Sequence record: PP989838.1
Strand: one strand, 5' to 3'
DNA: 64,000 nucleotides
From: Escherichia phage VTCCBPA_211
Shown: in pieces, positions 1 through 64,000 of the stretch
Position numbering within the stretch: position 1 is the stretch's first letter
Layout: every line of letters starts with the position of its first letter
The notes under the pieces: model-generated
The model's database searches: none
Told to the model about the DNA's origin: nothing
The model's input: the letters and a program-made list of their open reading frames with translations, nothing else
Translations under genes and position numbers: made by a program

Positions 1-10138: not shown

Positions 10139-10320
10139 ATAAGTATAAAGTTCTGTTTAAAGATACTAACGACGCTGGTGATATGCGAGCTATGGACCTA
10201 GATGCTGACATGTTTAACTTCTCTGATGGCAAAGTGGCCTTCTTTCAGGGAAGTGAAGCTGTTGCAGTGTTTGAGAGTGCAGCAATCTGCGGTGTAATCA
10301 AAATCTTTATTACAGAGTAA
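10135..10320 (+). CDS. hypothetical protein (61 aa)
   Basis: ORF. Confidence 0.3.
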   Translation: MNKYKVLFKDTNDAGDMRAMDLDADMFNFSDGKVAFFQGSEAVAVFESAAICGVIKIFITE

Positions 10321-10389
10321 TCTGCTTTAGCCTCTTCGAAAGAGGAGGCTAGTTCGGATAAACTAAACAAACCAACAAAGGTATAGATA

Positions 10390-10809
10390 ATGTCAGAAGT
10401 AATTTACGTAGCAACTTATGGTTCTCTTCGTCGCGGTCAAGCTAACTATCTAGTTAATGACCGAGCTGGTGCTAAGTCAATTGGTGAAGGTTGGACTGAA
10501 GACAACTTTGATCTGTTCCGTTATGGTGGTTCCTACTTCCCAAGCATCTCTCTCGCACACAGCAATAACAATAAGCCTGTTCGTGTAGAAGTGTTTGCTA
10601 CTGACAAAGCAGGTCTGGAAGGCCCATATGACCGACTGGAAGGTTACAATAAGCATAGTCCTGAAGATAGTTTCTACAACAGATCTCTGATCAACGTCAA
10701 GATGGATTCAGGGGAGGTTGTTGAATGCTATATCTACCATATCGACGAAGAACAAGATGTTCTGGTTGAATCTGGCGACTGGTCAGAGTATCTGAAAAGT
10801 GAATCTTGA
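10390..10809 (+). CDS. gamma-glutamyl cyclotransferase-like (AIG2/GGCT family) protein
   Basis: N-terminal YVATYGSLRRG motif (YGSL) and size typical of the AIG2/GGCT fold. Confidence 0.5.
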   Translation: MSEVIYVATYGSLRRGQANYLVNDRAGAKSIGEGWTEDNFDLFRYGGSYFPSISLAHSNNNKPVRVEVFATDKAGLEGPYDRLEGYNKHSPEDSFYNRSLINVKMDSGEVVECYIYHIDEEQDVLVESGDWSEYLKSES

Positions 10810-11002
10810 GAAAAGGCAGGCTCTTCGGAGACTTGAAGCCAAGTATTTAATGCTACGGTGCAAAATCAACCGACATGAACGTTTCGTTGAAGCTGCACAA
10901 ACCAAAAACTTTGAATCATCAGTGGAGATGTTCAAGACCCAACTTTCTTTTTATAGGAAAGAACAGGAACAAGTGTGGGATGAAATTCGTTCGTTCTACT
11001 AA
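10799..11002 (+). CDS. hypothetical protein (67 aa)
   Basis: ORF. Confidence 0.3.
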   Translation: MNLEKRQALRRLEAKYLMLRCKINRHERFVEAAQTKNFESSVEMFKTQLSFYRKEQEQVWDEIRSFY

Positions 11003-11028
11003 GCTCAAGGATTCCAAGGAGGAAGAGC

Positions 11029-12276
11029 ATGTCAAAGATCATTTTGGGAGACACAGGTTGTAAGGAATGTATCTCTCATGGTCGTGATAAAACCCACAAC
11101 CACATGATTCTCTTCCGTAACGAAGAGACTGGTGAGGAGTGGGGAAGTTGTAACCGTTGTGGGAATTACGAAGTGTTCGAAAAGGGCACTACACCTACTC
11201 CAAACGAGAAGAAAGAGTTATCCCCTGAAGAGTTGAGAGAAGTCTTAGATGATTGCTTAGAGCTTCCTCAGGGTGAACTTACTCGCCGTTTAATCCCTAA
11301 AGCTGTATCAGAGCGGTTTGAGTGTCGTATTGGCCTCAGTCAAACTGATGGTCAGACACCAGACAGTTACTTCTTTCCTCGTGAACGTGATGGAAACATT
11401 GTCGGATACGAGGTTAAGCTGCTAGATAGTAAGAAGTTCTATTACGTCGGCAGTGTGAAAGAAGCAGATTTGTTCGGTATGGCACAAGCTCAACGTGGAG
11501 ATGTGTACAACAAGAAGCTGTTCATTTTTGAAGACCCGCTATCCTGTATGTCAGGTTTCCATGTCCTTACAGCTTTTACAAATGCAACAAATATTAAACC
11601 AGCATGTGTTTCTTTACCGTTCGGTGCAGGTTCAATCTCTTCTGTGTTGTCTCGTAACCGAGACTTCGTAAATGGTTTTGAGGAGGTTGTGCTCTGCATG
11701 GACAACGATGATGCAGGTGAGATAGCTTTAACAAAAGGTCGTTCTTTATTCCCTCATGTTAAGTTTGCTCGTATTCCTAAAGGAACTTTCCCATACAACG
11801 GTGTGGAGAAAGAGATTAAGGATGCGAATGACATGCTTCTGTCTGGTCGTGGTCAAGAGTTATTCAACATTCTCAAGTACTCAGCAAAGCGGGAATCTCC
11901 TGCTGGAGCTGTAACAATCTTTGATTGTCTTGATGATGCTCTGAAGAAAGCGGAGTGGGGTATCCCATATCCGTGGAAGACTCTGAATGAGATGACCTTC
12001 GGTATTCGATGGGGAGAGGTGGTAGCAATTGGTGGTGGAGTAGGGAGTGGTAAAACACTCATTGCTCACGAGCTGGTTGCTCATCTGTGCTTAGAGCATG
12101 GTTTTAATGGAGGTGGCTTCTTCTTGGAAGAGAAGGTAGGCATGTCTGTTAAGAACATTGCTGGTAAGTCAGCATCAATTCCTTTCCACCGACCTGATGT
12201 TGAATATGATGAGGAGGATTTGCGTAATGAAGCACTTCGTTATGCAGACAAATTCTTCTTGTATGACAACTTCGGT
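11029..12276 (+). CDS. DNA primase-helicase (T7 gp4-like), exon 1
   Basis: N-terminal Zn finger CKEC...CNRC, TOPRIM-like VVLCMDNDDAG, Walker A GGGVGSGKT; ends at YDNFG, matching T7 gp4 HLYDSFA; strong AAGGAGGA SD. Confidence 0.8.
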
Positions 12277-12997
12277 TAACACAATGGCCGAAGTAAAACT
12301 AGGTGAATTCAGGGAAAGCTAAGTCGAAAGATATGCCAATCCTGAGCGAAGCCCTTCTCCTCCTATAGCACAAGGAGGTAATTCATGAAACGAATCACAG
12401 GATACGAAAACTACACCATTTCTGAAAACGGTGAGGTTTTTAATAACAGAGGTGCTCAATTAAAACCTTTTGTGAATAAAGGCAGAAATGAGTACTTGAG
12501 AGTGACACTAAGCTGTAGAGGGAAATCTAAACATTTTCTTGTTCACAGATTGGTTGCTCAAGAATACCTTAAAGATTTTAACCCGAATCTCCAAGTAGAC
12601 CACATGGATGGTGACAGTAGAAACAACCACCACTCAAACCTCCAAATGGTTACTTGCAAAGAAAATAACTCACTTGCTTCACAAAGAGAGTGGGAAAAGG
12701 GTGGTAATCAAAAACATTCTGATGATACAGTAAGGGAGGCCATAAGGCTTTCTCTAGATATGTCAACAGATAAGGTTGGGGAATTACTAGGTATCTCAGG
12801 GAGACAAGTCAGACGATACAGAAGTTTGACAAGTCGAAGATTTGTTGGAGAAGGGAACGTGCAGAGACTATCCGAAAGGAGTACACTGGAAGCTAATGAC
12901 AGTGGAAGCGCCTAGCCCCTTAACAGGGTGATGATATAGTCCAATCCCGTGGGAAACTGCGGGCAGTAGCCATGATGCTACGGGTAAAGGAGTTGCG
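12277..12997 (+). mobile_element. group I intron in the primase-helicase gene
   Basis: P1: exon end CTTCGGT pairs with internal guide GGCCGAAG including the U-G wobble at the splice site; P4-like TCAGGGAAAG / AATCCTGA; R-like CAGAGACTA and S-like GATGATATAGTCC; G at 12997 before the in-frame exon 2. Confidence 0.6.
12385..12915 (+). CDS. HNH homing endonuclease (intron-encoded)
   Basis: HNH-family motifs (FLVHRLVAQEYL ... DHMDGDSRNNHHSNLQ); sits inside the intron with an AAGGAGGT SD. Confidence 0.8.
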   Translation: MKRITGYENYTISENGEVFNNRGAQLKPFVNKGRNEYLRVTLSCRGKSKHFLVHRLVAQEYLKDFNPNLQVDHMDGDSRNNHHSNLQMVTCKENNSLASQREWEKGGNQKHSDDTVREAIRLSLDMSTDKVGELLGISGRQVRRYRSLTSRRFVGEGNVQRLSERSTLEANDSGSA

Positions 12998-13558
12998 TCC
13001 TTTATTGAATTATTGCAAAATGAATGGGAAGACATTAAACAGTGTATCCGTTTCTGGGTAGTTGAAAACCAGTGTAAGTTCATCATCCTTGATAACATTA
13101 CCGCTCTGGTGTCTCATTTAACACCTTCAGAGATTAACACTGAAATCAGTAAGATTGCTTCCGAGCTTGCTGGTATGTGTAAAGAGTTAGACTTTACCGC
13201 TTTCGTGCTATCTCACCTTAATGCTCCGGCAGGTGGTGCTCCTCATGAAGAAGGTGGACAGGTACGTGAAGTACAGTTCACTGGCTCTCGTTCTCTTATG
13301 CGTTGGTGTCAGTGTATCATTGGCTTTGAGCGTGACAAGCAAGCTGACGGCTTAGCTAAGAACCTCTCAGTCATTCGATTACTGAAAGAACGTAACTACG
13401 GTCAGACAGGTGTATGTTATACTAAGTATATCAGTGAAACCGGTAGACTTGTAGAAAGGGAAGACTTTGAAGTTGATGAAGATAATCCATTCGTTTTAAC
13501 TAACGGAGAGGATGCAGCTTCTCTCGTCAACCAAGCAGATGGAGCTTCACCGTGGTAA
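12998..13558 (+). CDS. DNA primase-helicase, exon 2 (helicase C-terminal part)
   Basis: [14 protein letters not shown] (Walker B-like, compare T7 DVIILDHISIV) and downstream helicase motifs; reading frame is open upstream of the track start; exon start inferred from the splice prediction. Confidence 0.7.
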
Positions 13559-14109
13559 AGAAAAAGAAGAAAGTGTTTGCATTCGATATCGAGAGTAATG
13601 CACTGTACGATGACATAACTAAAGTATGGTGTATTTATATCTTCGATGTTGAAACTGGTGAAAGGTGGGGCTATCGGCCTCACCAAATTGAAGATGGGAT
13701 TCGTAAACTTACAGAAGCAGATGTACTGGTGGGTCACAATATTATTGACTTCGACCTTTGTGCTCTGAAGAAGATGTATCCCAATCTGATTAACTATCGT
13801 TTTAACGTCTTCGACACTTTATGTCTTAGTCGATATCTTAAACCTGACCGTATTGGTGACAGTCCTGAGTATCCGAAAGGCGACCCTAGACGTGGCCCAA
13901 GAGGTCATGGTTTGAAGCAGTGGGGTGAGTTCTTAGGAGAGCTTAAGGGCGATTATGGTGAGCAAGAGGAAGCATGGGATGCTTTCACTGAAGATATGTT
14001 TACTTATTGTGAACAGGACGTTAACTTAACTGTTAAGGTTTATCTTTTCTTGTGTGAGCTCACGGGATTTGACCCTTACGACCCACCTTCATTATATTGG
14101 AAAATGTAA
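13552..14109 (+). CDS. DNA polymerase I family 3'-5' exonuclease domain protein (separately encoded)
   Basis: Exo I FDIESN, Exo [12 protein letters not shown], Exo III YCEQDV; collinear with the T7 DNA polymerase N-terminus; ends in a stop after the exo domain. Confidence 0.75.
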
Positions 14110-14110
14110 A

Positions 14111-15481
14111 ATGATTGTTATCCCGATTAACCAAATTGAAGATAAGGTTGCTCAACAACCTGATATCACTGTTGGTCGTCACTTCATTGAACAGTTGATT
14201 AACAACAATTTAGTTCCAGACGGTATCTGTCCCATCATTACTGGTGGGGCTGTTCGTGATGCTGTTCTTAACAATATAGCACCACATGACATTGATATCT
14301 TTATTGTCAGAGGGCAGCTTCCTGCTGGTAGAAACACTTTCACATCAACTGACCGTTGGCAAGCTCTTGGAAGAGAGATTGAAAGTAATGTGAAGGAATG
14401 GCTAGAGTCGCAAGATATTGAGTATTCATCACTTCTTGCTGAAGCTACAAACGAATCCTATGCGGGGGGTTCTCAATTAACATTCACTGATATTATTGAG
14501 TTTCAGTGGAATGGGGTTCGTATCCAATTCATGTTTAATTATCCTACTTCTATTGAAGAGATATTGGATAATTTTCCTATGATGTGCCGTGGTGCGATGA
14601 CTCTTGACAACCTATTCATGACTCCTCATGGATATTTGGCTATGACCGCTCCTTGCCCGGTGGTTGTTTCTAGTCGTGAAATCAGATACGTTCACAAAAA
14701 GTGGCCTAATTCACAAGTGTTAAGATTCTCAGCTCCATCTGTTGCATATCAATATATGGCCCAAACTCGATACCTTCCTACACCTCAGCCAGTTAGTCAT
14801 CTGGTTAGTGGATTAGGTCAGGTTTCTCTTATTGAGGATACAACAAGTGCTCAATATTGTGTTAACCGAGACATGAGTCTATTCTTTGGAATCCCTTATG
14901 AAGAGATTCTATTAATGTCAAGCGTTCACGGGTCTGGTCAGATTAGTGCGTATTGGTCTGAAGGGTTGACAAATTTAACGACTAACACGGGTGGTGATCT
15001 GCTTGGTCGAGAAGATGAACCTAACCGACACAATGCAATTGAAGGGGTTTTTGTAGCCCCTGCAATGCGTAGAGCACAAGAGTCACGAAGAGTAAGCCCT
15101 ACTCGTAGAGCATCTTTTGAAGAAGCTCTCGGTGTTACAAGTGATTCTATGGAGCGATGGATGGCTAGACCCTCTCGTGGTCGACCAAATGGTTTAACTG
15201 TTAGCGCACGTCAGTTCTCTGGTCAGGGTTTTGCTGTCGGTGATATCAACGCACCTGTTAGGGCTGTGTGGACTGATGAAGGTGTGGCCCAAGATGTGGT
15301 AGGCAGTCTCTCCGATCTTGATACTCCTTCTCATGAGGAACTCGCTGAGGCTGTCAGCCGCAATCTCGCTGATCGCTTTATTACTAACAACCCTGAAGTA
15401 TTAGAACCTCAAACCCGTACAGTTCGGTTTGCTGATGAAGCGGGTCGTGGAATCTCTTTTGACGTAGAAACAAATAACTAA
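14111..15481 (+). CDS. nucleotidyltransferase (CCA-adding enzyme / poly(A) polymerase head-domain-like)
   Basis: GGAVRDAVL...PHDIDIFIV matches the GGxVRD...DxD signature of class-II tRNA nucleotidyltransferases; ATG at 14111. Confidence 0.45.
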   Translation: MIVIPINQIEDKVAQQPDITVGRHFIEQLINNNLVPDGICPIITGGAVRDAVLNNIAPHDIDIFIVRGQLPAGRNTFTSTDRWQALGREIESNVKEWLESQDIEYSSLLAEATNESYAGGSQLTFTDIIEFQWNGVRIQFMFNYPTSIEEILDNFPMMCRGAMTLDNLFMTPHGYLAMTAPCPVVVSSREIRYVHKKWPNSQVLRFSAPSVAYQYMAQTRYLPTPQPVSHLVSGLGQVSLIEDTTSAQYCVNRDMSLFFGIPYEEILLMSSVHGSGQISAYWSEGLTNLTTNTGGDLLGREDEPNRHNAIEGVFVAPAMRRAQESRRVSPTRRASFEEALGVTSDSMERWMARPSRGRPNGLTVSARQFSGQGFAVGDINAPVRAVWTDEGVAQDVVGSLSDLDTPSHEELAEAVSRNLADRFITNNPEVLEPQTRTVRFADEAGRGISFDVETNN

Positions 15482-15490
15482 GGAATAAGA

Positions 15491-16024
15491 ATGAGTTTAC
15501 TAGGAAGTATTGAACTGCACGATGTAATTGACAATGGCTATCTGAATGCGGAGCATAAATATGTTAACGCTGCTAGTGTGGATATCCGTATTGGTGATAC
15601 TATCCTTGTTGAAGAACAGGCTGATGGCATCGTTGATATTGATGCGAAAGAGAATCTTCAGTGGAAGGAAGTAAAGATTCCTGAAGAGGGTTTGGTTATC
15701 ACTCCGGGTCAGTTCTTCTTGGCTCACTCCATGGAGGAGTTTAATCTTCCAGATAACATCTCAAGTCTGTTTGTCCTACGTTCATCTATGGCTCGTTGTG
15801 GTTTGAACCACCTCCACGCCGGGTGGGCAGACGCAGGGTTTAACAGCAGTAAGCTGACATTTGAGTTCCATAACGTAACCAAGCATCATAGCTTACGAGT
15901 TCGTGCTGGTATGCGTGTTGGTCAGATGGTGATGTTTGAGCACTCTCATGCAGGGGAACATTCCTATGCAGTGAAGGGTCGTTATAATAACTCTGAAGGT
16001 GTAGTTGCATCTAAAGGTGTGTAA
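15491..16024 (+). CDS. dcd: dCTP deaminase family protein
   Basis: SVDIRIG, LRSSMARCGL, GWADAGFNSSKLTFEFHN, GMRVGQMVMFE and C-terminal VVASKGV align with E. coli Dcd. Confidence 0.65.
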   Translation: MSLLGSIELHDVIDNGYLNAEHKYVNAASVDIRIGDTILVEEQADGIVDIDAKENLQWKEVKIPEEGLVITPGQFFLAHSMEEFNLPDNISSLFVLRSSMARCGLNHLHAGWADAGFNSSKLTFEFHNVTKHHSLRVRAGMRVGQMVMFEHSHAGEHSYAVKGRYNNSEGVVASKGV

Positions 16025-16231
16025 ATGACTGAAGAAGAGTTCCAAGAACTGAAAGGTTTGACTACCGAGGTTCAATTAAAAGCTATGACATTTGGTCGAG
16101 CATGTCATCGATTTGATACTTGTGATGAAAGCAGTAAAGAAGCTTGTAAGAGTTATATGGATAAGAAGCACCTTGAATGGGGTAAAGCTTCTAATGATCT
16201 TTATGACTACATGAAGGGTTTAGTAAAATGA
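16025..16231 (+). CDS. hypothetical protein (68 aa)
   Basis: ORF. Confidence 0.35.
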   Translation: MTEEEFQELKGLTTEVQLKAMTFGRACHRFDTCDESSKEACKSYMDKKHLEWGKASNDLYDYMKGLVK

Positions 16232-16425
16232 AAAAGTGGATTGTTCGTGTACATGATAACACGACTGGAGAGTTAGTAGCTGTAGATTTTGTTAATACTC
16301 GAGACCACGCCCGTAGGGTCAAAAACCAATACAAGTCTACTTTTAGACTCAATAAGGTTACAATAGGAAAAGCTTTCGTAAACAGTGAAGGTGCTTTTCT
16401 TTCCAATAGTAAGGTTTATTATTAA
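16228..16425 (+). CDS. small paralogous protein family member A (65 aa)
   Basis: Shares W..., TR..AR..KK and C-terminal YY pattern with the next two ORFs and with 18319..18528. Confidence 0.45.
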   Translation: MKKWIVRVHDNTTGELVAVDFVNTRDHARRVKNQYKSTFRLNKVTIGKAFVNSEGAFLSNSKVYY

Positions 16426-16634
16426 TGAGACCAATCACTATGAGAAAATTTTGGTTAGCAAAGATTGAGTGGGCATCAGGTGGCATGACTATGACTGCAC
16501 TACCCACTCGCCAACAAGCTCGAGATTTTAAAAAGACTATGCTTACTGGTGACGTGGTCAATAGTATCAGTATCCATAAGGCCAAGGAGTATTCTTCTGG
16601 TCGTGTTTATATCAGCGGAAAGGTGCATTACTAA
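16425..16634 (+). CDS. small paralogous protein family member B (69 aa)
   Basis: Paralog pattern; start overlaps upstream stop (TAATGA). Confidence 0.45.
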   Translation: MRPITMRKFWLAKIEWASGGMTMTALPTRQQARDFKKTMLTGDVVNSISIHKAKEYSSGRVYISGKVHY

Positions 16635-16843
16635 TGAAAAAGATGTGGGCTATTCATGTTGTTTGGGATCTTGAGCAACACATGAGAAAAGATAGCATCA
16701 AATTGTTTGACACTCGCAAAGAGGCTCGTATTGCTAAGAAACAGTTGAAGACTCTGGGCACAATAGTAAAAAGCGCTGACATACATCGCTGGTATGAAGG
16801 CCCTAACACTGGTTCTTTTATGTCTAAAGTAATTTACTACTGA
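16634..16843 (+). CDS. small paralogous protein family member C (69 aa)
   Basis: Paralog pattern; coupled start. Confidence 0.45.
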   Translation: MKKMWAIHVVWDLEQHMRKDSIKLFDTRKEARIAKKQLKTLGTIVKSADIHRWYEGPNTGSFMSKVIYY

Positions 16844-16867
16844 TTGGTAGTAGATATGATAACTCTC

Positions 16868-16876
16868 AAATGTATA
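16868..16876 (+). promoter_or_regulatory. promoter-like motif AAATGTATA (near-consensus TAATGTATA)
   Basis: In intergenic region about 40 nt upstream of the ATG at 16916. Confidence 0.4.
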
Positions 16877-16915
16877 TAGAGTACAATAAGAATTTGTATT
16901 TTACAGGAGAGAGTT

Positions 16916-17245
16916 ATGTTAGATTTGAGTAAAGTGGCCCCGCCCACTGAAGAGATTACAAAATCCAAGGTGATGCAACAGTTTTATCATCGTGATATGC
17001 TTGGTCGCTTTATCAAGAATCGTGATGTTGTTGCTTGGTCTATTGGTAATCAGGGGTATCTGTTGAAGGTTCTTCAGGTTACAGGTTCAACTGCTAAGCG
17101 AGTTAAGGTGTATGACCCTGAAATGGGGCGTTCTAAGTCAGTAGACCCACAGAACTGCATCGTAATTACCCAGCAGGTAATGGATAATATTGCACGTAAC
17201 GTTGCTAACTCAGTTGAACTTGATGGAGAAAACCCAAATGCATAA
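16916..17245 (+). CDS. hypothetical protein (109 aa)
   Basis: ORF downstream of a promoter-like AAATGTATA motif. Confidence 0.4.
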   Translation: MLDLSKVAPPTEEITKSKVMQQFYHRDMLGRFIKNRDVVAWSIGNQGYLLKVLQVTGSTAKRVKVYDPEMGRSKSVDPQNCIVITQQVMDNIARNVANSVELDGENPNA

Positions 17246-17801
17246 GAATGTCTTTGATTTACCTGAGATTGGTCGTGACAGTTATAGCATGTTAGACCGG
17301 TCCGACCTATCAATCTCTCGCCTTGAAACGATGCAAGGTATGATTAGTGGAAACAGCCTAGAACACATCCTGAGCTGCTTACAAGCTAACATGGAACTCT
17401 TGCATATCAAAGCTAAAAACTACCACTGGAACGTCTCTGGTGCAGGATTTCAGGGTGTTCATGGTATGTTTGACGAGCTGGAAGATTACGCACGACAGGT
17501 AGGAGATCGTATTGCTGAACGTATGCGTTACCACTGTGTTAAAGTGGATGCTACAGCAGCTAACTACCTCTCTCATGCTTGGTTCTCAGAGGGTAATGCT
17601 GATCTAGACATGGACGGTATGCTCTCTGATATGTGCATGACCTTGATGTGTATTATTGAGAAGATGGATGAGTTTGATGGCGATTTAGCCACCTACCCTG
17701 TCGATCAGAGTATGCTTCAAGAAATTAATGAAGGTCTTGGCAAGTATTGCTACTTCGTCAAGAGCAACATGTCCCACTCAAGTGGTGATGTGTCTTACTA
17801 A
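17238..17801 (+). CDS. Dps-like ferritin-fold protein
   Basis: LHIKAKNYHWNVSGAGFQGVHGMFDELEDYARQVGDRIAERM matches the Dps signature; ATG at 17238 with GGAGA SD. Confidence 0.6.
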   Translation: MHKNVFDLPEIGRDSYSMLDRSDLSISRLETMQGMISGNSLEHILSCLQANMELLHIKAKNYHWNVSGAGFQGVHGMFDELEDYARQVGDRIAERMRYHCVKVDATAANYLSHAWFSEGNADLDMDGMLSDMCMTLMCIIEKMDEFDGDLATYPVDQSMLQEINEGLGKYCYFVKSNMSHSSGDVSY

Positions 17802-17861
17802 AACCTCCGCCCTGTCTCCTAACCCGAGGTGGGGCGAACTTATTTATAAGGATATAGATAT

Positions 17862-18041
17862 ATGTTATCAGCAATCGTATGGGGTATTTGGGCTATCTTT
17901 ATTGGTGGTGGTATTTATTGGGCTTCTGGTAAGCTTATTGAAGAAACCCCTGATAAGAAAGGTGAGATTCAAACAGCATCAACTATCATGGTTATCGTAG
18001 CTGTTGTTATCCCATTCCTGCTTCACCTCCTGACTGCATAA
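17862..18041 (+). CDS. small two-helix membrane protein (59 aa)
   Basis: Two hydrophobic segments (AIVWGIWAIFIGGGIYWA and IMVIVAVVIPFLLHLL); preferred over the overlapping 17728..18000 frame, which runs into the Dps gene. Confidence 0.3.
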   Translation: MLSAIVWGIWAIFIGGGIYWASGKLIEETPDKKGEIQTASTIMVIVAVVIPFLLHLLTA

Positions 18042-18049
18042 GGATTTAC

Positions 18050-18322
18050 ATGACTAAAGTAATTAAGTTTTATAGTGATCAGTGTGCTCCATGTAAAGCA
18101 ATGGCTCCTACCTTTGAGAAGGTTGTTAAGGAGTTTGATGTAGAAGTGGAAGAGATTAACATCCTTGAAGGTGATGGTCGTGAACAAGCTGTTAAGTATG
18201 GTGTACGAAGTATCCCTGCTTTCGTTGTACCTGACCGTAACAGTGGTGCACACTACAGCCTCTCTGGTATGCAGACCGAAGCAAACCTGAAAGCATTCTT
18301 AACTACTGCCCTAGGTGTTTGA
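18050..18322 (+). CDS. thioredoxin
   Basis: CAPC active-site motif in a thioredoxin-sized protein (90 aa). Confidence 0.7.
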   Translation: MTKVIKFYSDQCAPCKAMAPTFEKVVKEFDVEVEEINILEGDGREQAVKYGVRSIPAFVVPDRNSGAHYSLSGMQTEANLKAFLTTALGV

Positions 18323-18528
18323 TTATGAAAAAATATTGGACGGTGGTATATTACCTCTACCAAGACCCGGCTATACCTGTTACAGAGCACTTTGCTACTC
18401 GTAAAGATGCTCGCCGTTTTAAGAAGGCTCTTAAGATGGCCCCAAAGATTTATAGTAAAGTAAGCTTACATAAATCAACATTGTCAGAGATGGGAACCTT
18501 AGTGGTTTATTATGTAAAAGAATATTAA
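18319..18528 (+). CDS. small paralogous protein family member D (69 aa)
   Basis: Same pattern as 16228-16843 ORFs (TRKDARRFKK ... VVYY). Confidence 0.45.
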   Translation: MIMKKYWTVVYYLYQDPAIPVTEHFATRKDARRFKKALKMAPKIYSKVSLHKSTLSEMGTLVVYYVKEY

Positions 18529-18543
18529 TAAGGAAATTCACGG

Positions 18544-19200
18544 ATGAATGAACAATTACAAGCAACATTAATCGAAGCTATGGGAAGTGATCGTAGCGTA
18601 GTAAACGCAGCTCGAGTTTCCTTTGGCGTAACCCGTGAAGGTGATTTAAATGAACGTGATGAACGTCTCATCAACTTCCTCGCAAGAGAGAAGCATGTTA
18701 CTCCATTCCGACACCCACAAGTCAGTTTCCGATGCAAAGCACCTATCGCAATTGCGAGACAGTTGGGCAAGCATCAGGTTGGATTCTCGTGGAACGAAAT
18801 GTCCCGGCGGTATAAAGATGGAGCAGTTGAAGTCTTCATCCCTAAAGAGATTTTTGCGAGACCTTCGGACCTCCATGCAGGTTCAGGGGTTCAACTCATC
18901 GATGGAGAACGAGCTGAAGCGTTAATGTTGATTAATGATGCATATGAAGCTTCTCTAGCAGCATATGACAAGTTGATTGAATTCATTGCACCAGAGCAAG
19001 CTCGATTTGTTCTTCCTCAGGGGATGATCACTGAGTGGGTATGGACTGGTTCTTTGTATGGCTGGTTTGAGTTATGTCGTCAGCGACTCTCCTCTCACGC
19101 TCAATATGAAGTTCGAGTGTTTGCTAAATCTCTGGATGAAGAGATGGCTAAACTTTACCCAATCTCATGGGCAGCTCTGAAGAAAACTTTGGAGAATTAA
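18544..19200 (+). CDS. thyX: flavin-dependent thymidylate synthase ThyX
   Basis: ThyX-like architecture with an RQRLSSHAQ segment corresponding to the ThyX RHR...S motif. Confidence 0.65.
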   Translation: MNEQLQATLIEAMGSDRSVVNAARVSFGVTREGDLNERDERLINFLAREKHVTPFRHPQVSFRCKAPIAIARQLGKHQVGFSWNEMSRRYKDGAVEVFIPKEIFARPSDLHAGSGVQLIDGERAEALMLINDAYEASLAAYDKLIEFIAPEQARFVLPQGMITEWVWTGSLYGWFELCRQRLSSHAQYEVRVFAKSLDEEMAKLYPISWAALKKTLEN

Positions 19201-19334
19201 TGTTGGAAGAAGATGACGATGTGTTCTGCACCAAGTGTGGGATGACAGTTGATGATGCATATGACCCAAGTGTAGAAATCTGCCCTTGTTGTGGAGTATG
19301 TGAATATTGCTGTTCCCACAACTCAGAGGATTAG
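19200..19334 (+). CDS. small Cys-rich zinc-ribbon protein (44 aa)
   Basis: CTKCG ... CPCCGVCEYCC; start overlaps thyX stop. Confidence 0.3.
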   Translation: MLEEDDDVFCTKCGMTVDDAYDPSVEICPCCGVCEYCCSHNSED

Positions 19335-19346
19335 CAGGAATTTCTG

Positions 19347-19580
19347 ATGAAAATCAAACATATTACAGATATTCAGGAGGCATTTAGGATGCTTCCTCGA
19401 AGAGAGAAGGATAAGATTAAAAAGCTTATTCAAGTTTATGGTCATACATCTAAAGATGATGTAGACTATATGCCTTCTACTTTCGTAGAGTGTGGGATTG
19501 CTCGCGGTTTCACATTCGACCATAAAGTGTTTCAGCAATTCGTTGACCACTGGAGAAAAGATGGAAAAGAAAGTCTGTAG
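19347..19580 (+). CDS. hypothetical protein (77 aa)
   Basis: ORF. Confidence 0.35.
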   Translation: MKIKHITDIQEAFRMLPRREKDKIKKLIQVYGHTSKDDVDYMPSTFVECGIARGFTFDHKVFQQFVDHWRKDGKESL

Positions 19581-19746
19581 CTTCTGTAAGAAAGAAAAGC
19601 CGATCATCAATTTTAAGCCCAATCCTGTGACTGGTTTGTCTCATGTTATGTGCCACTCCTGTAGGACATACCTTGAAACAAAGCACACTATCAATAGGTT
19701 GCACTATTATCACCCAACAACATTCAAATTTAAGGTTGTGAAATGA
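19561..19746 (+). CDS. small zinc-finger-like protein (61 aa)
   Basis: ATG at 19561; CSFC...CHSC pairs. Confidence 0.3.
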   Translation: MEKKVCSFCKKEKPIINFKPNPVTGLSHVMCHSCRTYLETKHTINRLHYYHPTTFKFKVVK

Positions 19747-19946
19747 AAACTTTGTGGACTCTTGACTGCCAAGACGAGGACGGAGAGCGTTGGACTTGGA
19801 AATATTTCCTAGGGAAACCGACACCTGATAATCCTGCTTTGGATTGTGCTTCATATGAAGACGCCAAGAAATTGGTAAACGGAGAGAAAGTTCGGTCTCC
19901 GGATAATGAAGTTATGTACTTTTTAACAGAACGGAAATTTTCATAA
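19743..19946 (+). CDS. hypothetical protein (67 aa)
   Basis: ORF. Confidence 0.35.
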   Translation: MKTLWTLDCQDEDGERWTWKYFLGKPTPDNPALDCASYEDAKKLVNGEKVRSPDNEVMYFLTERKFS

Positions 19947-20269
19947 TGATCGATGGTAATACATTTAGGACTTCAAATGGAAGTGAAATAAGTCCCGCTG
20001 AAGTAATCAATCGGCATAGAAGGCAATTGATCATCCATTCCTATTTGTATTACTGGTTGGATGACCCTATCTGGTCTGATGATAAATGGCAACAAGTTGC
20101 TAATGATCTAGTGGAGCTACAAGCCCTGTATCCAGAACCTACCGGAGTCTTTGACAACGAGTTTAAAGATTGGGATGGTTCTACAGGTATGCATCTCCCA
20201 CATAACGAAGCTGTTGCTTGTATGGCGACAGCTGTTTACAGACTTCATAAAGAGGTTAACGTCGCATGA
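19946..20269 (+). CDS. hypothetical protein (107 aa)
   Basis: ORF. Confidence 0.4.
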   Translation: MIDGNTFRTSNGSEISPAEVINRHRRQLIIHSYLYYWLDDPIWSDDKWQQVANDLVELQALYPEPTGVFDNEFKDWDGSTGMHLPHNEAVACMATAVYRLHKEVNVA

Positions 20270-20449
20270 GCGTAGTTTATGTTCTAGAAAGATACGCTGA
20301 AGATCGCAACAGTATTGTTGCCATATTTAAATATGCCCGGATGTTGAGGACATTTTGAATGTGACTCACTTAACTGATGTTGATAAAATCAAAGACCTCA
20401 TCAGGAATGACAATGCCCACATAGGTGACTCTCTGTGGTCTCTTACTGA

Positions 20450-20647
20450 ATGGACATTGTGGTGAAGTGCTCTAAATGTGAAGGAACAAACCTTCATTTA
20501 AGTAACAAGGTTATCAGAGAGCTTGCCAAAGGCTCTCCAACCAAAGGGAAGAACAAACGATTTACTAACGTCAGGGTTTACACAGCAATCTGTAAAGATT
20601 GTTTAACTACTGAGTGTCATTACGAAGAAATTGGAGAGCGTAAATGA
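20450..20647 (+). CDS. small zinc-ribbon protein (65 aa)
   Basis: CSKCEG ... CKDC. Confidence 0.35.
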   Translation: MDIVVKCSKCEGTNLHLSNKVIRELAKGSPTKGKNKRFTNVRVYTAICKDCLTTECHYEEIGERK

Positions 20648-21387
20648 GTCGTCGTCAATCACGGAAAGAATCACGGAAAGACCTTCGTCGGGAAGCACTT
20701 GTCACTCGTAAGGGTAAGCGAGAGTTTGAAGAGGTGGTTTTAGCAAAGCCTGTAGTCCCTCAGAACCAGTTTCAGTCTGAGCTACTCAATGCTATTAAGA
20801 CTAAACAAGTTGTGTTCACAGACGCTCCTGCGGGCTGTGGTAAGACCTTTGTAATCACTTCCACAGTTATTGATGCACTGAAGAGCGGTAAGATTCAGAA
20901 GATCATTCTGAGTCGACCTTCGGTTGGCATGGGCAATTCTCTTGGGCTACTTCCGGGAGGAATGCGTGAGAAGTTTGAACCATACCTGATGCCTATCATT
21001 GATGTTATCACTCAGCGATATGGTAAGGGGTTCTATGAATGCCAACTTGGTAACAGTAACATTGAGTTCGTACCTCTGGAATATCTCCGTGGTCGTTCTT
21101 TCAATGATGCTATTGTTATTGTTGATGAGTTCCAGAATACCACTAAAGATGAAGCCTTCTCAATCATGACTCGATTGGGAGAAACCTCTCAGCTGTTCTG
21201 CATGGGTGATACAAACCAGCATGATATGCGTGGTCGTGAGAGTGGTCTTACTTGGGCTACTAATTTTATTGATGAACACGATCTGTATGAGTTCGCTGAG
21301 ATTGTAGACGGCGAATCAGATGACATTGTTCGTTCTGGTTTCTGTAAAGCCATTGTTAAAGCTATGGAAAAGGAACAAGATAAATGA
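20644..21387 (+). CDS. phoH: PhoH-like P-loop ATPase
   Basis: Walker A DAPAGCGKTF and Walker B-like IVIVDEFQN, PhoH-like length. Confidence 0.65.
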   Translation: MSRRQSRKESRKDLRREALVTRKGKREFEEVVLAKPVVPQNQFQSELLNAIKTKQVVFTDAPAGCGKTFVITSTVIDALKSGKIQKIILSRPSVGMGNSLGLLPGGMREKFEPYLMPIIDVITQRYGKGFYECQLGNSNIEFVPLEYLRGRSFNDAIVIVDEFQNTTKDEAFSIMTRLGETSQLFCMGDTNQHDMRGRESGLTWATNFIDEHDLYEFAEIVDGESDDIVRSGFCKAIVKAMEKEQDK

Positions 21388-21569
21388 AAGTCGCTTTAGT
21401 TATCCGAGATTGTGGTGATGGTTCAGCAACCATCGACTTCTACAAAAATATCGAACGAGCGTGTTTTGAGTGTGAAGAGTTCAATGAAGACACCTGCATG
21501 AATGATGGAGAACCTACTATCATTGACGTTCCTGATGATTTTGTACCACCGGGAGGGTGGAGTGAATAG
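21384..21569 (+). CDS. hypothetical protein (61 aa)
   Basis: ORF. Confidence 0.3.
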   Translation: MKVALVIRDCGDGSATIDFYKNIERACFECEEFNEDTCMNDGEPTIIDVPDDFVPPGGWSE

Positions 21570-21759
21570 CACTCAAGAGTTAGTGATAGAAGAGATTAAA
21601 GCTCAGATAGTTGATAAACTCTCTATCAGGGTTGATTCTAAAGACACCAAATGCTCTGGTATATTGAAGATAGAACTTCTTTACAATGGAGAAGTTATTT
21701 CCTTTGATGAGGTATATGCCTCTGATATTAAATACTTAGCAGAGTTTTAATAGCATCCA

Positions 21760-21768
21760 TAATGTATA
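21760..21768 (+). promoter_or_regulatory. promoter motif TAATGTATA
   Basis: Exact motif 36 nt upstream of the ATG at 21805. Confidence 0.5.
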
Positions 21769-21804
21769 CTCCTTAGTGTACACTGATATATTAAGGAGTT
21801 TTAA

Positions 21805-22128
21805 ATGGCAGATCATGTAGGAAAGAGAGATTATGCACAAGAAAGACGTACCGCAATTGCCCGTGGTGAAACAGGCGTTGGGAGCAAGAGCGGAGATGCT
21901 CAGCGCCACCGTGCACGTCGCATCGTTGAAAAGCGCGATGGAAAAGCTGCTGTCAGAGGTAAAGATGTTGGACACAAACGAGCCATCAAGTCAGGAGGCT
22001 CTAATGCGTCAAGCAACTTACGTGTTGAAACAGTCAGCGGAAATCGTTCAGCTGGCGGCAAAAGTGGAGATCGAGCTGGGAAGGCAGCTGGTGCTGCTAA
22101 GCGAAAAGGAGCTTTAAGCTCATCGTAA
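21805..22128 (+). CDS. highly basic Lys/Arg/Gly/Ala-rich protein (107 aa)
   Basis: Own TAATGTATA motif upstream, AAGGAG SD, strong terminator downstream; preferred over the overlapping 21833..22117 frame. Confidence 0.5.
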   Translation: MADHVGKRDYAQERRTAIARGETGVGSKSGDAQRHRARRIVEKRDGKAAVRGKDVGHKRAIKSGGSNASSNLRVETVSGNRSAGGKSGDRAGKAAGAAKRKGALSSS

Positions 22129-22133
22129 TATAA

Positions 22134-22163
22134 GGCTACCCAAATGGGTGGCCTTTTCTTTTA
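22134..22163 (+). terminator. rho-independent terminator
   Basis: GGCTACCC-AAAT-GGGTGGCC hairpin followed by TTTTCTTTT. Confidence 0.6.
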
Positions 22164-22196
22164 TATAAACCAAATTAAACTTCTTAGGTAATAAAT

Positions 22197-22448
22197 ATGT
22201 CTATTGTAAAATCTGTAAATATCATTGATGTAATGTCTAACAATCGTATGGTTAAATGGAAGTTCACCAATAATCACGGCATTGCTAATATCATTGCAAA
22301 CCAGATTAGTCATAACCCAAAAACAGCTCGTACTAACGTAATCCTACGTGGTGCTGATGGTAAATTCATTTCTTATAAGAATAAAGGTGTAGAGAAAGAA
22401 TTCCGTGTTGCAGTAGAAAACCTCATCCCATTCCCTAAAGGATTTTAA
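22197..22448 (+). CDS. hypothetical protein, paralog pair member 1 (83 aa)
   Basis: Shares KTARTNVILRGADGKFISY...LIPFPKGF with the next ORF. Confidence 0.45.
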   Translation: MSIVKSVNIIDVMSNNRMVKWKFTNNHGIANIIANQISHNPKTARTNVILRGADGKFISYKNKGVEKEFRVAVENLIPFPKGF

Positions 22449-22449
22449 T

Positions 22450-22734
22450 ATGAATAAATTAGCTATGGTTCAAATTCGAGACACTTTCCCTCTGCGTGAG
22501 AATATGAAACCACGCACTTGGTCTTACCTGCTAGCTGAGAGTAAGACTATCAACAAATATTTTGTAGAGATTGGTTGTATCCCAACCAGTATTACTTTGC
22601 TTCCTCATAAAACAGCTAGAACTCATGTGATGCTACGTGACAGCAAAGGTAAGTTTATCTCTTACCGTGATGAACGAATCAATAGCGATATCAAAAATGC
22701 TATGGAATCTTTAATGCCGTTCCCAAAAGGTTAA
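22450..22734 (+). CDS. hypothetical protein, paralog pair member 2 (94 aa)
   Basis: KTARTHVMLRDSKGKFISY...LMPFPKG. Confidence 0.45.
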   Translation: MNKLAMVQIRDTFPLRENMKPRTWSYLLAESKTINKYFVEIGCIPTSITLLPHKTARTHVMLRDSKGKFISYRDERINSDIKNAMESLMPFPKG

Positions 22735-22897
22735 GTTATGAAAGAGTACATCTATGTAGGACAGCGCTGGTTTGGTGATGAATGGGAAGGTGGTTACAGC
22801 GTTGTGAAAGCTTTTAAGTCTGAAGAAGATGCCAAGGCATGGGTCTTAAAAGATGACGTTGGCGAGAGAACTTACATTGAAGTAGAGGTGGAGTAAA

Positions 22898-23320
22898 ATG
22901 CCATTACCAACTAGACACCAAAACCGTTTCCTAGTTCTTAAGTGGGATGATATCGAAATGAATCTCACTGAACATGAACTGGATTTGTTCCATGAGCTTT
23001 TGTCAGAGATTCGCTCTGGTATTCCTGAACGTCAGTATGTAGTTATCAGTGATAAACATCCTCAAGAGTTTGAAGAAGCTTGGGGTATGAAGTTAGCTTA
23101 CATTCAGAGAGCTATCCGAGAAAGAGAAGAAGTCGCTAACCAAAGGGTTGTGGCTCATTTAGTACGAGAGCAACCTCGTGAAGCTAGGGCTAACCATGCA
23201 CCACCTCCACCTACTCCTCGGATAGTTGTTAACGGGGCGGTTAGGGCTTACAGTTATGAAGCTACCATATCAGATATGATAGAAGATAACCAAGCATTTA
23301 CAGATTTACTTTACCAATAA
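22898..23320 (+). CDS. hypothetical protein (140 aa)
   Basis: ORF. Confidence 0.4.
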   Translation: MPLPTRHQNRFLVLKWDDIEMNLTEHELDLFHELLSEIRSGIPERQYVVISDKHPQEFEEAWGMKLAYIQRAIREREEVANQRVVAHLVREQPREARANHAPPPPTPRIVVNGAVRAYSYEATISDMIEDNQAFTDLLYQ

Positions 23321-23336
23321 TTTAAAGGAGTATAAA

Positions 23337-24682
23337 GTGAGCAACCCGGACGCTCTTCCATTTTTGACAGAGATGACTGTCGCTGATATAATCTCTAAGC
23401 AAGCAAAGCACGGAGTGAGTTTCAACCGAAGAAATGCTCGGTGGTATGTTCACCTCCTTAAAGAGATTATTGTTAATATTGACAGAGAGTTGATTCCTCT
23501 CTTACCTAAGATGAGATTAGACGGCTCTACTTATATGAAGCCGTTTAAGAAGTCTGGAGCTTTACAGAAGTGGCCTCAAGCTTATTGTGATAGGGTTGGG
23601 CTGAAGAGAGAAGATATTGGTGGAGCTTTCACCTGTGTCGAATATGTAGACTTTGACCCATCGAAAGATGCACGAGTTAAAGAAGCTCTTATGGATGAGG
23701 GCTTTCTTCCTCCAGAGTTTAATGTATCTAAGAAGCCTTGGAATACTTTCGAAATTAAGAAAGATATGAGAAAGTATGGAACATACCAAGCATGGTATAC
23801 TGCTTGGATGCGAGGCAATGCTAAGCAGAAGCAGACAGCCGAGATGGTTGACGCTGATATTAAGAAGTTCTTAGAAAAGCATTTCAGGTTTAAAACTAAG
23901 AACTATATGAAGGCTTACGTATTTGGTTTGGGATTAAACCCTAATCGTCGTAATCCTGTAACGTTTGATGAGATTAAGAAAGCGCTAGCCACATCAAACA
24001 AGTGGCCTACAGCTCCTACAAACCTCGAGGAGACTCTTGAAGAAGGGTTAGGGGGTGAGCTAGGGAGTGTCGGAAGTTTGCTTAAGAGACGCGTTGTAGC
24101 GGCTCACAGGCTAGGTCTTATCAGTGGACTTATAGCAAAGGAACGCGAAGATGGTAAACTTTCGGCAGAAGCTAACAGCTGCGCTACGCCGACTTTTCGA
24201 TTCAAACATCGTATCGTGGTTAATATTCCCTCCCGTGGTCTGTTTGGTCACGAGTGTCGCAGTTTGTTTGAGTCTGACTATAACTCAGACAGTGATCACT
24301 CTCGTCCTTTCGTTATTACTAACGCTGTTCCTGATGGTTGTTATATACGAAAAGGTACTAACGTAATTTACGAGAAAGGTAAGCCGGGGAAGAAAGACAA
24401 ACCTGTAGGCGCTTACAAATATTACATACCCGCTGGTAAAGAAGTATTCTTAGGGTATGATGGTTCTGGACTTGAACTTCGTATGTTAGTGCATTATCTT
24501 GTGAAAGAGTGCCTTGACATGATGGAAGAAGCCAAAGCAGAGAACGATAAAATTAAGTATCTAAGGGCTGAGAAAGGTTTAGAGGCTGCTTATACTTATC
24601 GAGAGGTTCTTCTCTCAGGTGATATCCATTCCCACAACCAGAAACTAGCTGGCCTACCAACTAGAGATAATGCAAAGACGTT
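23337..24682 (+). CDS. DNA polymerase I family polymerase domain, exon 1
   Basis: Motif A LGYDGSGLELRML and start of motif B RDNAKTF, collinear with T7 DNA polymerase; GTG start with AAAGGAG SD. Confidence 0.75.
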
Positions 24683-25370
24683 TAACACAATGGGCGTCTA
24701 TAAATTCCTTTAATTCGGTGGACATCTAGAACAGATAATACCGAGCCAAGCCATCCAATCTGCCTTGAAGACAAGGAGGTGGATTATGATTTGCAGGATT
24801 TGTAAAGAAGATAAAAGCGAAGACAATTTCCACAGAAACAGAACAAACGTGACTGGACTAGACTACAGGTGTAAAGCTTGTAGGAGAGAAGAAGCACGAA
24901 TTGGAAGAGAGAGCAATTACTTCCAACACTACTGTAGAGGAAAGAAATCTGAATGTAAGATAAAGGGTTATGATTTTGACTTAACTCCAGAGTTCTTAGA
25001 AGAGATTTGGACAGGATATTGTCCAATATTTGGTGTAGAAATCTCAAGAGCTTCGGAAGGAAGAGGATCTCACAACTCAGCACATTTGGACAGAATAGAT
25101 TCAAGTAAGGGTTACCTAATAGGTAACGTATCTTGGATTAGCGGCAGAGCAAACCGTATAAAATATGATGCTACTGCTAAAGAGCTTAGATCTATTGCAG
25201 ATTGGATGGAAGGTGTAACGACTAGTCGTGATGAGTTTAGCGACGTAGGGCCAAGCGGCTCGAAACAAGGAACCTCTTAAAAGAGGAAGAGATAGTCTGC
25301 TCTGCATGGGGACATGCAGCAGTTCATAAGAGAACGGGGGGAGTGGTAGCGTACTCCCTTGAACATCAGG
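24683..25370 (+). mobile_element. group I intron in the DNA polymerase gene
   Basis: Begins with the same 11-mer TAACACAATGG as the helicase intron; guide GGGCGTCT pairs with exon end AGACGTT; R-like AACGACTAG and S-like AAGAGATAGTCT; G at 25370; splicing restores KTF-IYGFLYGAG. Confidence 0.6.
24786..25280 (+). CDS. HNH homing endonuclease (intron-encoded)
   Basis: HNH motifs (HLDRIDSSKGY ... NVSWISGRANRIK), Cys pairs; ATG at 24786 with AAGGAGGTGG SD. Confidence 0.75.
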   Translation: MICRICKEDKSEDNFHRNRTNVTGLDYRCKACRREEARIGRESNYFQHYCRGKKSECKIKGYDFDLTPEFLEEIWTGYCPIFGVEISRASEGRGSHNSAHLDRIDSSKGYLIGNVSWISGRANRIKYDATAKELRSIADWMEGVTTSRDEFSDVGPSGSKQGTS

Positions 25371-25869
25371 TATCTATGGATTTCTATATGGGGCAGGCGC
25401 AGCTAAGATTGGAGAGATTGTTGGAGGAGGCGCTCAAGAGGGTGAAATTCTCAGAGAACGTTTCTTAGCAGAATGCCCTTGTATCCCAATTGTCTTGGAG
25501 AGAGTACAAGCTCGTGCAGAAACAGGCACTCTTGAAGGTGTGGATGGTCGTAAGTTGACCATGAGACGGGATGCCACTGGTAAAGTTATGGTTCATAAAG
25601 CACTAAACACTTTACTTCAGAGTGCGGGTGCTATTGTCATGAAATATTCTATTCTCTTCACAAACAAGTGGGTAGATCAGCAGAACATTAGGGGTAACAA
25701 AGTAATTGACTACCATGATGAAGCTCAGTGGTCTGTTAACCGTAACGATGTTGATAAGATGAAAAAGATAGCTGAGACTTGTGTCAAGAAGGCGGGTGAG
25801 TACCTAAACATGCACTGTGAGCTAGCTTCTGATTGTAAAATCGGACTGAATTGGATGCAAACTCACTAA
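25371..25869 (+). CDS. DNA polymerase I family polymerase domain, exon 2
   Basis: In-frame YGFLYGAGAAKIGEIVGGG (rest of motif B) and motif C VIDYHDEAQW; the reading frame is open upstream of the track ORF. Confidence 0.7.
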
Positions 25870-26039
25870 ACACAGAACTGAAAGAATAGAATACAAATGA
25901 ACTAGTCTTATTGATTAGTTCATAATAAGGAGATTGAAGTGGAAGAGATGCCATCGGATTGGTGTTATCGTCAGAGCGCCATCTGTAATGAACAAGGACG
26001 TCCTGATGAAGCTGAGTTTTATTTAGAACTAGCTGAACT

Positions 26040-26234
26040 GTGGAAAGAACGAGAGGAGAAAGAGTGATGGAAGGTATCTACCGTAAGCCACCTCCGAAGT
26101 ATAACATCCTTTACACTGACGCAACAGGTGAGTTTAGAAGTGTGTTAGTTTACACGGATGAAGAACGAAACCAAATGGTTGCTGCTATTGAAGCCAATGG
26201 TGGTACAATCATGCGAATTTATAACATAACATAA
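26040..26234 (+). CDS. hypothetical protein (64 aa)
   Basis: ORF. Confidence 0.35.
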   Translation: MERTRGERVMEGIYRKPPPKYNILYTDATGEFRSVLVYTDEERNQMVAAIEANGGTIMRIYNIT

Positions 26235-26425
26235 GGAATATCAATGACTGCTTCTGAATTAAAAGAAACCCTATCCACCGAAGAAGGTAAAGCTTTCTTC
26301 TTATCTCAAGTACACTCTATGGGTAAAGATGCCCTTCGCCAAGCAGTCGTTGAGCTTACTGGTGTAGTGATTGACTTGAGTATTGAAAACGAAACACTTG
26401 AAGCTAAAGTGAACAGTTAAATAAG

Positions 26426-26450
26426 AAGCTGCCTTCGGGCGGCTTTTCTT
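26426..26450 (+). terminator. rho-independent terminator
   Basis: AAGCTGCC-TTCG-GGCGGCTT hairpin followed by a T-rich run. Confidence 0.5.
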
Positions 26451-26466
26451 GTCTAAAGGATTTGAC

Positions 26467-26859
26467 ATGAATATTGGTTTAGATTACGATGACACTTACA
26501 CCTCAGATAAAAAGCTGTGGCGCTCTGTGGTGGCATTAATGCAAGAAAAGGGCTACGATGTACGCTTTGTAACTTATCGCTTTGCAGAGCCTAATGGGTA
26601 TGATAATTATGACATTAAGATTGATGCAGAGTGTTTGCAGATTCCTATCATCTTTTGTAATGGTGTGCAGAAGGATGAGGTGTGTCGACAGTTAGGTTTC
26701 TTCGTCGATATCTGGATTGATGACTTCCCTGTTGGAATCCCCAAAAAGGACCACCTAGACGGTATGCTGAAGGGCGTAAGACTTAATGACCTTAGGGCAG
26801 CACCTCCTGTAGAAATAGCCGCTCCTGTGTACTCTGAAGAGCCTCTGGTTATACGTTAA
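26467..26859 (+). CDS. HAD-superfamily phosphatase-like protein
   Basis: N-terminal DYDDT (DxDxT) and C-terminal FFVDIWIDDFP; ATG at 26467 with AAAGGA SD. Confidence 0.4.
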   Translation: MNIGLDYDDTYTSDKKLWRSVVALMQEKGYDVRFVTYRFAEPNGYDNYDIKIDAECLQIPIIFCNGVQKDEVCRQLGFFVDIWIDDFPVGIPKKDHLDGMLKGVRLNDLRAAPPVEIAAPVYSEEPLVIR

Positions 26860-26871
26860 TAAGGAAATTAA

Positions 26872-27093
26872 ATGATTTGGATTCACACTTATAGAATTGG
26901 GAAGAAAGGGCTTACTACTATTCACACATCTGAAGATAGTGCTAAAGCATCTCAGGCTGTACTGAAAGGAAAAATCACACCTTATGTAGTCGCTGAAGAA
27001 AAGAAGAGTCCTCCAGTTCTGGAATACTTAGGAACAGGTAAAGCTTATACAGCACTGGATGTTATTAACAATAAACAAGGAGATGTGGCATAA
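26872..27093 (+). CDS. hypothetical protein (73 aa)
   Basis: ORF. Confidence 0.35.
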   Translation: MIWIHTYRIGKKGLTTIHTSEDSAKASQAVLKGKITPYVVAEEKKSPPVLEYLGTGKAYTALDVINNKQGDVA

Positions 27094-27095
27094 AA

Positions 27096-27311
27096 ATGGA
27101 ATACATTGATAAATACTCAAGTGAAGATTCAACAGACGCTGAAGTTTTGTTCATACTAAAAACTGACTGTCTTGAACATGGTCAACTTATCAATTTCATT
27201 GAGTTGGCAAAACTTAAAGAAGAGATAGATCAACTATACAGTGATGAGCAATCCAGATTACTTTCTCTATCCCTTCTAGGTGATTTAACTTGCGACGGGT
27301 GCACTATCTAA
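27096..27311 (+). CDS. hypothetical protein (71 aa)
   Basis: ORF. Confidence 0.35.
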   Translation: MEYIDKYSSEDSTDAEVLFILKTDCLEHGQLINFIELAKLKEEIDQLYSDEQSRLLSLSLLGDLTCDGCTI

Positions 27312-27320
27312 GAGGTCTTT

Positions 27321-27824
27321 ATGGCTGAAGTTTATTTTGCAGGGGATGGTCACTTAGGCCATCGCAACATCTGTAGTTTTCGTAAGCAATTTAAAACCAT
27401 CGAAGAACACGACAAAGCAATCCTAGCTGCATTTGATCATGTAACTAAGCGTGATAAAATCTTCTTTACCGGTGATTGGGTGTTTGAAAAGTATGCCCTT
27501 GATATCATCGCTGAAGTAAGAGGAGAGAAGCATCTAGTCTTAGGGAACCATGACAGGTTAGAACTTCTCCCTGATATGATGAAAGTCTTCCGTAGAATCT
27601 CTGGTGATTATAAATATAAAGAGTTTTGGGTAACTCATATTCCTATTCACACTGATGAGATGAGAGGGAAGTTTAATATTTATGCTCATACTCATAACCA
27701 CGTAATTGATGATTGGAGATATTTCTGTACATCAATGGAGCAAATTAACTATAAAGCTGTTTCTCTGCAAGAGATTAGGAAGGTCTTTGATGAAAGAAGA
27801 AAAGAACAAGATCTCATTATTTAA
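27321..27824 (+). CDS. metallophosphoesterase (calcineurin-like phosphatase)
   Basis: GDGHLGH, GDWVFE and LGNHD motifs. Confidence 0.55.
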   Translation: MAEVYFAGDGHLGHRNICSFRKQFKTIEEHDKAILAAFDHVTKRDKIFFTGDWVFEKYALDIIAEVRGEKHLVLGNHDRLELLPDMMKVFRRISGDYKYKEFWVTHIPIHTDEMRGKFNIYAHTHNHVIDDWRYFCTSMEQINYKAVSLQEIRKVFDERRKEQDLII

Positions 27825-28230
27825 AGAACCTGTAGTTTATAAAGACTCTATCAGAGATCAGTATAATGAGATGTTAAAGAAACAATCTGATTCTAATCTT
27901 CGTTATCAGAGGATAGTAGAACAAACTAACTTTAAAGGTTTACTTGAATGGTAACTTATATCCTTTACTTTTTAGCTTTCTTAGGAATAATCTTTTTATC
28001 TATTATTCTTGAATTTGGTTTAAGTAAGTTAGTTAATTATTTAGGTAATAAGTAATTATTATTCTTTTAAATAGAGAATCAAAGTCCCTAGGAGTCCCTA
28101 CAACCTAAATCAAGGATTCCTTAATTCTCTATTTTTATCTCGCAGGTGGCTCCTGCCCTTCGGTACTTGCAAGGGATTCTGTGAATTGCCCAATATACAA
28201 GCCTGCAATAACTTTATCAGCTATACAATA

Positions 28231-28239
28231 TATACATTA
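28231..28239 (-). promoter_or_regulatory. TAATGTATA motif in antisense orientation
   Basis: Reverse complement of TATACATTA; points away from the SSB-like gene toward the upstream plus-strand operon. Confidence 0.3.
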
Positions 28240-28302
28240 CTAGTGTGATATATCTACTACCAAAGATACTTATATTATATAGTACTCTTATCGGTATAAG
28301 CG

Positions 28303-28311
28303 TAATGTATA
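28303..28311 (+). promoter_or_regulatory. promoter motif TAATGTATA
   Basis: Exact motif in the 416-bp intergenic region, about 60 nt upstream of the ATG at 28371. Confidence 0.5.
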
Positions 28312-28370
28312 CTATACATAACCGCTCAAAGAGAGCAACAATCTTTCAAATTAAATAAGGAAATTAAAAT

Positions 28371-29117
28371 ATGTCTATGATTCCAACTATCGCAACTGCT
28401 TCCCGTAAATCCAACTACGATGTAATCCCTGATGGTGAGTACGAAGCACGTATCGTTCGTGTAGTAGGTTTGGGTGTTCACAATCGTGACCCTTGGATTG
28501 ACCCGAAGACCAAAGCAGTAACTCCTAAGAATCCGGCTTTCCGTATGGATTTAGCTTTCGAGCTGATTGGTGTTGATGCTACTGGTAAAGATTCCGATGG
28601 TAAGGCATTAGAACCACGTCCGGCTTGCCAGTTCAAGAGCTATGATGTAAACCCACGAGCTAAGAACTCTGGTATTCTTGATCTTTGCAAGATGATTGAC
28701 CCAAGTATTCAAGCACTGAAAGGTGATCTGTCTTGGTTCAAGGATGTTCTGTTAGGTCAGCCTGTTAACATTCTGGTTAACTCTTACACTAACAAAGCTG
28801 GTGAAGTTAAAAACTCCATCAAGACCATTTCTCCAATCCCAACCAAATATCGTGCAGCAGTTGGTGAAGCTCGTAGTCCTCTGGTATTCTTCGAACCATA
28901 TGCTGAAACCGACGAGAACGTAGCATCCTATCAACTGATGTTCCCGTTCCAGCGCAACCTGCTTACTCAAGCTAATGACGCTAAGAACATGCCTCTGGCT
29001 GGTCGTGAAATTACTCGTGCTTCTGAAACAGAGCAGAAAGAAGCTACTCCTTCAATCCCTACGATTGATAAAGAGCCTGCTTCTACTTACGAAGACGACA
29101 ACGATAGCCCATTCTAA
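28371..29117 (+). CDS. probable single-stranded DNA-binding protein (T7 gp2.5-like)
   Basis: Acidic C-terminal tail ending in Phe (YEDDNDSPF); flanked by a TAATGTATA motif and a strong terminator. Confidence 0.4.
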   Translation: MSMIPTIATASRKSNYDVIPDGEYEARIVRVVGLGVHNRDPWIDPKTKAVTPKNPAFRMDLAFELIGVDATGKDSDGKALEPRPACQFKSYDVNPRAKNSGILDLCKMIDPSIQALKGDLSWFKDVLLGQPVNILVNSYTNKAGEVKNSIKTISPIPTKYRAAVGEARSPLVFFEPYAETDENVASYQLMFPFQRNLLTQANDAKNMPLAGREITRASETEQKEATPSIPTIDKEPASTYEDDNDSPF

Positions 29118-29139
29118 GTAACTCTCCTTGTTATAGCTT

Positions 29140-29163
29140 AGCCACCTTCGGGTGGCTTTTTTC
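29140..29163 (+). terminator. rho-independent terminator
   Basis: AGCCACC-TTCG-GGTGGCT hairpin followed by TTTTTT. Confidence 0.7.
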
Positions 29164-29410
29164 GTTGGAGACAATATGCAAAGTACATTAAGTGATAATG
29201 TAGGGTTTATCATTTTCTCAGCTCTTGTATTCTTTGGTGGTATGAAGTTTAACGAGTACCAAACAGACAGCAGTAATCTGGACAAAGAGAAGCACCAGCA
29301 AGAGTTAGAGATTGAAAGAAGTAGGGCAGCTGATGAAGTTGCTCAGAGGGTTCTTACCGGTTTGTCTAACTGGAAGAAGAACACGGAAACTATTTATAAA
29401 GAGATGCATT

Positions 29411-30700
<1,290 letters not shown>

Positions 30701-30704
<4 letters not shown>

Positions 30705-31594
30705 ATGAAGAAGTAAAAGCTTTAAAGAAAGCTCTTGCAATTAAAATCAAACATTTAAATTTCATCAGAGATGAGTTGGAGGAGCTATCCAACTTATCAG
30801 GGTATGAGTTACAGAATGAGCTTGTAGAGTTTCAAATCAATATTGATGGCGGTAAATACGTAGAAACAACTAGAGCGATTTTACCTAAAGTTACTGGTAA
30901 CAAAACTTCTCCAGTAGACTACTCACATGACCACACGGAGCAATTAGAAATGGAATCTCAAGGCAATTCAGCACTGACTAATATGGTGGAATGCTCCCAA
31001 TATAAACCTTTAGTGGTAATTCTTAATGGGCCTCCGGGTTGTGGTAAAGATACGATAGCTAGTGCTTGGGTAAATGCACACTCACACCATCATGGATATT
31101 CAACCAAGTCTTTCAAGGAGCCGATGTATAATGTAGCTGCTGCTGCATTGGGTATGCCTATAGAAAACTTTCTAGCACTCTATGAAGATCGTGAATGGAA
31201 AGAAAAGCCTAGACCAGAATGGGGAGGGAAGTCTGTAAGAGATTTGATGATCTCCACAAGTGAAGACTTCTTAAAACCTATGTTTGGCAACAACCATATG
31301 GGGAATCTTGCTGTAGAGAGCATCAAACAAGAAGGGCTGGGTCAGGACGACATTATTGTTTTCACTGACGGAGGCTTTGATGCAGAGGTACGAGAACTAG
31401 AAAAGAATTTCAATGTCCAAGTTGTCCAAGTGTTGAGGGATGGTTGTTCTTTCGATGGAGACTCTCGCTCGTACATTGAAGGAGAGCAGAGAAAAACATA
31501 TCTGCTATTTAATGACTCAACTGTTGAATCAGCAGTGTCAGATTTAGATTGGATTGTCGCTCAAGCTCAGGATGATATTTATGGAAGAAGTTAA
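30701..31594 (+). CDS. P-loop kinase (dNMP kinase-like)
   Basis: Walker A LNGPPGCGKDT after a coiled-coil N-terminus. Confidence 0.5.
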
Positions 31595-32399
31595 GCTCCC
31601 TGAAATTGCTCTAGTGGATGCTGACGTTCTTCGATATGAAGTAGGTGCTCTTACTCAGGAGCATCCCTTTCTTGACACAGGACGTGTTCCAGTTGATTAC
31701 AATTTCATGATTGAACGGCTTCAGTATAAGATTGATACAATCATAGCTCGGTCAGGTTGTAGTAAGGTTGTGTTCTACTTCAGCGAAGGTGGTAACTTCC
31801 GTTTCGATGTTGCTAAGCAACAAGACTACAAGGCAAACAGACCTCCCGGAGAAAGACCTTTTCACTGGCAAAACGTTGGTGATTACATTAAAGGTAAATA
31901 TGAATACATAGACGTATTTGGGAGAGAGGCTGATGATGCACTAGCTGAAAGGCAACGCAGAGATAAGAACACTATCATCTGTACTAGAGACAAGGATTTG
32001 TTGATAACTCCCGGATGGCACTACCGTTGGGCTTGTGGAGAAAGACAGAAAGAAGTTCCTCCTCACTATGTATCTGATTTAGTTTCATGGCAAAACTTCT
32101 TCTATCAAATGTTGATTGGAGATGGTACAGATAATATCCCCGGATGTGGAGAACGTAAAGAAGTTATGTGGGGTGGTAAGCTCCAGCTTCGACGTCAAGG
32201 AATAGGGAAGAAAGCAGCAGCTAAACTGTTGGCTGGTGTTACAGATAAGTGGACCATGTATCATATAGTACGAATGGAATATTATAAGAAGTTCGATACT
32301 GAAGATGAAGAGAAGATGCTTGAGAATGCTCGGCTGCTCTTTGTTGGTCAGACTCCGGAAGACCTATTTGATTGGTCGTGGTTAAATAAATCTTGGTAA
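31581..32399 (+). CDS. 5'-3' exonuclease (T7 gp6-like, FEN family)
   Basis: YKANRPPGE, GREADDALA, CTRDKDLL and GDGTDNIPG align with conserved blocks of T7 gene 6 exonuclease. Confidence 0.65.
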   Translation: MEEVKLPEIALVDADVLRYEVGALTQEHPFLDTGRVPVDYNFMIERLQYKIDTIIARSGCSKVVFYFSEGGNFRFDVAKQQDYKANRPPGERPFHWQNVGDYIKGKYEYIDVFGREADDALAERQRRDKNTIICTRDKDLLITPGWHYRWACGERQKEVPPHYVSDLVSWQNFFYQMLIGDGTDNIPGCGERKEVMWGGKLQLRRQGIGKKAAAKLLAGVTDKWTMYHIVRMEYYKKFDTEDEEKMLENARLLFVGQTPEDLFDWSWLNKSW

Positions 32400-32578
32400 T
32401 AAGGATATTATAATGGGTAAATTTGATTATCGTTCATATGATGAAAACTCCTCCAATCGTGAATCTCGTAAAGACCAAAAAATCAAGCATCAACTGTTTG
32501 ATCAGCGTACTGGTCGTATCCCTCGTGAGGGGAAAGTGAGTCATCGTGTAAACAAACGAGTTTGGGAAGAAGCTGATT

Positions 32579-32977
32579 ATGGCGAAGTCTGAGAAGACTC
32601 GTTGTAGTGGAATGTGGACTGAAGCTCGTTACAACTCTTTCATCAAGTCAGGGATTCGCTCTCTGACTAGAAAGTGGAAGCCCATGTTCGATGCACTAGC
32701 AGACGCCAAGACAGAGCAGAAGGTTAATCCAAAGACAGGCAGACTGGCAATGCACTTTAAGTGTGCCATGTGTGGTTCTGACCACCCTGTAAAGGATATG
32801 GCTATTGACCACATAGAGCCTATAGTTCCTCTTGACCATGAAGCAACTTGGGATGAAATCATCTCTCGTGCTCTGTGTGAGAAAGAAGGTTTTCAGGTTC
32901 TGTGTAAAGACCCTTGTCATAAGATTAAAACTAAGATGGAAAATGATGCAAGAAAACAATTCAAAAAAGGAAATTAG
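32579..32977 (+). CDS. HNH endonuclease (free-standing)
   Basis: CAMCGS...DHIEPIV...CKDPCHKIKT HNH/Zn motif. Confidence 0.7.
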   Translation: MAKSEKTRCSGMWTEARYNSFIKSGIRSLTRKWKPMFDALADAKTEQKVNPKTGRLAMHFKCAMCGSDHPVKDMAIDHIEPIVPLDHEATWDEIISRALCEKEGFQVLCKDPCHKIKTKMENDARKQFKKGN

Positions 32978-33200
32978 TGATGATCAAAAATCTACGCAAC
33001 AAGTGCTTCGCTTTCGCTATCGCAATTGGAGAGGCGAGGTTGCTGACCGGTCCGTTATTCCACTCCGAACCTCCGTTGCTAGCTCCCGTTTTCATAACGG
33101 TGGCAAACCTTGTTGGATTATGACAGCAATAGATGTAGAGAAAGATGAGATTCGAGAGTTCAAGCTCTCAGATATTATTCAATATTATGATTTAATTTAG
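32943..33200 (+). CDS. hypothetical protein (85 aa)
   Basis: ATG-start portion of track ORF 32832..33200; followed by the convergent terminator. Confidence 0.25.
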   Translation: MMQENNSKKEISDDQKSTQQVLRFRYRNWRGEVADRSVIPLRTSVASSRFHNGGKPCWIMTAIDVEKDEIREFKLSDIIQYYDLI

Positions 33201-33269
33201 GAGGGTATATGATTGAAGAATGCTGGGATGTATGACGAATTTGATGGTTTTTAAAACTTAGAAACAATA

Positions 33270-33307
33270 AAGCCCTCTTGGATTTCTCCTTGAGGGCTTT
33301 TCTTTTA
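33270..33307. terminator. bidirectional terminator between the convergent arms
   Basis: AAGCCCTC ... GAGGGCTT hairpin flanked by T-runs on both strands. Confidence 0.55.
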
Positions 33308-36300
33308 TCACTCCTTAGGTCGAACTCTTACACGGAGTCTCGATTGACGCTTACTGCGTTCAAGCTTCTCTGACAATGAGCCACGTTTAATCTTCGGCTT
33401 CCCTTCGTCATTAAACTTCTCCAAGAACTTCAAGTACTCAGTACGATTCGTTGTCTTGTAAGAAGGAATCTTAACATCAGGGTTCTCTTCGATTACACGT
33501 CTCATCTTCGCTACATCATCCCTACCAAGCAACTTACTCTTAGCCTGTTCAGCTGTAGAACCAAAGATCTTCTCCAGTGCCCTAGATTTGTTACCACCTG
33601 CGGAAGAAGCACCAAGTTTAGCAATGGCAGAGTAATCATCAGCACTAAACCAAGCTACTGGATTATCACCATACTTCTTCTTGTTTTCAGCAGCAGTCTG
33701 CAATGCACGCACAAAGCGACGGTTGTTACCAGCCTTATCTGCACCATGAACCCTGTCTAAAACTTCAGCCACACTAGCCAACTCATCCAAGCTCTTCCCA
33801 CTCAAGAAAGCTTTCTCTACTTTATCAGCAAAGACCTCTTCTTGTTGTTTAATGCTTTCCAAGATATCAGAATTTGCTTGAGATTTTTCATCATCAGGCA
33901 GAGCAGAACGAATCTTCTCCATCTCCAACTCTTCCTCTTGCAGTTTCTTAATATCAGAGTCAACCTTCTGAGCCTCCTCAACAGCCTTCCTAGTATCCGA
34001 ATCCAAGTTATCAAGCTTACCTTCAGTATTTCCAGTAACCTTAACAATCTCTTTCTCGATAGGAGTCATTGATTCGTACTTCTTAGCGAACTTCTCAACA
34101 TCAGCTTCGATACGAGAGCGAGCATTCTGATGTTCAGTCGGAGTCATAGGCTTCTCAAGAAGTGCATAACGGTTATCCATATAGGAACCAGCAAACGCTT
34201 CAGCATCCTCTCTAGATATGCCCTTATCTTCCATAGTACGCATCAGGCGGCGATGAATGTCATCACGTTGACGTTGTACTGCCATAAGGTCATTCTCACG
34301 CTCTTGGGCCGCTTTAAGCTCTTCACTGCGCTTAACTCTCTTGTCCACATCAAACTTACGGTTCATCTCTTCCGCTTGCTCATACATCTTGTTCCACTTA
34401 GCCTGACGAGCATCTTCCTCTGCATCAGTTAAACGACGCTGACGATCAAGGTAATCTGACTCGGCGTTGTGGATACGTTCAATATAACTACGGAACTTCT
34501 CTGGAGGAACTGGAGAGTTCTTATCGTGGTGAGCAGCCAACTGTTTCAGTGTACGAGATTCCTGAGCCTTACGAACAGGTTTAGGTAAACCTTCCATCAT
34601 CTTCTCAATCTCACTCTTCTGAGCTGCAATAGCCTCTAGAGTTTTACGTTCATTCTCAACAGCAGCTTTAGCATCCGAACGAGCCTGAGCCTTTTTCCTG
34701 AGTGTAGCAAGACGTTCTTCACGAGCCTGTAAATGCTTAGCAGCAGCTTCGTACTGAGAGTTCTTGTTAGCTTTGTTGAAGGCATTCACTTCTCTGTTAT
34801 AGGTGTTAATAAACCCATCCCAAATATCCTTCATCTGACCAACTTCCAAAGCCTCTTCCCTACCAGCCTTCTCTGAAGATTTAAACTTTCCATCTACAAA
34901 GTCATTCATCAATTTACGCATAGCGTCTTTCTGAGCAGGACGTAAAGGTTCTGCATCAATCAAAGTATCAATCTCAGACTGAAGCTCTTTCTTCTGGTCA
35001 ACCAGCTTAGGAGCATTCTTGTTATCGAAAGCTTTATTCTCTTCTAGAGCTTGTTGGTACAGTCTATCAAACTCATCTTCACGCTGCTTCTGATACAACC
35101 TTTCAGCACGACGTTTCAGACTATCCAAGTTAGTTACGTTCCCACCTAAACCTTTCTCTTCAGCACGTAATGCCTTAGTAGCAATGTCTTCTGGCAGACC
35201 ACGTTCTTTAACCCATTCAGCAAAGTTAGTTCGTACAGTGTTGTTCTTAGCAGTAGCAATACCTTGCTGAGAAGCCAGCTGGTTACGAGCCATCTCTTCA
35301 TGACGTTCAGTGTTGATAGCATTATCTTCCCGACGAATACGCCGCATCAACTCCAAAGGGTCTCCCTTGTAAGCCAAGAAGTTTTCAGCAGTAGCTTTAG
35401 CTTTAGCAGCCTTAGAGTATAAAGATTTAGCAAAACGTGTTGCACGATCTTTAGCAACTTGACGAGCAGTGCTTGACATAGCAGCTAGGAATTCTACACC
35501 ACTTTCCGGTTTAACATCCTGTACAGCTTCCTGAGGAGCTTTAGGGGAACGGGTAGGTAATGGATCAGCTTGTCTTAGAGAACTAGCTTTGACCATATCA
35601 TTTGAGTCAACCAAATTATGGTTACGCAAAAACTGTTGCTCAGCCGGGGTGAACTGATTTAGGCGAAGGGCAATGTTGCCATTTAAATCTTGAGAAAGTA
35701 TCCCATCTTCAGCATAGTGAGAGAGAGATTCTTTAGTAACAGAAGATGCATCCTCTGATGAAGCCTTTTGGCCCTCTTCTTGAGCACGTTGCTGCTCTGT
35801 TGCACGGCGCTCCTCTAAAGGATTACGAGCAGGAAGAGGTTCAGCCTGTGGAGCTTGTTCAACAGGAGCTTCTTGAGCAGCCAATGCCTCTTCTTCAGCG
35901 CGACGCTGTTCAGCCTGACGGATAGCACGTCTTTGAGCAACTAAATCACGAGCCGTAAGAGGGGCTTCTTGAGGAGCAGAAGAAGGAAGATTTTCTTCCG
36001 TCACAGTACTAGAAGAAGGCTCCCGAACCGGTTCGGTTTCCACGTCATTTTGCGTCTTAAAATTAATGTCATCAACAGCTGGTTCTTCTTCCATCTTAGT
36101 GCGAGCTTCATCAGCAGCGGATTTAGCACGAGCAACTTCCAAATCACCACGAGCTAGAGAGCGGATAGCTTCACTGTTAGATTCTTGTTGCTTAACACGT
36201 TGAGAGCGAGCACGCTGAGAAGAGAAGCGATTCAGAGCATATTTAGCAGCACCAAGAGTGTTCATTACCAGACTAGGTGAAGAAGCCTCACGGAAGCCAT

Positions 36301-37888
36301 CATCAGTCAGGGAAGTCCAGCCACGATCTTGGTTGCTCATGAATTTAGCTGTATTGTTCAGAGTGTAAGCATCTTGGATAGGATTAAAACCTTCAGGCAT
36401 ACCTTTCAGTTTCTTCAACCCACCAATAGCTTTCTTCATCTCTGGAGAAACATTATCAGCCATCTTCTGTAGTTCAGCAGCTTTCTCTACAAAGTTATTA
36501 AAGTCTTCACCATCACGAGCTTTGAATCGATTTGCTTCATTATAGAAAGTCTTGTAAGCATCAATGAAATCACGGTCAGCTTGTGTGCGATTCTTAACGT
36601 CAAGTGGACTACCGGTGAAGTGCCCAGATGCTCTAAGAGAAGTTAATTCACGATCTAGGTTGTCTAGAACATCTGTAAGGGCTTTCGTGTTGTCTTTGGT
36701 GTAATCAGCCATTGCATCCTTCATAGCAACAGCCTGCTTCTGGTTGTGCTCGTTATCAGCGAATGCTTTACCACGAGTCTTAGCAGGAGAAGCTAAAGGG
36801 TTGAGGCCCGGAATGTTGGAATGTTCTTTCTGAACGGAAGCAGCTTTCTCAGCACGAGCTTGGTCAGTATTAAGAATACGCTGAGCAGCAGGAGAATCTA
36901 CAGCAACAGCATCTGTAATACGGAATCCATTCTCATCTAGAAGGTTCAGAGCAGAAGCAGCGTTAGCAGTTTCAGCTTTAGAGTAAGCCTCTTTCAGCTC
37001 ATCAATATTCTTAGCACTACGAATCAGTTCATCATCAGCAGCAATATCAGTCTTCGCATACTCTGGAGTGTTCCTGAAGACAGCAGAATCCGGACGGCTA
37101 ATCAAACCATGAACCCCACCAACTGCACCACCAAATGCAGCACCCATAGCTCCTTCTTCGATAACACCTTCCAATGTCTTAGCTAGATCATTGTCATCAC
37201 CATACTTGTTCTGCGCTTCAGCAGCACCTATAAGAGCTCCGCCCTTAGCACCAGCCACTGCGTTAGTAGCAACGTTCTGACCAATACGTCCAAGTGTGGA
37301 CTCAGCTGTACCAACAGCACCCGGAAGGATTCTCATAGCCGCGTAGTTAGCACCACCAACTAAAGCTGCATCTAGAATAGACTTATCTTCTCCCTCTTCA
37401 GGGGTTTGGTCTGCATACGCACGACCTGTCTCACGACCTGCGATGATAGCAGCAGCCGCCAATGGGTTAGCAACAGTCATGCCGATATCACCAGCAACGC
37501 CAGCATACTGACCAACAGTTTTACCAATCCCATCCTCAATCTTATCCATACGTTCTTTCAGAAGGTTCTGAGAGTTCTCTTGGATACGCTTACCATAACT
37601 AGTTTGTGCTCCAGCTAGATTCTCACCAATCTCAACTAAACCACCAATACCTTTAGCAGCACTAGCTGCGATGTTTGCACCACCAGATTGAAGAGCATTT
37701 GACACACCTTGAGCAAACTCACCTATAGCACCACGTTCTTCTTGTTGTGGTTGTGCTGCTGGTTGTTCCTCAGGAATAGAGCCACCTGCTGCCTTATATT
37801 GTTCTCTCATTTGAGCCTGCTGCTCTGGAGAGGCATTCAGATACGCAGGAGCTTTGGAAGCTTCTTCCCACGGTTTAATGTTAGCCAT
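33308..37888 (-). CDS. large internal virion / ejection protein (about 1526 aa, coiled-coil rich)
   Basis: Start set to the ATG at 37888 (MANIKPWEE) with AAAGGAGA SD just downstream of a TAATGTATA motif; last gene before the convergent terminator. Confidence 0.45.
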   Translation of the reverse strand: MANIKPWEEASKAPAYLNASPEQQAQMREQYKAAGGSIPEEQPAAQPQQEERGAIGEFAQGVSNALQSGGANIAASAAKGIGGLVEIGENLAGAQTSYGKRIQENSQNLLKERMDKIEDGIGKTVGQYAGVAGDIGMTVANPLAAAAIIAGRETGRAYADQTPEEGEDKSILDAALVGGANYAAMRILPGAVGTAESTLGRIGQNVATNAVAGAKGGALIGAAEAQNKYGDDNDLAKTLEGVIEEGAMGAAFGGAVGGVHGLISRPDSAVFRNTPEYAKTDIAADDELIRSAKNIDELKEAYSKAETANAASALNLLDENGFRITDAVAVDSPAAQRILNTDQARAEKAASVQKEHSNIPGLNPLASPAKTRGKAFADNEHNQKQAVAMKDAMADYTKDNTKALTDVLDNLDRELTSLRASGHFTGSPLDVKNRTQADRDFIDAYKTFYNEANRFKARDGEDFNNFVEKAAELQKMADNVSPEMKKAIGGLKKLKGMPEGFNPIQDAYTLNNTAKFMSNQDRGWTSLTDDGFREASSPSLVMNTLGAAKYALNRFSSQRARSQRVKQQESNSEAIRSLARGDLEVARAKSAADEARTKMEEEPAVDDINFKTQNDVETEPVREPSSSTVTEENLPSSAPQEAPLTARDLVAQRRAIRQAEQRRAEEEALAAQEAPVEQAPQAEPLPARNPLEERRATEQQRAQEEGQKASSEDASSVTKESLSHYAEDGILSQDLNGNIALRLNQFTPAEQQFLRNHNLVDSNDMVKASSLRQADPLPTRSPKAPQEAVQDVKPESGVEFLAAMSSTARQVAKDRATRFAKSLYSKAAKAKATAENFLAYKGDPLELMRRIRREDNAINTERHEEMARNQLASQQGIATAKNNTVRTNFAEWVKERGLPEDIATKALRAEEKGLGGNVTNLDSLKRRAERLYQKQREDEFDRLYQQALEENKAFDNKNAPKLVDQKKELQSEIDTLIDAEPLRPAQKDAMRKLMNDFVDGKFKSSEKAGREEALEVGQMKDIWDGFINTYNREVNAFNKANKNSQYEAAAKHLQAREERLATLRKKAQARSDAKAAVENERKTLEAIAAQKSEIEKMMEGLPKPVRKAQESRTLKQLAAHHDKNSPVPPEKFRSYIERIHNAESDYLDRQRRLTDAEEDARQAKWNKMYEQAEEMNRKFDVDKRVKRSEELKAAQERENDLMAVQRQRDDIHRRLMRTMEDKGISREDAEAFAGSYMDNRYALLEKPMTPTEHQNARSRIEADVEKFAKKYESMTPIEKEIVKVTGNTEGKLDNLDSDTRKAVEEAQKVDSDIKKLQEEELEMEKIRSALPDDEKSQANSDILESIKQQEEVFADKVEKAFLSGKSLDELASVAEVLDRVHGADKAGNNRRFVRALQTAAENKKKYGDNPVAWFSADDYSAIAKLGASSAGGNKSRALEKIFGSTAEQAKSKLLGRDDVAKMRRVIEENPDVKIPSYKTTNRTEYLKFLEKFNDEGKPKIKRGSLSEKLERSKRQSRLRVRVRPKE

Positions 37889-37926
37889 AACGTCTCCTTT
37901 TATAAATAAAAATGTCCTACCCCCTA

Positions 37927-37935
37927 TATACATTA
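37927..37935 (-). promoter_or_regulatory. promoter motif TAATGTATA (minus strand)
   Basis: Motif then AAAGGAGA SD then ATG at 37888. Confidence 0.5.
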
Positions 37936-37955
37936 TAGAAGGCAGGACTTAGGTC

Positions 37956-39635
37956 TTATTGAGTGAACCAGCTAGTATCTGAAGAATCGGATAAAGCACC
38001 ACCCTTCAATTTAGGAGGCTTGTCATCAGGGAATGTTTTATCATGAACTTTACTGTGTCCACGAGACCATTCTTTAAACTCTTCAGTAGTGAGTCGAACA
38101 GAGCCAGGAGCAAAAATAGAGTTAGCAGCTCTGATAGCATTTTCAGGAGCCAAACCACTGTCAAGAATCAAAGATTCCACTAGAGGGGCTACTTGGTATT
38201 TAGTTGCCTCTTTATCAATTTCTTGAATCTCTGTACCAAGTGCTTTAAGCCACTTAATGTTTGCTTCGGTTGGGCCTTGACCTGCCATCATCTGAATCTT
38301 GTTCAACTTGTTGTTAACCCAATCTGGATCACCTGTAAGCTCATTCATAACTTCTCCGTTAATAGAAGCTAAACCACCCTGAATAAGTTTAGTCAAGTTC
38401 TCAATAGCAGCACGTTGCTGAGCTGAGTTCTCTTGAGAGTTTGCACCAGTTCCTAGTTTAGAAATAGCAGCTTCTGTAGGAGCCATCCACTTGTTTCGAG
38501 AAGCTAGGACATTAATAACAGGACGATAAGATTGCTGTAGCTTATCTCGTAAGTTAGGGGTAATACCACCAAGCTCCTCTGTTTTTTCCCACTTGGGAGA
38601 TGTTCTACGAACATTGTGTTCCTTCTTGAACAAAAGGTTGTCACGAACAATCTCACCACGAGCTTCTGCCAGAGCTAATTGGTTTTCCAAAGTAGCCTTA
38701 CGATTTCTCTCAGCAGATTCTTCACTGATAGCTTGACGTCTATCCCACTCAGCATTCTGACGTCTTTCACGCTCAGCGTATAAAGCTTCCTGTTGAAGAG
38801 GGTCTTTAGCTCTCATCTTCAGAAGAGAAGGGTCTCCGCTTGCGATAGCAGCAGCAATGGAGTCTTGAGAGAAACCTTGTTCAACCAATGCATCACGGTT
38901 AGCTTCTAGTTGTTTCTTAGTCTCATCTTGGTTAGCCATACCTTGACCAATTTGGAAAGCTTCAATTGGAGACTTACCTGACATGATTGAAAGACCTACA
39001 CCCATTAAGCCTGTGTAGAAACTAGAGTTCTGATAGAACGGCTCTTTCTGTAACTTATTCCAAGCCTCTGAAGGGTCTTTAGCTTTTGCAATCTGCATGA
39101 TATCAGAGTTAACACGTTCTTGATCTTTTGCACGAGTAGCCCCAGCCATGCCTTCACTAGTGTCCTGACTTTGAGCAAGAGTGGTAACAACACCTTGTGC
39201 CTGCTCTACTTGAGAAGGAGTAAACTCTGTAGGACCATCTTCGAGAGGCTTAGTCGGAGGCGTCACCGGAAGAGGGTCGCTAGGCATAAGTCCCGCATCT
39301 TGTAAACCTTGATCAGTGGATAGGTTAGGATTAGCTGCTACAGGAGCTGGTTCCCCAACATCAATGCCCTGAAGGCTTGTTGGAGTTCCTCGATTCTGTT
39401 GTTCCATAAGACGTTGCTGGAATCCCGGATTCACCATAGCATTCTGATCTTCTTCTGCCTGAGAGACAAGGCCAGCAAGAGATGAAGGTACAGCAGGACG
39501 TTGGTACATAGAAACATCTGATGTCTGAATAGGTCTAGCCATATAAGGAGAGGCCGAAGCCGCTCCCGGATTAACACCATAGAAAGTATTTCTCGGGTCA
39601 CGACTCCTGACCTGAGCGTAAGTTGTCTGTTGCAT
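37956..39635 (-). CDS. internal virion protein (559 aa)
   Basis: Long ORF with AGGAGA SD in the structural operon. Confidence 0.4.
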   Translation of the reverse strand: MQQTTYAQVRSRDPRNTFYGVNPGAASASPYMARPIQTSDVSMYQRPAVPSSLAGLVSQAEEDQNAMVNPGFQQRLMEQQNRGTPTSLQGIDVGEPAPVAANPNLSTDQGLQDAGLMPSDPLPVTPPTKPLEDGPTEFTPSQVEQAQGVVTTLAQSQDTSEGMAGATRAKDQERVNSDIMQIAKAKDPSEAWNKLQKEPFYQNSSFYTGLMGVGLSIMSGKSPIEAFQIGQGMANQDETKKQLEANRDALVEQGFSQDSIAAAIASGDPSLLKMRAKDPLQQEALYAERERRQNAEWDRRQAISEESAERNRKATLENQLALAEARGEIVRDNLLFKKEHNVRRTSPKWEKTEELGGITPNLRDKLQQSYRPVINVLASRNKWMAPTEAAISKLGTGANSQENSAQQRAAIENLTKLIQGGLASINGEVMNELTGDPDWVNNKLNKIQMMAGQGPTEANIKWLKALGTEIQEIDKEATKYQVAPLVESLILDSGLAPENAIRAANSIFAPGSVRLTTEEFKEWSRGHSKVHDKTFPDDKPPKLKGGALSDSSDTSWFTQ

Positions 39636-39648
39636 ATTTATCTCCTAA

Positions 39649-40617
39649 TTAAGAACTAGCCATCCCGCCAATCACCCCTCCAGCCAAAGCACCCCAAGGA
39701 CCAAAGGAAGAGCCAGCTGCTGCACCACTCATAGCTCCACCAAGGAAACCACCACTCCCACCAGATGTTTTAGTAGTTGTAGTTTGTCCGAGAGCACCGT
39801 TAAGTACACCTGCTGCACCGAGTTGGTTGTTGATATCTTGCCATCCCCAATTAGCTGCGTTCTGAGCATTCTGGTAGGCATTATCATATTCATTCTGTTG
39901 TTGCTGTTGTTGCTGCAACCCAGCCTTCCATTGGTTTAATATTTGCTGTTGAGATAAATCAGCACCTTGTTGACCTAAGTTGGAAAGGTTAGAACCGATA
40001 GTAGAAAGACCTGATAGAGCAGCTGCCTGATTCTGTCTATTACCAGATAGGATGCTTTCAGCTTGACTGATAGCTGAGTTATAGGCACTGTTGGTAATAT
40101 CTGTTGCTTGACTTTGCATCTGATTCAGAGCATCGCCTTGGGCAAAAGATTTAGCCATACGAGCACCTGAACCTTGTTGACCGGCAAACTGTTGAGCCAA
40201 CTGAGGAAGAGCATTACGTGCCAAGTTCTGTTGAACCTGTTCATTATTAGCTGTAATGGCTGCTTGCACAGCGTCATCATCATACAGTTGACCAGCGAGA
40301 GCACCAATCTGTTCTCCAGTAATCCCACCTTGTCCAGAGAGGCTCTGATAGCCTTTATAGGCATTATCTAGATAACCCAAGCCTTGACCTGCTGCATCCA
40401 TGTATTGCTGTGAGAGAGTGCCTAGAGCGCCAGATTGTGCTAGGTTATTAAGTGCCTCTGTCTGATTGTTATTAAACCCTACATTATCTCGATAAACATA
40501 ATCCCCTGAACTAGTATTGCCAATTTGCTTGTTAAGCTGGTCGATATACTGTTGAATGTATTCAGGGCGAATCATTTGGGAAGTAGTTTTACTACCTCCG
40601 CCTCCGAATAAAGCCAT
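39649..40617 (-). CDS. Gln/Asn/Gly/Ala-rich virion protein, paralog 1 (322 aa)
   Basis: Low-complexity Q/N/G/A composition; N-terminus MALFGGGGSKTT and FNNNQTEALNNLA shared with the neighbour. Confidence 0.45.
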   Translation of the reverse strand: MALFGGGGSKTTSQMIRPEYIQQYIDQLNKQIGNTSSGDYVYRDNVGFNNNQTEALNNLAQSGALGTLSQQYMDAAGQGLGYLDNAYKGYQSLSGQGGITGEQIGALAGQLYDDDAVQAAITANNEQVQQNLARNALPQLAQQFAGQQGSGARMAKSFAQGDALNQMQSQATDITNSAYNSAISQAESILSGNRQNQAAALSGLSTIGSNLSNLGQQGADLSQQQILNQWKAGLQQQQQQQNEYDNAYQNAQNAANWGWQDINNQLGAAGVLNGALGQTTTTKTSGGSGGFLGGAMSGAAAGSSFGPWGALAGGVIGGMASS

Positions 40618-40629
40618 ATTAAATCTCCT

Positions 40630-41682
40630 TTAGTTTGCTCCGAATGCCCCTAAGACACCGCCTAAGATATTATTACCCGTTGTGGATAACCAGTTAGACT
40701 GACCTCTCTGTTGAGAAAGATTAGAACCTCCAATCATAGGTCCAGCCATTCCAGATTGCCCACCTGAGTTGTTATAGGAACTCCAAGCATTCTGAGTCTG
40801 TTGATTAGGAGAGAAAGCACCCATACGACCTGCAATACCTAACCCAGTGATACCAGCACCGAGAATCTGCTGCCCTGTGTTAATGCCCGGAGCGGCATTC
40901 TTAATTGTGTACCCAGCCATCGGGCTTACACTGTTTAATACATTAAGTTGGTTGTTAAGCTGATTCCACCCATACTGTTGAGAGCCAATAGCGTTCTGCC
41001 AATTAATATCAGCTTGAGCCTGAGCTTGTTGCTGTTGTAGATTACCAGCCATGAGTTGATTCTGGATAGCTTGTTGAGTTGCCTGAACACCTTGAGCACC
41101 AAGATTGAGATTCTGTCCAGCCAATCCTGACTGAGCACCAAGTAACCCTCTCTGGAAGTTTTGGTCTTGTTGAAGAGCGTTGATTCCCATATTCTTGCCG
41201 CTAATAGTACGAGCTAAGTTTGTATTAGCACTATTCAGAGCAGCACCTTGAGCAGCAGCTCTACGGAGAGAACCTGAATCAGAACCATTTCCGAGAGACA
41301 CGTTGGAAGCTGCCTTACTAGTAGCTTGGGCAAGAGCTGAGCTATTCAAACCTTTACTAAAGTTATTAACCCCTTCAGCCGTTACTCCACCACCATTGAC
41401 AATATTTTGATACTGCTGTGCAAGAGAGTTTAATTGGTCCAACCCTTGCTGTGTACGTGGTGTATACATATCAGCCAATTGCTTTTGAGTAGTAGAAGCT
41501 GCTAAGTTGTTCAGAGCACCTTGTTGGTTGCCATTAAACCCAGCCAGCTGTTGGGAGATGAATCCCGGATCGTTGTTCTGCATATTCTGAGCATTAGCAA
41601 CAATCTGCTTCAGCAGGGCATCAACCTGAGAGGAAGGAGCCACTGTGGTTTTGCTAGAAGCCGATTTTCCAAATAAAGACAT
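40630..41682 (-). CDS. Gln/Asn/Gly/Ala-rich virion protein, paralog 2 (350 aa)
   Basis: MSLFGKSASSKTT and FNGNQQGALNNLA; same composition. Confidence 0.45.
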   Translation of the reverse strand: MSLFGKSASSKTTVAPSSQVDALLKQIVANAQNMQNNDPGFISQQLAGFNGNQQGALNNLAASTTQKQLADMYTPRTQQGLDQLNSLAQQYQNIVNGGGVTAEGVNNFSKGLNSSALAQATSKAASNVSLGNGSDSGSLRRAAAQGAALNSANTNLARTISGKNMGINALQQDQNFQRGLLGAQSGLAGQNLNLGAQGVQATQQAIQNQLMAGNLQQQQAQAQADINWQNAIGSQQYGWNQLNNQLNVLNSVSPMAGYTIKNAAPGINTGQQILGAGITGLGIAGRMGAFSPNQQTQNAWSSYNNSGGQSGMAGPMIGGSNLSQQRGQSNWLSTTGNNILGGVLGAFGAN

Positions 41683-41701
41683 AAGTCCTCCTTAATGACT
41701 A

Positions 41702-42484
41702 TTACTTAACACCAATGCTAGCCAAACGTCTAAGCACTGCTTGTGTTTGTGGACTGTACTGAGAACCTGCCGCATGTGGTGCACTTGCTCTCTGAACTGT
41801 TTGAGAAGTAGGAGGTTTACCAGCAAGCATAGCAGCTACTCCTAATACTGCATTACCAAAGTTCTGTTGGGGCTTCTGGTCTTCACCTTCCTGCACTTCA
41901 TCAGAGTAAAATTCTACTGGATTTCCACCTAAAGCGCCTGTCTTAGAAGCAGCAATCTCTGCCTGAGTTGGAGCTTGTGCGGCCTTCTCTCTATCTAGCA
42001 AGTCAGGGCTAAATTGATTGGCTGGTTGAACAGCTTGTAAAGCCCCTACAGGGTTAGCAATCTGAGAAGCTGCATCACCATAGAAAGGAAGAAAGTGTTT
42101 ATTGTTCATGGAGTCAAGAGCCTGAGGGGTAAACCCTTTCTTACCAGCGAACATCTGCTTAGCACCACCAGTTCCCTCTGAGTAGCCAACCATTGCCTTC
42201 TTAACATCGCCATTAAAAGCTTTCAGGTTGTCTCTGATGTAACGAGCACCCATATCGATATTCTTGGCTGGGTCAAGCCTATCTTCTAACTTGTAACCAT
42301 AATCTTTAGCTAACCCTTTACTGATCTGCATCAAACCAACAGGACCAGTTCCGGAAGCCACCTTAGGACGACCACTAGACTCCCTTTGAATTACAGCATG
42401 AATCAAAGCAGCTGGAATACCATACTTCTTTGAAGCCTGTTGAACCATCGGGTCTAGTTCTTCTATACCCATTCTAATTGCCAT
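41702..42484 (-). CDS. virion-associated lytic transglycosylase (SLT domain)
   Basis: QRESSGRP (catalytic Glu context), GLMQI and downstream SLT motifs. Confidence 0.65.
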   Translation of the reverse strand: MAIRMGIEELDPMVQQASKKYGIPAALIHAVIQRESSGRPKVASGTGPVGLMQISKGLAKDYGYKLEDRLDPAKNIDMGARYIRDNLKAFNGDVKKAMVGYSEGTGGAKQMFAGKKGFTPQALDSMNNKHFLPFYGDAASQIANPVGALQAVQPANQFSPDLLDREKAAQAPTQAEIAASKTGALGGNPVEFYSDEVQEGEDQKPQQNFGNAVLGVAAMLAGKPPTSQTVQRASAPHAAGSQYSPQTQAVLRRLASIGVK

Positions 42485-42493
42485 AAGTTCTCC

Positions 42494-43528
42494 TTATTGT
42501 ATGCTTCTAAAAATTTTCCTAGCATCTAGGACTGGAACCTGAAGGGAGATAGCCCCACCACCACCCATATCGTAGTTTCTATCCCACTGGAACATATATC
42601 GACCATACCCTGTACCAAAAGAAGAGCCGTTCATCGTATGAGATCTAGCATGTTGGAAATACCAACTCCCCGCCTGACCTCTAATAGAACCTGCTCCGTT
42701 TGTCAGAGGTATCATAGGATATGTAAGTCCAGTATTCCCTCCACTCATAGCCATAAAACGATCAACCATAAAAGGTGTTCTGTAAGTAGAAAATACACAC
42801 TGAGAACCATTAGGTGAATATATGTTTAATCCACCATTGTGAGTAGGAACACCAGCCCCATTACAGAACACTGCAACTCTCACATTATTGATTGTTCCTG
42901 TTTGGTTGTTGTTTCCGTTATTGTAGGTTCTGTTTTGGTAAACCCTGATATTACGACTCCCAGCATCATAGAGTAAACCTTGTCCTCCAGACCAGTTAGC
43001 AAATACGGAAGCTCTAGACATATCAAAACCACTGATTGCTGGTATTTTCATAGAGCCATTAATATTTCCTTCCCAAGCCCAAATACATTGACCAACAACT
43101 CCAGCATCTGATATAGAGAAGTAATCAGCTGTGTTTGAAAATGTTATCCCGTAGTTTCTATTAGCTCTGGGCCATATTTGATATACATTGAAAGCCACGT
43201 CAAACAATGGGTTACTTCCCGGATTCATATTTAAACTAACCCTGAAAGTCGAGTTATTAATGATGCTGATGTTATTCACAACATACACATCAGGGACAAG
43301 GTTAGGAGGAACCTCCCATTGCCAACACAGAGAGCCAGTAGGGACTACAACTATTTGACCTGAGCCATTCCATCCAGAAATAGGGAAATCCCTACTTCCT
43401 CCGTTAAAGTTATAATTACCGCTTACTCTGTTCTTAAATTGAGGGAAAGTAGAACCACTGTCAATAAAAAGCTCAGCCGGAGAAGCTGGTCCCGGCCCGG
43501 CTGGCGTTGTCCATATTCCATATGCCAT
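42494..43528 (-). CDS. tail-associated structural protein (344 aa)
   Basis: Asn/Gly/Ser-rich beta-type composition within the tail gene block. Confidence 0.35.
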   Translation of the reverse strand: MAYGIWTTPAGPGPASPAELFIDSGSTFPQFKNRVSGNYNFNGGSRDFPISGWNGSGQIVVVPTGSLCWQWEVPPNLVPDVYVVNNISIINNSTFRVSLNMNPGSNPLFDVAFNVYQIWPRANRNYGITFSNTADYFSISDAGVVGQCIWAWEGNINGSMKIPAISGFDMSRASVFANWSGGQGLLYDAGSRNIRVYQNRTYNNGNNNQTGTINNVRVAVFCNGAGVPTHNGGLNIYSPNGSQCVFSTYRTPFMVDRFMAMSGGNTGLTYPMIPLTNGAGSIRGQAGSWYFQHARSHTMNGSSFGTGYGRYMFQWDRNYDMGGGGAISLQVPVLDARKIFRSIQ

Positions 43529-43529
43529 A

Positions 43530-44501
43530 TTACCAAGTCCCTATTCTAATACGAAGCGTACCACTTCCATCATAGAAGTCTATACGGCTACCATTCATCC
43601 ACAACCGGTTACTACCAGAACCAGCCCCTAATTGGAAATCACCACCAACAGTCAGTCTCCAGTTTGTACCACTCATGGCCCCTGCTGTAATCTTATTAGC
43701 TGATAGGCTTACAATCTGAGCATTCTGTATTGATACATTATCAATCTGTGCCCATTGAATCCTAGCATTAGCAATCATAGCAGTTGTGATATTGACATTC
43801 TTTATGTCAGCGAACTCCATTCTAGCTCTTCCATTCTCAAATACAAAAGGGGTATTCCCTGTCGTACCATTACCTACGATGAACTTGTTAGCTGTTACTT
43901 GGAATTGGCTGTTTGTTCCATTGTTAGTTAACTTGACCCCAGCATATCTTCCGTTGACTGTAGAGTTAACACCCCACGTAGCTTCATACTCAGAAAGCTT
44001 CATATATTGAGAGAGGCTTCCATTAATATTTTGAATCTCTGTCTGAACTAAAGCAATCTCTTGACCTTGGTCGTTGACAATACCTTCTACCGTTTGAATC
44101 TTAGTTGTGTTACCTTCAATACTTGTTTTAAAGCCAGATACAGTGCTTTCTAATTTTACAGGAGGTTGAACAGAATTATCCCAAATATCTTCAGTGGAGA
44201 GATTCCCCATCTGTGTTATAATATCTGCGATAGCTGTTTCAATCTCTGTGGTAATTCTGTTCTCAAGCTCATCAAATTGTAGATTCATCGCATGAAGAGC
44301 TTTGATACGAACATCAATCTCATCGTGAATCTCATCAATAGCTTGGAACATTTGGTTAGTAGCTGTACTGACTTTCTGTAGCTCGTCATATACGGCTACG
44401 TTATATGTTTCTGTGTCCTGTACATTATTGAGAAACCCAACGTTGTACGGGAGTGTGGTGTTATTACGACCAGTGTTCTTACGAAAACCACCTGCACCCA
44501 T
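43530..44501 (-). CDS. tail fibre-like protein
   Basis: ATG at 44501 with GGAGG SD; N-terminal coiled coil then Asn/Thr/Gly-rich C-terminal region. Confidence 0.4.
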   Translation of the reverse strand: MGAGGFRKNTGRNNTTLPYNVGFLNNVQDTETYNVAVYDELQKVSTATNQMFQAIDEIHDEIDVRIKALHAMNLQFDELENRITTEIETAIADIITQMGNLSTEDIWDNSVQPPVKLESTVSGFKTSIEGNTTKIQTVEGIVNDQGQEIALVQTEIQNINGSLSQYMKLSEYEATWGVNSTVNGRYAGVKLTNNGTNSQFQVTANKFIVGNGTTGNTPFVFENGRARMEFADIKNVNITTAMIANARIQWAQIDNVSIQNAQIVSLSANKITAGAMSGTNWRLTVGGDFQLGAGSGSNRLWMNGSRIDFYDGSGTLRIRIGTW

Positions 44502-44544
44502 AAGTTCCTCCAAAACAATAAAAGGGGCACGAAGCCCCTTGTTG

Positions 44545-47500
44545 TTATCTCCGTCCGCCAACAGCAAACTCTATCGTTAACCCATTGATAGCAGCATTAC
44601 TGTTAACATCATTATCTATAACATTATAGAAAAGGTATGGATGGTTCAGTCTCACTGAGACATGCCTGTCAACACCGATTGTATAAGTCTTAGATATGTG
44701 TGGGTGTCCATATTCATTTGAGAATTGACTACCTCCAGCTTCAAAGGTATAAGTGCCTGAGCCGGTTGTCTGAGGACGGAATCTGTTAATATGCTTCTGA
44801 TTCCACTCATTTGTCACATTATCAAAATCTAGACCAGTTCTCTCCAACCTCATCTCCAGAGGCTTCTCTATAACAACATCATTTAACCTGTCATAGAAAT
44901 AATCAAGAGCACCTACATCCACTTGGTAGAATCCCCTCAAGAACGAACCTACTACCGTAACCCTCTGTCTAAAGTTTGTTGCATCCTTTCTCCAAACAAG
45001 CTCTTTGATGGATTGGTCATCCCAAGTGATTTCTTGGAAGTCAGACCAGATTGGACCTCTTTCTAAAACAGGAGGATCAACCAGACCAATACACTGAGCA
45101 TATGGGATAGTACGGAAAGACCAGGTATCAAACTCATAATTCCATACAGCAGCTTTGGTGCAAGCGAAGCTTTCTTTTGGTTCTCCCGGACCTACATACA
45201 GAACCCAAACTTCTTTTTTATCCTGATGCAAGTGTACTCGAGTTGCTAGAGGGTTAACCAGACACACCTCGTTAATCAGCATGTTCTTGACACGATTAGA
45301 TGCAATTGACTTCTTGGTTGCACCATTGTGTAAGATTACATCGTTCTGAGTAACTACGAAGTGGCTACCTTCTACTTCAACCACACACTCAGGAGCAAGG
45401 ATACCAGAATCGTTAAAGAGCTTCTTGAACATTAGAGGCTGGTACGTGTTATTAGTCGGAGAACCAATATACGTTTCAAACTCTGTATAAACGAACAAGT
45501 AGTCTTTAAGAGGTAAGATATCAATCAAGCTGCCGTTAGAGTCAGCTAAGTCAATGTAACCAGCATATCCATTTTCTAAAGCCTGAGTCTGTCCTACGAT
45601 GTTAGAAGCTAAGTCTGAAGACACAACTCGATCATAGGCAAAGTCATCCCACAGTGTAGGGGCTTTGTTCTCGTTGGCAAAGTTAGACCAACGAAGACGA
45701 AGCGGGTAGTTAGTGGTAACACCAGAAGCATTAGCCTCTCTCATATTCAGAGCAAAAAGACGGTTGTTAAAAGATCTTACTCTCTCACATTTCCAGTTAA
45801 ACTTCTTGACTGAAGGGTTTCCATCATTATCAACAACTGTTTGCTCACCCCACCCCGGAAGGTCTACAAAGTATTCTGATTCGAATTCTTTTACCTGAGG
45901 AGTTTCATAGTGAGTTGTAGCAACTGCACAGTTAGAGATAACAGCGTGATACCAAGGATAGTCATCAAAAGCATCGTAATCCTTCTGAGTCATCTGACTG
46001 ACAGTACATGTTACGTTAATCTCTCCTTTACGAAGAGCAACCAGTTTGATAGATTTACCAGTAACTGAGGTTGTAGAAACATAACCAGTTTTATCAACAG
46101 ACCACTGATAAGAGTAATCACCTTCTGGAGAAGCCGTAGCTGTAATGACAATCTCTTCACCAACGTCAAGAGAAGCGCTGACAATATCTAAGGTTACAGA
46201 TGACAGAGGGGTTGCCAGTAAAGAAGCTCTTGCAAAACCTTCAATGTCATTCACGTTAGAGTAATCATAGAAGTTGTTACCTTCATACATCCCTGACGTA
46301 TCTATACCAGATGTAGGCTCAGCAAAATAGGTTACTTCCTCGCTTTCAGGAGGAGTTACTACTTCCTCGTCTTGAGTTTCTACTGACTCTGGCACAGGAG
46401 CAGCAAATGCCATAGCACTTGTTCTCATTGCCCTTCCAGCTAAATCCACACGTACAGTACAGACAGCAACTCTGTTACCTTCTTCAGTGGTAGCTGTAAT
46501 CTCAGTAAAGCCAGCAAGTAAAGCATTTATTGTCCCTTGTGTGCTAGTCCCCGATACTGTTGCAATATTTGGATTAGAAGAGGTCCAAGTAATATTTTGA
46601 TTAGGGGCGTTAGCAGGAGAAAGGGTAGCAGTTAAGATGTACTGAGAACCTCTACTCACAGTAACATCTGACTGGCTTAAAGAGATACTATCAATCTGAG
46701 GGATAGAAACAATCTCACAAGAAGCAGTCTTAGTCCCGTTATCAGCAGTGATTGTTACATTACCTTCTCCATTCGCTGTAATGACAGCAGTTAAAGAGTT
46801 GGCGTTAGGAGTTACAGATACAATAGAAGCGTTATTGCTGGACCAAGTTACAGGAGTTTTGCCAGTAACAGCCGTGAGAGTAGTAGTCCCTCCTTTACGA
46901 ATTGTAACAGTGTCTTGACTCAAGAAGATGCCTGAATCACCATCGATGATATTAACAGCAATCTGAGCCACTACAGAGTCATCAGCAGTAGAGATAGTTA
47001 CTACAAGATTACCTTCTCTCTCAAAAGATGTTAGAGTAGCAAGTTTAGAATCGTTAGGGTCTACTGTAATACTTCCATAAGATGAGTTACTAACTTCCCA
47101 AACAAGATCGATATTATTAGCATCAGCAGGAAGAAGAGAAACCTCTAGATTCTTGGTCTGATTGAAGTTCATTGAGATAGTTGATTCTTTAGGAACGATC
47201 TGAGAAACAACTGGATAAATCTTAATTGAGGCAGAAGCCTTCTTAGTGACTGTAGCAACCTTACGGCTAATATCAGTCAAGCTTTCATCTGTCAGTTTGT
47301 ATAACTTCTTATCCGTACCTACAACAAGAAAGCTATTACCTGCGCTATAATAATCGAAAGGCATAGAAACGAAAGACAGAGGGGTTAAATCCTTATCTTC
47401 ATCTACATAAGAAAGAGGGGCATTGCCCCCCGTCTTAAATACTCTCTGCTCAACAAATCGAGCATTTATAGCATTAGTGAAAGCATTAGGAGCTAAGTCT

Positions 47501-47562
47501 GTCGGAGCCTGATCAGCGATAACGCCTACAGCACCTAGTGACTTTATTGGATACAGCGCCAT
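44545..47562 (-). CDS. large tail structural protein with Ig-like (BIG2-type) domains (1005 aa)
   Basis: Internal tandem Ig-like segments; TAAGGAGGAA SD. Confidence 0.45.
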   Translation of the reverse strand: MALYPIKSLGAVGVIADQAPTDLAPNAFTNAINARFVEQRVFKTGGNAPLSYVDEDKDLTPLSFVSMPFDYYSAGNSFLVVGTDKKLYKLTDESLTDISRKVATVTKKASASIKIYPVVSQIVPKESTISMNFNQTKNLEVSLLPADANNIDLVWEVSNSSYGSITVDPNDSKLATLTSFEREGNLVVTISTADDSVVAQIAVNIIDGDSGIFLSQDTVTIRKGGTTTLTAVTGKTPVTWSSNNASIVSVTPNANSLTAVITANGEGNVTITADNGTKTASCEIVSIPQIDSISLSQSDVTVSRGSQYILTATLSPANAPNQNITWTSSNPNIATVSGTSTQGTINALLAGFTEITATTEEGNRVAVCTVRVDLAGRAMRTSAMAFAAPVPESVETQDEEVVTPPESEEVTYFAEPTSGIDTSGMYEGNNFYDYSNVNDIEGFARASLLATPLSSVTLDIVSASLDVGEEIVITATASPEGDYSYQWSVDKTGYVSTTSVTGKSIKLVALRKGEINVTCTVSQMTQKDYDAFDDYPWYHAVISNCAVATTHYETPQVKEFESEYFVDLPGWGEQTVVDNDGNPSVKKFNWKCERVRSFNNRLFALNMREANASGVTTNYPLRLRWSNFANENKAPTLWDDFAYDRVVSSDLASNIVGQTQALENGYAGYIDLADSNGSLIDILPLKDYLFVYTEFETYIGSPTNNTYQPLMFKKLFNDSGILAPECVVEVEGSHFVVTQNDVILHNGATKKSIASNRVKNMLINEVCLVNPLATRVHLHQDKKEVWVLYVGPGEPKESFACTKAAVWNYEFDTWSFRTIPYAQCIGLVDPPVLERGPIWSDFQEITWDDQSIKELVWRKDATNFRQRVTVVGSFLRGFYQVDVGALDYFYDRLNDVVIEKPLEMRLERTGLDFDNVTNEWNQKHINRFRPQTTGSGTYTFEAGGSQFSNEYGHPHISKTYTIGVDRHVSVRLNHPYLFYNVIDNDVNSNAAINGLTIEFAVGGRR

Positions 47563-47571
47563 AATTCCTCC

Positions 47572-48375
47572 TTAGCTAATACGTCTCCAAATGTGAGCTG
47601 CTCTGAATGGTGGCAAAGTGTTAATAGGTTGACGAGAGATATCATCACGACCAAGACTTACACTACCAGAGATTGTATGAGTGTGAGTATCATTATCAGT
47701 TCTCTGACTATATCCACCACCCGGACTATACCAGTTTGGCGAGCTGTTATGACCACTAGCATCTCCACGACCAAATACCATATTGTGACTGTGAGTATTA
47801 CTGGATAGAGAGAAGCTGGAGCCATTAACTGTCATCAAAGGTACGTTCTCAGTTCGAATGGTATTGAAGACACGACCACCAGTACCACCTGCTTGGAACT
47901 CAACTCTCTGAGCATTAGGAACAGAGCCATCAGGGTTTACTACACCAGTACCCATAATGACACCAGTCACTTTAGCCCAAGAACCAAACCCTAAGGAGAT
48001 TGAGTCACCGGGGTTAATATCTTCTTCAGTGATGTAGTAAGAACCAATTCGATAGAGCTTATTCTCCATCCAGTTCTTCATGAACGCTTCCATCTGACCT
48101 TTAGTAACAACGTCCTTGTCACCAGTTCCCGGAGTAACGTTCTTGATCATAAGACCACCAACATCCATTGCATCACCAGTAAACTTGAGCTTCTCTGACA
48201 TAATCTTAAAGGTGTCAGAATCTATATCAACCGGTTCTGTAACATTGGGGAATGTGTTCTGTAACGTTTGTTTAATGAGGCGGATTTGAGCCGCCCCTTC
48301 GTAGATGTAATCCCTGTCTCTAGGATAGAGTGGGTTTAAGTCGGTAATAACTACCGCATTAGTTTCGATAGCCAA
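47572..48375 (-). CDS. tail-associated structural protein (267 aa)
   Basis: ORF with TTG start after GGAGGTG SD; Gly/Ser/Thr-rich. Confidence 0.35.
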   Translation of the reverse strand: MAIETNAVVITDLNPLYPRDRDYIYEGAAQIRLIKQTLQNTFPNVTEPVDIDSDTFKIMSEKLKFTGDAMDVGGLMIKNVTPGTGDKDVVTKGQMEAFMKNWMENKLYRIGSYYITEEDINPGDSISLGFGSWAKVTGVIMGTGVVNPDGSVPNAQRVEFQAGGTGGRVFNTIRTENVPLMTVNGSSFSLSSNTHSHNMVFGRGDASGHNSSPNWYSPGGGYSQRTDNDTHTHTISGSVSLGRDDISRQPINTLPPFRAAHIWRRIS

Positions 48376-48387
48376 AAGGCACCTCCA

Positions 48388-48879
48388 TTAATATTTACCT
48401 TCGGTGTAAAGATTAGCTTCTGCAACTCTTCTATTATGAAGACCCTGACTTCTCTGCTTCTCTCCCTTGACCGTTATTTTATCCCAACGAAGAAATTCGG
48501 AATAAACATCCCCCTTAACATCTCCATTGATTACCTTCCTTAACTTAGATGTGCTCAAAGCCCCACTGCCAACATTGAAGTTGAAAGAAGTGAGTGCATC
48601 AAACTCATGAACTAGTAAAGGAACCTTTATGTTCTTCTGAGTAGCACGAACAGAGTCTTGTGTGTCTCTATCTAGCAGAGCTAGACAATCCTCTATAGAA
48701 TACGTTAATCCTTGTCTAACCGGATAACCATTCATATCGCGCGTAGCCCCTACACATATAGTCCAGATACCTGCGGAATCTTTATAAGCCTTGGTTCTCA
48801 TACCCTCATGCTTCATGATGAATTCCATTCCAGCTGGGCTTAAGTTTAGTTGTACAGGTGGCAATGCGACGTTATCCAT
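48388..48879 (-). CDS. endolysin (T4-type lysozyme, GH24-like)
   Basis: Lysozyme-type catalytic region (MKHEGMRTKAYKDSAGIWTICVG); AAAAGGAGG SD. Confidence 0.7.
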   Translation of the reverse strand: MDNVALPPVQLNLSPAGMEFIMKHEGMRTKAYKDSAGIWTICVGATRDMNGYPVRQGLTYSIEDCLALLDRDTQDSVRATQKNIKVPLLVHEFDALTSFNFNVGSGALSTSKLRKVINGDVKGDVYSEFLRWDKITVKGEKQRSQGLHNRRVAEANLYTEGKY

Positions 48880-48908
48880 TTCTAACCTCCTTTTGTAGTC
48901 CCTTTAAA

Positions 48909-49127
48909 TTAAGGTAGTATCTTTCTCAGAGCGTTAGATTCAGCATCAGGGCAAATAACAACCAAGTTGTTTTGAATAGTTCTCTGCTTACATTGAGAAC
49001 TAAGCTTCTCAACAGGAGCTGGTGCTGTGACTAATGGATGGACTGCGTTAACAGGAACTGCTGTAGAAACCACAACCCCTGCACCTAAACAGACTAAACC
49101 GTAAACAGCTTGTTTCATCATTTTCAT
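48909..49127 (-). CDS. small protein with N-terminal hydrophobic anchor or signal (72 aa)
   Basis: MKMMKQAVYGLVCLGAGVVVSTAV; lies directly upstream of the endolysin. Confidence 0.4.
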   Translation of the reverse strand: MKMMKQAVYGLVCLGAGVVVSTAVPVNAVHPLVTAPAPVEKLSSQCKQRTIQNNLVVICPDAESNALRKILP

Positions 49128-49220
49128 TTACGTATCTCCTATGTATTAACCTCTTGGGATATATTAGTTTCATTACCTACTAGCTCTAGTTACTACTAAA
49201 GCCCCCGAAGGGGCAATAGA

Positions 49221-51401
49221 TTATTTACCAGATTTTAACTCTGATACCTCTTTCTTAAGATCTTCGATCTGTTTCATAAGTTCGAGGATAGCTTCGTGAT
49301 GGAGGGCGGCAGCAACACCATAAGTATCAACTGCTTTAGTGTCTTCTACAACTGTACCATCAACAAGTTCTGTCTCCCCAATATTCTTAACTGCATCAGG
49401 GAATACAGTTTCAACATCCTGAGCAACAAAGCCAAAACCAGTAGGGTTGCCAGTAGTTTTGAGGTTCCAAGAAACACCTTTAATCTGCTTCATCTTATCC
49501 AGAGGGTTATCTATCCGTTGGATGTTCTCTTTAATTCGAATATCAGAAGAAGGGTTTACTGTAGCGTACACAGCACCAGCAAAACGAGTCTGGTACGTAC
49601 CATCGCTCATCAGCTGAGAGTAATAAGCATAGCTGCTACCAATCTTCAATTCTACAACTGAGACTCGAGTTTTGTCAGCACCTGTACCAAAACTATTACC
49701 CCAATGTTCAAACCAAGCTTGATCTCTAGCTCTGCTCCCTCCAGGTATTACTGACATACCTAAAGTCTGGGTTCCGGGTTCCGTACTCGTAATTCTCAGT
49801 CTCCCTGTGCCTACATAAATCTCATTGGTACTATTAGAGAAGTCAAACTTCATATTACCACTTCGAATAGAACCACCACTTGGGAGTACGAAAACTCCAC
49901 CATCGGTAAAATCATAAACCTGAGTAACATTCTTGGTTTTATTAAAGACGTTCATACGTCCTACGTAAGTACCGCCAACCTCACCATTAGCTCTTAAAGA
50001 AACCTGAGCTTCAGTGTCCCCACCTACTAGGTACTGAGAACGCAGTTCTCCACCATTTACAGTTGTTCCAGAATTAGGAAGGGTAGTATCTTGATTAATA
50101 ACAGCCCAAGACGTATTAGCAGCAGTAAATCCACCGTGTGCACGGATAGTCCAAACACCAACAACGTGACTTGGGTAAACTTCGGTTGTAGAATCACGCC
50201 CGTATACGGAGTTGCCGTCGGATAGCTTGAATGTAACGGAACCTGTGGCGATCGTCCCTCCGCTGGTTATATGTGCGGTGTTAAGCAGTCCTGGTTTGAA
50301 TGCCCCGCTGGCTGCCGATGGACCCATGGTTTGGAATAGCCCTGCTACATTGGGAGCAGCGTTCTCCCTAATCATACCATTGTTATTCGACACACCACCG
50401 TCACCACGAGCAAACAGGCCAGAGACAGAATCAGCCCCCGTGAACCCGTTAACGCCGTTCTTCTGAACACCGTTCCTGTCAGGTACACGGAACGTTGTTT
50501 CTCCGTCACCAAGTGAATACTTGCCGCGATTGGCTGGGTCTGCAAGCCACTCCGCATCACTGACAGGAGTTAGAAGCTGTGCATAAGCCCACAAGTCAGG
50601 GTAATCAGCACGATTAAGAAGTTGTCCATCAGACAGCACTTCAAAAGCTGGGATAAAAGCTCGACTATCTCGTAAGTGGAAATCACCAATACCAAAGTTA
50701 GAGATACCACTCATCGTAGGACCACCAGAGCCACCACCACTGTTTCGAAGCTGTCTCAAAGTAACCGCATCACAATCACCAACTGCATCAGGGACGGTTA
50801 CTGGTTGAGTGAAAGTAACTTTCTGTGTGAGCTGTTTGATATCAGAGTTAATTCCTGTACGAGTAACACCAATAGTCCGACCTTTGGAGTCTTTAACGTA
50901 AGAACCAATCGCAGCGAAAGGTAAATCCTCAATCTCAGGGCGGTATCGTTTAGAATAAACAGGGTACTTAGTTTCTACCCCAGAGTCATTCTGGTCAACA
51001 ACCTGAAGACGACCAGCGGAATGAATCTCTACACCTTGAACTGAAGAGGCATAACTACCAATCTTGATTGAGTTATCAGTAGTCACTTTCATCATATCCA
51101 CAGACTCTACACCATTAGCACCAGTAGAGCGGAATGGAGTATCATTAACAACCCAAGGGTCTTCTCGGAACAAAGCACCGGACATGATAGGTTGAATTGA
51201 ATCCAGCACAAAATCTTTAGATGCACCTTCTGCTTTAGTTTGGTAAGTAGCAGCTGCGTCAGTTTTCTGTAAATATTTTCCGGTGAGATCAACAGCACCA
51301 GCCTGTCCATCTACAGTAGAAACACCAACAACAGCCGCATCTCTGGTTACAACTACATGAGGCATCATTATGCCAGATTTGGGCATTAATTCTCTAGACA
51401 T
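49221..51401 (-). CDS. tail spike / tail fibre with C-terminal intramolecular chaperone (peptidase S74-like) domain
   Basis: C-terminal SSDIRIKENI ... KGVSWNLK ... GFVAQDVETVFPDAV ... coiled-coil tail typical of self-cleaving chaperone domains. Confidence 0.65.
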   Translation of the reverse strand: MSRELMPKSGIMMPHVVVTRDAAVVGVSTVDGQAGAVDLTGKYLQKTDAAATYQTKAEGASKDFVLDSIQPIMSGALFREDPWVVNDTPFRSTGANGVESVDMMKVTTDNSIKIGSYASSVQGVEIHSAGRLQVVDQNDSGVETKYPVYSKRYRPEIEDLPFAAIGSYVKDSKGRTIGVTRTGINSDIKQLTQKVTFTQPVTVPDAVGDCDAVTLRQLRNSGGGSGGPTMSGISNFGIGDFHLRDSRAFIPAFEVLSDGQLLNRADYPDLWAYAQLLTPVSDAEWLADPANRGKYSLGDGETTFRVPDRNGVQKNGVNGFTGADSVSGLFARGDGGVSNNNGMIRENAAPNVAGLFQTMGPSAASGAFKPGLLNTAHITSGGTIATGSVTFKLSDGNSVYGRDSTTEVYPSHVVGVWTIRAHGGFTAANTSWAVINQDTTLPNSGTTVNGGELRSQYLVGGDTEAQVSLRANGEVGGTYVGRMNVFNKTKNVTQVYDFTDGGVFVLPSGGSIRSGNMKFDFSNSTNEIYVGTGRLRITSTEPGTQTLGMSVIPGGSRARDQAWFEHWGNSFGTGADKTRVSVVELKIGSSYAYYSQLMSDGTYQTRFAGAVYATVNPSSDIRIKENIQRIDNPLDKMKQIKGVSWNLKTTGNPTGFGFVAQDVETVFPDAVKNIGETELVDGTVVEDTKAVDTYGVAAALHHEAILELMKQIEDLKKEVSELKSGK

Positions 51402-51404
51402 TTA

Positions 51405-51431
51405 AATCTCCTTAAAGCTCCCCGAAGGGAG
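51405..51431 (-). terminator. hairpin (attenuator or processing site) between the tail fibre and tail spike genes
   Basis: GCTCCC-TTCG-GGGAGC hairpin immediately before the SD of the spike gene; short U tract. Confidence 0.35.
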
Positions 51432-51441
51432 CGTTGTTAGT

Positions 51442-54012
51442 TTACTCAGAAGGCATTTCAACACGAACTGAGATAAAAGCATCACTCGGGATATCAATAG
51501 GATCACCGTCAGAGAAACCTTCTATCTCATTTCTAGCAAAAACCGGAGAGGTTGGATGGGTTCTGTGATAGGTTTTAACTAAAATAGAACCATCTTCTTT
51601 AATCCCATAATCCAGCCAAACCCTAGGTTGTTTGTTGCGATCAGTAGGAATTTCAAAGCCGCCGTCGATGCCTCCCCATTTTGCATCTGCGTTTAAGCCA
51701 AGGCAGCCGGTAATCAAGTACTCACCAACACCTTGCCGAATGACATTAACCCCCTCAGATTCCTCGTTCGTCTCATATCGACCGTTTGAGTAAATATTAA
51801 CTATCGGAGATGCCGCTTTGATAAATCCGTTTACATCAGTAGTGGTGTTTTTGTTTGTAAGACAATGGACATATTTTATTGTTCCGTCTGCAATCTTTAT
51901 TGCGTAAGATATACGACCATATCCTGAGGCTTCGCCACCAGATCCTGCATAGGACACACCGTGGGCAATCCAGAAGTTAGTATCCTCTGGCTGCATATAC
52001 CAGTAGCAGTTAAACATATCTAAAGTAAACAGGCCATTCCCGGAGGCATGTTGGACACGATCACCAGCACCACCTACGCCTGAATTTGCTGGAGTGTTAC
52101 TTAGCGCTCCAATATTGAACCTTGCACCAGCAGCATCTCCAGCCCCTGTCCCACCATTAGCAACAGGTACATTATCCAGAGTAGAAACACTTCCCAACCC
52201 TAAATTAGATCGGGCACTAGCAGTATTATTCGCTCCAGTACCACCATTGGCAATTGGTATGATATCTAGAGTAGCTGTTGGACCTAAACCAAGGTTAGCA
52301 AGTGCCTCACTGGCTGTAGATGCTCCAGTACCACCCGCTTCTATAGATACTGGATTAGGTGTCCAGCTCTCAGAGGAGAGATCACTTCTCTCTTGTACAA
52401 TAAAGTACCCATCATCCCTTAATACAATCCTGTTTAACAGGTTCGGGGAGAAGATAAATGCATGATTGTTTTGACTGGTAAATGGGTTTATTTTTAAAAC
52501 ATCACGAATCCCATCTACGGTTGTAGATCCAGTCCCTCCTTGAGAGATGGATAACGGCGTTGTGAGTCCAGATAAAGATGTAATGTCAGAGTTTGCACCA
52601 GAAGCGGCAGCACCTAAGATAGATCTGGAGATGTTTACGTTTCCTGTAATCTCATCAGGAGCTTGATTGTTTACAGTAACAACATAAGGTTTCTGAGCTT
52701 GTACAGACCCATTGTACTGAGAGTCTTTGTCAGAATCTGGTGCTCTTATCGCCTCCCCTCCAGTCCAATCAGGAAGTCGAATGTTGATAAAATTAGTAGA
52801 ATCCGCATCGGTAACACCATCTGCTAGCTTACCCCAAGAGAAGTATTGTTTAGCCCCTGCTTGCCATTCAGTTTCAGAAACAACAGGAAGTTGTCCACTG
52901 ACAAGAGATGGACCTAAATCTGAAGCAGATTCTTTAGATACTAGACGACCGTCAGCTGGAAGAACGCCCGGATAGGAGATATTCTTCGTTGGGTCATAAG
53001 GGAACATTACCATCTCACCAAGATATAGAGAAGGGTTTCCTGTTGGAATGGTAATGTCAATGTTACCACTGGAATCCGGAGAGCGAGAGTTAACGGTAAG
53101 GATTCGACCTTCAGTCTTAACAGGGGTTAGTGTTTTGTTAGCAGCAACAGTATAAAATTCATACTTAGTAGCTTCCCAAACTAAAACCTTCTCACCAACT
53201 TGGCGATACTGAGCATCAGCATCAGCTTCTGCTTTTGATTGGTACGTCTTGGTAGTTTTGTCAAGCTTATCGTTAATCTCTTGACGGCTATATTGAGCAA
53301 CGTTCAGAACGTTCCCTAAACCAACTGTTCCCTTGTTGATTGTTAGAGCAACTTCTCCATCAAGAGCTGGACCATCGTTAATAGAAACAGAACGAACAGA
53401 TGGAATTAAATTAGCAATACTCTCTAGAGTGGTTTTGTGGACGGTATTGTCATCTTTGTCAACATAGAAACCTAAATCACCTAGCTCCGGAACACCAGTA
53501 GGTGCTGTATCCAAATCTTTAACAGAACCATCCTTTCCGGGATCACCTTCTGGAATACCTAAAGAGATTACACCAGTGTTCGGATTAAAAGAACCAGTAG
53601 CTTGACTTCCCGGAGGAAGTGTAGTTACATCAACGGACATTCCCAACAGAACATCAAGCTGTTTCTGAACTTCAATAAGTTTCTGATTAATTAAAGCAAC
53701 AGCATTATTAGCATCAGATACTGCTGCGTTGGTCTGAGCGATTAATGCCATTAGGCGAGCATCTTGATCTTTAAAATCCTGCTTAAGATCTTCAATATCC
53801 TGCTTCATCAGAACACCCTGCTGATACAGACGTTCTACTTCAGCGATCAAGTCATCAATTGTACCAAACTTAGACTCTGCTAGCAGTGCCCAATATTTGG
53901 AGTCAGCTGCGTATTCTGCTGCTTGCTTATAAGCTCCGATAGAGCCTTCCGTAGCACCAAACTGCCCAACGTTATTCACTGCATCAGGTGCTTGGTTATT
54001 ATAAACGATCAT
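51442..54012 (-). CDS. tail fibre protein with phage fibre repeats
   Basis: N-terminal coiled coil; four copies of a GGTGA...A..NLGLG repeat. Confidence 0.65.
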   Translation of the reverse strand: MIVYNNQAPDAVNNVGQFGATEGSIGAYKQAAEYAADSKYWALLAESKFGTIDDLIAEVERLYQQGVLMKQDIEDLKQDFKDQDARLMALIAQTNAAVSDANNAVALINQKLIEVQKQLDVLLGMSVDVTTLPPGSQATGSFNPNTGVISLGIPEGDPGKDGSVKDLDTAPTGVPELGDLGFYVDKDDNTVHKTTLESIANLIPSVRSVSINDGPALDGEVALTINKGTVGLGNVLNVAQYSRQEINDKLDKTTKTYQSKAEADADAQYRQVGEKVLVWEATKYEFYTVAANKTLTPVKTEGRILTVNSRSPDSSGNIDITIPTGNPSLYLGEMVMFPYDPTKNISYPGVLPADGRLVSKESASDLGPSLVSGQLPVVSETEWQAGAKQYFSWGKLADGVTDADSTNFINIRLPDWTGGEAIRAPDSDKDSQYNGSVQAQKPYVVTVNNQAPDEITGNVNISRSILGAAASGANSDITSLSGLTTPLSISQGGTGSTTVDGIRDVLKINPFTSQNNHAFIFSPNLLNRIVLRDDGYFIVQERSDLSSESWTPNPVSIEAGGTGASTASEALANLGLGPTATLDIIPIANGGTGANNTASARSNLGLGSVSTLDNVPVANGGTGAGDAAGARFNIGALSNTPANSGVGGAGDRVQHASGNGLFTLDMFNCYWYMQPEDTNFWIAHGVSYAGSGGEASGYGRISYAIKIADGTIKYVHCLTNKNTTTDVNGFIKAASPIVNIYSNGRYETNEESEGVNVIRQGVGEYLITGCLGLNADAKWGGIDGGFEIPTDRNKQPRVWLDYGIKEDGSILVKTYHRTHPTSPVFARNEIEGFSDGDPIDIPSDAFISVRVEMPSE

Positions 54013-54021
54013 ATTATCTCC

Positions 54022-54774
54022 TTATACACGAGAAGTACGAATACCATAAATATCAGGCAAGCTGCTCTGAAGACGAGTCATGTTATTCGGAATTGCGATA
54101 GGTGAACCTGAGTACTCTTGTTTCTTATTCTGCTCTACCATTTCATCAAGGATAGCTTTTCCTAATGCTGACCATTTCTGGACTCCGTTATCATCTTGAA
54201 CAAACAAGCAAGCATGACGTAGAGTGAAATACAGAAGAAGTTCTGGTGCAATAGTAAGGATAGCACTGGTATCTGTATCTTCGTGGAATTCCGGTGGGTC
54301 TGCATAATAACTAAGAATTACTGAGTTTTCTGCTGGAATCAAAGGGCTTCCATCATCAGGGTAGTGCGGAGTATCTGCTTCGATGCTAGGGTAGAAAATG
54401 AAACGACTACCGAAACGAGCAAAGTTAACAGGTTGGTTATTCCAGTGAGATGGGTTAATTGTTCCATGCTGTCTACGATAGCTAATCTCTTCAGGAGAGG
54501 TTACTTGGAAGATTGTACCATCTTTGGCTCTCATCATCCATTGAGCTTCTAAGTAATCAGGAGGAATATAAGCCACTCCATCTTTGATATCTAAATACAC
54601 TTCTTTTTCCAGAGGAGGGATACGTAAGTTACGATAAATCTCTTTCTCTGCAAAGTTAATAAAGTTTGGAATTTGATTAACAAATTCGTCATCGTCCCTA
54701 TCTGCCCAGAGGGCCACGGCCTTCTTTAGCCACCCATAGGTATTGATGGGGTATTGAACATCTGGCATTGCCAT
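54022..54774 (-). CDS. virion structural protein (250 aa)
   Basis: First gene after a terminator plus TAATGTATA motif; ACAAGGAGGA SD. Confidence 0.4.
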   Translation of the reverse strand: MAMPDVQYPINTYGWLKKAVALWADRDDDEFVNQIPNFINFAEKEIYRNLRIPPLEKEVYLDIKDGVAYIPPDYLEAQWMMRAKDGTIFQVTSPEEISYRRQHGTINPSHWNNQPVNFARFGSRFIFYPSIEADTPHYPDDGSPLIPAENSVILSYYADPPEFHEDTDTSAILTIAPELLLYFTLRHACLFVQDDNGVQKWSALGKAILDEMVEQNKKQEYSGSPIAIPNNMTRLQSSLPDIYGIRTSRV

Positions 54775-54807
54775 AGGTTGTCCTCCTTGTTATATGTAGA
54801 CAAAGAA

Positions 54808-54816
54808 TATACATTA
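54808..54816 (-). promoter_or_regulatory. promoter motif TAATGTATA (minus strand)
   Basis: Just downstream of a terminator, about 40 nt upstream of the ATG at 54774. Confidence 0.5.
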
Positions 54817-54840
54817 CACACTGGCTTGTATAGGTCTTAA

Positions 54841-54870
54841 AACGAAAAAACCCCGCCCGAAGGCAGGGTC
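54841..54870 (-). terminator. rho-independent terminator after the capsid/Ig-like genes
   Basis: CCCTGCC-TTCG-GGCGGGG hairpin followed by TTTTTTCGTTTT on the minus strand. Confidence 0.65.
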
Positions 54871-54875
54871 TAGTT

Positions 54876-55388
54876 TTAAGCAGGTGTTACACCAGTAAAA
54901 GTGCATGTTGCATTGATAGACGGAGTATCTTTCAAACTTGCTTGAACAGTAACTTCGCCACTTGCAGCAGCATCTAAGGTTAACGCACCAGCGGCGCTTA
55001 CTGTACCAGCTTCTATAGGGGTTACAACAAACGTGTAATCCGCAGCAGCAGAATTAGTTACAGTAAACATGGTAGTGAAATTAGTGGAGGAACCACCAGT
55101 TTTACCCGTAATTGGACCCTTAGCTACAATAGTAGGAGCAGGAGCAACAATTTCAGAAATGGTTGCTGTACCAGAAACACCTTCTAAAGTTGCAGTAATG
55201 GATACATCAGTGGATTGAGACGCACTCGGAGCAGTATACAAACCCGACTGAGTGATAGAACCACCTCCTGTCACTGACCAAGTAAAGCCAGTTGTTTCGG
55301 TAGAACCATCACTTTTCTCCGCGCTTGCAGTGAACTGCCGAGTAGCCCCTGTCTCTAGACTTGCTAAAGACGCAGGGCTAACAGTCAC
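54876..55388 (-). CDS. Ig-like (BIG2-type) capsid decoration domain, probably expressed as a -1 frameshift extension of the major capsid protein
   Basis: BIG2-like sequence; frame is -1 relative to the capsid gene and open for about 30 codons upstream of its GTG; no SD before the GTG. Confidence 0.5.
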   Translation of the reverse strand: MTVSPASLASLETGATRQFTASAEKSDGSTETTGFTWSVTGGGSITQSGLYTAPSASQSTDVSITATLEGVSGTATISEIVAPAPTIVAKGPITGKTGGSSTNFTTMFTVTNSAAADYTFVVTPIEAGTVSAAGALTLDAAASGEVTVQASLKDTPSINATCTFTGVTPA

Positions 55389-55399
55389 ACTGTCTACTG

Positions 55400-56458
55400 T
55401 TACGCCGCCGCCTTTCCCGCAGCAGTGAACAGAACGCCGGAAGCATACGGGTTGCGGTGACGCAGACCAACTTCCATTTCAATCATCCACTTCTCGTAAG
55501 AACCGTCTTTAGCCAGTTCAGTACGTTTCGGAGCACGCAGAACCATCTGGGTCCAGTCAGCGCTACGGAAGAAGTAAACTGCATCAGTAGGCATCCAACG
55601 GTTAACGATGATTTTGTAGCTCTGGCCCAGCGGGTCAGTGATGCTGTTAACTTCGTAGATGAACTGCTTGGTGTTCTCAAAGATACGTTTACGTGAACCC
55701 TGAGTGTTCTCTTGCAGGCCAGCGAAGATTTTAGCATGAGCCGGGTTAATCATGATGATATCTGCTTCAGAACCAGCGGTGTACAGTTGCAGAGTCATAT
55801 CAAAGATATCTGCTTCATCAAAGCCGATGTTAGTAGCCGGGTTAGATGCGTTCTGTGCAACTTTAACAGTGATTGCACCAGTATCCGGGTCAGCAGGACC
55901 GTTCTTGGTTTTGTCAACAACGCCACCAGTCAGACCGCCGTGAGCACACAGGAACTGGAAAGCACCAGTCTTACGAGCTGCATGGGCGTCGTTCTTACCA
56001 ATCTGAGCCGGATCAGCGGCAGAGTTAGTCAGGTACTGATCAGCCAGAACGTCGGTACGAGCCTGACCGGACAGAAGGATTTTCTCGAGGTCACGCTTGA
56101 TCTCTTTACCTTTCTTCTCCAGCTGATACATCAGTTCACGACCACGACCGTAGTTAGCGGTGGTGTTAGCAGTATCAGAAACACGAACAACCTTACGCAG
56201 AATCTGAGTAACGTTAGATTTGATAACAGTCGGTTTCATTTCGCCGTCTTCAGCACGAGAGCCTTCGACGTGTGCGTTATTACCGTCAACGCTTGCCAGT
56301 GCATCGGTCTGCCAGCTAAAGATAGTCTGGTTGATAGACTCTTTACCGGTCATAGATACGAACGGGGTATCCTGAGGGGACAGAACAGAAATCCAGTTAG
56401 CAAAAGAAAGTTTTTTACCATTCTGGTCATACGATACAAATAAAGTTGGATTAGCCAT
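55400..56458 (-). CDS. major capsid protein
   Basis: Position after the scaffold gene, 352 aa, strong SD; contains a G GGA AAG heptamer five codons before the stop. Confidence 0.65.
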   Translation of the reverse strand: MANPTLFVSYDQNGKKLSFANWISVLSPQDTPFVSMTGKESINQTIFSWQTDALASVDGNNAHVEGSRAEDGEMKPTVIKSNVTQILRKVVRVSDTANTTANYGRGRELMYQLEKKGKEIKRDLEKILLSGQARTDVLADQYLTNSAADPAQIGKNDAHAARKTGAFQFLCAHGGLTGGVVDKTKNGPADPDTGAITVKVAQNASNPATNIGFDEADIFDMTLQLYTAGSEADIIMINPAHAKIFAGLQENTQGSRKRIFENTKQFIYEVNSITDPLGQSYKIIVNRWMPTDAVYFFRSADWTQMVLRAPKRTELAKDGSYEKWMIEMEVGLRHRNPYASGVLFTAAGKAAA

Positions 56459-56499
56459 GTTATGTTAGCTCCTATACTATTAATAATTTAATTTGTCGA

Positions 56500-57576
56500 T
56501 TAATCTACGAGGAATTTGAATGCGTCTTCGTGACTAACGCGACCCTCTGCGAATGCCTTGGCAACCTTAGCGTTGTCGGGCTTATTGGAAGTGCGAGACT
56601 TTGCAGCATCAGACTTCACAACCTTGCGTGGAGCACCGGGACGTTTGATCTTAGCCATCACCTGTTGCTTACCTTTATCAAATTGGTATGCTTTATGGAG
56701 AGCTAGGAAAATAGACGGACGGTTTTCCTTCAATACTTCTTCTTCAGTAGCACCTAAGTCAATTGCGTATTGCATTAAGTTTTGATATAAGTTTTCATCC
56801 CAATTTGGAATCTCACGTTTCAGAATATTAACACATTCAATACTCTTGGCTTGGAAAGCTTCCTGCTCTTTAGCTGCTGCTTCCTGCTTAATACGGACCT
56901 GAGCCTGTTCAAGCTGGTTACGACGAGCTGTGTACTTCTCTAGGAAACGTTTGTTTTCAACATATGCTTGAGGATCTTCTACTGCAAGCTTGTCCCAATC
57001 AAAACCGTTATAATCTTCAATTACTCGGTCTGCTTCTAAAGACGCTAGTTCTAATACATCCTTCAAACCTACTACACGTTCCTCGAATGCTTCCATATGA
57101 CGCTGAAGAGTTGATTCTCGTTCTGTCATATCAGCACCAGTAAGATAGCCATTAGAAAGTTCTTCAATAGTCATCTCACGTCCATCAGGAAGGGTGATAA
57201 CGGTTTCGTAGTCTACATCAAAGACTTCACCTTCACCGTCAGCAGAATCATCTTCATACTCTGCATCGCTTGAATCTTCTTCCTCTTGTTCTTCTGCTTC
57301 AGAGGATTCATCTTCATCTTCTTCGACTTCGCCTTCCTCTTCACGATCTTCCCAACCATCTTCATCTTCGAACTTAAGCTCATCGCTTTCACCGAGAAGG
57401 TCGGTATCAAAGTCAAATTCGTCACCGGTTTGTTCCGGGAACTCATCGTCAATGTCCACTTCTGGTTCTTGTTCAGATTCTAATCGACCAAGCTCTTCTT
57501 TAAAAGAACCTTTCAGGTCATCCAGTTGGAGGAAAGATTTAAAATCGTTCGGGTCAATATAATTATCTTGTGGCAT
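56500..57576 (-). CDS. scaffolding protein
   Basis: Highly acidic N-terminal region and helical C-terminus; between portal and capsid. Confidence 0.5.
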   Translation of the reverse strand: MPQDNYIDPNDFKSFLQLDDLKGSFKEELGRLESEQEPEVDIDDEFPEQTGDEFDFDTDLLGESDELKFEDEDGWEDREEEGEVEEDEDESSEAEEQEEEDSSDAEYEDDSADGEGEVFDVDYETVITLPDGREMTIEELSNGYLTGADMTERESTLQRHMEAFEERVVGLKDVLELASLEADRVIEDYNGFDWDKLAVEDPQAYVENKRFLEKYTARRNQLEQAQVRIKQEAAAKEQEAFQAKSIECVNILKREIPNWDENLYQNLMQYAIDLGATEEEVLKENRPSIFLALHKAYQFDKGKQQVMAKIKRPGAPRKVVKSDAAKSRTSNKPDNAKVAKAFAEGRVSHEDAFKFLVD

Positions 57577-57812
57577 TATGAAACATCTCCTGCACTGTTG
57601 ATAGCAGCTTTTATGACCTCTTTTAAGCTACCCACCATTTTATACTTTTGATAACAATCTTCGCGTTTCTTATTCTCATGAGGTTCGGTTTGAACTATCT
57701 CTGTCATGAGTCTTTCTTTCAATGCCTCTAATGCTGCGTCAAGACTGCCGTTAAGATTGAGAGCCGCCAAAGCGGCGGCGTGCTCTTTATTGAATTGATG
57801 CCTAATGTTCAT
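57576..57812 (-). CDS. hypothetical protein (78 aa)
   Basis: ORF coupled (TAATG) to the scaffold gene. Confidence 0.35.
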   Translation of the reverse strand: MNIRHQFNKEHAAALAALNLNGSLDAALEALKERLMTEIVQTEPHENKKREDCYQKYKMVGSLKEVIKAAINSAGDVS

Positions 57813-57821
57813 TCGACGTCC

Positions 57822-60065
57822 TTACTTTTTACTTCCAAGACGTTTGCCTGGAATCCGTGAATCTTTGAGAGAAGCTTGTTGCTCTTTCTTAGTTACATTA
57901 GCTTCTTTCTTTTGGAGTTCCAAAGTTTTATCCTGAACACGAGCTTGCTGAACAATCTTCTCTTGGTCTACCTGATGAGACATAACCATCTGCAATTCTT
58001 TCAGTACAGATTCATACTGACGGACCTGCTGTTGCATAAGAGCTAACTTGTGCTTAGCTTGTTCCAGAGTAGCATTGTTATCCTCTTTACGGTTTTCCAG
58101 AGTCATTGCATCTGCTGCATTTTCTTGCTTGAACTGCAACTCTTCCTGACGCAGACTTAATTCATCCGCAGCTTTCTGCTGTTCGAATGTAGTACGTTCA
58201 CGTTGGTCGAATGCATCAGCAATCATCTTCTGAGAAGAAGCCTGTACGTTCTCAACCTGAGCTTTAGTCATCTCGAGCTGGAGGATTTCCATCGGAGAAG
58301 GTTCTGGAGGTTGATACTGTTCCAGAGGCAGAAGGTATTTATGCGTATCTTTAATACCCATCAACTCAAAGATCTGTGCAGTCATGTAACGGTCTTGCTC
58401 CAAACCAAAGAGAGGTGCTAACTGTGCATCCGCTGCAATCAGCTGTTTCAAGCTAATTAGTTTCTGTGCACGTTCTGCTTTCTCGTTAGGAGAGATAGCT
58501 ACAACAACTTGGAGGTTGTGACGAGCTGGTAATTGTTTTGGATTTACCTGAATCATACCACGAGGGGTTTGTACCTCAATAGGAACTTCACCATTTTCTC
58601 TGATAAGGCTGTAAATACCACGCATCAATTCAACCATACCGTTGTGAGCGATGTTACGACATACCATACGGAGACGGTTCTGTGCAGCATTCATCATCAA
58701 GCCTACGGTTGCATAAGCGTTATCATTCTTAAACACATCGGGGTTGATCCCCATACCTAGTTTGGTTACACCGGTACGTGTCTCTTTAAGCTCCTCAGAC
58801 ATGCCTAGAAGGCCGTCAATACCTTGAGGTAGGTTATGGTATGGGAACAGGTCAATAGCGTCCTGACGTTCCATTTCAACCACTCCACCGGGACGGTTAT
58901 CAAGCAGAGAGCGACGGTCGTATGCACCAACAAGAGCTTTGTATCGACCATAGTTAGCATTGTTGACATTATCAATATAACCACGAACTAACGCGGTACG
59001 TAAATCTTGAATATCTTTCGTAATGTCATAGACCGATTGACCATAGAAGGAACCCGGAATCGGATATGGACAGAAGGTTACAAACGGAATGTGAGTTACT
59101 TCTTCAGTGTGAAGGATATGCTCACCAGCTTGGATAACCTGATAGAGTTTAGACTCTTTATTCTTATCTAGAACACCAGTACGAATGTAGTGCTCATAAA
59201 CCCAAACCATAGAAGAGATATCTTCAGTGTCGACACCAATATCAGCATCAATATCCTGACGCCAGTCAGTACGAGACCAAGCAACTGTAGATTGAGTGGT
59301 ATCCATCGTATCTGTCCAGTCGTTGAATGCTTCAATCTCATCTTTAGGGAAGCCCATAGCAACCAGATCTTCTTTAGAACGACGTACACGATGACAGAAG
59401 TATTGTGCATCTGCAAAAGAGGTAGCATGTTCATCAACAAAGATTTGCTCTGAAGGAACATATTCAACTTTCACACGTTTAACAGTTTGTTCGTAAGTAA
59501 CTTTAACATCTACTGTACCATCTTCATTTTCTTCAGTGAAGATTTCCAGATTCTTGAGTCCACCAGCTTCTAATCCCTGAACATATGCAGCCAATGCTTC
59601 CGGTGGTACACCTTCAGCCTCTTCAGTTTGGGTAGAAGTTTGTTCATCCCAATAGTACTTGATAAAAGAGTTACGAGTAACCAGACATTCTTGTGCAGCA
59701 GAAGAGATAATGTTGTATCCCGGATTGTCACGCAGAAGAATTTGGTTAACTAATTTAGTTGCTACATCAGCAGCATCAGAATCCTGTTGGTTGTCAGCTA
59801 CGAAAGTAACTGCTTCATCACCAGAACAGAATACGTTAATAATATCTTGCAATGTACCGTTAACAGATTCCCAAACAGTACGATCTACCCAACTAGAGCT
59901 GCCAGCAGTTACTGGTGCAGGTAAGTTACCATAGAAATATTCCCAAGCTTCACGAGCATAGCCCTTAACAGCCATGTCCACGTAACCTTGAGCGTAATTA
60001 AAACGACGTTGAAGGTCAACACGTAACTCGTCCAACACCTCTTCACTATATTTTTGCTTAGCCAT
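57822..60065 (-). CDS. portal protein
   Basis: 747 aa ORF directly downstream of the terminase; basic C-terminal tail. Confidence 0.6.
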   Translation of the reverse strand: MAKQKYSEEVLDELRVDLQRRFNYAQGYVDMAVKGYAREAWEYFYGNLPAPVTAGSSSWVDRTVWESVNGTLQDIINVFCSGDEAVTFVADNQQDSDAADVATKLVNQILLRDNPGYNIISSAAQECLVTRNSFIKYYWDEQTSTQTEEAEGVPPEALAAYVQGLEAGGLKNLEIFTEENEDGTVDVKVTYEQTVKRVKVEYVPSEQIFVDEHATSFADAQYFCHRVRRSKEDLVAMGFPKDEIEAFNDWTDTMDTTQSTVAWSRTDWRQDIDADIGVDTEDISSMVWVYEHYIRTGVLDKNKESKLYQVIQAGEHILHTEEVTHIPFVTFCPYPIPGSFYGQSVYDITKDIQDLRTALVRGYIDNVNNANYGRYKALVGAYDRRSLLDNRPGGVVEMERQDAIDLFPYHNLPQGIDGLLGMSEELKETRTGVTKLGMGINPDVFKNDNAYATVGLMMNAAQNRLRMVCRNIAHNGMVELMRGIYSLIRENGEVPIEVQTPRGMIQVNPKQLPARHNLQVVVAISPNEKAERAQKLISLKQLIAADAQLAPLFGLEQDRYMTAQIFELMGIKDTHKYLLPLEQYQPPEPSPMEILQLEMTKAQVENVQASSQKMIADAFDQRERTTFEQQKAADELSLRQEELQFKQENAADAMTLENRKEDNNATLEQAKHKLALMQQQVRQYESVLKELQMVMSHQVDQEKIVQQARVQDKTLELQKKEANVTKKEQQASLKDSRIPGKRLGSKK

Positions 60066-60090
60066 CGATTCTCTCCCTCGGTTGATAGCT

Positions 60091-60121
60091 TAAATAAAAG
60101 AAGGGAGGACAAACCTCCCCC
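60091..60121 (-). terminator. hairpin terminator upstream of the portal gene
   Basis: GGGAGG-loop-CCTCCC hairpin with T-runs on both sides. Confidence 0.45.
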
Positions 60122-60291
60122 TTGTTTTTCTTTCTAGCTGCACTTAAGGTAGCAAATCACCTATATTTCTTAACCACAAGACTAAAAGGGAGGTCGTAGC
60201 CTACTCTCCACAACAAGCCGCCAGAATGCTTGCCCCCCTGTGCTAGAAAGGCTAATCTCTGGCCCAAACCTCTCTAGAAACTCTTAGGATT

Positions 60292-61833
60292 TTAGTAACT
60301 CTGATTCCATCTGCTTACGTTTGCCTCATACAGAGAAGCACTTCCGTAGCTAACGTCATGCTTAGAGCGACCACGATGTGTAACAGAGCACGCTGAATAG
60401 CGCATTGCATCCATTAAGTCATCATGTTCTTTAATAATCTTACCAACCTTACGGTGATATCTAGCTTTCTCTTCGAATAGCTTAGCATTAGCGGCTGTGT
60501 TAAAGATTTTAAAGCGTCCACTCATCATTCTTTCTCGGATATCTGTGATTCCCGGTTCTACAAAGAAGTTCTTTTTACCATCCATTCCAATTTTGTTGTA
60601 GAAGGTCTCACTCTGTACGTTAACTCCTGCATTCTTATAGAATTGAGCAACAGATGAACCGCTACCTTTCTCAATATTGTCCGCATCGTGCGGCAGGATG
60701 ACAGGAATCCACTGACCACGACCATTAATAGCTGGAGCATGATACACTGGAGTAAAGCCACCTTCTTTATATGAGTCGTAAACATAGATAGTATCCGTGT
60801 TTGCATCGTAAGCTGTCCAAACAGCAGCAGTCGGGTGATCAATACCAATATCAATTGCACAGACACGTTTCCACGTATCAGGAATTTCGAATGGTTCACA
60901 TTTAATTGTGTCATCCGATACATCATAAATCAAACCACTTCCTAACAATGGCATACCTTTCGAACGCATCTCTAACTGCCACGCTGGAATACCTTCAGTC
61001 ATATCTTTTATGTCTTGGTCAGTGATATGTCCACCTAGGTCTGCATGAGCATCCCACCAAGAAGCATTCTGGAAATATAGAGAACCTGTGTTCTCATCCC
61101 CTTCACCTTTCATAAATTTATCTACCAGTTCAGTTAAGCCGTTCTCTGGTGTAGCTGTAATTGTAACTAGACCTTTAGTTGTGAGTGTACGTGTGACGCA
61201 CTGTGCGAATATAGCCATAGACTCGTATGGATCTTCTTCGTCTAACCAAATGTAGTCAACTGTTGCACCCATCAATGTGTGTTCACCCTGTTGGGTTGAA
61301 CGGAATTCTAATGTACTTAAACCGTCAAACTCTCCTCTTTCGTTTTGATGTTTGATTTGTACGATTTGAAGTTTATTACCATCTCGTTCTATCGTGTCAA
61401 TGACGATAGCATCACGAGGAATGACACCTGTCCCCAATAAGTTTGTATCCTTTCCGATAGGTGTACCAAACAATTCCTTTTGCAATACTTTCCTTGTGGA
61501 ATCCCCTGTAATACCAACTGCCCATGCTAAGATAGGTCTTTTAAATTTATATCCTGTCCACCAAGTTGGGTAGCGACCTGTGACATGACAAGCAAACTCG
61601 TATGCCTCGCTGTAAGATTTACCAACACGGTTCGCTGCACACAAGAATCTAAAGCGATGCTTCAATCCTGCCGCATAAAATTTCTTTTGGAAGTCATACG
61701 CCTTGAAAGACAAAATCTTATTATACTTCCTCCATTGGTCACGCTCTTTCAACATATTCAATAGTGCTTTCTTTTCCTCTACACTAAGATTGTTACCAGT
61801 TAGAGCTTCATAAATTTGTTTATCTAATGACAT
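60292..61833 (-). CDS. terminase large subunit
   Basis: Walker A-like CAANRVGKS, Walker B-like DYIWLDEED, C-terminal nuclease region (AIDIGIDHP); GGAGGA SD. Confidence 0.8.
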   Translation of the reverse strand: MSLDKQIYEALTGNNLSVEEKKALLNMLKERDQWRKYNKILSFKAYDFQKKFYAAGLKHRFRFLCAANRVGKSYSEAYEFACHVTGRYPTWWTGYKFKRPILAWAVGITGDSTRKVLQKELFGTPIGKDTNLLGTGVIPRDAIVIDTIERDGNKLQIVQIKHQNERGEFDGLSTLEFRSTQQGEHTLMGATVDYIWLDEEDPYESMAIFAQCVTRTLTTKGLVTITATPENGLTELVDKFMKGEGDENTGSLYFQNASWWDAHADLGGHITDQDIKDMTEGIPAWQLEMRSKGMPLLGSGLIYDVSDDTIKCEPFEIPDTWKRVCAIDIGIDHPTAAVWTAYDANTDTIYVYDSYKEGGFTPVYHAPAINGRGQWIPVILPHDADNIEKGSGSSVAQFYKNAGVNVQSETFYNKIGMDGKKNFFVEPGITDIRERMMSGRFKIFNTAANAKLFEEKARYHRKVGKIIKEHDDLMDAMRYSACSVTHRGRSKHDVSYGSASLYEANVSRWNQSY

Positions 61834-61994
61834 GCTTCCTCCAGTTTAAAAATAGAAAAGGGAAAGTCCCTTCGTCAAAGAACCTCCCCTCTCCACTACA
61901 AGGGTACACTGCAAAAGAACATCGTGGCAATAAAAATATAACAATCCTCAGATTGCTAATCAGACGATCTTCGACAGCTCCCTGTTTCCTTTAC

Positions 61995-62468
61995 TTAACT
62001 CTCGTCCGCTTCCTCCCCCTTTTCAGCGTCCTCAGAGTTATCTTCTTCTGGAGGCATAACGTCAACACCAAGTGCTCCAGTCAAGAAGTCCTTGATTTGT
62101 GCATTCAATGATTCTTCGTTGATTACATTCTCTTCCTCAATCTTAACTTCAACAGAGGCCGCCTTAGGATATACCAGATCTGCAACTTTTGATGCAGCCT
62201 TGAATCTAAGATCGGGTGGAATATTAGGATCTTCGTAAATTTGAATTAACACTTCATCAGGAGACAAATGACTTGCAGCAACACGGTCCAACATTAATTG
62301 TGTCAGTTTACCTCTACTACCTCTGGGTCGTCCGAATTTATTTCCCTTTTGAAACTTCCCATTGCTTGGGTTCATACCACGGCTTTCGAGTTCTTCCGTT
62401 ACTCCGGGTAATCTTCCTGTAACCTCAGCTACCTGTGCAGGCGTGAGTTCTCCGTTTTCTCCAAACAT
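61995..62468 (-). CDS. probable terminase small subunit
   Basis: Upstream of terL; basic GNKFGRPRGSRGK motif; acidic C-terminus. Confidence 0.45.
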   Translation of the reverse strand: MFGENGELTPAQVAEVTGRLPGVTEELESRGMNPSNGKFQKGNKFGRPRGSRGKLTQLMLDRVAASHLSPDEVLIQIYEDPNIPPDLRFKAASKVADLVYPKAASVEVKIEEENVINEESLNAQIKDFLTGALGVDVMPPEEDNSEDAEKGEEADES

Positions 62469-62498
62469 TTTATACTCCTTCTACATTATCAACAACAC

Positions 62499-62520
62499 AA
62501 AAAGCCTCCCAACGGAGGCA
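62499..62520 (-). terminator. rho-independent terminator (minus strand)
   Basis: GCCTCC-GTTG-GGAGGC hairpin followed by TTTTT on the minus strand. Confidence 0.6.
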
Positions 62521-62524
62521 AACA

Positions 62525-63181
62525 TTACTTACAATCACCAACGGACAGGTTAAACATCTTACCTAGAGCAATCGTCTCACCTTCCCACGGAAGTTCTGCA
62601 CCCTTCTCTTCCTCTAAAAGAATAGAGCCGTCGACCAAAAATTTTTCGTAGTCTCGCAGTGCGTCGTCTACTAACTCACTCTTGTGAATCCACGTAATTG
62701 TTTCTGTACCATCCTCTTCGATTCGAACATCACGATGCCATTCATCTTTGGAGGTAATGTAATCATGGAGCATTTCATATTCAGCTTCTTCAATCATCTC
62801 AATCATTGCACGAGCATAGTCAGGGAGGTGATCATGTTTAGTAGATTCATATTCAACTACTTCTAGATTGGAAGGACACTTACGTTTAACTTCCTTTGCT
62901 ACAGTGAAATAATCTTTCACATCTTTCGCTTCTGTACGAGGAATCAAACCTTCCCATATTTCACGGGTTGAAGGAGCATAACCATACACAGAACCATGAG
63001 CCAGTTGTTTTGCCATCTCAACTCGGGACTTACCTCCAGTAGTTTCATGAACACGATTCAGATAGAGAACATCCTCTGATAAAGGACGGATCGAACCATT
63101 ATAAACAACCTCGCCTTTACATCCCATGTTCTCATAGATTGCATTCAGTGTATTAGTTCCTGTCATATTGTTATTCATCAT
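62525..63181 (-). CDS. hypothetical protein (218 aa)
   Basis: ATG at 63181 with AAGGAGAG SD; the longer track ORF would overlap the upstream gene. Confidence 0.4.
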   Translation of the reverse strand: MMNNNMTGTNTLNAIYENMGCKGEVVYNGSIRPLSEDVLYLNRVHETTGGKSRVEMAKQLAHGSVYGYAPSTREIWEGLIPRTEAKDVKDYFTVAKEVKRKCPSNLEVVEYESTKHDHLPDYARAMIEMIEEAEYEMLHDYITSKDEWHRDVRIEEDGTETITWIHKSELVDDALRDYEKFLVDGSILLEEEKGAELPWEGETIALGKMFNLSVGDCK

Positions 63182-63431
63182 TCTCTCCTTCAGTGTCAGT
63201 GTTATCACTATAACGATAATCTTTAAGTGTCTCAGCCTTGTAGGACACAAAGCATCTCATGTACAACCAGCCCAATGAACTAAGGTCCATCGTAGCATCA
63301 AAATCTTCATCGTCGTCCAAGTCTACCAATCTACCCAAACAACTCAATACTTCTCCTCCTTCTTCAAATACAAATGCACATTTTTCAGTGCGGAAGTAAG
63401 GAATCAACTCTGATAAAAAATCTAGAATCAT
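63171..63431 (-). CDS. hypothetical acidic protein (86 aa)
   Basis: ATG at 63431 with GAGGAG SD. Confidence 0.35.
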   Translation of the reverse strand: MILDFLSELIPYFRTEKCAFVFEEGGEVLSCLGRLVDLDDDEDFDATMDLSSLGWLYMRCFVSYKAETLKDYRYSDNTDTEGENDE

Positions 63432-63463
63432 TTTATATCTCCTCTGATATAAGAGAGTGATCA

Positions 63464-63670
63464 ACCCATAAAGGCGTACTCATCTAAAGGCCCACCCATG
63501 TATGAACCCATGTACGCTGAAGTAGTTCACTACGTTCAAGTAAAGGGCATGTCATAAAGGCACCCCCATAAAGGCTATGTCACGTTAAGGCCTATCCATC
63601 CATGTGCTATGTTTAAGCTTACCACATTTACTACATCTCCAAGTGGACTTATAAAGGGTGTGAACTCTTT
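63464..63670. repeat. cluster of short direct repeats (ATAAAGG-type iteron-like repeats)
   Basis: At least six copies of (C)ATAAAGG(C) plus repeated CCATGTA within about 200 bp of non-coding DNA. Confidence 0.4.
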
Positions 63671-63749
63671 CATCCCCGTAAGCTTTGCGTATCCGATAGT
63701 ACTCATGATCACATTTGAATTGCTTAATGATTAACTTAATTTTCCACAT
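63585..63749 (-). CDS. small zinc-ribbon-like protein (54 aa)
   Basis: CDH...CSKC pattern; overlaps the repeat-rich region, so it may be non-coding. Confidence 0.2.
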   Translation of the reverse strand: MWKIKLIIKQFKCDHEYYRIRKAYGDERVHTLYKSTWRCSKCGKLKHSTWMDRP

Positions 63750-63839
63750 AAGTTCTCTTTCAACCTTATATATAAGAGTTTAAAATTCTGATTTGACCGA
63801 ATGGGGCTAGGCGCTCGCCGCGTGTTTCTCAAAAAGGGG

Positions 63840-64000
63840 GAGTCCTCATTTAAAAAAAGGGTTATTGGCAATGCCTTTACCTTCCCTTTCAACGTTCCAC
63901 CTTTCCCCGTGCCTACTCCCCGTAATTATTCCCCCGTGTATACTACCCAATACATTACCTACCCGTTTATTTAGTTCCCCTTTACTGAGTGAGAGAAAGG
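63840..64000. repeat. pyrimidine-rich repeat tract
   Basis: Repeated CCTTT(C/A)C and CCCCGT(G/A) units in non-coding DNA at the window edge. Confidence 0.3.
63948..63956 (-). promoter_or_regulatory. near-consensus motif TAATGTATT (minus strand)
   Basis: One mismatch; at the head of the minus-strand late arm. Confidence 0.3.

Follow-up and report, generated by a model that had tools for sequence, protein, structure and literature searches.

In the phage analyzed here, a probable second gp36-dependent promoter, which most likely belongs to the P68 (middle) class and apparently has not been described before, lies back to back with the known promoter of gene 40 and is read leftwards. The best explanation for the locus as a whole is that it represents the boundary between two middle-gene transcription units. 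The reading that best fits the comparative data, and to which we give an even chance, is that the leftward promoter would produce an antisense, non-coding RNA of ~160 nt that acts in cis at this operon boundary. The position of the 3′ end of the predicted RNA, its stability and its role in cis are the parts of this reading that we infer.

The window, i.e., the whole stretch of 64,000 nt of Escherichia phage VTCCBPA_211 (PP989838.1) that was analyzed, comes from a phiEco32-like phage (genus Kuravirus, subfamily Gordonclarkvirinae). The 3 kb around the locus are 95-99% identical to ~60 Escherichia and Shigella phages of Kuravirus and neighbouring genera of this subfamily, and phiEco32 itself shows 98.7% identity to the window across the studied region. 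The window is given in the opposite orientation to the GenBank record of phiEco32, its plus strand being the reverse complement. From left to right, gene 41 is followed by a 95-nt element that contains a hairpin and a T5 run, then by a swappable module of hairpins and finally by the two back-to-back promoters. An earlier note on this DNA, made from its letters alone, had described positions 27955-28370 as a 416-bp non-coding region. This extent had to be reduced, since 27948-28055 is the ORF of gene 41 and the real gap comprises 28056-28370 (315 bp). It had also been taken as the longest gap in the plus arm, which holds approximately: it is among the two longest, but when ORFs of at least 60 aa are considered, a second ORF-poor gap of the plus arm (6135-6552, devoid of a plus-strand ORF of this size) measures 418 bp versus 416 bp here.

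Gene 41 (27948-28055, plus strand; the homologue of phi32_41) encodes a hydrophobic peptide of 35 aa, MVTYILYFLAFLGIIFLSIILEFGLSKLVNYLGNK, and is called a tiny membrane-protein gene. The gene starts with an ATG that overlaps the preceding stop codon; annotations of it exist in phiEco32 (phi32_41), WFI101126 and many relatives, and the peptide matches a PHROG family of its own (phrog_24970, E=2.7e-24). The ORF is open in 19 of the 30 sequences (17 full-length and 2 as a 25-aa version), among which the substitutions are conservative (I/L/V/F). The remaining 11 sequences do not carry gene 41, so that, judged from this distribution, the gene is dispensable. The A+T richness that had been noticed at 27955-28075 was borne out (81% A+T versus 57% in the whole window), and this stretch is gene 41, which is missing or replaced in many relatives. 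The gene that precedes the 95-nt element varies among the relatives: it may be gene 41, the phosphatase gene in a long form or an unrelated ORF.

The middle and late promoters of phiEco32 have in common the element tAATGTAtA, which is read by the host RNA polymerase carrying gp36, and transcription begins 6-8 nt downstream of this motif (PMC4281155). In the P68 open complex, as resolved by cryo-EM, the AATGTA sequence occupies positions -14 to -9, and the C-terminal domain of gp36 contacts the G at -37 and the A at -34 (PMC12276001). The motif to which the earlier note had drawn attention, TAATGTATA, is indeed a promoter element, namely the published gp36-dependent -10-like motif of phiEco32 (PMC4331800, PMC4281155, PMC12276001), and therefore it is not new. 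The phage has the cognate factor: the ORF at 29671-30312 matches the sigma chain of PDB 9m7y (chain F) with E=1e-145 over the full 214 residues. Five exact copies of TAATGTATA are present in the 64-kb window, where 0.62 were expected, and five were reached in 1 out of 100 shuffles. Apart from the two copies at the locus, they correspond to P58 (21760, plus) and to two late promoters (37935 and 54816, both minus), and P68 (16868, plus) carries AAATGTATA instead of TAATGTATA. The secondary sources give six mapped gp36 promoters, those of genes 6, 13, 26, 40, 58 and 68 (PMC4331800; SU10 S2 table). The two late promoters also have a common AAGACCTA box ~17-18 nt upstream of TAATGTATA, which is absent from the middle promoters and is presumably a determinant of the late class. 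A perfect sigma-70 consensus promoter (TTGACA, 17 nt, TG-extended TATAAT) was observed in the middle-gene arm, at 23364-23392 (plus).

The two copies of the motif at the locus are found on opposite strands, at 28303-28311 (plus) and 28231-28239 (minus), 72 nt apart from start to start, in good agreement with the ~70 bp given before. They had been said to face each other. However, the minus copy is on the left and reads leftwards, and the plus copy is on the right and reads rightwards, so that the arrangement is divergent. Both copies match tAATGTAtA exactly, and they form a perfect 10-nt inverted repeat, TATACATTAC / GTAATGTATA.

The plus copy had been assigned to an SSB-like gene, and it proved to be P40, a gp36-dependent middle promoter that is already known and precedes gene 40. 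This motif is listed upstream of gene 40 in PMC4331800, and the P40 entry of the SU10 S2 promoter table reads aagcgtaatgtatactatacataaccgctc... The -10-like element of P40 is invariant among the relatives and its predicted +1 is at ~28318; in the -35 region the A at -34 is present, and the G is one position off when compared with the P68 contact. Near the 5′ end of the P40 transcript a stem-loop (GCUC-AAAGA-GAGC, 28324-28336, plus) could be recognized, the stem of which shows compensatory changes in relatives (GUUCA/UGAAC, GUUC/GAAC and GUCC/GGAC), and which is followed by a conserved CAACAAUC. Gene 40 (phi32_40; 28371-29117, plus) encodes a 248-aa OB-fold protein with an acidic tail (...DDNDSPF), and both the OB-fold model and the tail suggest that the product is plausibly SSB-like. 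Directly after the gene there is a canonical terminator (AGCCACC-TTCG-GGTGGCT plus T6, 29140-29157), and hence P40, gene 40 and the terminator look like a largely self-contained, high-expression unit, which is positioned upstream of the sigma-factor gene.

The minus copy (-10-like element at 28231-28239) can be extended to TAATGTATATA, which matches the full published motif tAATGTATAtA. A -35-like box, GGTAGTAGAT, is located 12 nt upstream of it (28252-28261, minus). The exact 10-mer GGTAGTAGAT has only 2 copies in the 64-kb window, and the other one is in P68, at the same spacing to the -10. The box places a G at -37 and an A at -34 (in the numbering of the structure paper), i.e., both bases that gp36 contacts in P68. 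The leftward copy thus has the same tAATGTATAtA element, the same -35 box and the same spacing as P68, but unlike the known gp36 middle promoters it points against the middle genes, is not followed by an ORF and is absent from the promoter lists of the secondary sources. No leftward promoter in this gap is given in the SU10 promoter table or in the phage 7-11 paper, where P40 alone appears, and no description of it was found in the phiEco32 literature, of which the mapped promoter lists are known to us via secondary sources. The core of the leftward promoter is flanked by a 12-nt inverted repeat, CTATACAATATA / TATATTATATAG (28221-28232 / 28271-28282, 92% complementary), which may be a chance occurrence in A+T-rich DNA.

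The leftward promoter was then followed through the relatives. TAATGTATATA is identical in 23 out of 23 GenBank and IMG-VR genomes compared, and after the addition of metagenomic contigs it is kept in 29 of 30 distinct sequences. The exception is a metagenomic sequence (L038, ERZ1034915 contig) in which the leftward -10 reads TAATATATA, with a G-to-A change at the gp36-contacted position -11 in an otherwise intact locus. Either a natural down-mutation or a mistake in the assembly could explain it. Nucleotide diversity is 0 in the leftward -10, as against 0.29 in the spacer that separates the promoters. The leftward -10 and -35 boxes are retained where 120 bp are inserted between the promoters and across at least four swaps of the module. 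In distant metagenomic relatives, whose gp40 is 71-82% identical, the leftward -10 is TAATGAATA or GAATGTATT with the spacing shortened by 1 nt, and GGTAGT is retained at the -35. The earlier note had proposed that the minus copy drives transcription antisense into the phosphatase operon. The comparison gives strong support to the leftward promoter, and an antisense transcript is therefore likely, but the idea of a control that is specific for the phosphatase operon is weakened, because the upstream gene varies and the conserved element does not.

The putative leftward transcript would carry a stem-loop (AUAGCU-GAUAA-AGUUAU, 28208-28224, minus) that begins exactly at the predicted +1 (28224) and is followed by a conserved UUGCA. 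Among ten sequence versions of this stem-loop 98.3% of the cells are paired and two pairs show compensatory changes, whereas controls in which the partner was slid gave 33-63% pairing. One pair alternates between G-C and G.U, which on the plus strand would be a C.A mismatch; hence, the alternation fits the minus strand only. In the metagenomic relatives with a gp40 of 71-82% identity a hairpin is found at the same place with wholly different stems (for instance, CAUC-AAAC-GAUG and CUCU-GAUAAAA-AGAG), and UUGCA always follows. Since the P40 leader also has a stem-loop early, both divergent transcripts would start with a small hairpin. Further along, positions 28161-28205 correspond to a hairpin module with at least four unrelated versions (A-D) among the relatives and a nucleotide diversity of 0.19. 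The variants occupy equivalent positions (in L005, L019, L020, L045, L046 and L051), each with its own hairpin potential, and by this comparison the variation is one of module swapping within the non-coding region. The 120-bp insertion between the two promoters is present in myPSH2311-type phages (L020 1389-1532) and also in L003 and L038-L042, and disturbs neither promoter. It encodes a basic plus-strand ORF of 47 aa (MKFNHKYAATEKARAYV...), the ATG of which overlaps the leftward -35 box. No promoter of its own was seen for this ORF, which would therefore need read-through across the invariant element.

The 95-nt element (28066-28160) is non-coding, nearly invariant and single-copy in the window, and always begins 10-35 nt past the stop codon of the preceding gene, which differs among the relatives. 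Of its 95 positions 89 are invariant, and its nucleotide diversity (0.018) is ~13 times lower than that of the third-codon positions of gp40 (0.241; the second positions have 0.045). When distant relatives with a gp40 down to 71% identical were included, at least 76 of 96 alignment columns remained invariant. Most of the element is occupied by a long hairpin (28069-28136), which had not been among the features listed before. Its arms, AAATAGAGAAT / ATTCTCTATTT (28069-28079 / 28124-28134), enclose a 44-nt interior; on the plus strand the stem is followed by TTTTT (TTTTTAT), and on the minus strand it is extended to 15 bp via G.U pairs. The 7-bp core of the stem (AGAGAAT/ATTCTCT) is invariant, and the outer 4 pairs decay without compensation. 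The interior holds two copies of AGTCCCTA (28083-28090 and 28093-28100, period 10 nt). They had been described as a tandem AGTCCCT repeat, and the two copies are there, but 2 nt (GG) separate them, so that the repeat is not strictly tandem. In one group of relatives it becomes AGTCCT twice with a period of 9 nt, a variant that is linked to the type of left flank. A small hairpin (AAGG-ATT-CCTT, 28112-28122) has nearly all the local variation in its loop (ATT, ATTT, GTTT, AAT, GATT), where almost all indels are also located. The arms of the GC hairpins that had been reported are also present, GCAGG/CCTGC at 28142-28146 / 28152-28156 and CCCTT/AAGGG at 28156-28160 / 28171-28175. In the former (GCAGG-TGGCT-CCTGC, 28142-28156) all cells are paired, the loop varies between G and T, and one compensatory change was detected (GCTGG/CCAGC in L045). 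Covariation inside the element is almost nil, with this one compensatory pair, and there is little variation to score. The element is therefore conserved as a sequence and not demonstrably as an RNA structure, and the plus strand or the DNA may be what this conservation serves.

A coding role for the gap found no support. There are stop codons in every frame of the element and no conserved minus-strand ORF at the locus. A 32-aa ORF with a TTG start (minus, 28110-28208) has 9 aa in phiEco32 and is frame-shifted or truncated in other variants, and most of its substitutions are non-synonymous, compensating a hairpin instead. Phage 4E8 has a 64-aa CDS annotated across the gap, for which other genomes give no support. 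No tRNA was found at the locus, and Rfam 15 gave no match above the gathering threshold there; in permissive mode the lowest E-values, 3.3 and 6.4, fell in the P40 leader. In E. coli genomes neither a match nor a long complementarity to the element was detected.

In the proposed mechanism, the leftward promoter would start transcription at ~28224 from the middle stage of infection, and the resulting non-coding RNA would open with a protective 5′ stem-loop. It would run on through the swappable module and the GC hairpin, and would end at, or be trimmed to, the long hairpin of the invariant element, which would give ~160 nt; some transcripts would read on as antisense to whichever gene lies upstream. 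The RNA would act in cis, either by formation of an RNA duplex and its cleavage by RNase III or by collision with incoming polymerases. Action in cis is most likely because of the exact complementarity to the 3′ end of the upstream operon mRNA, including its terminator-like hairpin. Conservation ends a few nt past the base of the long hairpin, which suggests a discrete unit of ~160 nt. With a stem-loop at +1 and a long hairpin towards its 3′ side, the predicted product would have the build of a stable RNA. The predicted fold of the minus strand is more stable than that of the plus strand (-45.8 versus -35.3 kcal/mol, with modest z-scores of -1.96 and -1.05), and this was so in 9 of the 9 variants folded, because the G.U pairs extend the long stem to its 15 bp; an A-to-G change in XT32 keeps the pair on the minus strand only. 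No canonical terminator was found on the minus strand, which after the long hairpin reads UUUAAAAG, without a U run. The strict invariance of the 3′ domain of the predicted RNA suggests that a protein or another RNA also recognizes it by its sequence. In a second, possible reading, the ~160-nt RNA would be a trans-acting small RNA of the phage whose invariant domain binds a host factor. A search for trans targets of the minus-strand element within the phage (both strands of the window) gave a best duplex energy of -42.3 kcal/mol versus -39.6 to -42.0 kcal/mol for four shuffled queries, i.e., no outlier, and BLAST of the element within the window returned chance 11-mers only. Nothing relevant was found in the phiEco32 literature searched on antisense RNA, small RNA or a transcriptome.

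The main rival is that the element acts mainly on the plus strand, as a terminator, an RNase III processing site or a stabiliser of the 3′ end of the upstream operon, with the leftward promoter as an insulator only: leftward polymerases would collide with the read-through so that gene 40 depends on P40, and the RNA product would have no role. We consider this possible but rather unlikely. The element always lies 10-35 nt past the last upstream gene, whichever this is, TTTTTAT follows the hairpin on the plus strand, and no other terminator-like site precedes P40. A scan for intrinsic terminators found none in the gap, the long hairpin with its U5 being non-canonical on the plus strand. However, an A/U-rich hairpin with a 44-nt interior is unlike canonical terminators of the phage such as that at 29140-29157; a terminator would leave the invariant loops unexplained, the 47-aa ORF that some relatives have between the element and P40 would need read-through, and the covarying stem-loop at the leftward +1 argues that the RNA is kept. 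That the leftward copy is a chance or relic motif devoid of function is very improbable. The region is A+T-rich, one window shuffle in the 100 did give five copies of the 9-mer, and one natural variant has an altered -11 base, but the -10 and -35 boxes co-occur at the spacing of P68, and they are conserved amid variable flanks with a covarying hairpin at +1. Against the leftward RNA itself stand the six-promoter lists of the secondary sources, which have no leftward member, the distant clade with TAATGAATA and a spacing shorter by 1 nt, the metagenomic G-to-A change at -11, the lack of a canonical minus-strand terminator, the scarce covariation in the element and the modest z-scores.

Two further proposals consider the element as DNA. 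It could be a conserved linker for module exchange, i.e., a patch of homology for recombination between co-infecting phages, which would thereby exchange the flanking genes, with no function beyond the promoters and the terminator; the promoter-stem-loop cassettes of T4-type phages would be a parallel. This would account for the mosaic junctions on both sides of the element and inside it, where the left-half variant goes with the left flank and the right-half variant with the right one, and it would suit a neighbourhood of variable ORFs and HNH endonuclease genes. But the element is single-copy in each genome, and recombination alone would not fix 89 of 95 positions across genera in which the gp40 protein differs by up to 29%, which makes the linker improbable as an explanation. 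The earlier note had raised, as one of two candidate roles, an origin of replication by analogy with T7-like phages. In this proposal, the DNA would be opened or primed by transcription from the phage promoters, in the way of the T7 primary origin, with the invariant element as the site of replisome assembly, so that the element and the leftward gp36 promoter would be a T7- or ColE1-style origin on a sigma-appropriating phage. Phage-specific promoters do adjoin A+T-rich DNA here, an extreme sequence conservation with little covariation suits a DNA site, in one group of relatives both AGTC-containing direct repeats are altered in concert, and the SSB-like gene is next to the locus, which maps close to the genome centre (at ~47% of the phiEco32 record). 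However, the A+T-rich part is a gene, the seemingly dispensable gene 41, absent or replaced in many relatives, and not a non-coding stretch conserved with the promoters; the sequence immediately after the leftward promoter is a structured leader with RNA-type covariation, and the spacer between the promoters is variable and tolerates 120 bp of insertion. No DnaA box (TTATNCACA, up to 1 mismatch) was present in 27955-28370, and the window-wide count was at the chance level. The only direct repeats of the region are the two of 8 nt, whereas an iteron origin would have three or more. GC skew does not change at the locus; it flips at ~33 kb, where gene orientation flips, and since it follows gene orientation it is uninformative on the origin. 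No link to a mapped phiEco32 origin was found in the literature searched. Taken together, we regard an origin at this site as unlikely.

Returning to the reading that we prefer, the predicted leftward RNA can be compared with known phage systems. The gp36-dependent middle promoters of phiEco32 were reportedly mapped by Pavlova et al. in 2012, and of those compared here (P68, P58 and P40) the plus copy is P40 itself. The OOP RNA of phage lambda is a 77-nt antisense RNA that starts at promoter pO, overlaps the 3′ end of cII and leads to RNase III-dependent decay. As with OOP, a short, leftward, non-coding transcript would start just downstream of a rightward gene, be complementary to the 3′ end of its mRNA and lie at the edge of the replication-gene region. 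However, OOP has a sigma-70 promoter, a canonical terminator and one fixed target gene, whereas here the promoter would be that of a phage sigma factor, the RNA and its 3′ end are predicted ones, and the overlapped gene varies between relatives. In T7, the primary origin comprises two promoters, phi1.1A and phi1.1B, with 61 bp of A+T-rich non-coding DNA after them. The phage shares with T7 the presence of phage-specific promoters beside A+T-rich DNA and a T7-like replication set (primase/helicase, DNA polymerase, SSB-like protein and 5′-3′ exonuclease), but its promoters are divergent, its A+T-rich stretch is a gene and its leader contains GC and is structured. The PeSL cassettes of T4-type phages, described by Arbiol et al. 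in 2010, are said to be units of a promoter and a stem-loop that flank variable ORFs. The locus resembles them in having a conserved block of promoter and stem-loop bordered by variable small ORFs and mosaic junctions. Nevertheless, PeSLs are short, present in many copies and driven by host-type early promoters, whereas the block analyzed here is single-copy, has ~250 bp and carries middle promoters of the phage sigma factor.

phiEco32 is a model for the takeover of E. coli RNA polymerase by a phage sigma factor, and its promoter set is treated as six promoters, all of them along genes. A seventh, conserved, antisense promoter of the P68 class would, if true, add a layer of regulatory RNA, and nature would thereby have supplied a second promoter on which the -35 contacts of the 2025 cryo-EM structure could be tested. 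No codon position of the neighbouring gene 40, which looks essential, is as strongly conserved as the 95-nt block, and this points to a cis element or an RNA domain whose function is probably important. Phages of the phiEco32 type are under development for therapy, so that an unannotated regulatory element in the replication-gene cluster matters for their engineering.

The leftward motif and the 95-nt element were absent from Salmonella phage 7-11, GAP52, Privateer, LAh_8 and a metagenomic clade whose gp40 is 63-70% identical, and judged from these comparisons the cassette of the two is specific to the phiEco32 lineage. In those relatives the gaps before gene 40 measure 55-145 bp. The sister clade with a gp40 of 63-70% identity (L007-L009 ~2355-2500, L054 ~1356-1500) has a different conserved leader of 145 bp before the gene 40 homologue. 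This leader contains ...CTATATAATGGATAAAGCATATAGCTTAGCTTAGCTTTGATATGCTAGC..., and may represent a different promoter specificity combined with a structured leader.

Follow-up and report, generated by a model that had tools for sequence, protein, structure and literature searches.

Tandem ejection proteins gp21 and gp22 of a Kuravirus coliphage are predicted helical rods with a glycine-zipper tail resembling that of P22 gp7

Ejection proteins are the least understood components of the short-tailed phages, and for the genus Kuravirus only their existence has been established, in that gp20-24 of phage SU10 reside in the head and leave it with the DNA. The genome of Escherichia phage VTCCBPA_211 (PP989838.1), of which a stretch of 64,000 nucleotides (the window) was analysed, carries two adjacent genes whose products are dominated by glutamine, asparagine, glycine, alanine and serine. 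This locus raises the question of what the two proteins are, and whether such a composition marks disordered, low-complexity polypeptides or defined parts of the genome delivery apparatus. Here, we describe a computational analysis of the gene pair, its relatives in other phages and the predicted structure of its products.

The pair of minus-strand open reading frames was verified, with coordinates and lengths exactly as originally predicted. Both genes are preceded by strong Shine-Dalgarno sequences, AAGGAG at 40630-40625 for the 322-aa gene and AAGGAGGA at 41693-41686 for the 350-aa gene. The predicted neighbours were likewise recovered, an SLT transglycosylase on one side and proteins of 559 and ~1526 aa downstream, giving the order needle, (gp19), transglycosylase, gp21, gp22, 559 aa, 1526 aa. 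This arrangement parallels the small/medium/large order of ejection genes reviewed in PMC8954989. The genes concerned are:

41702..42484, minus strand: gp20, virion lytic transglycosylase, 260 aa, first of the ejection-protein gene set (Pfam SLT PF01464, E=2e-24)
40630..41682, minus strand: gp21-like ejection protein, upstream paralog, 350 aa (open reading frame; phrog_4287 'DNA ejection protein', E=3.6e-117; 96% identity to SU10 gp21)
39649..40617, minus strand: gp22-like ejection protein, downstream paralog, 322 aa (open reading frame; phrog_4287, E=9.1e-108; 97% identity to SU10 gp22)
37956..39635, minus strand: gp23, ejection protein, 559 aa (open reading frame; phrog_12130)
33308..37888, minus strand: gp24, ejection protein, ~1526 aa (open reading frame; start set at MANIKPWEE)

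The transglycosylase shares 34% identity with the lytic domain at the N-terminus of T7 gp16 (BLASTP, E=1e-12). A match of the gp21/gp22 family HMM on gp20 (11.8 bits) overlaps the SLT domain and was judged spurious. The start of gp24 was chosen by comparison with gp24 of phage Paul. BLASTP of gp23 and gp24 against the ejection proteins of LUZ24, P22, T7 and epsilon15 gave nothing useful, including any link of gp23 to T7 gp15, P22 gp20 or LUZ24 gp51, and their roles are therefore assigned by position, size and gene order, which make gp23 a candidate periplasmic-tunnel subunit and gp24 a candidate inner-membrane or cytoplasmic component.

The window derives from a Kuravirus, with 94% nucleotide identity to phage Paul, and, judged by sequence, the products of the two genes are gp21 and gp22, ejection proteins already described from the phiEco32/SU10-like coliphages of this genus. 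Both products match the phrog_4287 profile, and their position after gp20 and before gp23 and gp24 is identical in SU10. The orthologs in SU10 (also phiEco32 and Paul) have 350 and 322 aa and share the gene order and operon; at 96-97% identity to the SU10 proteins, the differences are strain-level substitutions only, and nothing material differs. Homologues of gp22 in relatives carry the annotation 'DNA injection/ejection protein'. The tandem pair is conserved in all nine distinct Kuravirus-like loci examined (plus two duplicates of one), among which identity falls as low as 35-43% (gp21 type) and 43-54% (gp22 type). A scan of IMG/VR contributed 8 loci only, its degenerate patterns being saturated with low-complexity matches, and a tblastn search of 50,697 phage records with the 350-aa protein matched only Kuravirus-like coliphages, a reach limited by the low-complexity filter.

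That both proteins are virion-internal and ejected, as had been predicted, is supported through their identity to the SU10 proteins, for which this status is already known. ORF21 and ORF22 of SU10 were found in virions by mass spectrometry, and gp20-24 are gone from the genome-release intermediate (PMC4281155, PMC9509320); gp23 is also a virion protein lost upon genome release, gp24 is present in the virion, and gp20 is listed as an ejection protein. The prediction went further in calling the two proteins components of an internal core, and in the T7 sense of the word this part is not supported, as ordered 'internal core' density for gp21 and gp22 is not resolved in SU10 heads.

The compositional bias of the two proteins is as pronounced as first described. 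Glutamine, asparagine, glycine, alanine and serine together account for 61.2% of the 322-aa protein and 62.6% of the 350-aa protein versus 33.4% for all long reading frames of the window. Glutamine and asparagine alone contribute 24-27%, including a run of nine glutamines in gp22 (aa 234-242), charged residues make up 9.3% (322 aa) and 6.6% (350 aa), and both proteins lack cysteine and histidine. The same five residues constitute 58% of P22 gp7, 54% of epsilon15 gp14, 53% of LUZ24 gp53 and 47% of T7 gp14. The small ejection proteins of podoviruses typically have such a make-up, contrary to the suggestion that it is unusual for virion proteins.

The N-termini of the two proteins (MALFGGGGSKTT and MSLFGKSASSKTT) are similar, and both contain the predicted block of the FNxNQ-x-ALNNLA type:

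40438..40476, minus strand: conserved block FNNNQTEALNNLA of gp22, aa 48-60 (corresponds to the family-wide motif AGLNxxQxxAL)
41500..41538, minus strand: conserved block FNGNQQGALNNLA of gp21, aa 49-61 (paralog comparison and gp21-type ortholog alignment)

In a composition-adjusted BLASTP comparison, gp21 and gp22 are 31% identical across 319 columns (E=2e-13). Their Smith-Waterman score is 277 versus 89±12 for global shuffles (z=15.4) and 101±13 for shuffles of 30-aa blocks (z=13.5). By these measures the similarity exceeds that expected from composition, and gp21 and gp22 are true paralogs, as proposed from their sequences at the outset.

The description of these proteins as low-complexity was an overstatement: their composition is biased, but they are members of a broad family, PHROG 4287, in which a profile search recovered 378 sequence clusters at E<=1e-3, and across these clusters motifs are conserved position by position and in a specific order. 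Structure prediction depended on this diversity. With an alignment of 24 sequences the AlphaFold2 result was unusable (pLDDT 37), and a usable model of gp22 was obtained only with an alignment of 128 diverse family members. This model is all helical, with a mean pLDDT of 81.7 and 148 residues at or above 90; pLDDT exceeds 83 in each 10-residue block from residue 21 to 270 and is mostly above 90. Residues 150-276 are modelled as a single helix of 127 residues, ~19 nm in length, and the C-terminal tail is unstructured in the monomer. Coiled-coil hairpins of helices are the folds nearest to the model, and searching PDB chains directly with the two sequences returned no match at E<=10. Heptad analysis of the long helix revealed no clean hydrophobic a/d register, and for this reason a coiled-coil oligomer is not claimed. 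The disorder and amyloid propensity that had been suggested for checking is not supported by this model, and gp21 and gp22 are instead predicted to be long helical rods with a glycine-rich tail.

Outside the genus, the family extends to Bruynoghevirus. LUZ24 gp53, a protein of similar size (313 aa), is homologous to gp21 and gp22 over ~210 residues, scoring 107.4 bits against the family HMM (E=5.7e-35) and 90.5% in hhalign (E=1.3e-6, over 213 columns). As in gp21 and gp22, its glycine-zipper tail comes after a TT-GGGG junction, and its gene lies upstream of genes for ejection proteins of ~505 and ~1055 aa. LUZ24 gp53 differs in its lower glutamine and asparagine content (16% versus 24-27%) and in being encoded by a single copy, whereas Kuravirus carries a tandem pair; conservation of gp53 exceeds 94% in most records of Bruynoghevirus. 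Judging from genus, size and position rather than from direct comparison, gp53 is presumably the ortholog of Pa223 gp56, a virion component by mass spectrometry that MemBrain and AlphaFold3 predict to be a gp14-like outer-membrane channel; the predictions comprise two transmembrane helices (278-291 and 296-311) and an AlphaFold3 model of a nonameric channel.

The most conserved block of the family is its C-terminal tail, and gp21 has two glycine-rich hydrophobic segments:

39652..39765, minus strand: C-terminal glycine-zipper tail of gp22, aa 285-322, SGGSGGFLGGAMSGAAAGSSFGPWGALAGGVIGGMASS (the family's most conserved block)
40810..40869, minus strand: hydrophobic glycine-zipper segment of gp21, aa 272-291, QILGAGITGLGIAGRMGAFS (peak hydropathy of gp21, 1.20 over 19 residues)
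40633..40680, minus strand: second glycine-rich hydrophobic end of gp21, aa 335-350, TGNNILGGVLGAFGAN (gp21-type ortholog alignment; glycine-zipper pattern at aa 341-349)

The last 39 residues of gp22 are uncharged, with a maximum 15-residue hydropathy of 1.06, and we propose that this tail is a putative membrane-inserting helical hairpin. In gp21-type orthologs the segment at aa 272-291 is conserved as LLGAGITGLGIxGxLGxFS, and a variable linker rich in glutamine, asparagine and glycine precedes the second end. Peak hydropathy of the tail, at 0.94-1.29, lies under the classical transmembrane threshold but is similar to that of the membrane-active proteins T7 gp14 and P22 gp7 (both 1.31). The tail scores 15.1 bits against the Pfam 'Glycine zipper 2TM domain', below the cut-off of 24.2.

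A likeness to this tail was found in P22 gp7 (PF25688; phrog_598), an ejection protein whose gene, as here, follows that of the tail needle and precedes those of the larger ejection proteins. An hhalign comparison of the family tail with the C-terminus of the gp7 family gave 94.6% (E=7e-8) over 37 columns, with a score of 58.6 versus 20.5 for reversed and 19.4±5.2 for block-shuffled alignments. The ...PWGA...GGxIG... C-terminal glycine-zipper feature of PF25688 (P22_gp7) is present in the family tail, and ...GSSTPWGAAIGGGIGLLGSLF of gp7 matches ...GSSFGPWGALAGGVIGGMASS. By these comparisons, the gp21/gp22 family and P22 gp7 share a C-terminal module. Outside its last ~37 residues, gp7 has no alignable similarity to the family after composition correction. 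Over the whole protein, the uncorrected score of gp7 against the family HMM, 67 bits, is above those of global (24±4, z=10.5) and block shuffles (40±6, z=4.7), and it falls to -4.1 bits after HMMER bias correction. When the family was aligned with the single gp7 sequence, hhalign gave 21.7% only, and neither Kuravirus protein had a Pfam match at E<=0.1 in a search that included PF25688 (gathering threshold 28 bits), to which gp7 itself scores 428 bits. Moreover, gp7 is a single-gene product of 229 aa versus the tandem of 322 and 350 aa, and host OpdA cleaves its first 20 residues, a step with no known equivalent in gp21 or gp22. In the DEV paper, gp7 is reported to partition into lipid nanodiscs and is regarded as the analogue of the outer-membrane pore.

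T7 gp14 and DEV gp73 occupy the same slot in the ejection-gene cluster and are likewise small, low-charge helical virion proteins, about half the size of gp21 and gp22. The peak hydropathy of T7 gp14 is comparable, but its hydrophobic segment is N-terminal and that of gp21 and gp22 C-terminal. Against the family HMM, T7 gp14 (z=1.2-1.7) and epsilon15 gp14 (z=0.9-2.4) were no different from shuffles. Pore activity in bilayers and localisation to the outer membrane after infection have been demonstrated for T7 gp14 and DEV gp73, and we infer pore formation for gp21 and gp22.

We consider it on balance probable that, within the DNA ejectosome, gp21 and gp22 are the parts that insert into a membrane and form a channel. 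They would be packaged in the prolate head together with gp20, gp23 and gp24 and, once the tail nozzle has formed and the needle is lost, would leave by way of the portal-tail channel, preceding or accompanying the DNA. The predicted form of each is a long rod of antiparallel helices ending in a flexible, uncharged glycine-zipper tail. The tails would insert into a membrane of the host, the likeliest being the outer one at the tip of the nozzle, and the helical bodies would oligomerise, possibly as a gp21/gp22 hetero-oligomer, to form the nozzle-proximal part of a trans-envelope DNA conduit. The transglycosylase would cut the peptidoglycan, and gp23 and gp24 would supply the periplasmic and inner-membrane parts. 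Membrane insertion, the choice of membrane, pore formation, oligomeric state and hetero-oligomerisation are properties that we infer.

The length of the rods could be read differently, with gp21 and gp22 themselves forming the periplasmic tunnel, as T7 gp15, P22 gp20 or Sf6 gp12 do, their ~19-nm helices spanning the periplasm and their tails anchored in the inner membrane. The continuous 127-residue helix is comparable to the 15-nm tube of the Sf6 gp20 homolog, the two proteins are ~1.5-2x larger than all gp14-like proteins (181-240 aa), and the SU10 nozzle already lengthens the tail by 28 nm, reaching the cell surface. We nonetheless regard this arrangement as rather unlikely: the separate 559-aa gp23 corresponds in position and size to the 'small' gp15-like tunnel proteins, which have 431-505 aa, the Bruynoghevirus homolog coexists with the experimentally located tunnel-type Pa223 gp54, and the C-terminal module is shared with P22 gp7 and not with gp20 (hhalign 0.4% probability; gp16 was also negative).

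It is improbable that the two proteins serve mainly inside the capsid as largely disordered, Q/N-rich filler that organises DNA or buffers pressure, their ejection being incidental. Deep-alignment AlphaFold2 confidence over residues 21-270, position-by-position motif conservation and a strictly conserved hydrophobic tail that has no obvious role inside a capsid all argue against such a function, as does the requirement for all of gp7, gp16 and gp20 in P22 K+ release and DNA injection; the extreme composition and low charge, the lack of ordered density in SU10 heads, the poor shallow-alignment model and the finding that P22 ejection proteins take up space that DNA can otherwise fill would be in its favour. 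A prion-like or amyloid-forming nature with biologically meaningful aggregation, which the glutamine and asparagine content and the nine-glutamine run might suggest, is scarcely credible, given that these residues sit in confidently predicted long helices whose nearest folds are coiled-coil hairpins, that P22 gp7 and other ejection proteins acting as membrane or channel proteins have the same composition, and that conservation of sequence order goes well beyond what composition-only disorder would entail.

For gp21 and gp22, these results correct the impression of disordered low-complexity proteins, and both genes can safely be labelled as ejection proteins in genome annotation. They refine a known system and do not describe a new kind of system. 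The link to the putative outer-membrane channel of Bruynoghevirus and to the tail of P22 gp7 yields a concrete, testable hypothesis for the membrane-inserting, channel-forming role of the pair. A more tentative extension, which we think possible though doubtful, is that PHROG 4287 constitutes a distinct 'long gp7-like' class in which a ~19-nm rod fuses the outer-membrane pore with part of the periplasmic conduit, and that an old tandem duplication in Kuravirus led to an obligate gp21/gp22 hetero-oligomeric channel. If true, the 'GPWG' glycine-zipper tail held in common with P22 gp7 would represent a portable module for membrane insertion that is widespread among podovirus ejectosomes.

The window region matches 79 phiEco32-like records, is 94.4% identical at the DNA level to Escherichia phage Paul (Gordonclarkvirinae, Kuravirus), and carries two adjacent ORFs whose products are 97% (322 aa) and 96% (350 aa) identical to gp22 and gp21 of phage SU10, respectively. 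In the ORF listing these lie in a minus-strand block next to a transglycosylase gene:

39649-40617, minus strand: gp22-like ORF, 322 aa
40630-41682, minus strand: gp21-like ORF, 350 aa
41702-42484, minus strand: SLT transglycosylase (gp20)

The block encodes, in order, tail proteins, a needle-like protein, a DUF6453 protein, the transglycosylase, the 350- and 322-aa proteins, and proteins of 559 and approximately 1526 aa, an order that matches the predicted site between a lytic transglycosylase and large proteins. A gap of 12 nt separates the two ORFs, and both are preceded by a strong Shine-Dalgarno sequence. Their domination by Q, N, G, A and S is borne out by composition (61.2% for the 322-aa and 62.6% for the 350-aa protein vs 33.4% in the window's long ORFs), charged residues comprise only 9.3% and 6.6%, and the N-terminal motif and shared block named in the original prediction are found in both. 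Their paralogy is upheld by composition-adjusted BLASTP (31% identity, E=2e-13), and Smith-Waterman scores lie 13-15 standard deviations over global and 30-aa block shuffles. The same prediction held this composition to be unusual for virion proteins; it is instead characteristic of the ejection-protein class, reaching 58% QNGAS in P22 gp7.

Two further features were observed in this operon. The DUF6453 protein, gp19 (344 aa, 42494-43528, minus strand; PHROG 'membrane protein'), has its gene flanked by those of the needle and the transglycosylase. The SU10 ortholog is not among the MS-detected virion proteins (PMC9509320); gp19 may serve as an assembly factor or be non-structural. A 15-bp stem-loop with a T-run (37914-37948, minus strand), located in the gap that separates the stop codon of gp23 (37956) from the probable start of gp24 (ATG at 37888, MANIKPWEE), resembles an intrinsic terminator or attenuator preceding the giant gp24 gene, and has no counterpart annotation in the phage Paul record. 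The longest gp24 ORF call (start 37933) probably starts too far upstream.

In SU10 virions, proteomics detected gp21 (35.9 kDa, 53% coverage) and gp22 (33.3 kDa, 49% coverage) (PMC4281155). The SU10 cryo-EM study records the products of ORF21 (350 aa) and ORF22 (322 aa) among the virion proteins detected by MS, with no density resolved and no PDB homologs listed for either (PMC9509320), and RefSeq currently labels both genes 'DNA ejection protein'. Because these data and this label concern near-identical proteins, the reading of the window proteins as virion-internal and ejected is correct and already published; ejection-protein status is known for SU10 and phiEco32-type phages.

Neither protein matches Pfam, and both belong to phrog_4287. 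A profile of 24 relatives retrieved 378 clusters at E<=1e-3 from 1.84 billion representative proteins. Alignments reveal ordered motifs from the N-terminus onward (MG..GG..TT; AGLNxxQxxAL; G..GSSR; YQN; a TT...GGG junction), the best-conserved block being the C-terminal tail LGGAxSGAAxGSxFGPWGAxxGxxxGG. At the level of sequence, phrog_4287 is a genuine protein family, beyond biased composition alone. Three members of about 420-430 aa (P0064, P0072 and P0077) and the protein encoded at 2308-3573 of comparison locus L016 carry, beyond this glycine-zipper tail, a sub-threshold match to Peptidase_S74, an intramolecular chaperone domain whose name is also borne by BFVD structural neighbours of the gp22-like model. 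The P0064 junction, ...GGLMGAF/SDATLKDRV (slash, boundary), is similar to the S74 self-cleavage site; processing at this point would yield a gp7-like C-terminus. These extensions may indicate that some family members oligomerise with the help of a chaperone.

LUZ24 gp53 (313 aa, 'phage particle protein') clearly falls within the family by profile comparison (family HMM, 107 bits, E=6e-35; hhalign, 90.5% over 213 columns), and most of the matched Bruynoghevirus records, PaP3 among them, conserve it at more than 94%. Its genus, size and gene position lead us to infer orthology with Pa223 gp56, which, according to the Pa223 preprint, is present in virions by MS, has transmembrane helices predicted in its C-terminal tail, and is predicted by AlphaFold3 to form a nonameric channel. 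The tunnel-type LUZ24 gp51 (LUZ24 locus, 5356-6873, minus strand) scores 39.6 bits against the family HMM with bias correction off, vs 12+-5 and 17+-4 for shuffles (z about 5), and is not significant with correction on; this signal could be a distant small/medium ejection-protein relationship or residual local-composition bias.

P22 gp7 resembles the window proteins in composition and in its C-terminal end (...GSSTPWGAAIGGGIGLLGSLF vs ...GSSFGPWGALAGGVIGGMASS). Its composition-adjusted BLAST and bias-corrected HMMER scores are not significant, and neither window protein matches Pfam P22_gp7. Uncorrected, gp7 scores 67 bits against the family HMM, vs 24+-4 for global and 40+-6 for 40-aa block shuffles. 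Profile-profile comparison with a 17-sequence gp7 alignment gave 94.6% (E=7e-8) over 37 C-terminal columns, with a score of 58.6 vs 20.5 for the reversed alignment and 19.4+-5.2 (maximum 33.6) for 30 block-column shuffles. These comparisons support a C-terminal glycine-zipper module common to the family and gp7; full-length homology is not established. T7 gp14 and epsilon15 gp14 gave no signal against the family HMM.

When all ORFs of the fetched loci were scanned with this HMM, every Kuravirus-like locus (the window, L001, L006-L012, L014/L015) contained exactly two matches, adjacent, gp21-type upstream and gp22-type downstream; LUZ24 and two unrelated contigs contained one each. The gp21 lineage is marked by a signature of its own, consisting of WNQLNNKLNVLNSVSPMAGYT followed by LLGAGITGLGIxGxLGxFS and by a variable Q/N/G tail that terminates in G..L.G...FG. 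Since the pair persists despite divergence (in 82-90-kb relatives, identity to the window proteins is 51-54% for the gp22 type and 42-43% for the gp21 type; in L014, 43% and 35%), the duplication is old and both copies have been kept, which argues for non-redundant roles and possibly a hetero-oligomer. L014 itself (E. coli assembly GCA_023211535.1, contig DAHCAP010000002.1, 204317-225285) is an SU10-like module on a 389-kb contig, with SU10_MCP, SU10_portal, SLT, the 334- and 322-aa pair, and 498- and 1113-aa proteins. Its DNA also occurs in a Logan assembly, as a contig of 64 kb, and none of 5,426 complete E. coli genomes matches it; the module may be a Kuravirus-like prophage or an assembly chimera.

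AlphaFold2 modelled the gp22-like protein at pLDDT 37 from 24 close relatives and at mean pLDDT 81.7 (148 residues >= 90; pTM 0.47) from 128 diverse family members; for composition-biased proteins, a shallow-alignment model is no ground for calling them disordered. The latter model is all helical (19-34, 50-61, 63-95, 101-111, 114-143, 150-276). The last of these helices, a single one of 127 residues, would measure about 19 nm (1.5 Å per residue) and is followed by approximately 45 residues of low-confidence coil. Among the model's BFVD matches, all of them uncharacterised proteins from phages, several bear the name 'DNA transfer protein' and some have additional domains.

The gene order 3' of the needle (transglycosylase, gp21, gp22, 559 aa, 1526 aa) is comparable to the arrangement of small, medium and large ejection genes in podoviruses (PMC8954989). 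In the window the lytic domain has its own gene, gp20, whose product matches the N-terminal domain of T7 gp16 (E=1e-12). Published work shows that T7 gp14 and DEV gp73 form pores, that P22 gp7 partitions into nanodiscs, and that gp7, gp16 and gp20 are all required for P22 K+ release and DNA injection. The gp21 and gp22 tails are uncharged (39 residues in gp22), their peak hydropathy is close to that of gp7 and gp14, and gp22 has a sub-threshold 'Glycine zipper 2TM' match. On the strength of gene order, pore-forming analogues, uncharged tails, hydropathy and the zipper match, we lean towards gp21 and gp22 being membrane-inserting, channel-forming subunits at the nozzle-proximal end of the ejectosome. 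The main rival, that they build the periplasmic tunnel, gains plausibility from the rod length. The confidently predicted helices and order-specific conservation make a filler role within the capsid or an amyloid role unlikely.

To the known ejection-protein status, these results make modest additions: a family link to Bruynoghevirus gp53 (the putative ortholog of Pa223 gp56), a module shared with P22 gp7, a predicted 19-nm helical rod, and a conserved tandem duplication.

Follow-up and report, generated by a model that had tools for sequence, protein, structure and literature searches.

A -1 frameshift on the slippery heptamer G_GGA_AAG, located close to the 3' end of the major capsid gene of Escherichia phage VTCCBPA_211 (PP989838.1), very probably yields a minor capsid-Ig fusion protein beside the 352-aa capsid protein. 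The window (the whole stretch of DNA analysed here, 64,000 nt) comes from a phiEco32-like (Kuravirus) phage of E. coli. Frameshifts of this kind, in which capsid and Ig-like domains are joined, are already on record in phiEco32, SU10, Paul, YF01 and Privateer, and the finding is not new; the scientific gain is small, a published recoding event re-identified in one more Kuravirus genome. The frameshift reading had been proposed in an earlier note on this DNA, and both the comparative evidence and the published work on close relatives support it. The signal, the two reading frames, the domain content and their conservation are directly observed and are described below.

Genomic context of the capsid gene

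The capsid protein, with the C-terminus ...FTAAGKAAA*, belongs to the SU10/phiEco32 major capsid family according to both Pfam and PDB matches. Pfam PF17236 (SU10_MCP) matches it with an E value of 5e-77, and residues 1-352 align over their full length with the solved structure of the SU10 major head protein (PDB 7Z45, E 7e-233). The nearest database records, EcM-vB1, EcK-vB, EcP-vB and IMEP8, are Kuravirus phages with 97.5% nucleotide identity over 1.9 kb; an exact-match search of the protein collection retrieved neither the capsid, the Ig ORF nor the fusion. The Kuravirus gene order is present in the window, namely portal, small ORF, scaffold, capsid, Ig extension, terminator, adaptor and tail fibre (Table 1). 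The terminator has an annotated counterpart in SU10 and Paul, and the terminator scan identified none between the capsid ORF and the Ig ORF, so that both frames lie on one mRNA.

Table 1. Coordinates of the features discussed, with the strand and the basis of each assignment
Feature	Coordinates	Strand	Basis or remarks
Portal	57822-60065		ORF list; order compared with phiEco32, SU10 and ShigP1 annotations
Small ORF	57576-57812		Between portal and scaffold
Scaffold	56500-57576		Directly before the capsid gene in gene order
Major capsid protein gene, zero frame	55400..56458	minus	352 aa, 38.6 kDa, HK97 fold, SU10_MCP family
Slippery heptamer GGGAAAG, read G_GGA_AAG (X_XXY_YYZ)	55412..55418	minus	Sequence and frame
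Small hairpin CUGCUGC-GGGAAAG-GCGGCGG	55405..55425	minus	Heptamer in loop; -14 kcal/mol, z -2.25
-1 frame extension	54876..55412	minus	178 codons plus stop TAA (54878-54876); starts GGGVTVDSVTV
GTG from which a free 170-aa 'Ig domain protein' is called	55386..55388	minus	Gene-caller start
Predicted long hairpin	55330..55388	minus	Starts 19-23 nt past the heptamer; MFE -35.3 kcal/mol, z -2.3
Ig-like domain 1 (Big_2-like)	55164..55397	minus	Extension residues 6-83; begins 3 codons upstream of the GTG
Ig-like domain 2 (Big_2)	54921..55100	minus	Extension residues 105-164
Intrinsic terminator	54838..54871	minus	Just 3' of the Ig ORF; 10-bp stem, 6 GC pairs, then T run
Adaptor	54022-54774		SU10_adaptor Pfam match
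Tail fibre	51442-54012		ORF list; after the adaptor in gene order

Slippery heptamer and overlapping reading frames

The zero-frame codons round the heptamer read GCG GGA AAG GCG GCG GCG TAA, with the last base of the heptamer three codons ahead of the capsid stop (TAA, 55402-55400). This is a canonical bacterial -1 signal, the X_XXY_YYZ pattern allowing both tRNAs to re-pair: a slip of one base moves the P-site tRNA from GGA to GGG and the A-site tRNA from AAG to AAA. The earlier note gave the sequence, frame and coordinates of the heptamer correctly, whereas its distance of five codons from the stop holds for GGA, the fifth codon before the stop, and not for AAG, the fourth. Going upstream, the -1 frame is first interrupted by a TGA at 55481-55479, 22 codons before the slip point and exactly 30 codons before the GTG (the note had about 30); in the other direction it stays open from the heptamer through the C-terminal Ig-like extension, for 178 codons, to position 54876. 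The two open frames overlap by 79 nt in this phage, and no other canonical heptamer was found within the 150 nt upstream of the capsid stop.

The heptamer is not over-represented in the window, which contains nine copies of GGGAAAG against 6.9 +/- 2.8 expected. Its frequency alone is therefore no evidence, and the argument rests on position, frame and conservation. Among the 49 in-frame X_XXY_YYZ heptamers in window ORFs of at least 120 aa, only the one in the capsid gene leads into more than 40 open codons of the -1 frame, here 178.

The predicted fusion product, encoded by complement(join(54876..55412,55412..56458)), consists of capsid residues 1-348 and the extension and is 527 aa in length (55.7 kDa, compared with 38.6 kDa for the capsid protein). 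Translation reproduces the junction ...TAAGK-GGGVTVDSVTVSPASL... anticipated in the earlier note. The extension, for which the note gave 170 aa, comprises instead about 178-179 residues after Lys348, and the larger capsid species that it foresaw is predicted from the computed masses to be heavier by about 17 kDa rather than about 18 kDa. The first eight residues of the predicted tryptic peptide GGGVTVDSVTVSPASLASLETGATR of the fusion are encoded ahead of the GTG; a free protein started at the GTG would be about 16.6 kDa and begin with fMet/Met-TVSPASL.

The extension matches PHROG 13745, 'Ig domain containing protein' (E 1e-79), and, when scanned as a whole, Pfam Big_2 with 25.6 bits, above the cut-off of 22.8 (E 1.2e-5). 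Scanned alone, the first domain aligns with positions 2-75 of the 79 in the Big_2 profile with an E value of 0.0017, under the gathering score, and has a weak PDB match to the bacterial Ig domain 9KVU. The second weakly matches, in the PDB, the C-terminal Ig-like domain of pb6, the tail tube protein of T5 (E 0.008). With a pLDDT of 49.5, an AlphaFold2 model of the 178-aa extension from a single sequence could not be used to confirm the fold.

Conservation across related phages

We compared the heptamer in Kuravirus, Suseptimavirus and Privateervirus loci. GGGAAAG is invariant and in the same frame in all 14 Kuravirus-like and Privateervirus loci, 13 from Kuravirus or close Kuravirus-like phages and one from Proteus phage P59. 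All three third-codon positions in the heptamer are fixed across these loci despite synonymous options, whereas neighbouring synonymous sites vary, as do the zero-frame tails that follow (KAAA*, KVAA*, KAVAA*, KAGA*, KVAAA* and KLDPQQ*). The -1 ORF, of 169-545 codons and with recognisable Ig-like domains, is open in every locus but SU10, where a 1-nt insertion in the deposited sequence closes the frame after 11 codons, as also reported previously (PMC9965538).

The P59 capsid protein is 57% identical to the one described here, and in P59 the heptamer stands directly before the stop. A shift elsewhere in the 79-nt overlap was considered and rejected: in P59 the stretch over which a change of frame would connect the two shrinks to 19 nt, the heptamer included, and the phage described here offers no other canonical heptamer in the 150 nt before the capsid stop. 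Additionally, SE131, BUCT695 and PKM.Lu.22.1 do not have the heptamer and encode a second capsid paralogue in which SU10_MCP and Big_2 lie in one frame. These in-frame paralogues indicate that the covalent capsid-Ig architecture is a property of the lineage.

Alternative readings of the Ig ORF

The Ig ORF could instead be translated on its own from the GTG at 55388, for example by termination-reinitiation, to give a 170-aa decoration protein bound non-covalently. As the earlier note had observed, this GTG lies 11 nt past the capsid stop and in the -1 frame, a spacing shared by seven of the 13 other heptamer loci; furthermore, a separate 'Ig domain containing protein' is annotated in most database records, and the SU10 cryo-EM paper considers gp10 a possible weakly bound minor capsid protein (PMC9509320). 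However, the GTG has no Shine-Dalgarno (SD) motif ahead of it (neither GGAG, GAGG nor AGGA), again in agreement with the note, and its predicted pairing with the anti-SD, -5.0 kcal/mol against a window median of -6.45, places it among the weaker sites on the late-gene strand. It is also part of the 5' arm of a hairpin with a predicted energy of about -33 to -35 kcal/mol. The codon is missing in six of the 14 heptamer loci, being GTA or ATA in five close relatives (L004, L006, L007, L015 and L016) and absent in P59 (L017), yet all six retain the Ig domain, and the first possible start codon in them is 16-60 codons into that domain. Moreover, the Big_2 match extends upstream of the GTG by three residues, as does the linker G(G/S)G..VTV(D/E)(S/T)(V/I)TV, which is conserved as protein, and a separately translated Ig protein would leave the invariance of the heptamer unexplained. 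Taking these observations together, we consider independent translation from the GTG very improbable, and the codon most likely specifies a Val inside the fusion. Both routes might operate in parallel, the frameshift producing the fusion and low-level reinitiation at the GTG some free Ig protein; the GTG is indeed near the stop, and nothing in the sequence forbids coupled reinitiation, but the same objections apply, which makes this combination unlikely. Given that the GTG is not conserved, any free Ig form would not be a conserved feature of the group.

It is also conceivable that the Ig ORF is a decaying remnant without useful expression and that the heptamer has been kept only for the Ala-Gly-Lys that it contributes to the capsid C-terminus. 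Such a reading could draw on SU10, a viable laboratory phage although it has lost access to the Ig domains (PMC9965538), on whose heads no extra density was seen (PMC9509320). It is hard to reconcile with the fixed third-codon positions in the 14 heptamers, with a -1 ORF held open for 169-545 codons with Ig domains everywhere but in SU10, and with the exchange and enlargement of the extension in Paul and YF01, which points to selection. Decay of the ORF thus appears exceedingly improbable, and we retain the frameshift-derived fusion as the preferred reading.

RNA structures around the slip site

A classical downstream stimulator, that is, a hairpin or pseudoknot about 5-9 nt past the heptamer, was not found, nor was a dnaX-type, SD-like stimulator on the upstream side, where the preceding 30 nt (gtatgcttccggcgttctgttcactgctgc) contain no GGAG, GAGG or AGGA. 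Both a downstream structure and an SD-like stimulator are optional for a -1 frameshift signal.

The small hairpin that holds the heptamer in its loop has a counterpart put forward earlier for SU10 (PMC4281155). It is disrupted in Bas93 (L024) and has no equivalent in P59, and it must be melted while the ribosome decodes the heptamer; for these reasons, we treat its putative role in the frameshift as unproven. The consensus fold of the long hairpin, the nearest stable and conserved one downstream, is kept in 10 Kuravirus sequences, with three pairs changed on both sides, but its covariation score (0.158) is no better than that of slid controls (0.175 in the -1 slid control). We do not count this hairpin as part of the signal, 19-23 nt being too distant for a classical -1 PRF stimulator and the covariation being at control level. 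The structure (-33 to -35 kcal/mol) could nevertheless modulate slippage from an unusual distance, or could occlude internal initiation at the GTG.

Proposed mechanism and possible function

Under the frameshift model, most ribosomes on the capsid gene would end at the TAA and release the 352-aa capsid protein, and a minority would slip one base back on G_GGA_AAG (55418-55412), the Gly and Lys tRNAs pairing anew with GGG and AAA. The slipped ribosomes would then read GGC GGC GGC GTA... in the -1 frame as far as the TAA at 54878-54876. The resulting 527-aa minor capsid protein would combine the capsid body (1-348), a short Gly-rich linker and two tandem Ig-like domains of the Big_2 type. By analogy with the figures for lambda and T3/T7 quoted in PMC9965538, the efficiency of the frameshift is probably a few percent. 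We infer that the fusion co-assembles in the prolate head, of Tend = 4 and Tmid = 20, as a substoichiometric subunit, with the Ig domains outside.

The Ig domains may provide weak, dispensable adhesion to carbohydrate surfaces, and the Big_2 domains displayed through the frameshift may contribute to adherence to mucin or glycans. Adherence of this kind has been reported for Kuravirus ES17, where it was credited solely to the tail fibre, which has no Ig-like fold according to the discussion in that paper (PMC7885116). Taken together, a function of the conserved long hairpin and a role of the Big_2 domains in mucin or glycan adherence form a doubtful, rather unlikely pair of proposals.

Published work and annotation

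The GGGAAAG frameshift of phiEco32 was published in 2008 (PMID 18294652), as cited in PMC4281155, PMC7881722, PMC9965538 and the GenBank note on Paul. For SU10, mass spectrometry in 2014 listed a '9+10' major head protein of 55.4 kDa, represented by 22 peptides, and the same paper states that phiEco32 has the same fusion (PMC4281155). Two capsid bands were subsequently observed in Privateer virions in 2021, the minor form being detected by mass spectrometry (PMC7881722), and slippage on GGGAAAG was described for YF01 and the whole Kuravirus-like group in 2023 (PMC9965538). All three of these papers name GGGAAAG as the slip site.

The presence of the fusion in virions has thus been reported for relatives (PMC4281155, PMC7881722), but the SU10 reports disagree (PMC9509320, PMC9965538). 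The SU10 cryo-EM study found no extra head density and treated gp10 as a separate protein (PMC9509320), and, according to PMC9965538, no extended band was visible on SDS-PAGE in that study. The missing density and band were attributed to the 1-nt insertion that closes the -1 frame (PMC9965538), an explanation in conflict with the 2014 mass spectrometry claim (PMC4281155).

The value of the present result lies in annotation. Most of the related GenBank records examined call a separate 'Ig domain containing protein' from the non-conserved GTG, and among them only Paul and YF01 carry a joined CDS, the note in Paul citing GGGAAAG and the phiEco32 paper. The join given above is the correct annotation for this phage.

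Comparison with known systems

The gene pairs phiEco32 gp11/gp12 and SU10 gp9/gp10, and those of Paul and YF01, are the same as the pair described here, with about 97% nucleotide identity. They share with it the heptamer, the frame, the distance to the stop, the Gly-rich linker, the Big_2 extension and the downstream terminator. In contrast to Paul and YF01, where the extension is about 545 codons, the phage studied here carries the phiEco32 type of extension, with 178 codons and two domains, and its -1 frame, unlike that of the deposited SU10 sequence, is uninterrupted. Nothing essential distinguishes it from the known capsid frameshift systems of Kuravirus. Privateer and P59 likewise combine a capsid protein of the SU10_MCP family, GGGAAAG at its end and an Ig-like -1 extension; in P59, however, the heptamer adjoins the stop and the extension consists of one I-set and one Big_2 domain and has no sequence homology to the extension described here.

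In gene architecture, the 10A/10B pair of T7 and T3 is similar, with a -1 shift near the 3' end of the major capsid gene giving a longer minor subunit. However, the slip site of T7 is G_GUU_UUC rather than G_GGA_AAG, the added segment measures about 53 aa, the efficiency of the frameshift depends in part on distal 3' sequence, and the T7 capsid is icosahedral and belongs to a family other than SU10_MCP (PF17236). Because the capsid families and slip sites differ, T7 10A/10B is an analogue and not a homologue. The comparison with T7 made in the earlier note matches the analogy drawn for Privateer (PMC7881722) and YF01 (PMC9965538), and about 10% slippage has been quoted for T3/T7 (PMC9965538).

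The lambda G/GT frameshift uses the identical heptamer, G_GGA_AAG, in E. coli and needs no downstream structure, in line with the lack of a classical stimulator in the present case. It differs in that it joins tail assembly chaperone genes, and its product is an assembly factor that is not displayed on the virion surface. The slippage quoted for it is about 3.5% (PMC9965538).

Finally, the Grimontviridae relatives SE131, BUCT695 and PKM.Lu.22.1 have, like the phage described here, a plain SU10_MCP capsid protein and a form with C-terminal Big_2 domains, but have obtained them by gene duplication and in-frame fusion, with no heptamer and no recoding. Related prolate podophages thus arrive at a plain and an Ig-tagged subunit through either a frameshift or a duplicated capsid gene, a neat illustration that adds no new principle.

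Slippery site and predicted capsid–Ig fusion product

We found that the slippery heptamer GGGAAAG, which the earlier note had reported in the 3′ end of the Escherichia phage VTCCBPA_211 major capsid gene, is indeed present on the minus strand at 55418-55412. The zero frame of the capsid gene ends in GCG GGA AAG GCG GCG GCG TAA, so that the heptamer is read as G_GGA_AAG, with AAG as the fourth codon before the stop rather than the fifth, as had been counted. The GTG at 55388, from which gene callers start a free 170-aa Ig-like protein, lies in the -1 frame, 11 nt past the capsid stop, as described, and this frame, thought to be open for about 30 codons further back, is open for exactly 30 codons 5′ of the GTG, as far as a TGA (55481-55479). 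Slippage into this frame would yield the predicted junction, ...FTAAGK-GGGVTVDSVTVSPASL..., and a 527-aa fusion of 55.7 kDa, compared with 38.6 kDa for the capsid protein alone. The extension comprises 179 residues after Lys348 instead of the 170 originally given.

The frequency of GGGAAAG in the window is that expected by chance (9 copies observed versus 6.9 ± 2.8 expected). Nevertheless, X_XXY_YYZ heptamers occur in frame 49 times in ORFs of 120 aa or more, and only at the capsid site, 3 codons from the stop, do over 40 open -1 codons (178 codons) follow. Upstream of a large terminase-sized ORF, a 157-aa ORF (61995-62468, minus strand) contains an in-frame A_AAG_GGG 6 codons before its stop, with only 18 open -1 codons, which is probably a chance occurrence.

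Genomic setting and domain content

The 1.9-kb capsid/Ig region matches 125 phage records and shows 97-97.5% nucleotide identity to many Kuravirus Escherichia phages (EcM-vB1, IMEP8, phiEco32, SU10); the late gene order, from portal through tail fibre, is the same as in phiEco32 and SU10. The capsid protein matches SU10_MCP (Pfam, E 5e-77) and can be aligned over its full length with 7Z45, the solved structure of the major head protein of SU10 (E 7e-233). A terminator scan identified no terminator in the interval between the capsid and Ig-like ORFs and a strong intrinsic terminator 3′ of the latter (54871-54848, followed by a T run). In the window (1-64000), the plus-strand early/middle ORFs (~1059 to 33200) converge at ~33250 with the late structural genes, which occupy the minus strand from 63250 down to 33308; ARAGORN found no tRNA genes. 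In phage IME267 (Suseptimavirus; locus L025, 4683-5195), an inserted HNH endonuclease gene, absent from the window and phiEco32, separates the Ig extension from the adaptor gene.

Features of the capsid/Ig locus and of related loci
Feature	Location	Strand	Remarks
Portal	57822-60065	minus	
Small ORF	between portal and scaffold	minus	
Scaffold	56500-57576	minus	
Major capsid	55400-56458	minus	352 aa, 38.6 kDa
Ig-like ORF	54876-55388	minus	
Adaptor	54022-54774	minus	250 aa, SU10_adaptor match (Pfam)
Tail fibre	51442-54012	minus	
Tandem capsid paralogues, SE131	L019 1985-4761		
Tandem capsid paralogues, BUCT695	L021 3001-5281		
Tandem capsid paralogues, PKM.Lu.22.1	L022 3001-6358		
SU10 junction change	L002 2683-2830		just past linker; window 55380-55400

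The whole extension exceeds the Pfam Big_2 gathering score (25.6 versus 22.8 bits), with the match at residues 105-164. When the halves were searched separately, Big_2 was the top match for both, at extension residues 6-83 for the first (E 0.0017) and at residues 14-73 of the second, that is, extension residues 105-164 (E 0.0039). PHROGs likewise identified the extension as "Ig domain containing protein" (E 1e-79), and a PDB sequence search gave weak matches to T5 pb6, in its C-terminal Ig-like domain, and to an Ig domain from bacteria. AlphaFold, run on a single sequence, gave an unusably poor model (pLDDT 49.5).

Frameshifting versus independent initiation

We compared capsid 3′ ends across 26 related loci taken from IMG/VR and GenBank. 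Every one of the 13 Kuravirus or close Kuravirus-like loci has an unchanged GGGAAAG, identically framed and located 3-5 codons before the stop, whereas the flanking synonymous sites and the zero-frame tails (KAAA*, KVAA*, KAVAA*, KAGA*, KVAAA*, KLDPQQ*) vary. The Privateervirus P59, a Proteus phage whose capsid protein is 57% identical, has the same heptamer immediately next to the stop. The stretch permissive for a shift there is only 19 nt, heptamer included, with a -1-frame TAA lying 15 nt upstream on one side and the TAA of the zero frame on the other. The -1 ORFs of the heptamer loci span 169-545 codons and encode Ig-like domains in every case: Big_2 in Paul, as in VTCCBPA_211, but I-set plus Big_2 in P59.

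Initiation at the annotated GTG would instead produce a free Ig-like protein. This GTG has no Shine-Dalgarno motif, as the earlier note had observed; its anti-SD pairing is predicted at -5.0 kcal/mol (window median, -6.45), and most late genes, by contrast, have strong AGGAGG-type sites. The first-domain Big_2 match starts three residues 5′ of the GTG, and the linker preceding it has a conserved amino-acid sequence, G(G/S)G..VTV(D/E)(S/T)(V/I)TV. Furthermore, the GTG is replaced by GTA or ATA in Paul, YF01 and three further relatives (L004, L006, L007) and has no counterpart in P59; in these phages, translation could begin no earlier than 16-60 codons into the Ig domain, and thus independent initiation cannot yield the domain there. 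The sequence data establish the signal and its reading frames, as well as which domains are encoded and how far these features are conserved. The proposed interpretation is supported, and the fusion is very probably produced by -1 slippage at the heptamer.

RNA structure

No SD-like element was found upstream of the heptamer. A small hairpin with the heptamer in its loop, put forward for SU10 in 2014 (PMC4281155), is predicted to form in the window (-14 kcal/mol, z -2.25) but is not kept in Bas93 or P59; a ribosome decoding the slip site must also open it. A long predicted hairpin (55388-55330, or from 55392, minus strand; MFE -35.3 kcal/mol, z -2.3) starts at the GTG, 19-23 nt 3′ of the heptamer, and is retained in ten Kuravirus sequences, with both sides changed at three pairs. 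Given this distance and a covariation score no better than that of slid controls, we treat its role as unproven; by burying the GTG, it argues mildly against internal initiation. The lambda G/GT frameshift uses the same heptamer and works without a stimulator, so that the missing stimulator at the capsid site poses no problem for frameshifting.

SU10 and possible function

The deposited SU10 sequence (KM044272) has the junction ...gacactgtctactgttag... where VTCCBPA_211 has ...gacagtgtgactgttagc..., a substitution plus a 1-nt insertion; as a result, the -1 frame ends after 11 codons and the annotated Ig CDS falls in the capsid zero frame. This agrees with the premature TAG described in the SU10 -1 frame (PMC9965538) and conflicts with the 55.4-kDa "9+10" form listed by mass spectrometry in 2014 (PMC4281155). 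The closed frame accounts for the 715 uniform capsid subunits without extra density seen by cryo-EM (PMC9509320), a study in which SDS-PAGE showed no extended band (as noted in PMC9965538), and shows that the phage can do without the extension in the laboratory.

Slippage is presumably a few percent; given 715 capsid subunits per head, each virion would then carry tens of Ig-tagged subunits, their Ig domains presumably outside the shell. Phage Ig-like domains are generally viewed as accessory and may aid cell-surface attachment (PMC9965538). Kuravirus ES17 (MN508615), with a capsid protein 97.7% identical to that of VTCCBPA_211, binds mucin and heparan sulfate; the passages on binding in the ES17 paper attribute this to the tail fibre, which according to its discussion lacks an Ig-like fold, and do not consider frameshift-encoded capsid Big_2 domains (PMC7885116). 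A contribution of the capsid extension to binding of this type is a possibility.

Comparison with known systems

The more distant SE131, BUCT695, PKM.Lu.22.1 and two IMG/VR contigs (L013, L014), all Grimontviridae-type relatives, lack the heptamer and carry tandem capsid paralogues, two copies each but three in L014. In the three named phages, the downstream paralogue combines SU10_MCP and Big_2 in a single reading frame. Duplication is thus another route to the same pair of plain and Ig-tagged subunits, and the covalent capsid–Ig subunit recurs in this lineage, through recoding in one branch and duplication in another. The third paralogue of L014 (3300033688_000038; 3894-3931) contains an in-frame A_AAA_AAG one codon before the stop; the -1 frame then stays open for 42 codons, perhaps as a short frameshift extension of another kind, perhaps by chance.

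The -1 capsid–Ig frameshift of this phage type is already known, and the practical gain here lies in correcting the annotation to complement(join(54876..55412,55412..56458)). The 2014 work on SU10 named GGGAAAG and stated that phiEco32 has the same fusion (PMC4281155). Joined CDSs are annotated in the GenBank records of Paul and YF01, and the Paul note names the slip site and cites the phiEco32 paper (PMID 18294652). Privateer has the same signal and two capsid bands, the minor form having been detected by mass spectrometry, and the frameshifted product is stated to have been observed in phiEco32 and SU10 (PMC7881722). Slippage has also been described for YF01 "and other group phages" and likened to that of the lambda tail assembly chaperone and of T3/T7 (PMC9965538).

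Follow-up and report, generated by a model that had tools for sequence, protein, structure and literature searches.

A conserved direct-repeat array near the left genome end of a Kuravirus-type phage: a possible recognition site for DNA packaging

Positions 63,464 to 64,000 of a DNA stretch from Escherichia phage VTCCBPA_211 (PP989838.1; the window below is this whole stretch, 64,000 nucleotides, read 5' to 3' on one strand) are crowded with short repeats. The question is whether the window edge lies at a genome end and, if so, what the repeats do there. A first, sequence-only reading had taken the region to be non-coding and a possible genome terminus, packaging site or regulatory site.

The window end matched about 95 GenBank phage records in megablast and blastn searches, all from Escherichia or Shigella phages of the phiEco32 group (Gordonclarkvirinae, that is, Kuravirus plus Suseptimavirus) and all on the minus strand. 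Base 64000 aligned to record base 3 in phiEco32, SU10, ES17, IME267, CHD5UKE1 and others, the records used for this alignment being those deposited from the physical left end. Hence, the window shows the left 64 kb of a Kuravirus-type genome as its reverse complement, and the proposed terminus was placed correctly except that the window stops 2 nt before it, the outermost 2 nt of the direct terminal repeat (DTR) lying past the window edge. In phiEco32 bases 1-193 are repeated exactly at 77362-77554, and the last 192 nt of the window are identical to that 193-bp repeat at 175 of 193 positions (91%), which sets the inner DTR boundary at 63809. By this homology 63809-64000 is the 193-bp direct terminal repeat already known for the genus. 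The pyrimidine-rich tract that had been described as following the array is thus the terminal repeat itself, and its CCTTT and CCCCGT repeats are as reported, with three CCCCGT copies and with CCTTT/CCCTTT motifs in 63870-64000. In phiEco32, SU10 and 4E8 more ACGGGG copies are found on the same strand about 300 bp upstream of the right DTR, plus one inside CDS1. No second DTR copy was found within the 64-kb window, the genome being about 77 kb long.

These ends agree with earlier work on the group. The phiEco32 ends were mapped experimentally and SU10 reads drop sharply at both repeat ends (PMC4281155), DTRs of 192-193 bp were given for 30 phages of the group (PMC9965538), and physical virion-DNA ends have been reported for phiEco32, SU10, Paul and YF01. 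We found DTRs of 193-250 bp at both ends of SU10, 4E8 and NC-B. All nine left ends compared begin with AGCCTTTC or GGCCT(T/C)TC, even where the DTR interior is divergent, and the NC-B and SU7 DTRs carry TAAAGG-motif copies analogous to those of the window. It is nearly certain that the region has the anatomy of a Kuravirus left end, composed of DTR, promoter-like block, the small gene CDS1 and a repeat array (Table 1). Terminus, DTR, promoter block and gene order are already known from phiEco32 and SU10.

Table 1 Features of the left genome end, in window coordinates
Feature	Position	Strand	Remarks
Terminal octamer (AG)CCTTTC, physical left end	63993-64000	-	Carries the array core GCCTTT in array-unit orientation
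Left DTR (as reverse complement)	63809-64000		Homology to phiEco32 1-193
TAAAGGG copy in DTR	63978-63984	-	Inverted relative to array; kept at phiEco32 position 19
Three CCCCGT repeats in DTR (ACGGGG on the other strand)	63905-63937	+	Starts 63905, 63918, 63932; spacing 13-14 nt
TAAAGGC copy in DTR	63873-63879	-	Inverted relative to array; kept at phiEco32 position 124
Promoter-like block CGGTCAAATCAGAATTTTAAACTCTTATATATAAGG, just inside DTR, upstream of CDS1	63764-63799	-	Nearly identical in all left ends compared
CDS1, 54 aa, small zinc-ribbon-like protein	63585-63749	-	C13, H15, C39 and C42 conserved (C-x-H...C-x2-C)
Seventh TAAAGGG copy, inside CDS1 coding sequence	63652-63658	+	Kept in phiEco32, SU10 and Bas91; not in the SU7, NC-B or 4E8 group
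Direct-repeat array, unit (Y)CA(yr)T[A/T]AAGG[C/G]NNNNY	63465-63591	+	Two units at 63469 and 63485; tandem block at 63541, 63555, 63569 and 63585
Central element ACCCATGTACGCTGAAG, between the two array parts	63506-63522	+	As ACCC(A/G)TGTACGCTGA in 9 of 11 phages, window included
CDS2, 86 aa, first gene downstream of array	63171-63431	-	PHROG 12698
CDS3, 218 aa	62525-63181	-	'ABC transporter' label from PHROG 12176 only, without Pfam support
Intrinsic terminator (62504-62519), then gp36-type late promoter motif TAATGTAGA (62480-62488)	62480-62519	-	
CDS4, probable small terminase (TerS)	61995-62468	-	Profile match; position upstream of TerL
TerL	60292-61833		Directly downstream of CDS4

The promoter-like block was listed in SU10 Table S2 as a 'potential sigma-70 promoter' upstream of CDS1, and the 4E8 annotation places a promoter at the equivalent of 63764-63799; in our strict sigma-70 consensus scan the block failed. 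CDS1 itself had been suspected of being a spurious 54-aa open reading frame. The reading frame is intact in 11 of 11 phages with all four zinc-ligand residues invariant, and its dN/dS is 0.10-0.17 at dS values above 1.4 (this coding sequence is 68-72% identical and its synonymous sites are saturated). There are tblastn hits in 96 records and a match to PHROG 7696 (E 6e-17). Given this selection, conservation and family match, we take CDS1 to be a real gene, and the region cannot be called wholly non-coding. The phiEco32 genes gp1-gp3 as annotated are probably wrong.

The array had also been placed immediately upstream of the first late gene on the minus strand. It lies instead between CDS1 and CDS2, both classed as early: the SU10 paper assigns CDS1-3 to the early and CDS4 onwards to the late class (PMC4281155), so that the 'first late gene' is found about 1 kb further in. 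The motif TAATGTAGA on the minus strand matches the SU10 'late promoter 1480 gttgataatgtagaaggagtataaaatg' and fits the gp36 consensus AATGTA; judged by this match, the terminator followed by TAATGTAGA is the true start of the late operon. After CDS4 and TerL come structural genes.

The array fills the 153-nt space from the CDS1 stop codon to the start of CDS2 (63431). On the plus strand TAAAGG begins at 63469, 63485, 63541, 63555, 63569 and 63652, and the variant TTAAGG at 63585. The earlier count of at least six copies of (C)ATAAAGG(C) holds for the core TAAAGG (six copies plus TTAAGG) but not for the longer word, as exact ATAAAGG is present in four copies only, the rest being C/G-TAAAGG. 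Spacing within the tandem block is 14/14/16 nt, and the final, TTAAGG unit overlaps the CDS1 stop codon. The copy within the CDS1 coding sequence may be coincidental. One 200-bp stretch holds seven T[AT]AAGG[CG] sites on one strand; when the window was simulated 200 times with a first-order Markov model and the densest same-strand cluster per 200 bp was recorded, the maximum was 3 and none of the 200 simulations reached seven. The repeat cluster is real and not a product of chance. Counting both strands, 9 of the 23 T[AT]AAGG[CG] sites in the window sit in its last 540 bp, and the remaining 63.4 kb holds 14 sites against 22-29 expected (Markov orders 1-5), a modest depletion of about twofold. 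The repeated CCATGTA that had been pointed out is indeed present twice (63496 and 63508), the latter copy within the conserved element ACCCRTGTACGCTGA, but over the whole window the word is no commoner than chance predicts. Tandem Repeats Finder did not report the array, which was seen with seed-based repeats and motif scans, because the spacers are too variable for that program.

Comparison with the termini of related phages, one of the checks proposed at the outset, gave the same ends and conserved repeats. We compared the window with ten phages from two genera (phiEco32, SU10, Paul, LAMP, Bas91, Bas93, 4E8, NC-B, SU7 and IME267), and the array was present in all 11, in identical place and orientation. 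The usual order is two CDS2-proximal units, then ACCC(A/G)TGTACGCTGA, then a tandem block of three to five units spaced by 14 or 16 nt, the last of which overlaps the CDS1 stop codon in the relatives as well. The two proximal units adjoin the CDS2 ribosome-binding site in 9 of 11 phages, being absent from LAMP and displaced in phiEco32, and the central element is missing from the left ends of these same two phages. Copy number runs from 4 to 8 and changes by insertion or deletion of whole units of 14 or 16 nt, which rules out a coding function and indicates that the unit rather than the exact sequence is maintained. Over 72 units the T-W-A-A-G-G-S core is invariant by definition of the scan; Y-C-A at +11 to +13 is kept in 66 of the 72, and four or five spacer positions vary freely. 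Within the last two units 19 of 24 nt are invariant in a multiple alignment of all 11 phages although the adjacent synonymous sites are saturated, which argues for selection at the DNA level. The segment 63440-63530, containing the proximal units and the central element, is more variable between relatives. There the window resembles the SU7/IME267/4E8 group and elsewhere the phiEco32/Bas91 group, which suggests that its left end is mosaic. Apart from the DTR copies, no second TWAAGGS cluster was found at the phiEco32 right end or in SU10 from 30 to 77 kb, and from these scans of the phiEco32 and SU10 right ends the array is confined to the left end.

It could be argued that repeats beside a terminus are a functionless by-product, generated by replication slippage or left as a decayed remnant. 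Slippage would give the observed variation by whole units, and we know of no function established for the T7 array, nor for those of T3 and SP6. However, the core (as scanned) is unchanged in 72 units of 11 phages, the invariant positions of the last two units stand against neutral sites that are saturated, orientation is strictly kept and the motif is avoided elsewhere. A functionless array is thus extremely improbable.

If the array has a function, it might be exerted in RNA. The predicted CDS1-CDS2-CDS3 transcript includes the array, and CCUUUA/CCUUAA sequences of this early polycistronic mRNA could bind a protein or pair with Shine-Dalgarno sequences and so control translation or stability; the motifs are pyrimidine-rich and complementary to AAAGG-type Shine-Dalgarno-like sequences, and a hairpin that would sequester a Shine-Dalgarno sequence adjoins. 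Yet neither strand of the array folds better than shuffled controls (z -0.13 and -0.98), which eliminates a structured RNA, and no Rfam family matches the array region at E values up to 1. Moreover, the motif also occurs inverted in the DTR, which precedes the predicted promoter, and again at the DNA terminus, and the T7, T3 and SP6 arrays sit between the DTR and the first annotated rightward promoter. We consider an RNA-level element very unlikely.

Several other identities were discarded. The consensus scan gave no sigma-70 promoter in the array. In a gp36 middle/late promoter, a tAATGTAtA element precedes the transcription start by 6-8 nt; CCATGTA and CCATGTG mismatch it, are found only on the plus (wrong) strand and are replaced by CGTGTA in relatives. 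The element ATGTACGCTGAA, examined as a possible feature common to both ends, is near the right end of phiEco32 but at no other right end, and is lacking from the phiEco32 left end; we treated it as chance or rearrangement. An IMG/VR scan with TAAAGGNNNNNNCATAAAGG returned only chance hits among the matches listed, the best two being a collagen-like coding repeat and scattered sites. The units differ by one mismatch from phage tf-type nick sites (TACTRTGMC) with nothing else in support, and PhoB, IHF, CRP and DnaA boxes gave partial matches by eye with the wrong spacing.

A role in replication was considered in two forms, iteron-like sites for an initiator or loading and priming sites for the lagging strand near the left end. 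The direct repeats are in one orientation near a genome end, as iterons might be. On the strand that has its 3' end at the left terminus, several units contain 5'-GTC-3', which forms the core of T7-type primase sites. The phage encodes its own primase/helicase and DNA polymerase. However, the 14-16-nt spacing is out of the helical phase of iterons (about 11 or 22 bp), and the array has an unremarkable GC content (0.43-0.45). An AT-rich stretch (63700-63799, GC 0.27) comes no closer than about 110 bp, where it covers the 5' part of CDS1 and the promoter-like block. The neighboring genes gave no replication-related matches and include no initiator gene. On these grounds we reject origin iterons. 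Conservation falls on TWAAGGS and YCA rather than on GTC, and the right end, which faces the same end-replication problem, has no counterpart. Hence, a replication element is improbable.

The units keep one orientation strictly, combine an invariant core with freely varying spacers, differ in number between phages and occur at a single place near one end; further copies lie in the DTR and at the terminus, and the motif is mildly avoided elsewhere. Together these are the properties expected of a row of binding sites for one protein. A candidate for that protein is encoded about 1 kb downstream. When the CDS4 family profile was searched against 177,635 PDB sequences, the top two were the small terminases of NV1 (E 0.0025) and PaP3 (E 0.047). 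NV1 and PaP3 are Pseudomonas phages. CDS4 also has a weak DUF5681 match. Its AlphaFold model is mediocre (pLDDT 69) and gave no significant fold match in the PDB, so the assignment stands on the marginal profile hit together with gene position. CDS4 is a probable small terminase and, as such, a candidate to bind the array. The PaP3 protein forms a nonamer, has flexible helix-turn-helix domains and recognizes its own end sequence specifically (PMC7672466). The TerL encoded next to CDS4 shares 38-39% identity with Bruynoghevirus TerL and 32% with that of P22. The Grimontviridae, more distant C3 podophages, lack CDS1 and have a different direct-repeat array (ATGACCTCCCATCAA-like) just upstream of a DUF5681 gene, presumably their TerS; their deposited records have no duplicated ends and are colinear permutations.

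We therefore favor, at a probability of about 40% for the mechanism as a whole, a protein-binding array that marks the left end for recognition and packaging. On this view each unit would be a DNA site for the same sequence-specific protein, the phage small terminase being the likeliest candidate, and the array would mark the left genome end within replicative concatemers as the place where terminase assembles, cuts and begins packaging. As inverted copies are present in the DTR and GCCTTT at the terminus, one protein might bridge the array and the cut site. Counting for the packaging link are the PaP3/NV1-type match of CDS4 and the Grimontviridae array upstream of the DUF5681 gene. Counting against it are the promoter and gene (about 220 bp) that separate the array from the DTR, unit spacing that is out of helical phase, units that face the other way from those of T7 relative to the nearest end, the marginal profile hit behind the TerS assignment and the modest degree of motif depletion.

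The array lies inside a transcription unit reported to be early, and to that extent an operator fits equally well. The CDS1 product or a host factor would bind the units cooperatively as an operator or roadblock for the left early operon and tune or shut off CDS2 and CDS3. The array fills the intergenic region between CDS1 and CDS2, with proximal units that reach to within some 10-60 nt of the ribosome-binding site of CDS2 (the pair adjacent to that site being absent from LAMP), and in phiEco32 two units, at positions 645 and 672, stay beside the CDS2 homologue despite rearrangement. CDS1, with its conserved four-ligand zinc motif, always adjoins the array. The genes are classed as early, and a small conserved hairpin (63433-63455) holds the Shine-Dalgarno sequence of CDS2, a hint of regulated expression. 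Against this, the array and its immediate surroundings lack a promoter consensus, which leaves an operator with no obvious target, and neither the motif copies in the DTR and at the terminus nor the depletion elsewhere would be explained. The distant relatives, moreover, keep an array upstream of the DUF5681 (putative TerS) gene without having CDS1. On balance we regard regulation of the left early operon as unlikely, though well short of far-fetched.

The packaging reading can be extended beyond this group: the TWAAGGS array may be the packaging recognition site of DTR podophages with PaP3/P22-type terminases, and the T7, T3 and SP6 arrays may have the same role with lineage-specific cores. 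A ring-shaped small terminase would then bind the units, spaced by 14-16 nt, cooperatively, contact the inverted DTR copies and the copy at the terminus and so fix the position of the concatemer cut. This generalization is a tentative one, and we hold it to be doubtful at present. In papers on SU10, SU7, YF01 and Paul we found no mention of the Kuravirus array, and it is apparently an undescribed member of the class of short-repeat arrays adjacent to DTRs. How concatemers are recognized and cut in phages with short exact DTRs is poorly understood outside T7, and here strong purifying selection acts on a similar array in another lineage, unrelated to that of T7. Kuravirus offers a clean system for the array/terminase question: its host is tractable, about 100 relatives have been sequenced and its probable small terminase is of the PaP3 type. 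By homology the genome ends are now fixed, and the annotation is corrected, for a phage group used in phage-therapy work, and those who engineer Kuravirus phages should be cautious about deleting the 'non-coding' array stretch.

The left terminus of phiEco32, SU10 and other Kuravirus phages does not differ in kind from that of the window. phiEco32 and SU10 share with the window the terminal octamer, the promoter-like block, the order of CDS1-CDS4 and TerL, and the places of the late promoter and terminator. In its proposed function the array would resemble two terminase recognition arrays, the R sites of lambda cosB and the hexamer repeats of P1 pac. Like them, the Kuravirus array is composed of short repeats near a cut site, lies between the genome end and the terminase genes and has copies on both sides of the cut. 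It is unlike them in being 220-340 bp from the inner DTR boundary, in belonging to a genome with DTR ends rather than cohesive or headful ends, and in that terminase binding is only putative. The likeness to plasmid and phage origin iterons consists of direct repeats of single orientation in a non-coding gap, and is offset by the unit spacing and by the lack of an adjoining AT-rich unwinding element and an adjacent initiator gene.

The resemblance to T7-like terminal regions that had been drawn from the sequence is borne out in part. Examined directly, the T7 and T3 left ends have (C)CTAAAG arrays that repeat about every 13 nt, both within the terminal repeat and a short way past it, and the SP6 left end has a CTTAGT array beside its terminal repeat. 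The T7 arrays are said to have been named SRL and SRR by Dunn and Studier in 1983. The Kuravirus array shares with those of T7, T3 and SP6 a core of 6-7 nt, a single orientation, a 12-16-nt period, variable spacers, a location just inside a DTR of 160-230 bp and extra copies within the DTR, and TAAAG is common to Kuravirus (C)ATAAAGG and T7/T3 (C)CTAAAG. The SP6 core differs, which argues for lineage-specific motifs rather than a site for a common host factor. The likeness to T7 has its limits. The Kuravirus array is found at one end only, whereas T7 also has copies left of its right repeat; it does not abut the DTR, as the promoter-like block and CDS1 intervene; its units point towards the nearest end and those of T7 away from it; and Kuravirus relies on a P22/PaP3-type terminase and on host RNA polymerase rather than on a T7-type system.

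The repeat array, a run of direct TWAAGGS repeats between CDS1 (the 54-aa ORF) and CDS2, may be of mixed ancestry. Its proximal segment (63440-63530) matches the SU7/IME267/4E8 group, whereas the rest of the window end (63531-64000) matches the phiEco32/Bas91 group, and most Kuravirus alignments to the window end begin only at query position 92-114. This pattern suggests a recombination junction within the array. The ATGTACGCTGAA element is missing from the left array of phiEco32, and an exact copy lies about 180 bp inside the right direct terminal repeat (DTR) of that phage (L005 2170-2188), inverted relative to its left-end position in other phages. As ATGTACGCTGAA was not found at the other right ends, the phiEco32 copy may be due to chance or rearrangement.

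The GenBank annotation of phiEco32 at 296-744 appears to be wrong. The phi32_1 gene (296-496) is in a different frame from the conserved 54-aa ORF (253-417). The coordinates of phi32_2 and phi32_3 overlap those of the non-coding array, in which the unit indels are not multiples of three. On the other side of the window array, the Shine-Dalgarno sequence of CDS2, GAGGAG, is embedded in a small hairpin, the sequence of which (TCTCCTCTGA..AAGAG) is kept in relatives, and this conservation suggests possible translational control of CDS2.

The hexamer ACGGGG may constitute a second end-associated repeat family. Beyond the window copies, phiEco32 (L005 2043-2082), SU10 and 4E8 carry two or three more, about 300 bp upstream of their right DTR. 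The strand is the same for every copy, and the hexamer is absent from NC-B and SU7. The DTR also contains TAATGTAT, an inward-directed match to the promoter core of the phage sigma factor gp36. This match is present in Paul and, in the form AAATGTAT, in LAMP, but phiEco32 and SU10 have TAATGAAT there.

Features of the window and of the Grimontviridae segments
Feature	Coordinates	Strand	Description
CDS4	61995-62468	-	157 aa, upstream of the large terminase gene
Terminator/promoter pair	62480-62519	-	Intrinsic terminator GCCTCCGTTGGGAGGC plus T-run, directly followed by gp36-type late promoter motif TAATGTAGA
CDS3	62525-63181	-	'ABC transporter' in RefSeq and PHROG 12176
CDS2 Shine-Dalgarno hairpin	63433-63455	-	CUCUCUUAUAUCAGAGGAG
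ACGGGG in CDS1	63674		One copy
ACGGGG in DTR	63905-63937		Three copies; CCCCGT on the window + strand
gp36 core match in DTR	63950-63957	-	TAATGTAT
Grimontviridae repeat clusters	L013 360-455; L012 1269-1545; L014 641-777		ATGACCTCCCATCAA-like

The terminator and the TAATGTAGA promoter motif mark the point, after CDS3 and before CDS4, where the early genes give way to the late ones; the layout is identical to that of SU10 'late promoter 1480'. The CDS3 protein had no Pfam match at E values up to 1, and the name given to it looks unfounded. The CDS4 protein is 'hypothetical' in every annotation. The CDS4 family profile matches the small terminases of NV1 (E 0.0025) and PaP3 (E 0.047) across the oligomerisation core, with the motif DPN...R(L/F)KAA; a fold search gave no significant match. 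Given these profile matches, CDS4 is probably the Kuravirus small terminase.

Repeats also occur in other phages. In Grimontviridae (7-11-like Salmonella phages and Aeromonas phage BUCT695), a ATGACCTCCCATCAA-like 15-18-mer is directly repeated three to four times, at intervals of about 27-60 nt within each cluster, just upstream of a DUF5681 (putative small terminase) gene in records that leave the physical ends undefined; the copies sit in a non-coding region of about 2 kb where other repeats are abundant. In LUZ24 (Bruynoghevirus), the large and small terminases of which are related, a 27-nt repeat (GTTCTATAGGTATACCC...) occurs three times at the right end (L145 3175-3303), on the side of the DTR nearer the terminase genes and 140-270 bp inside it.
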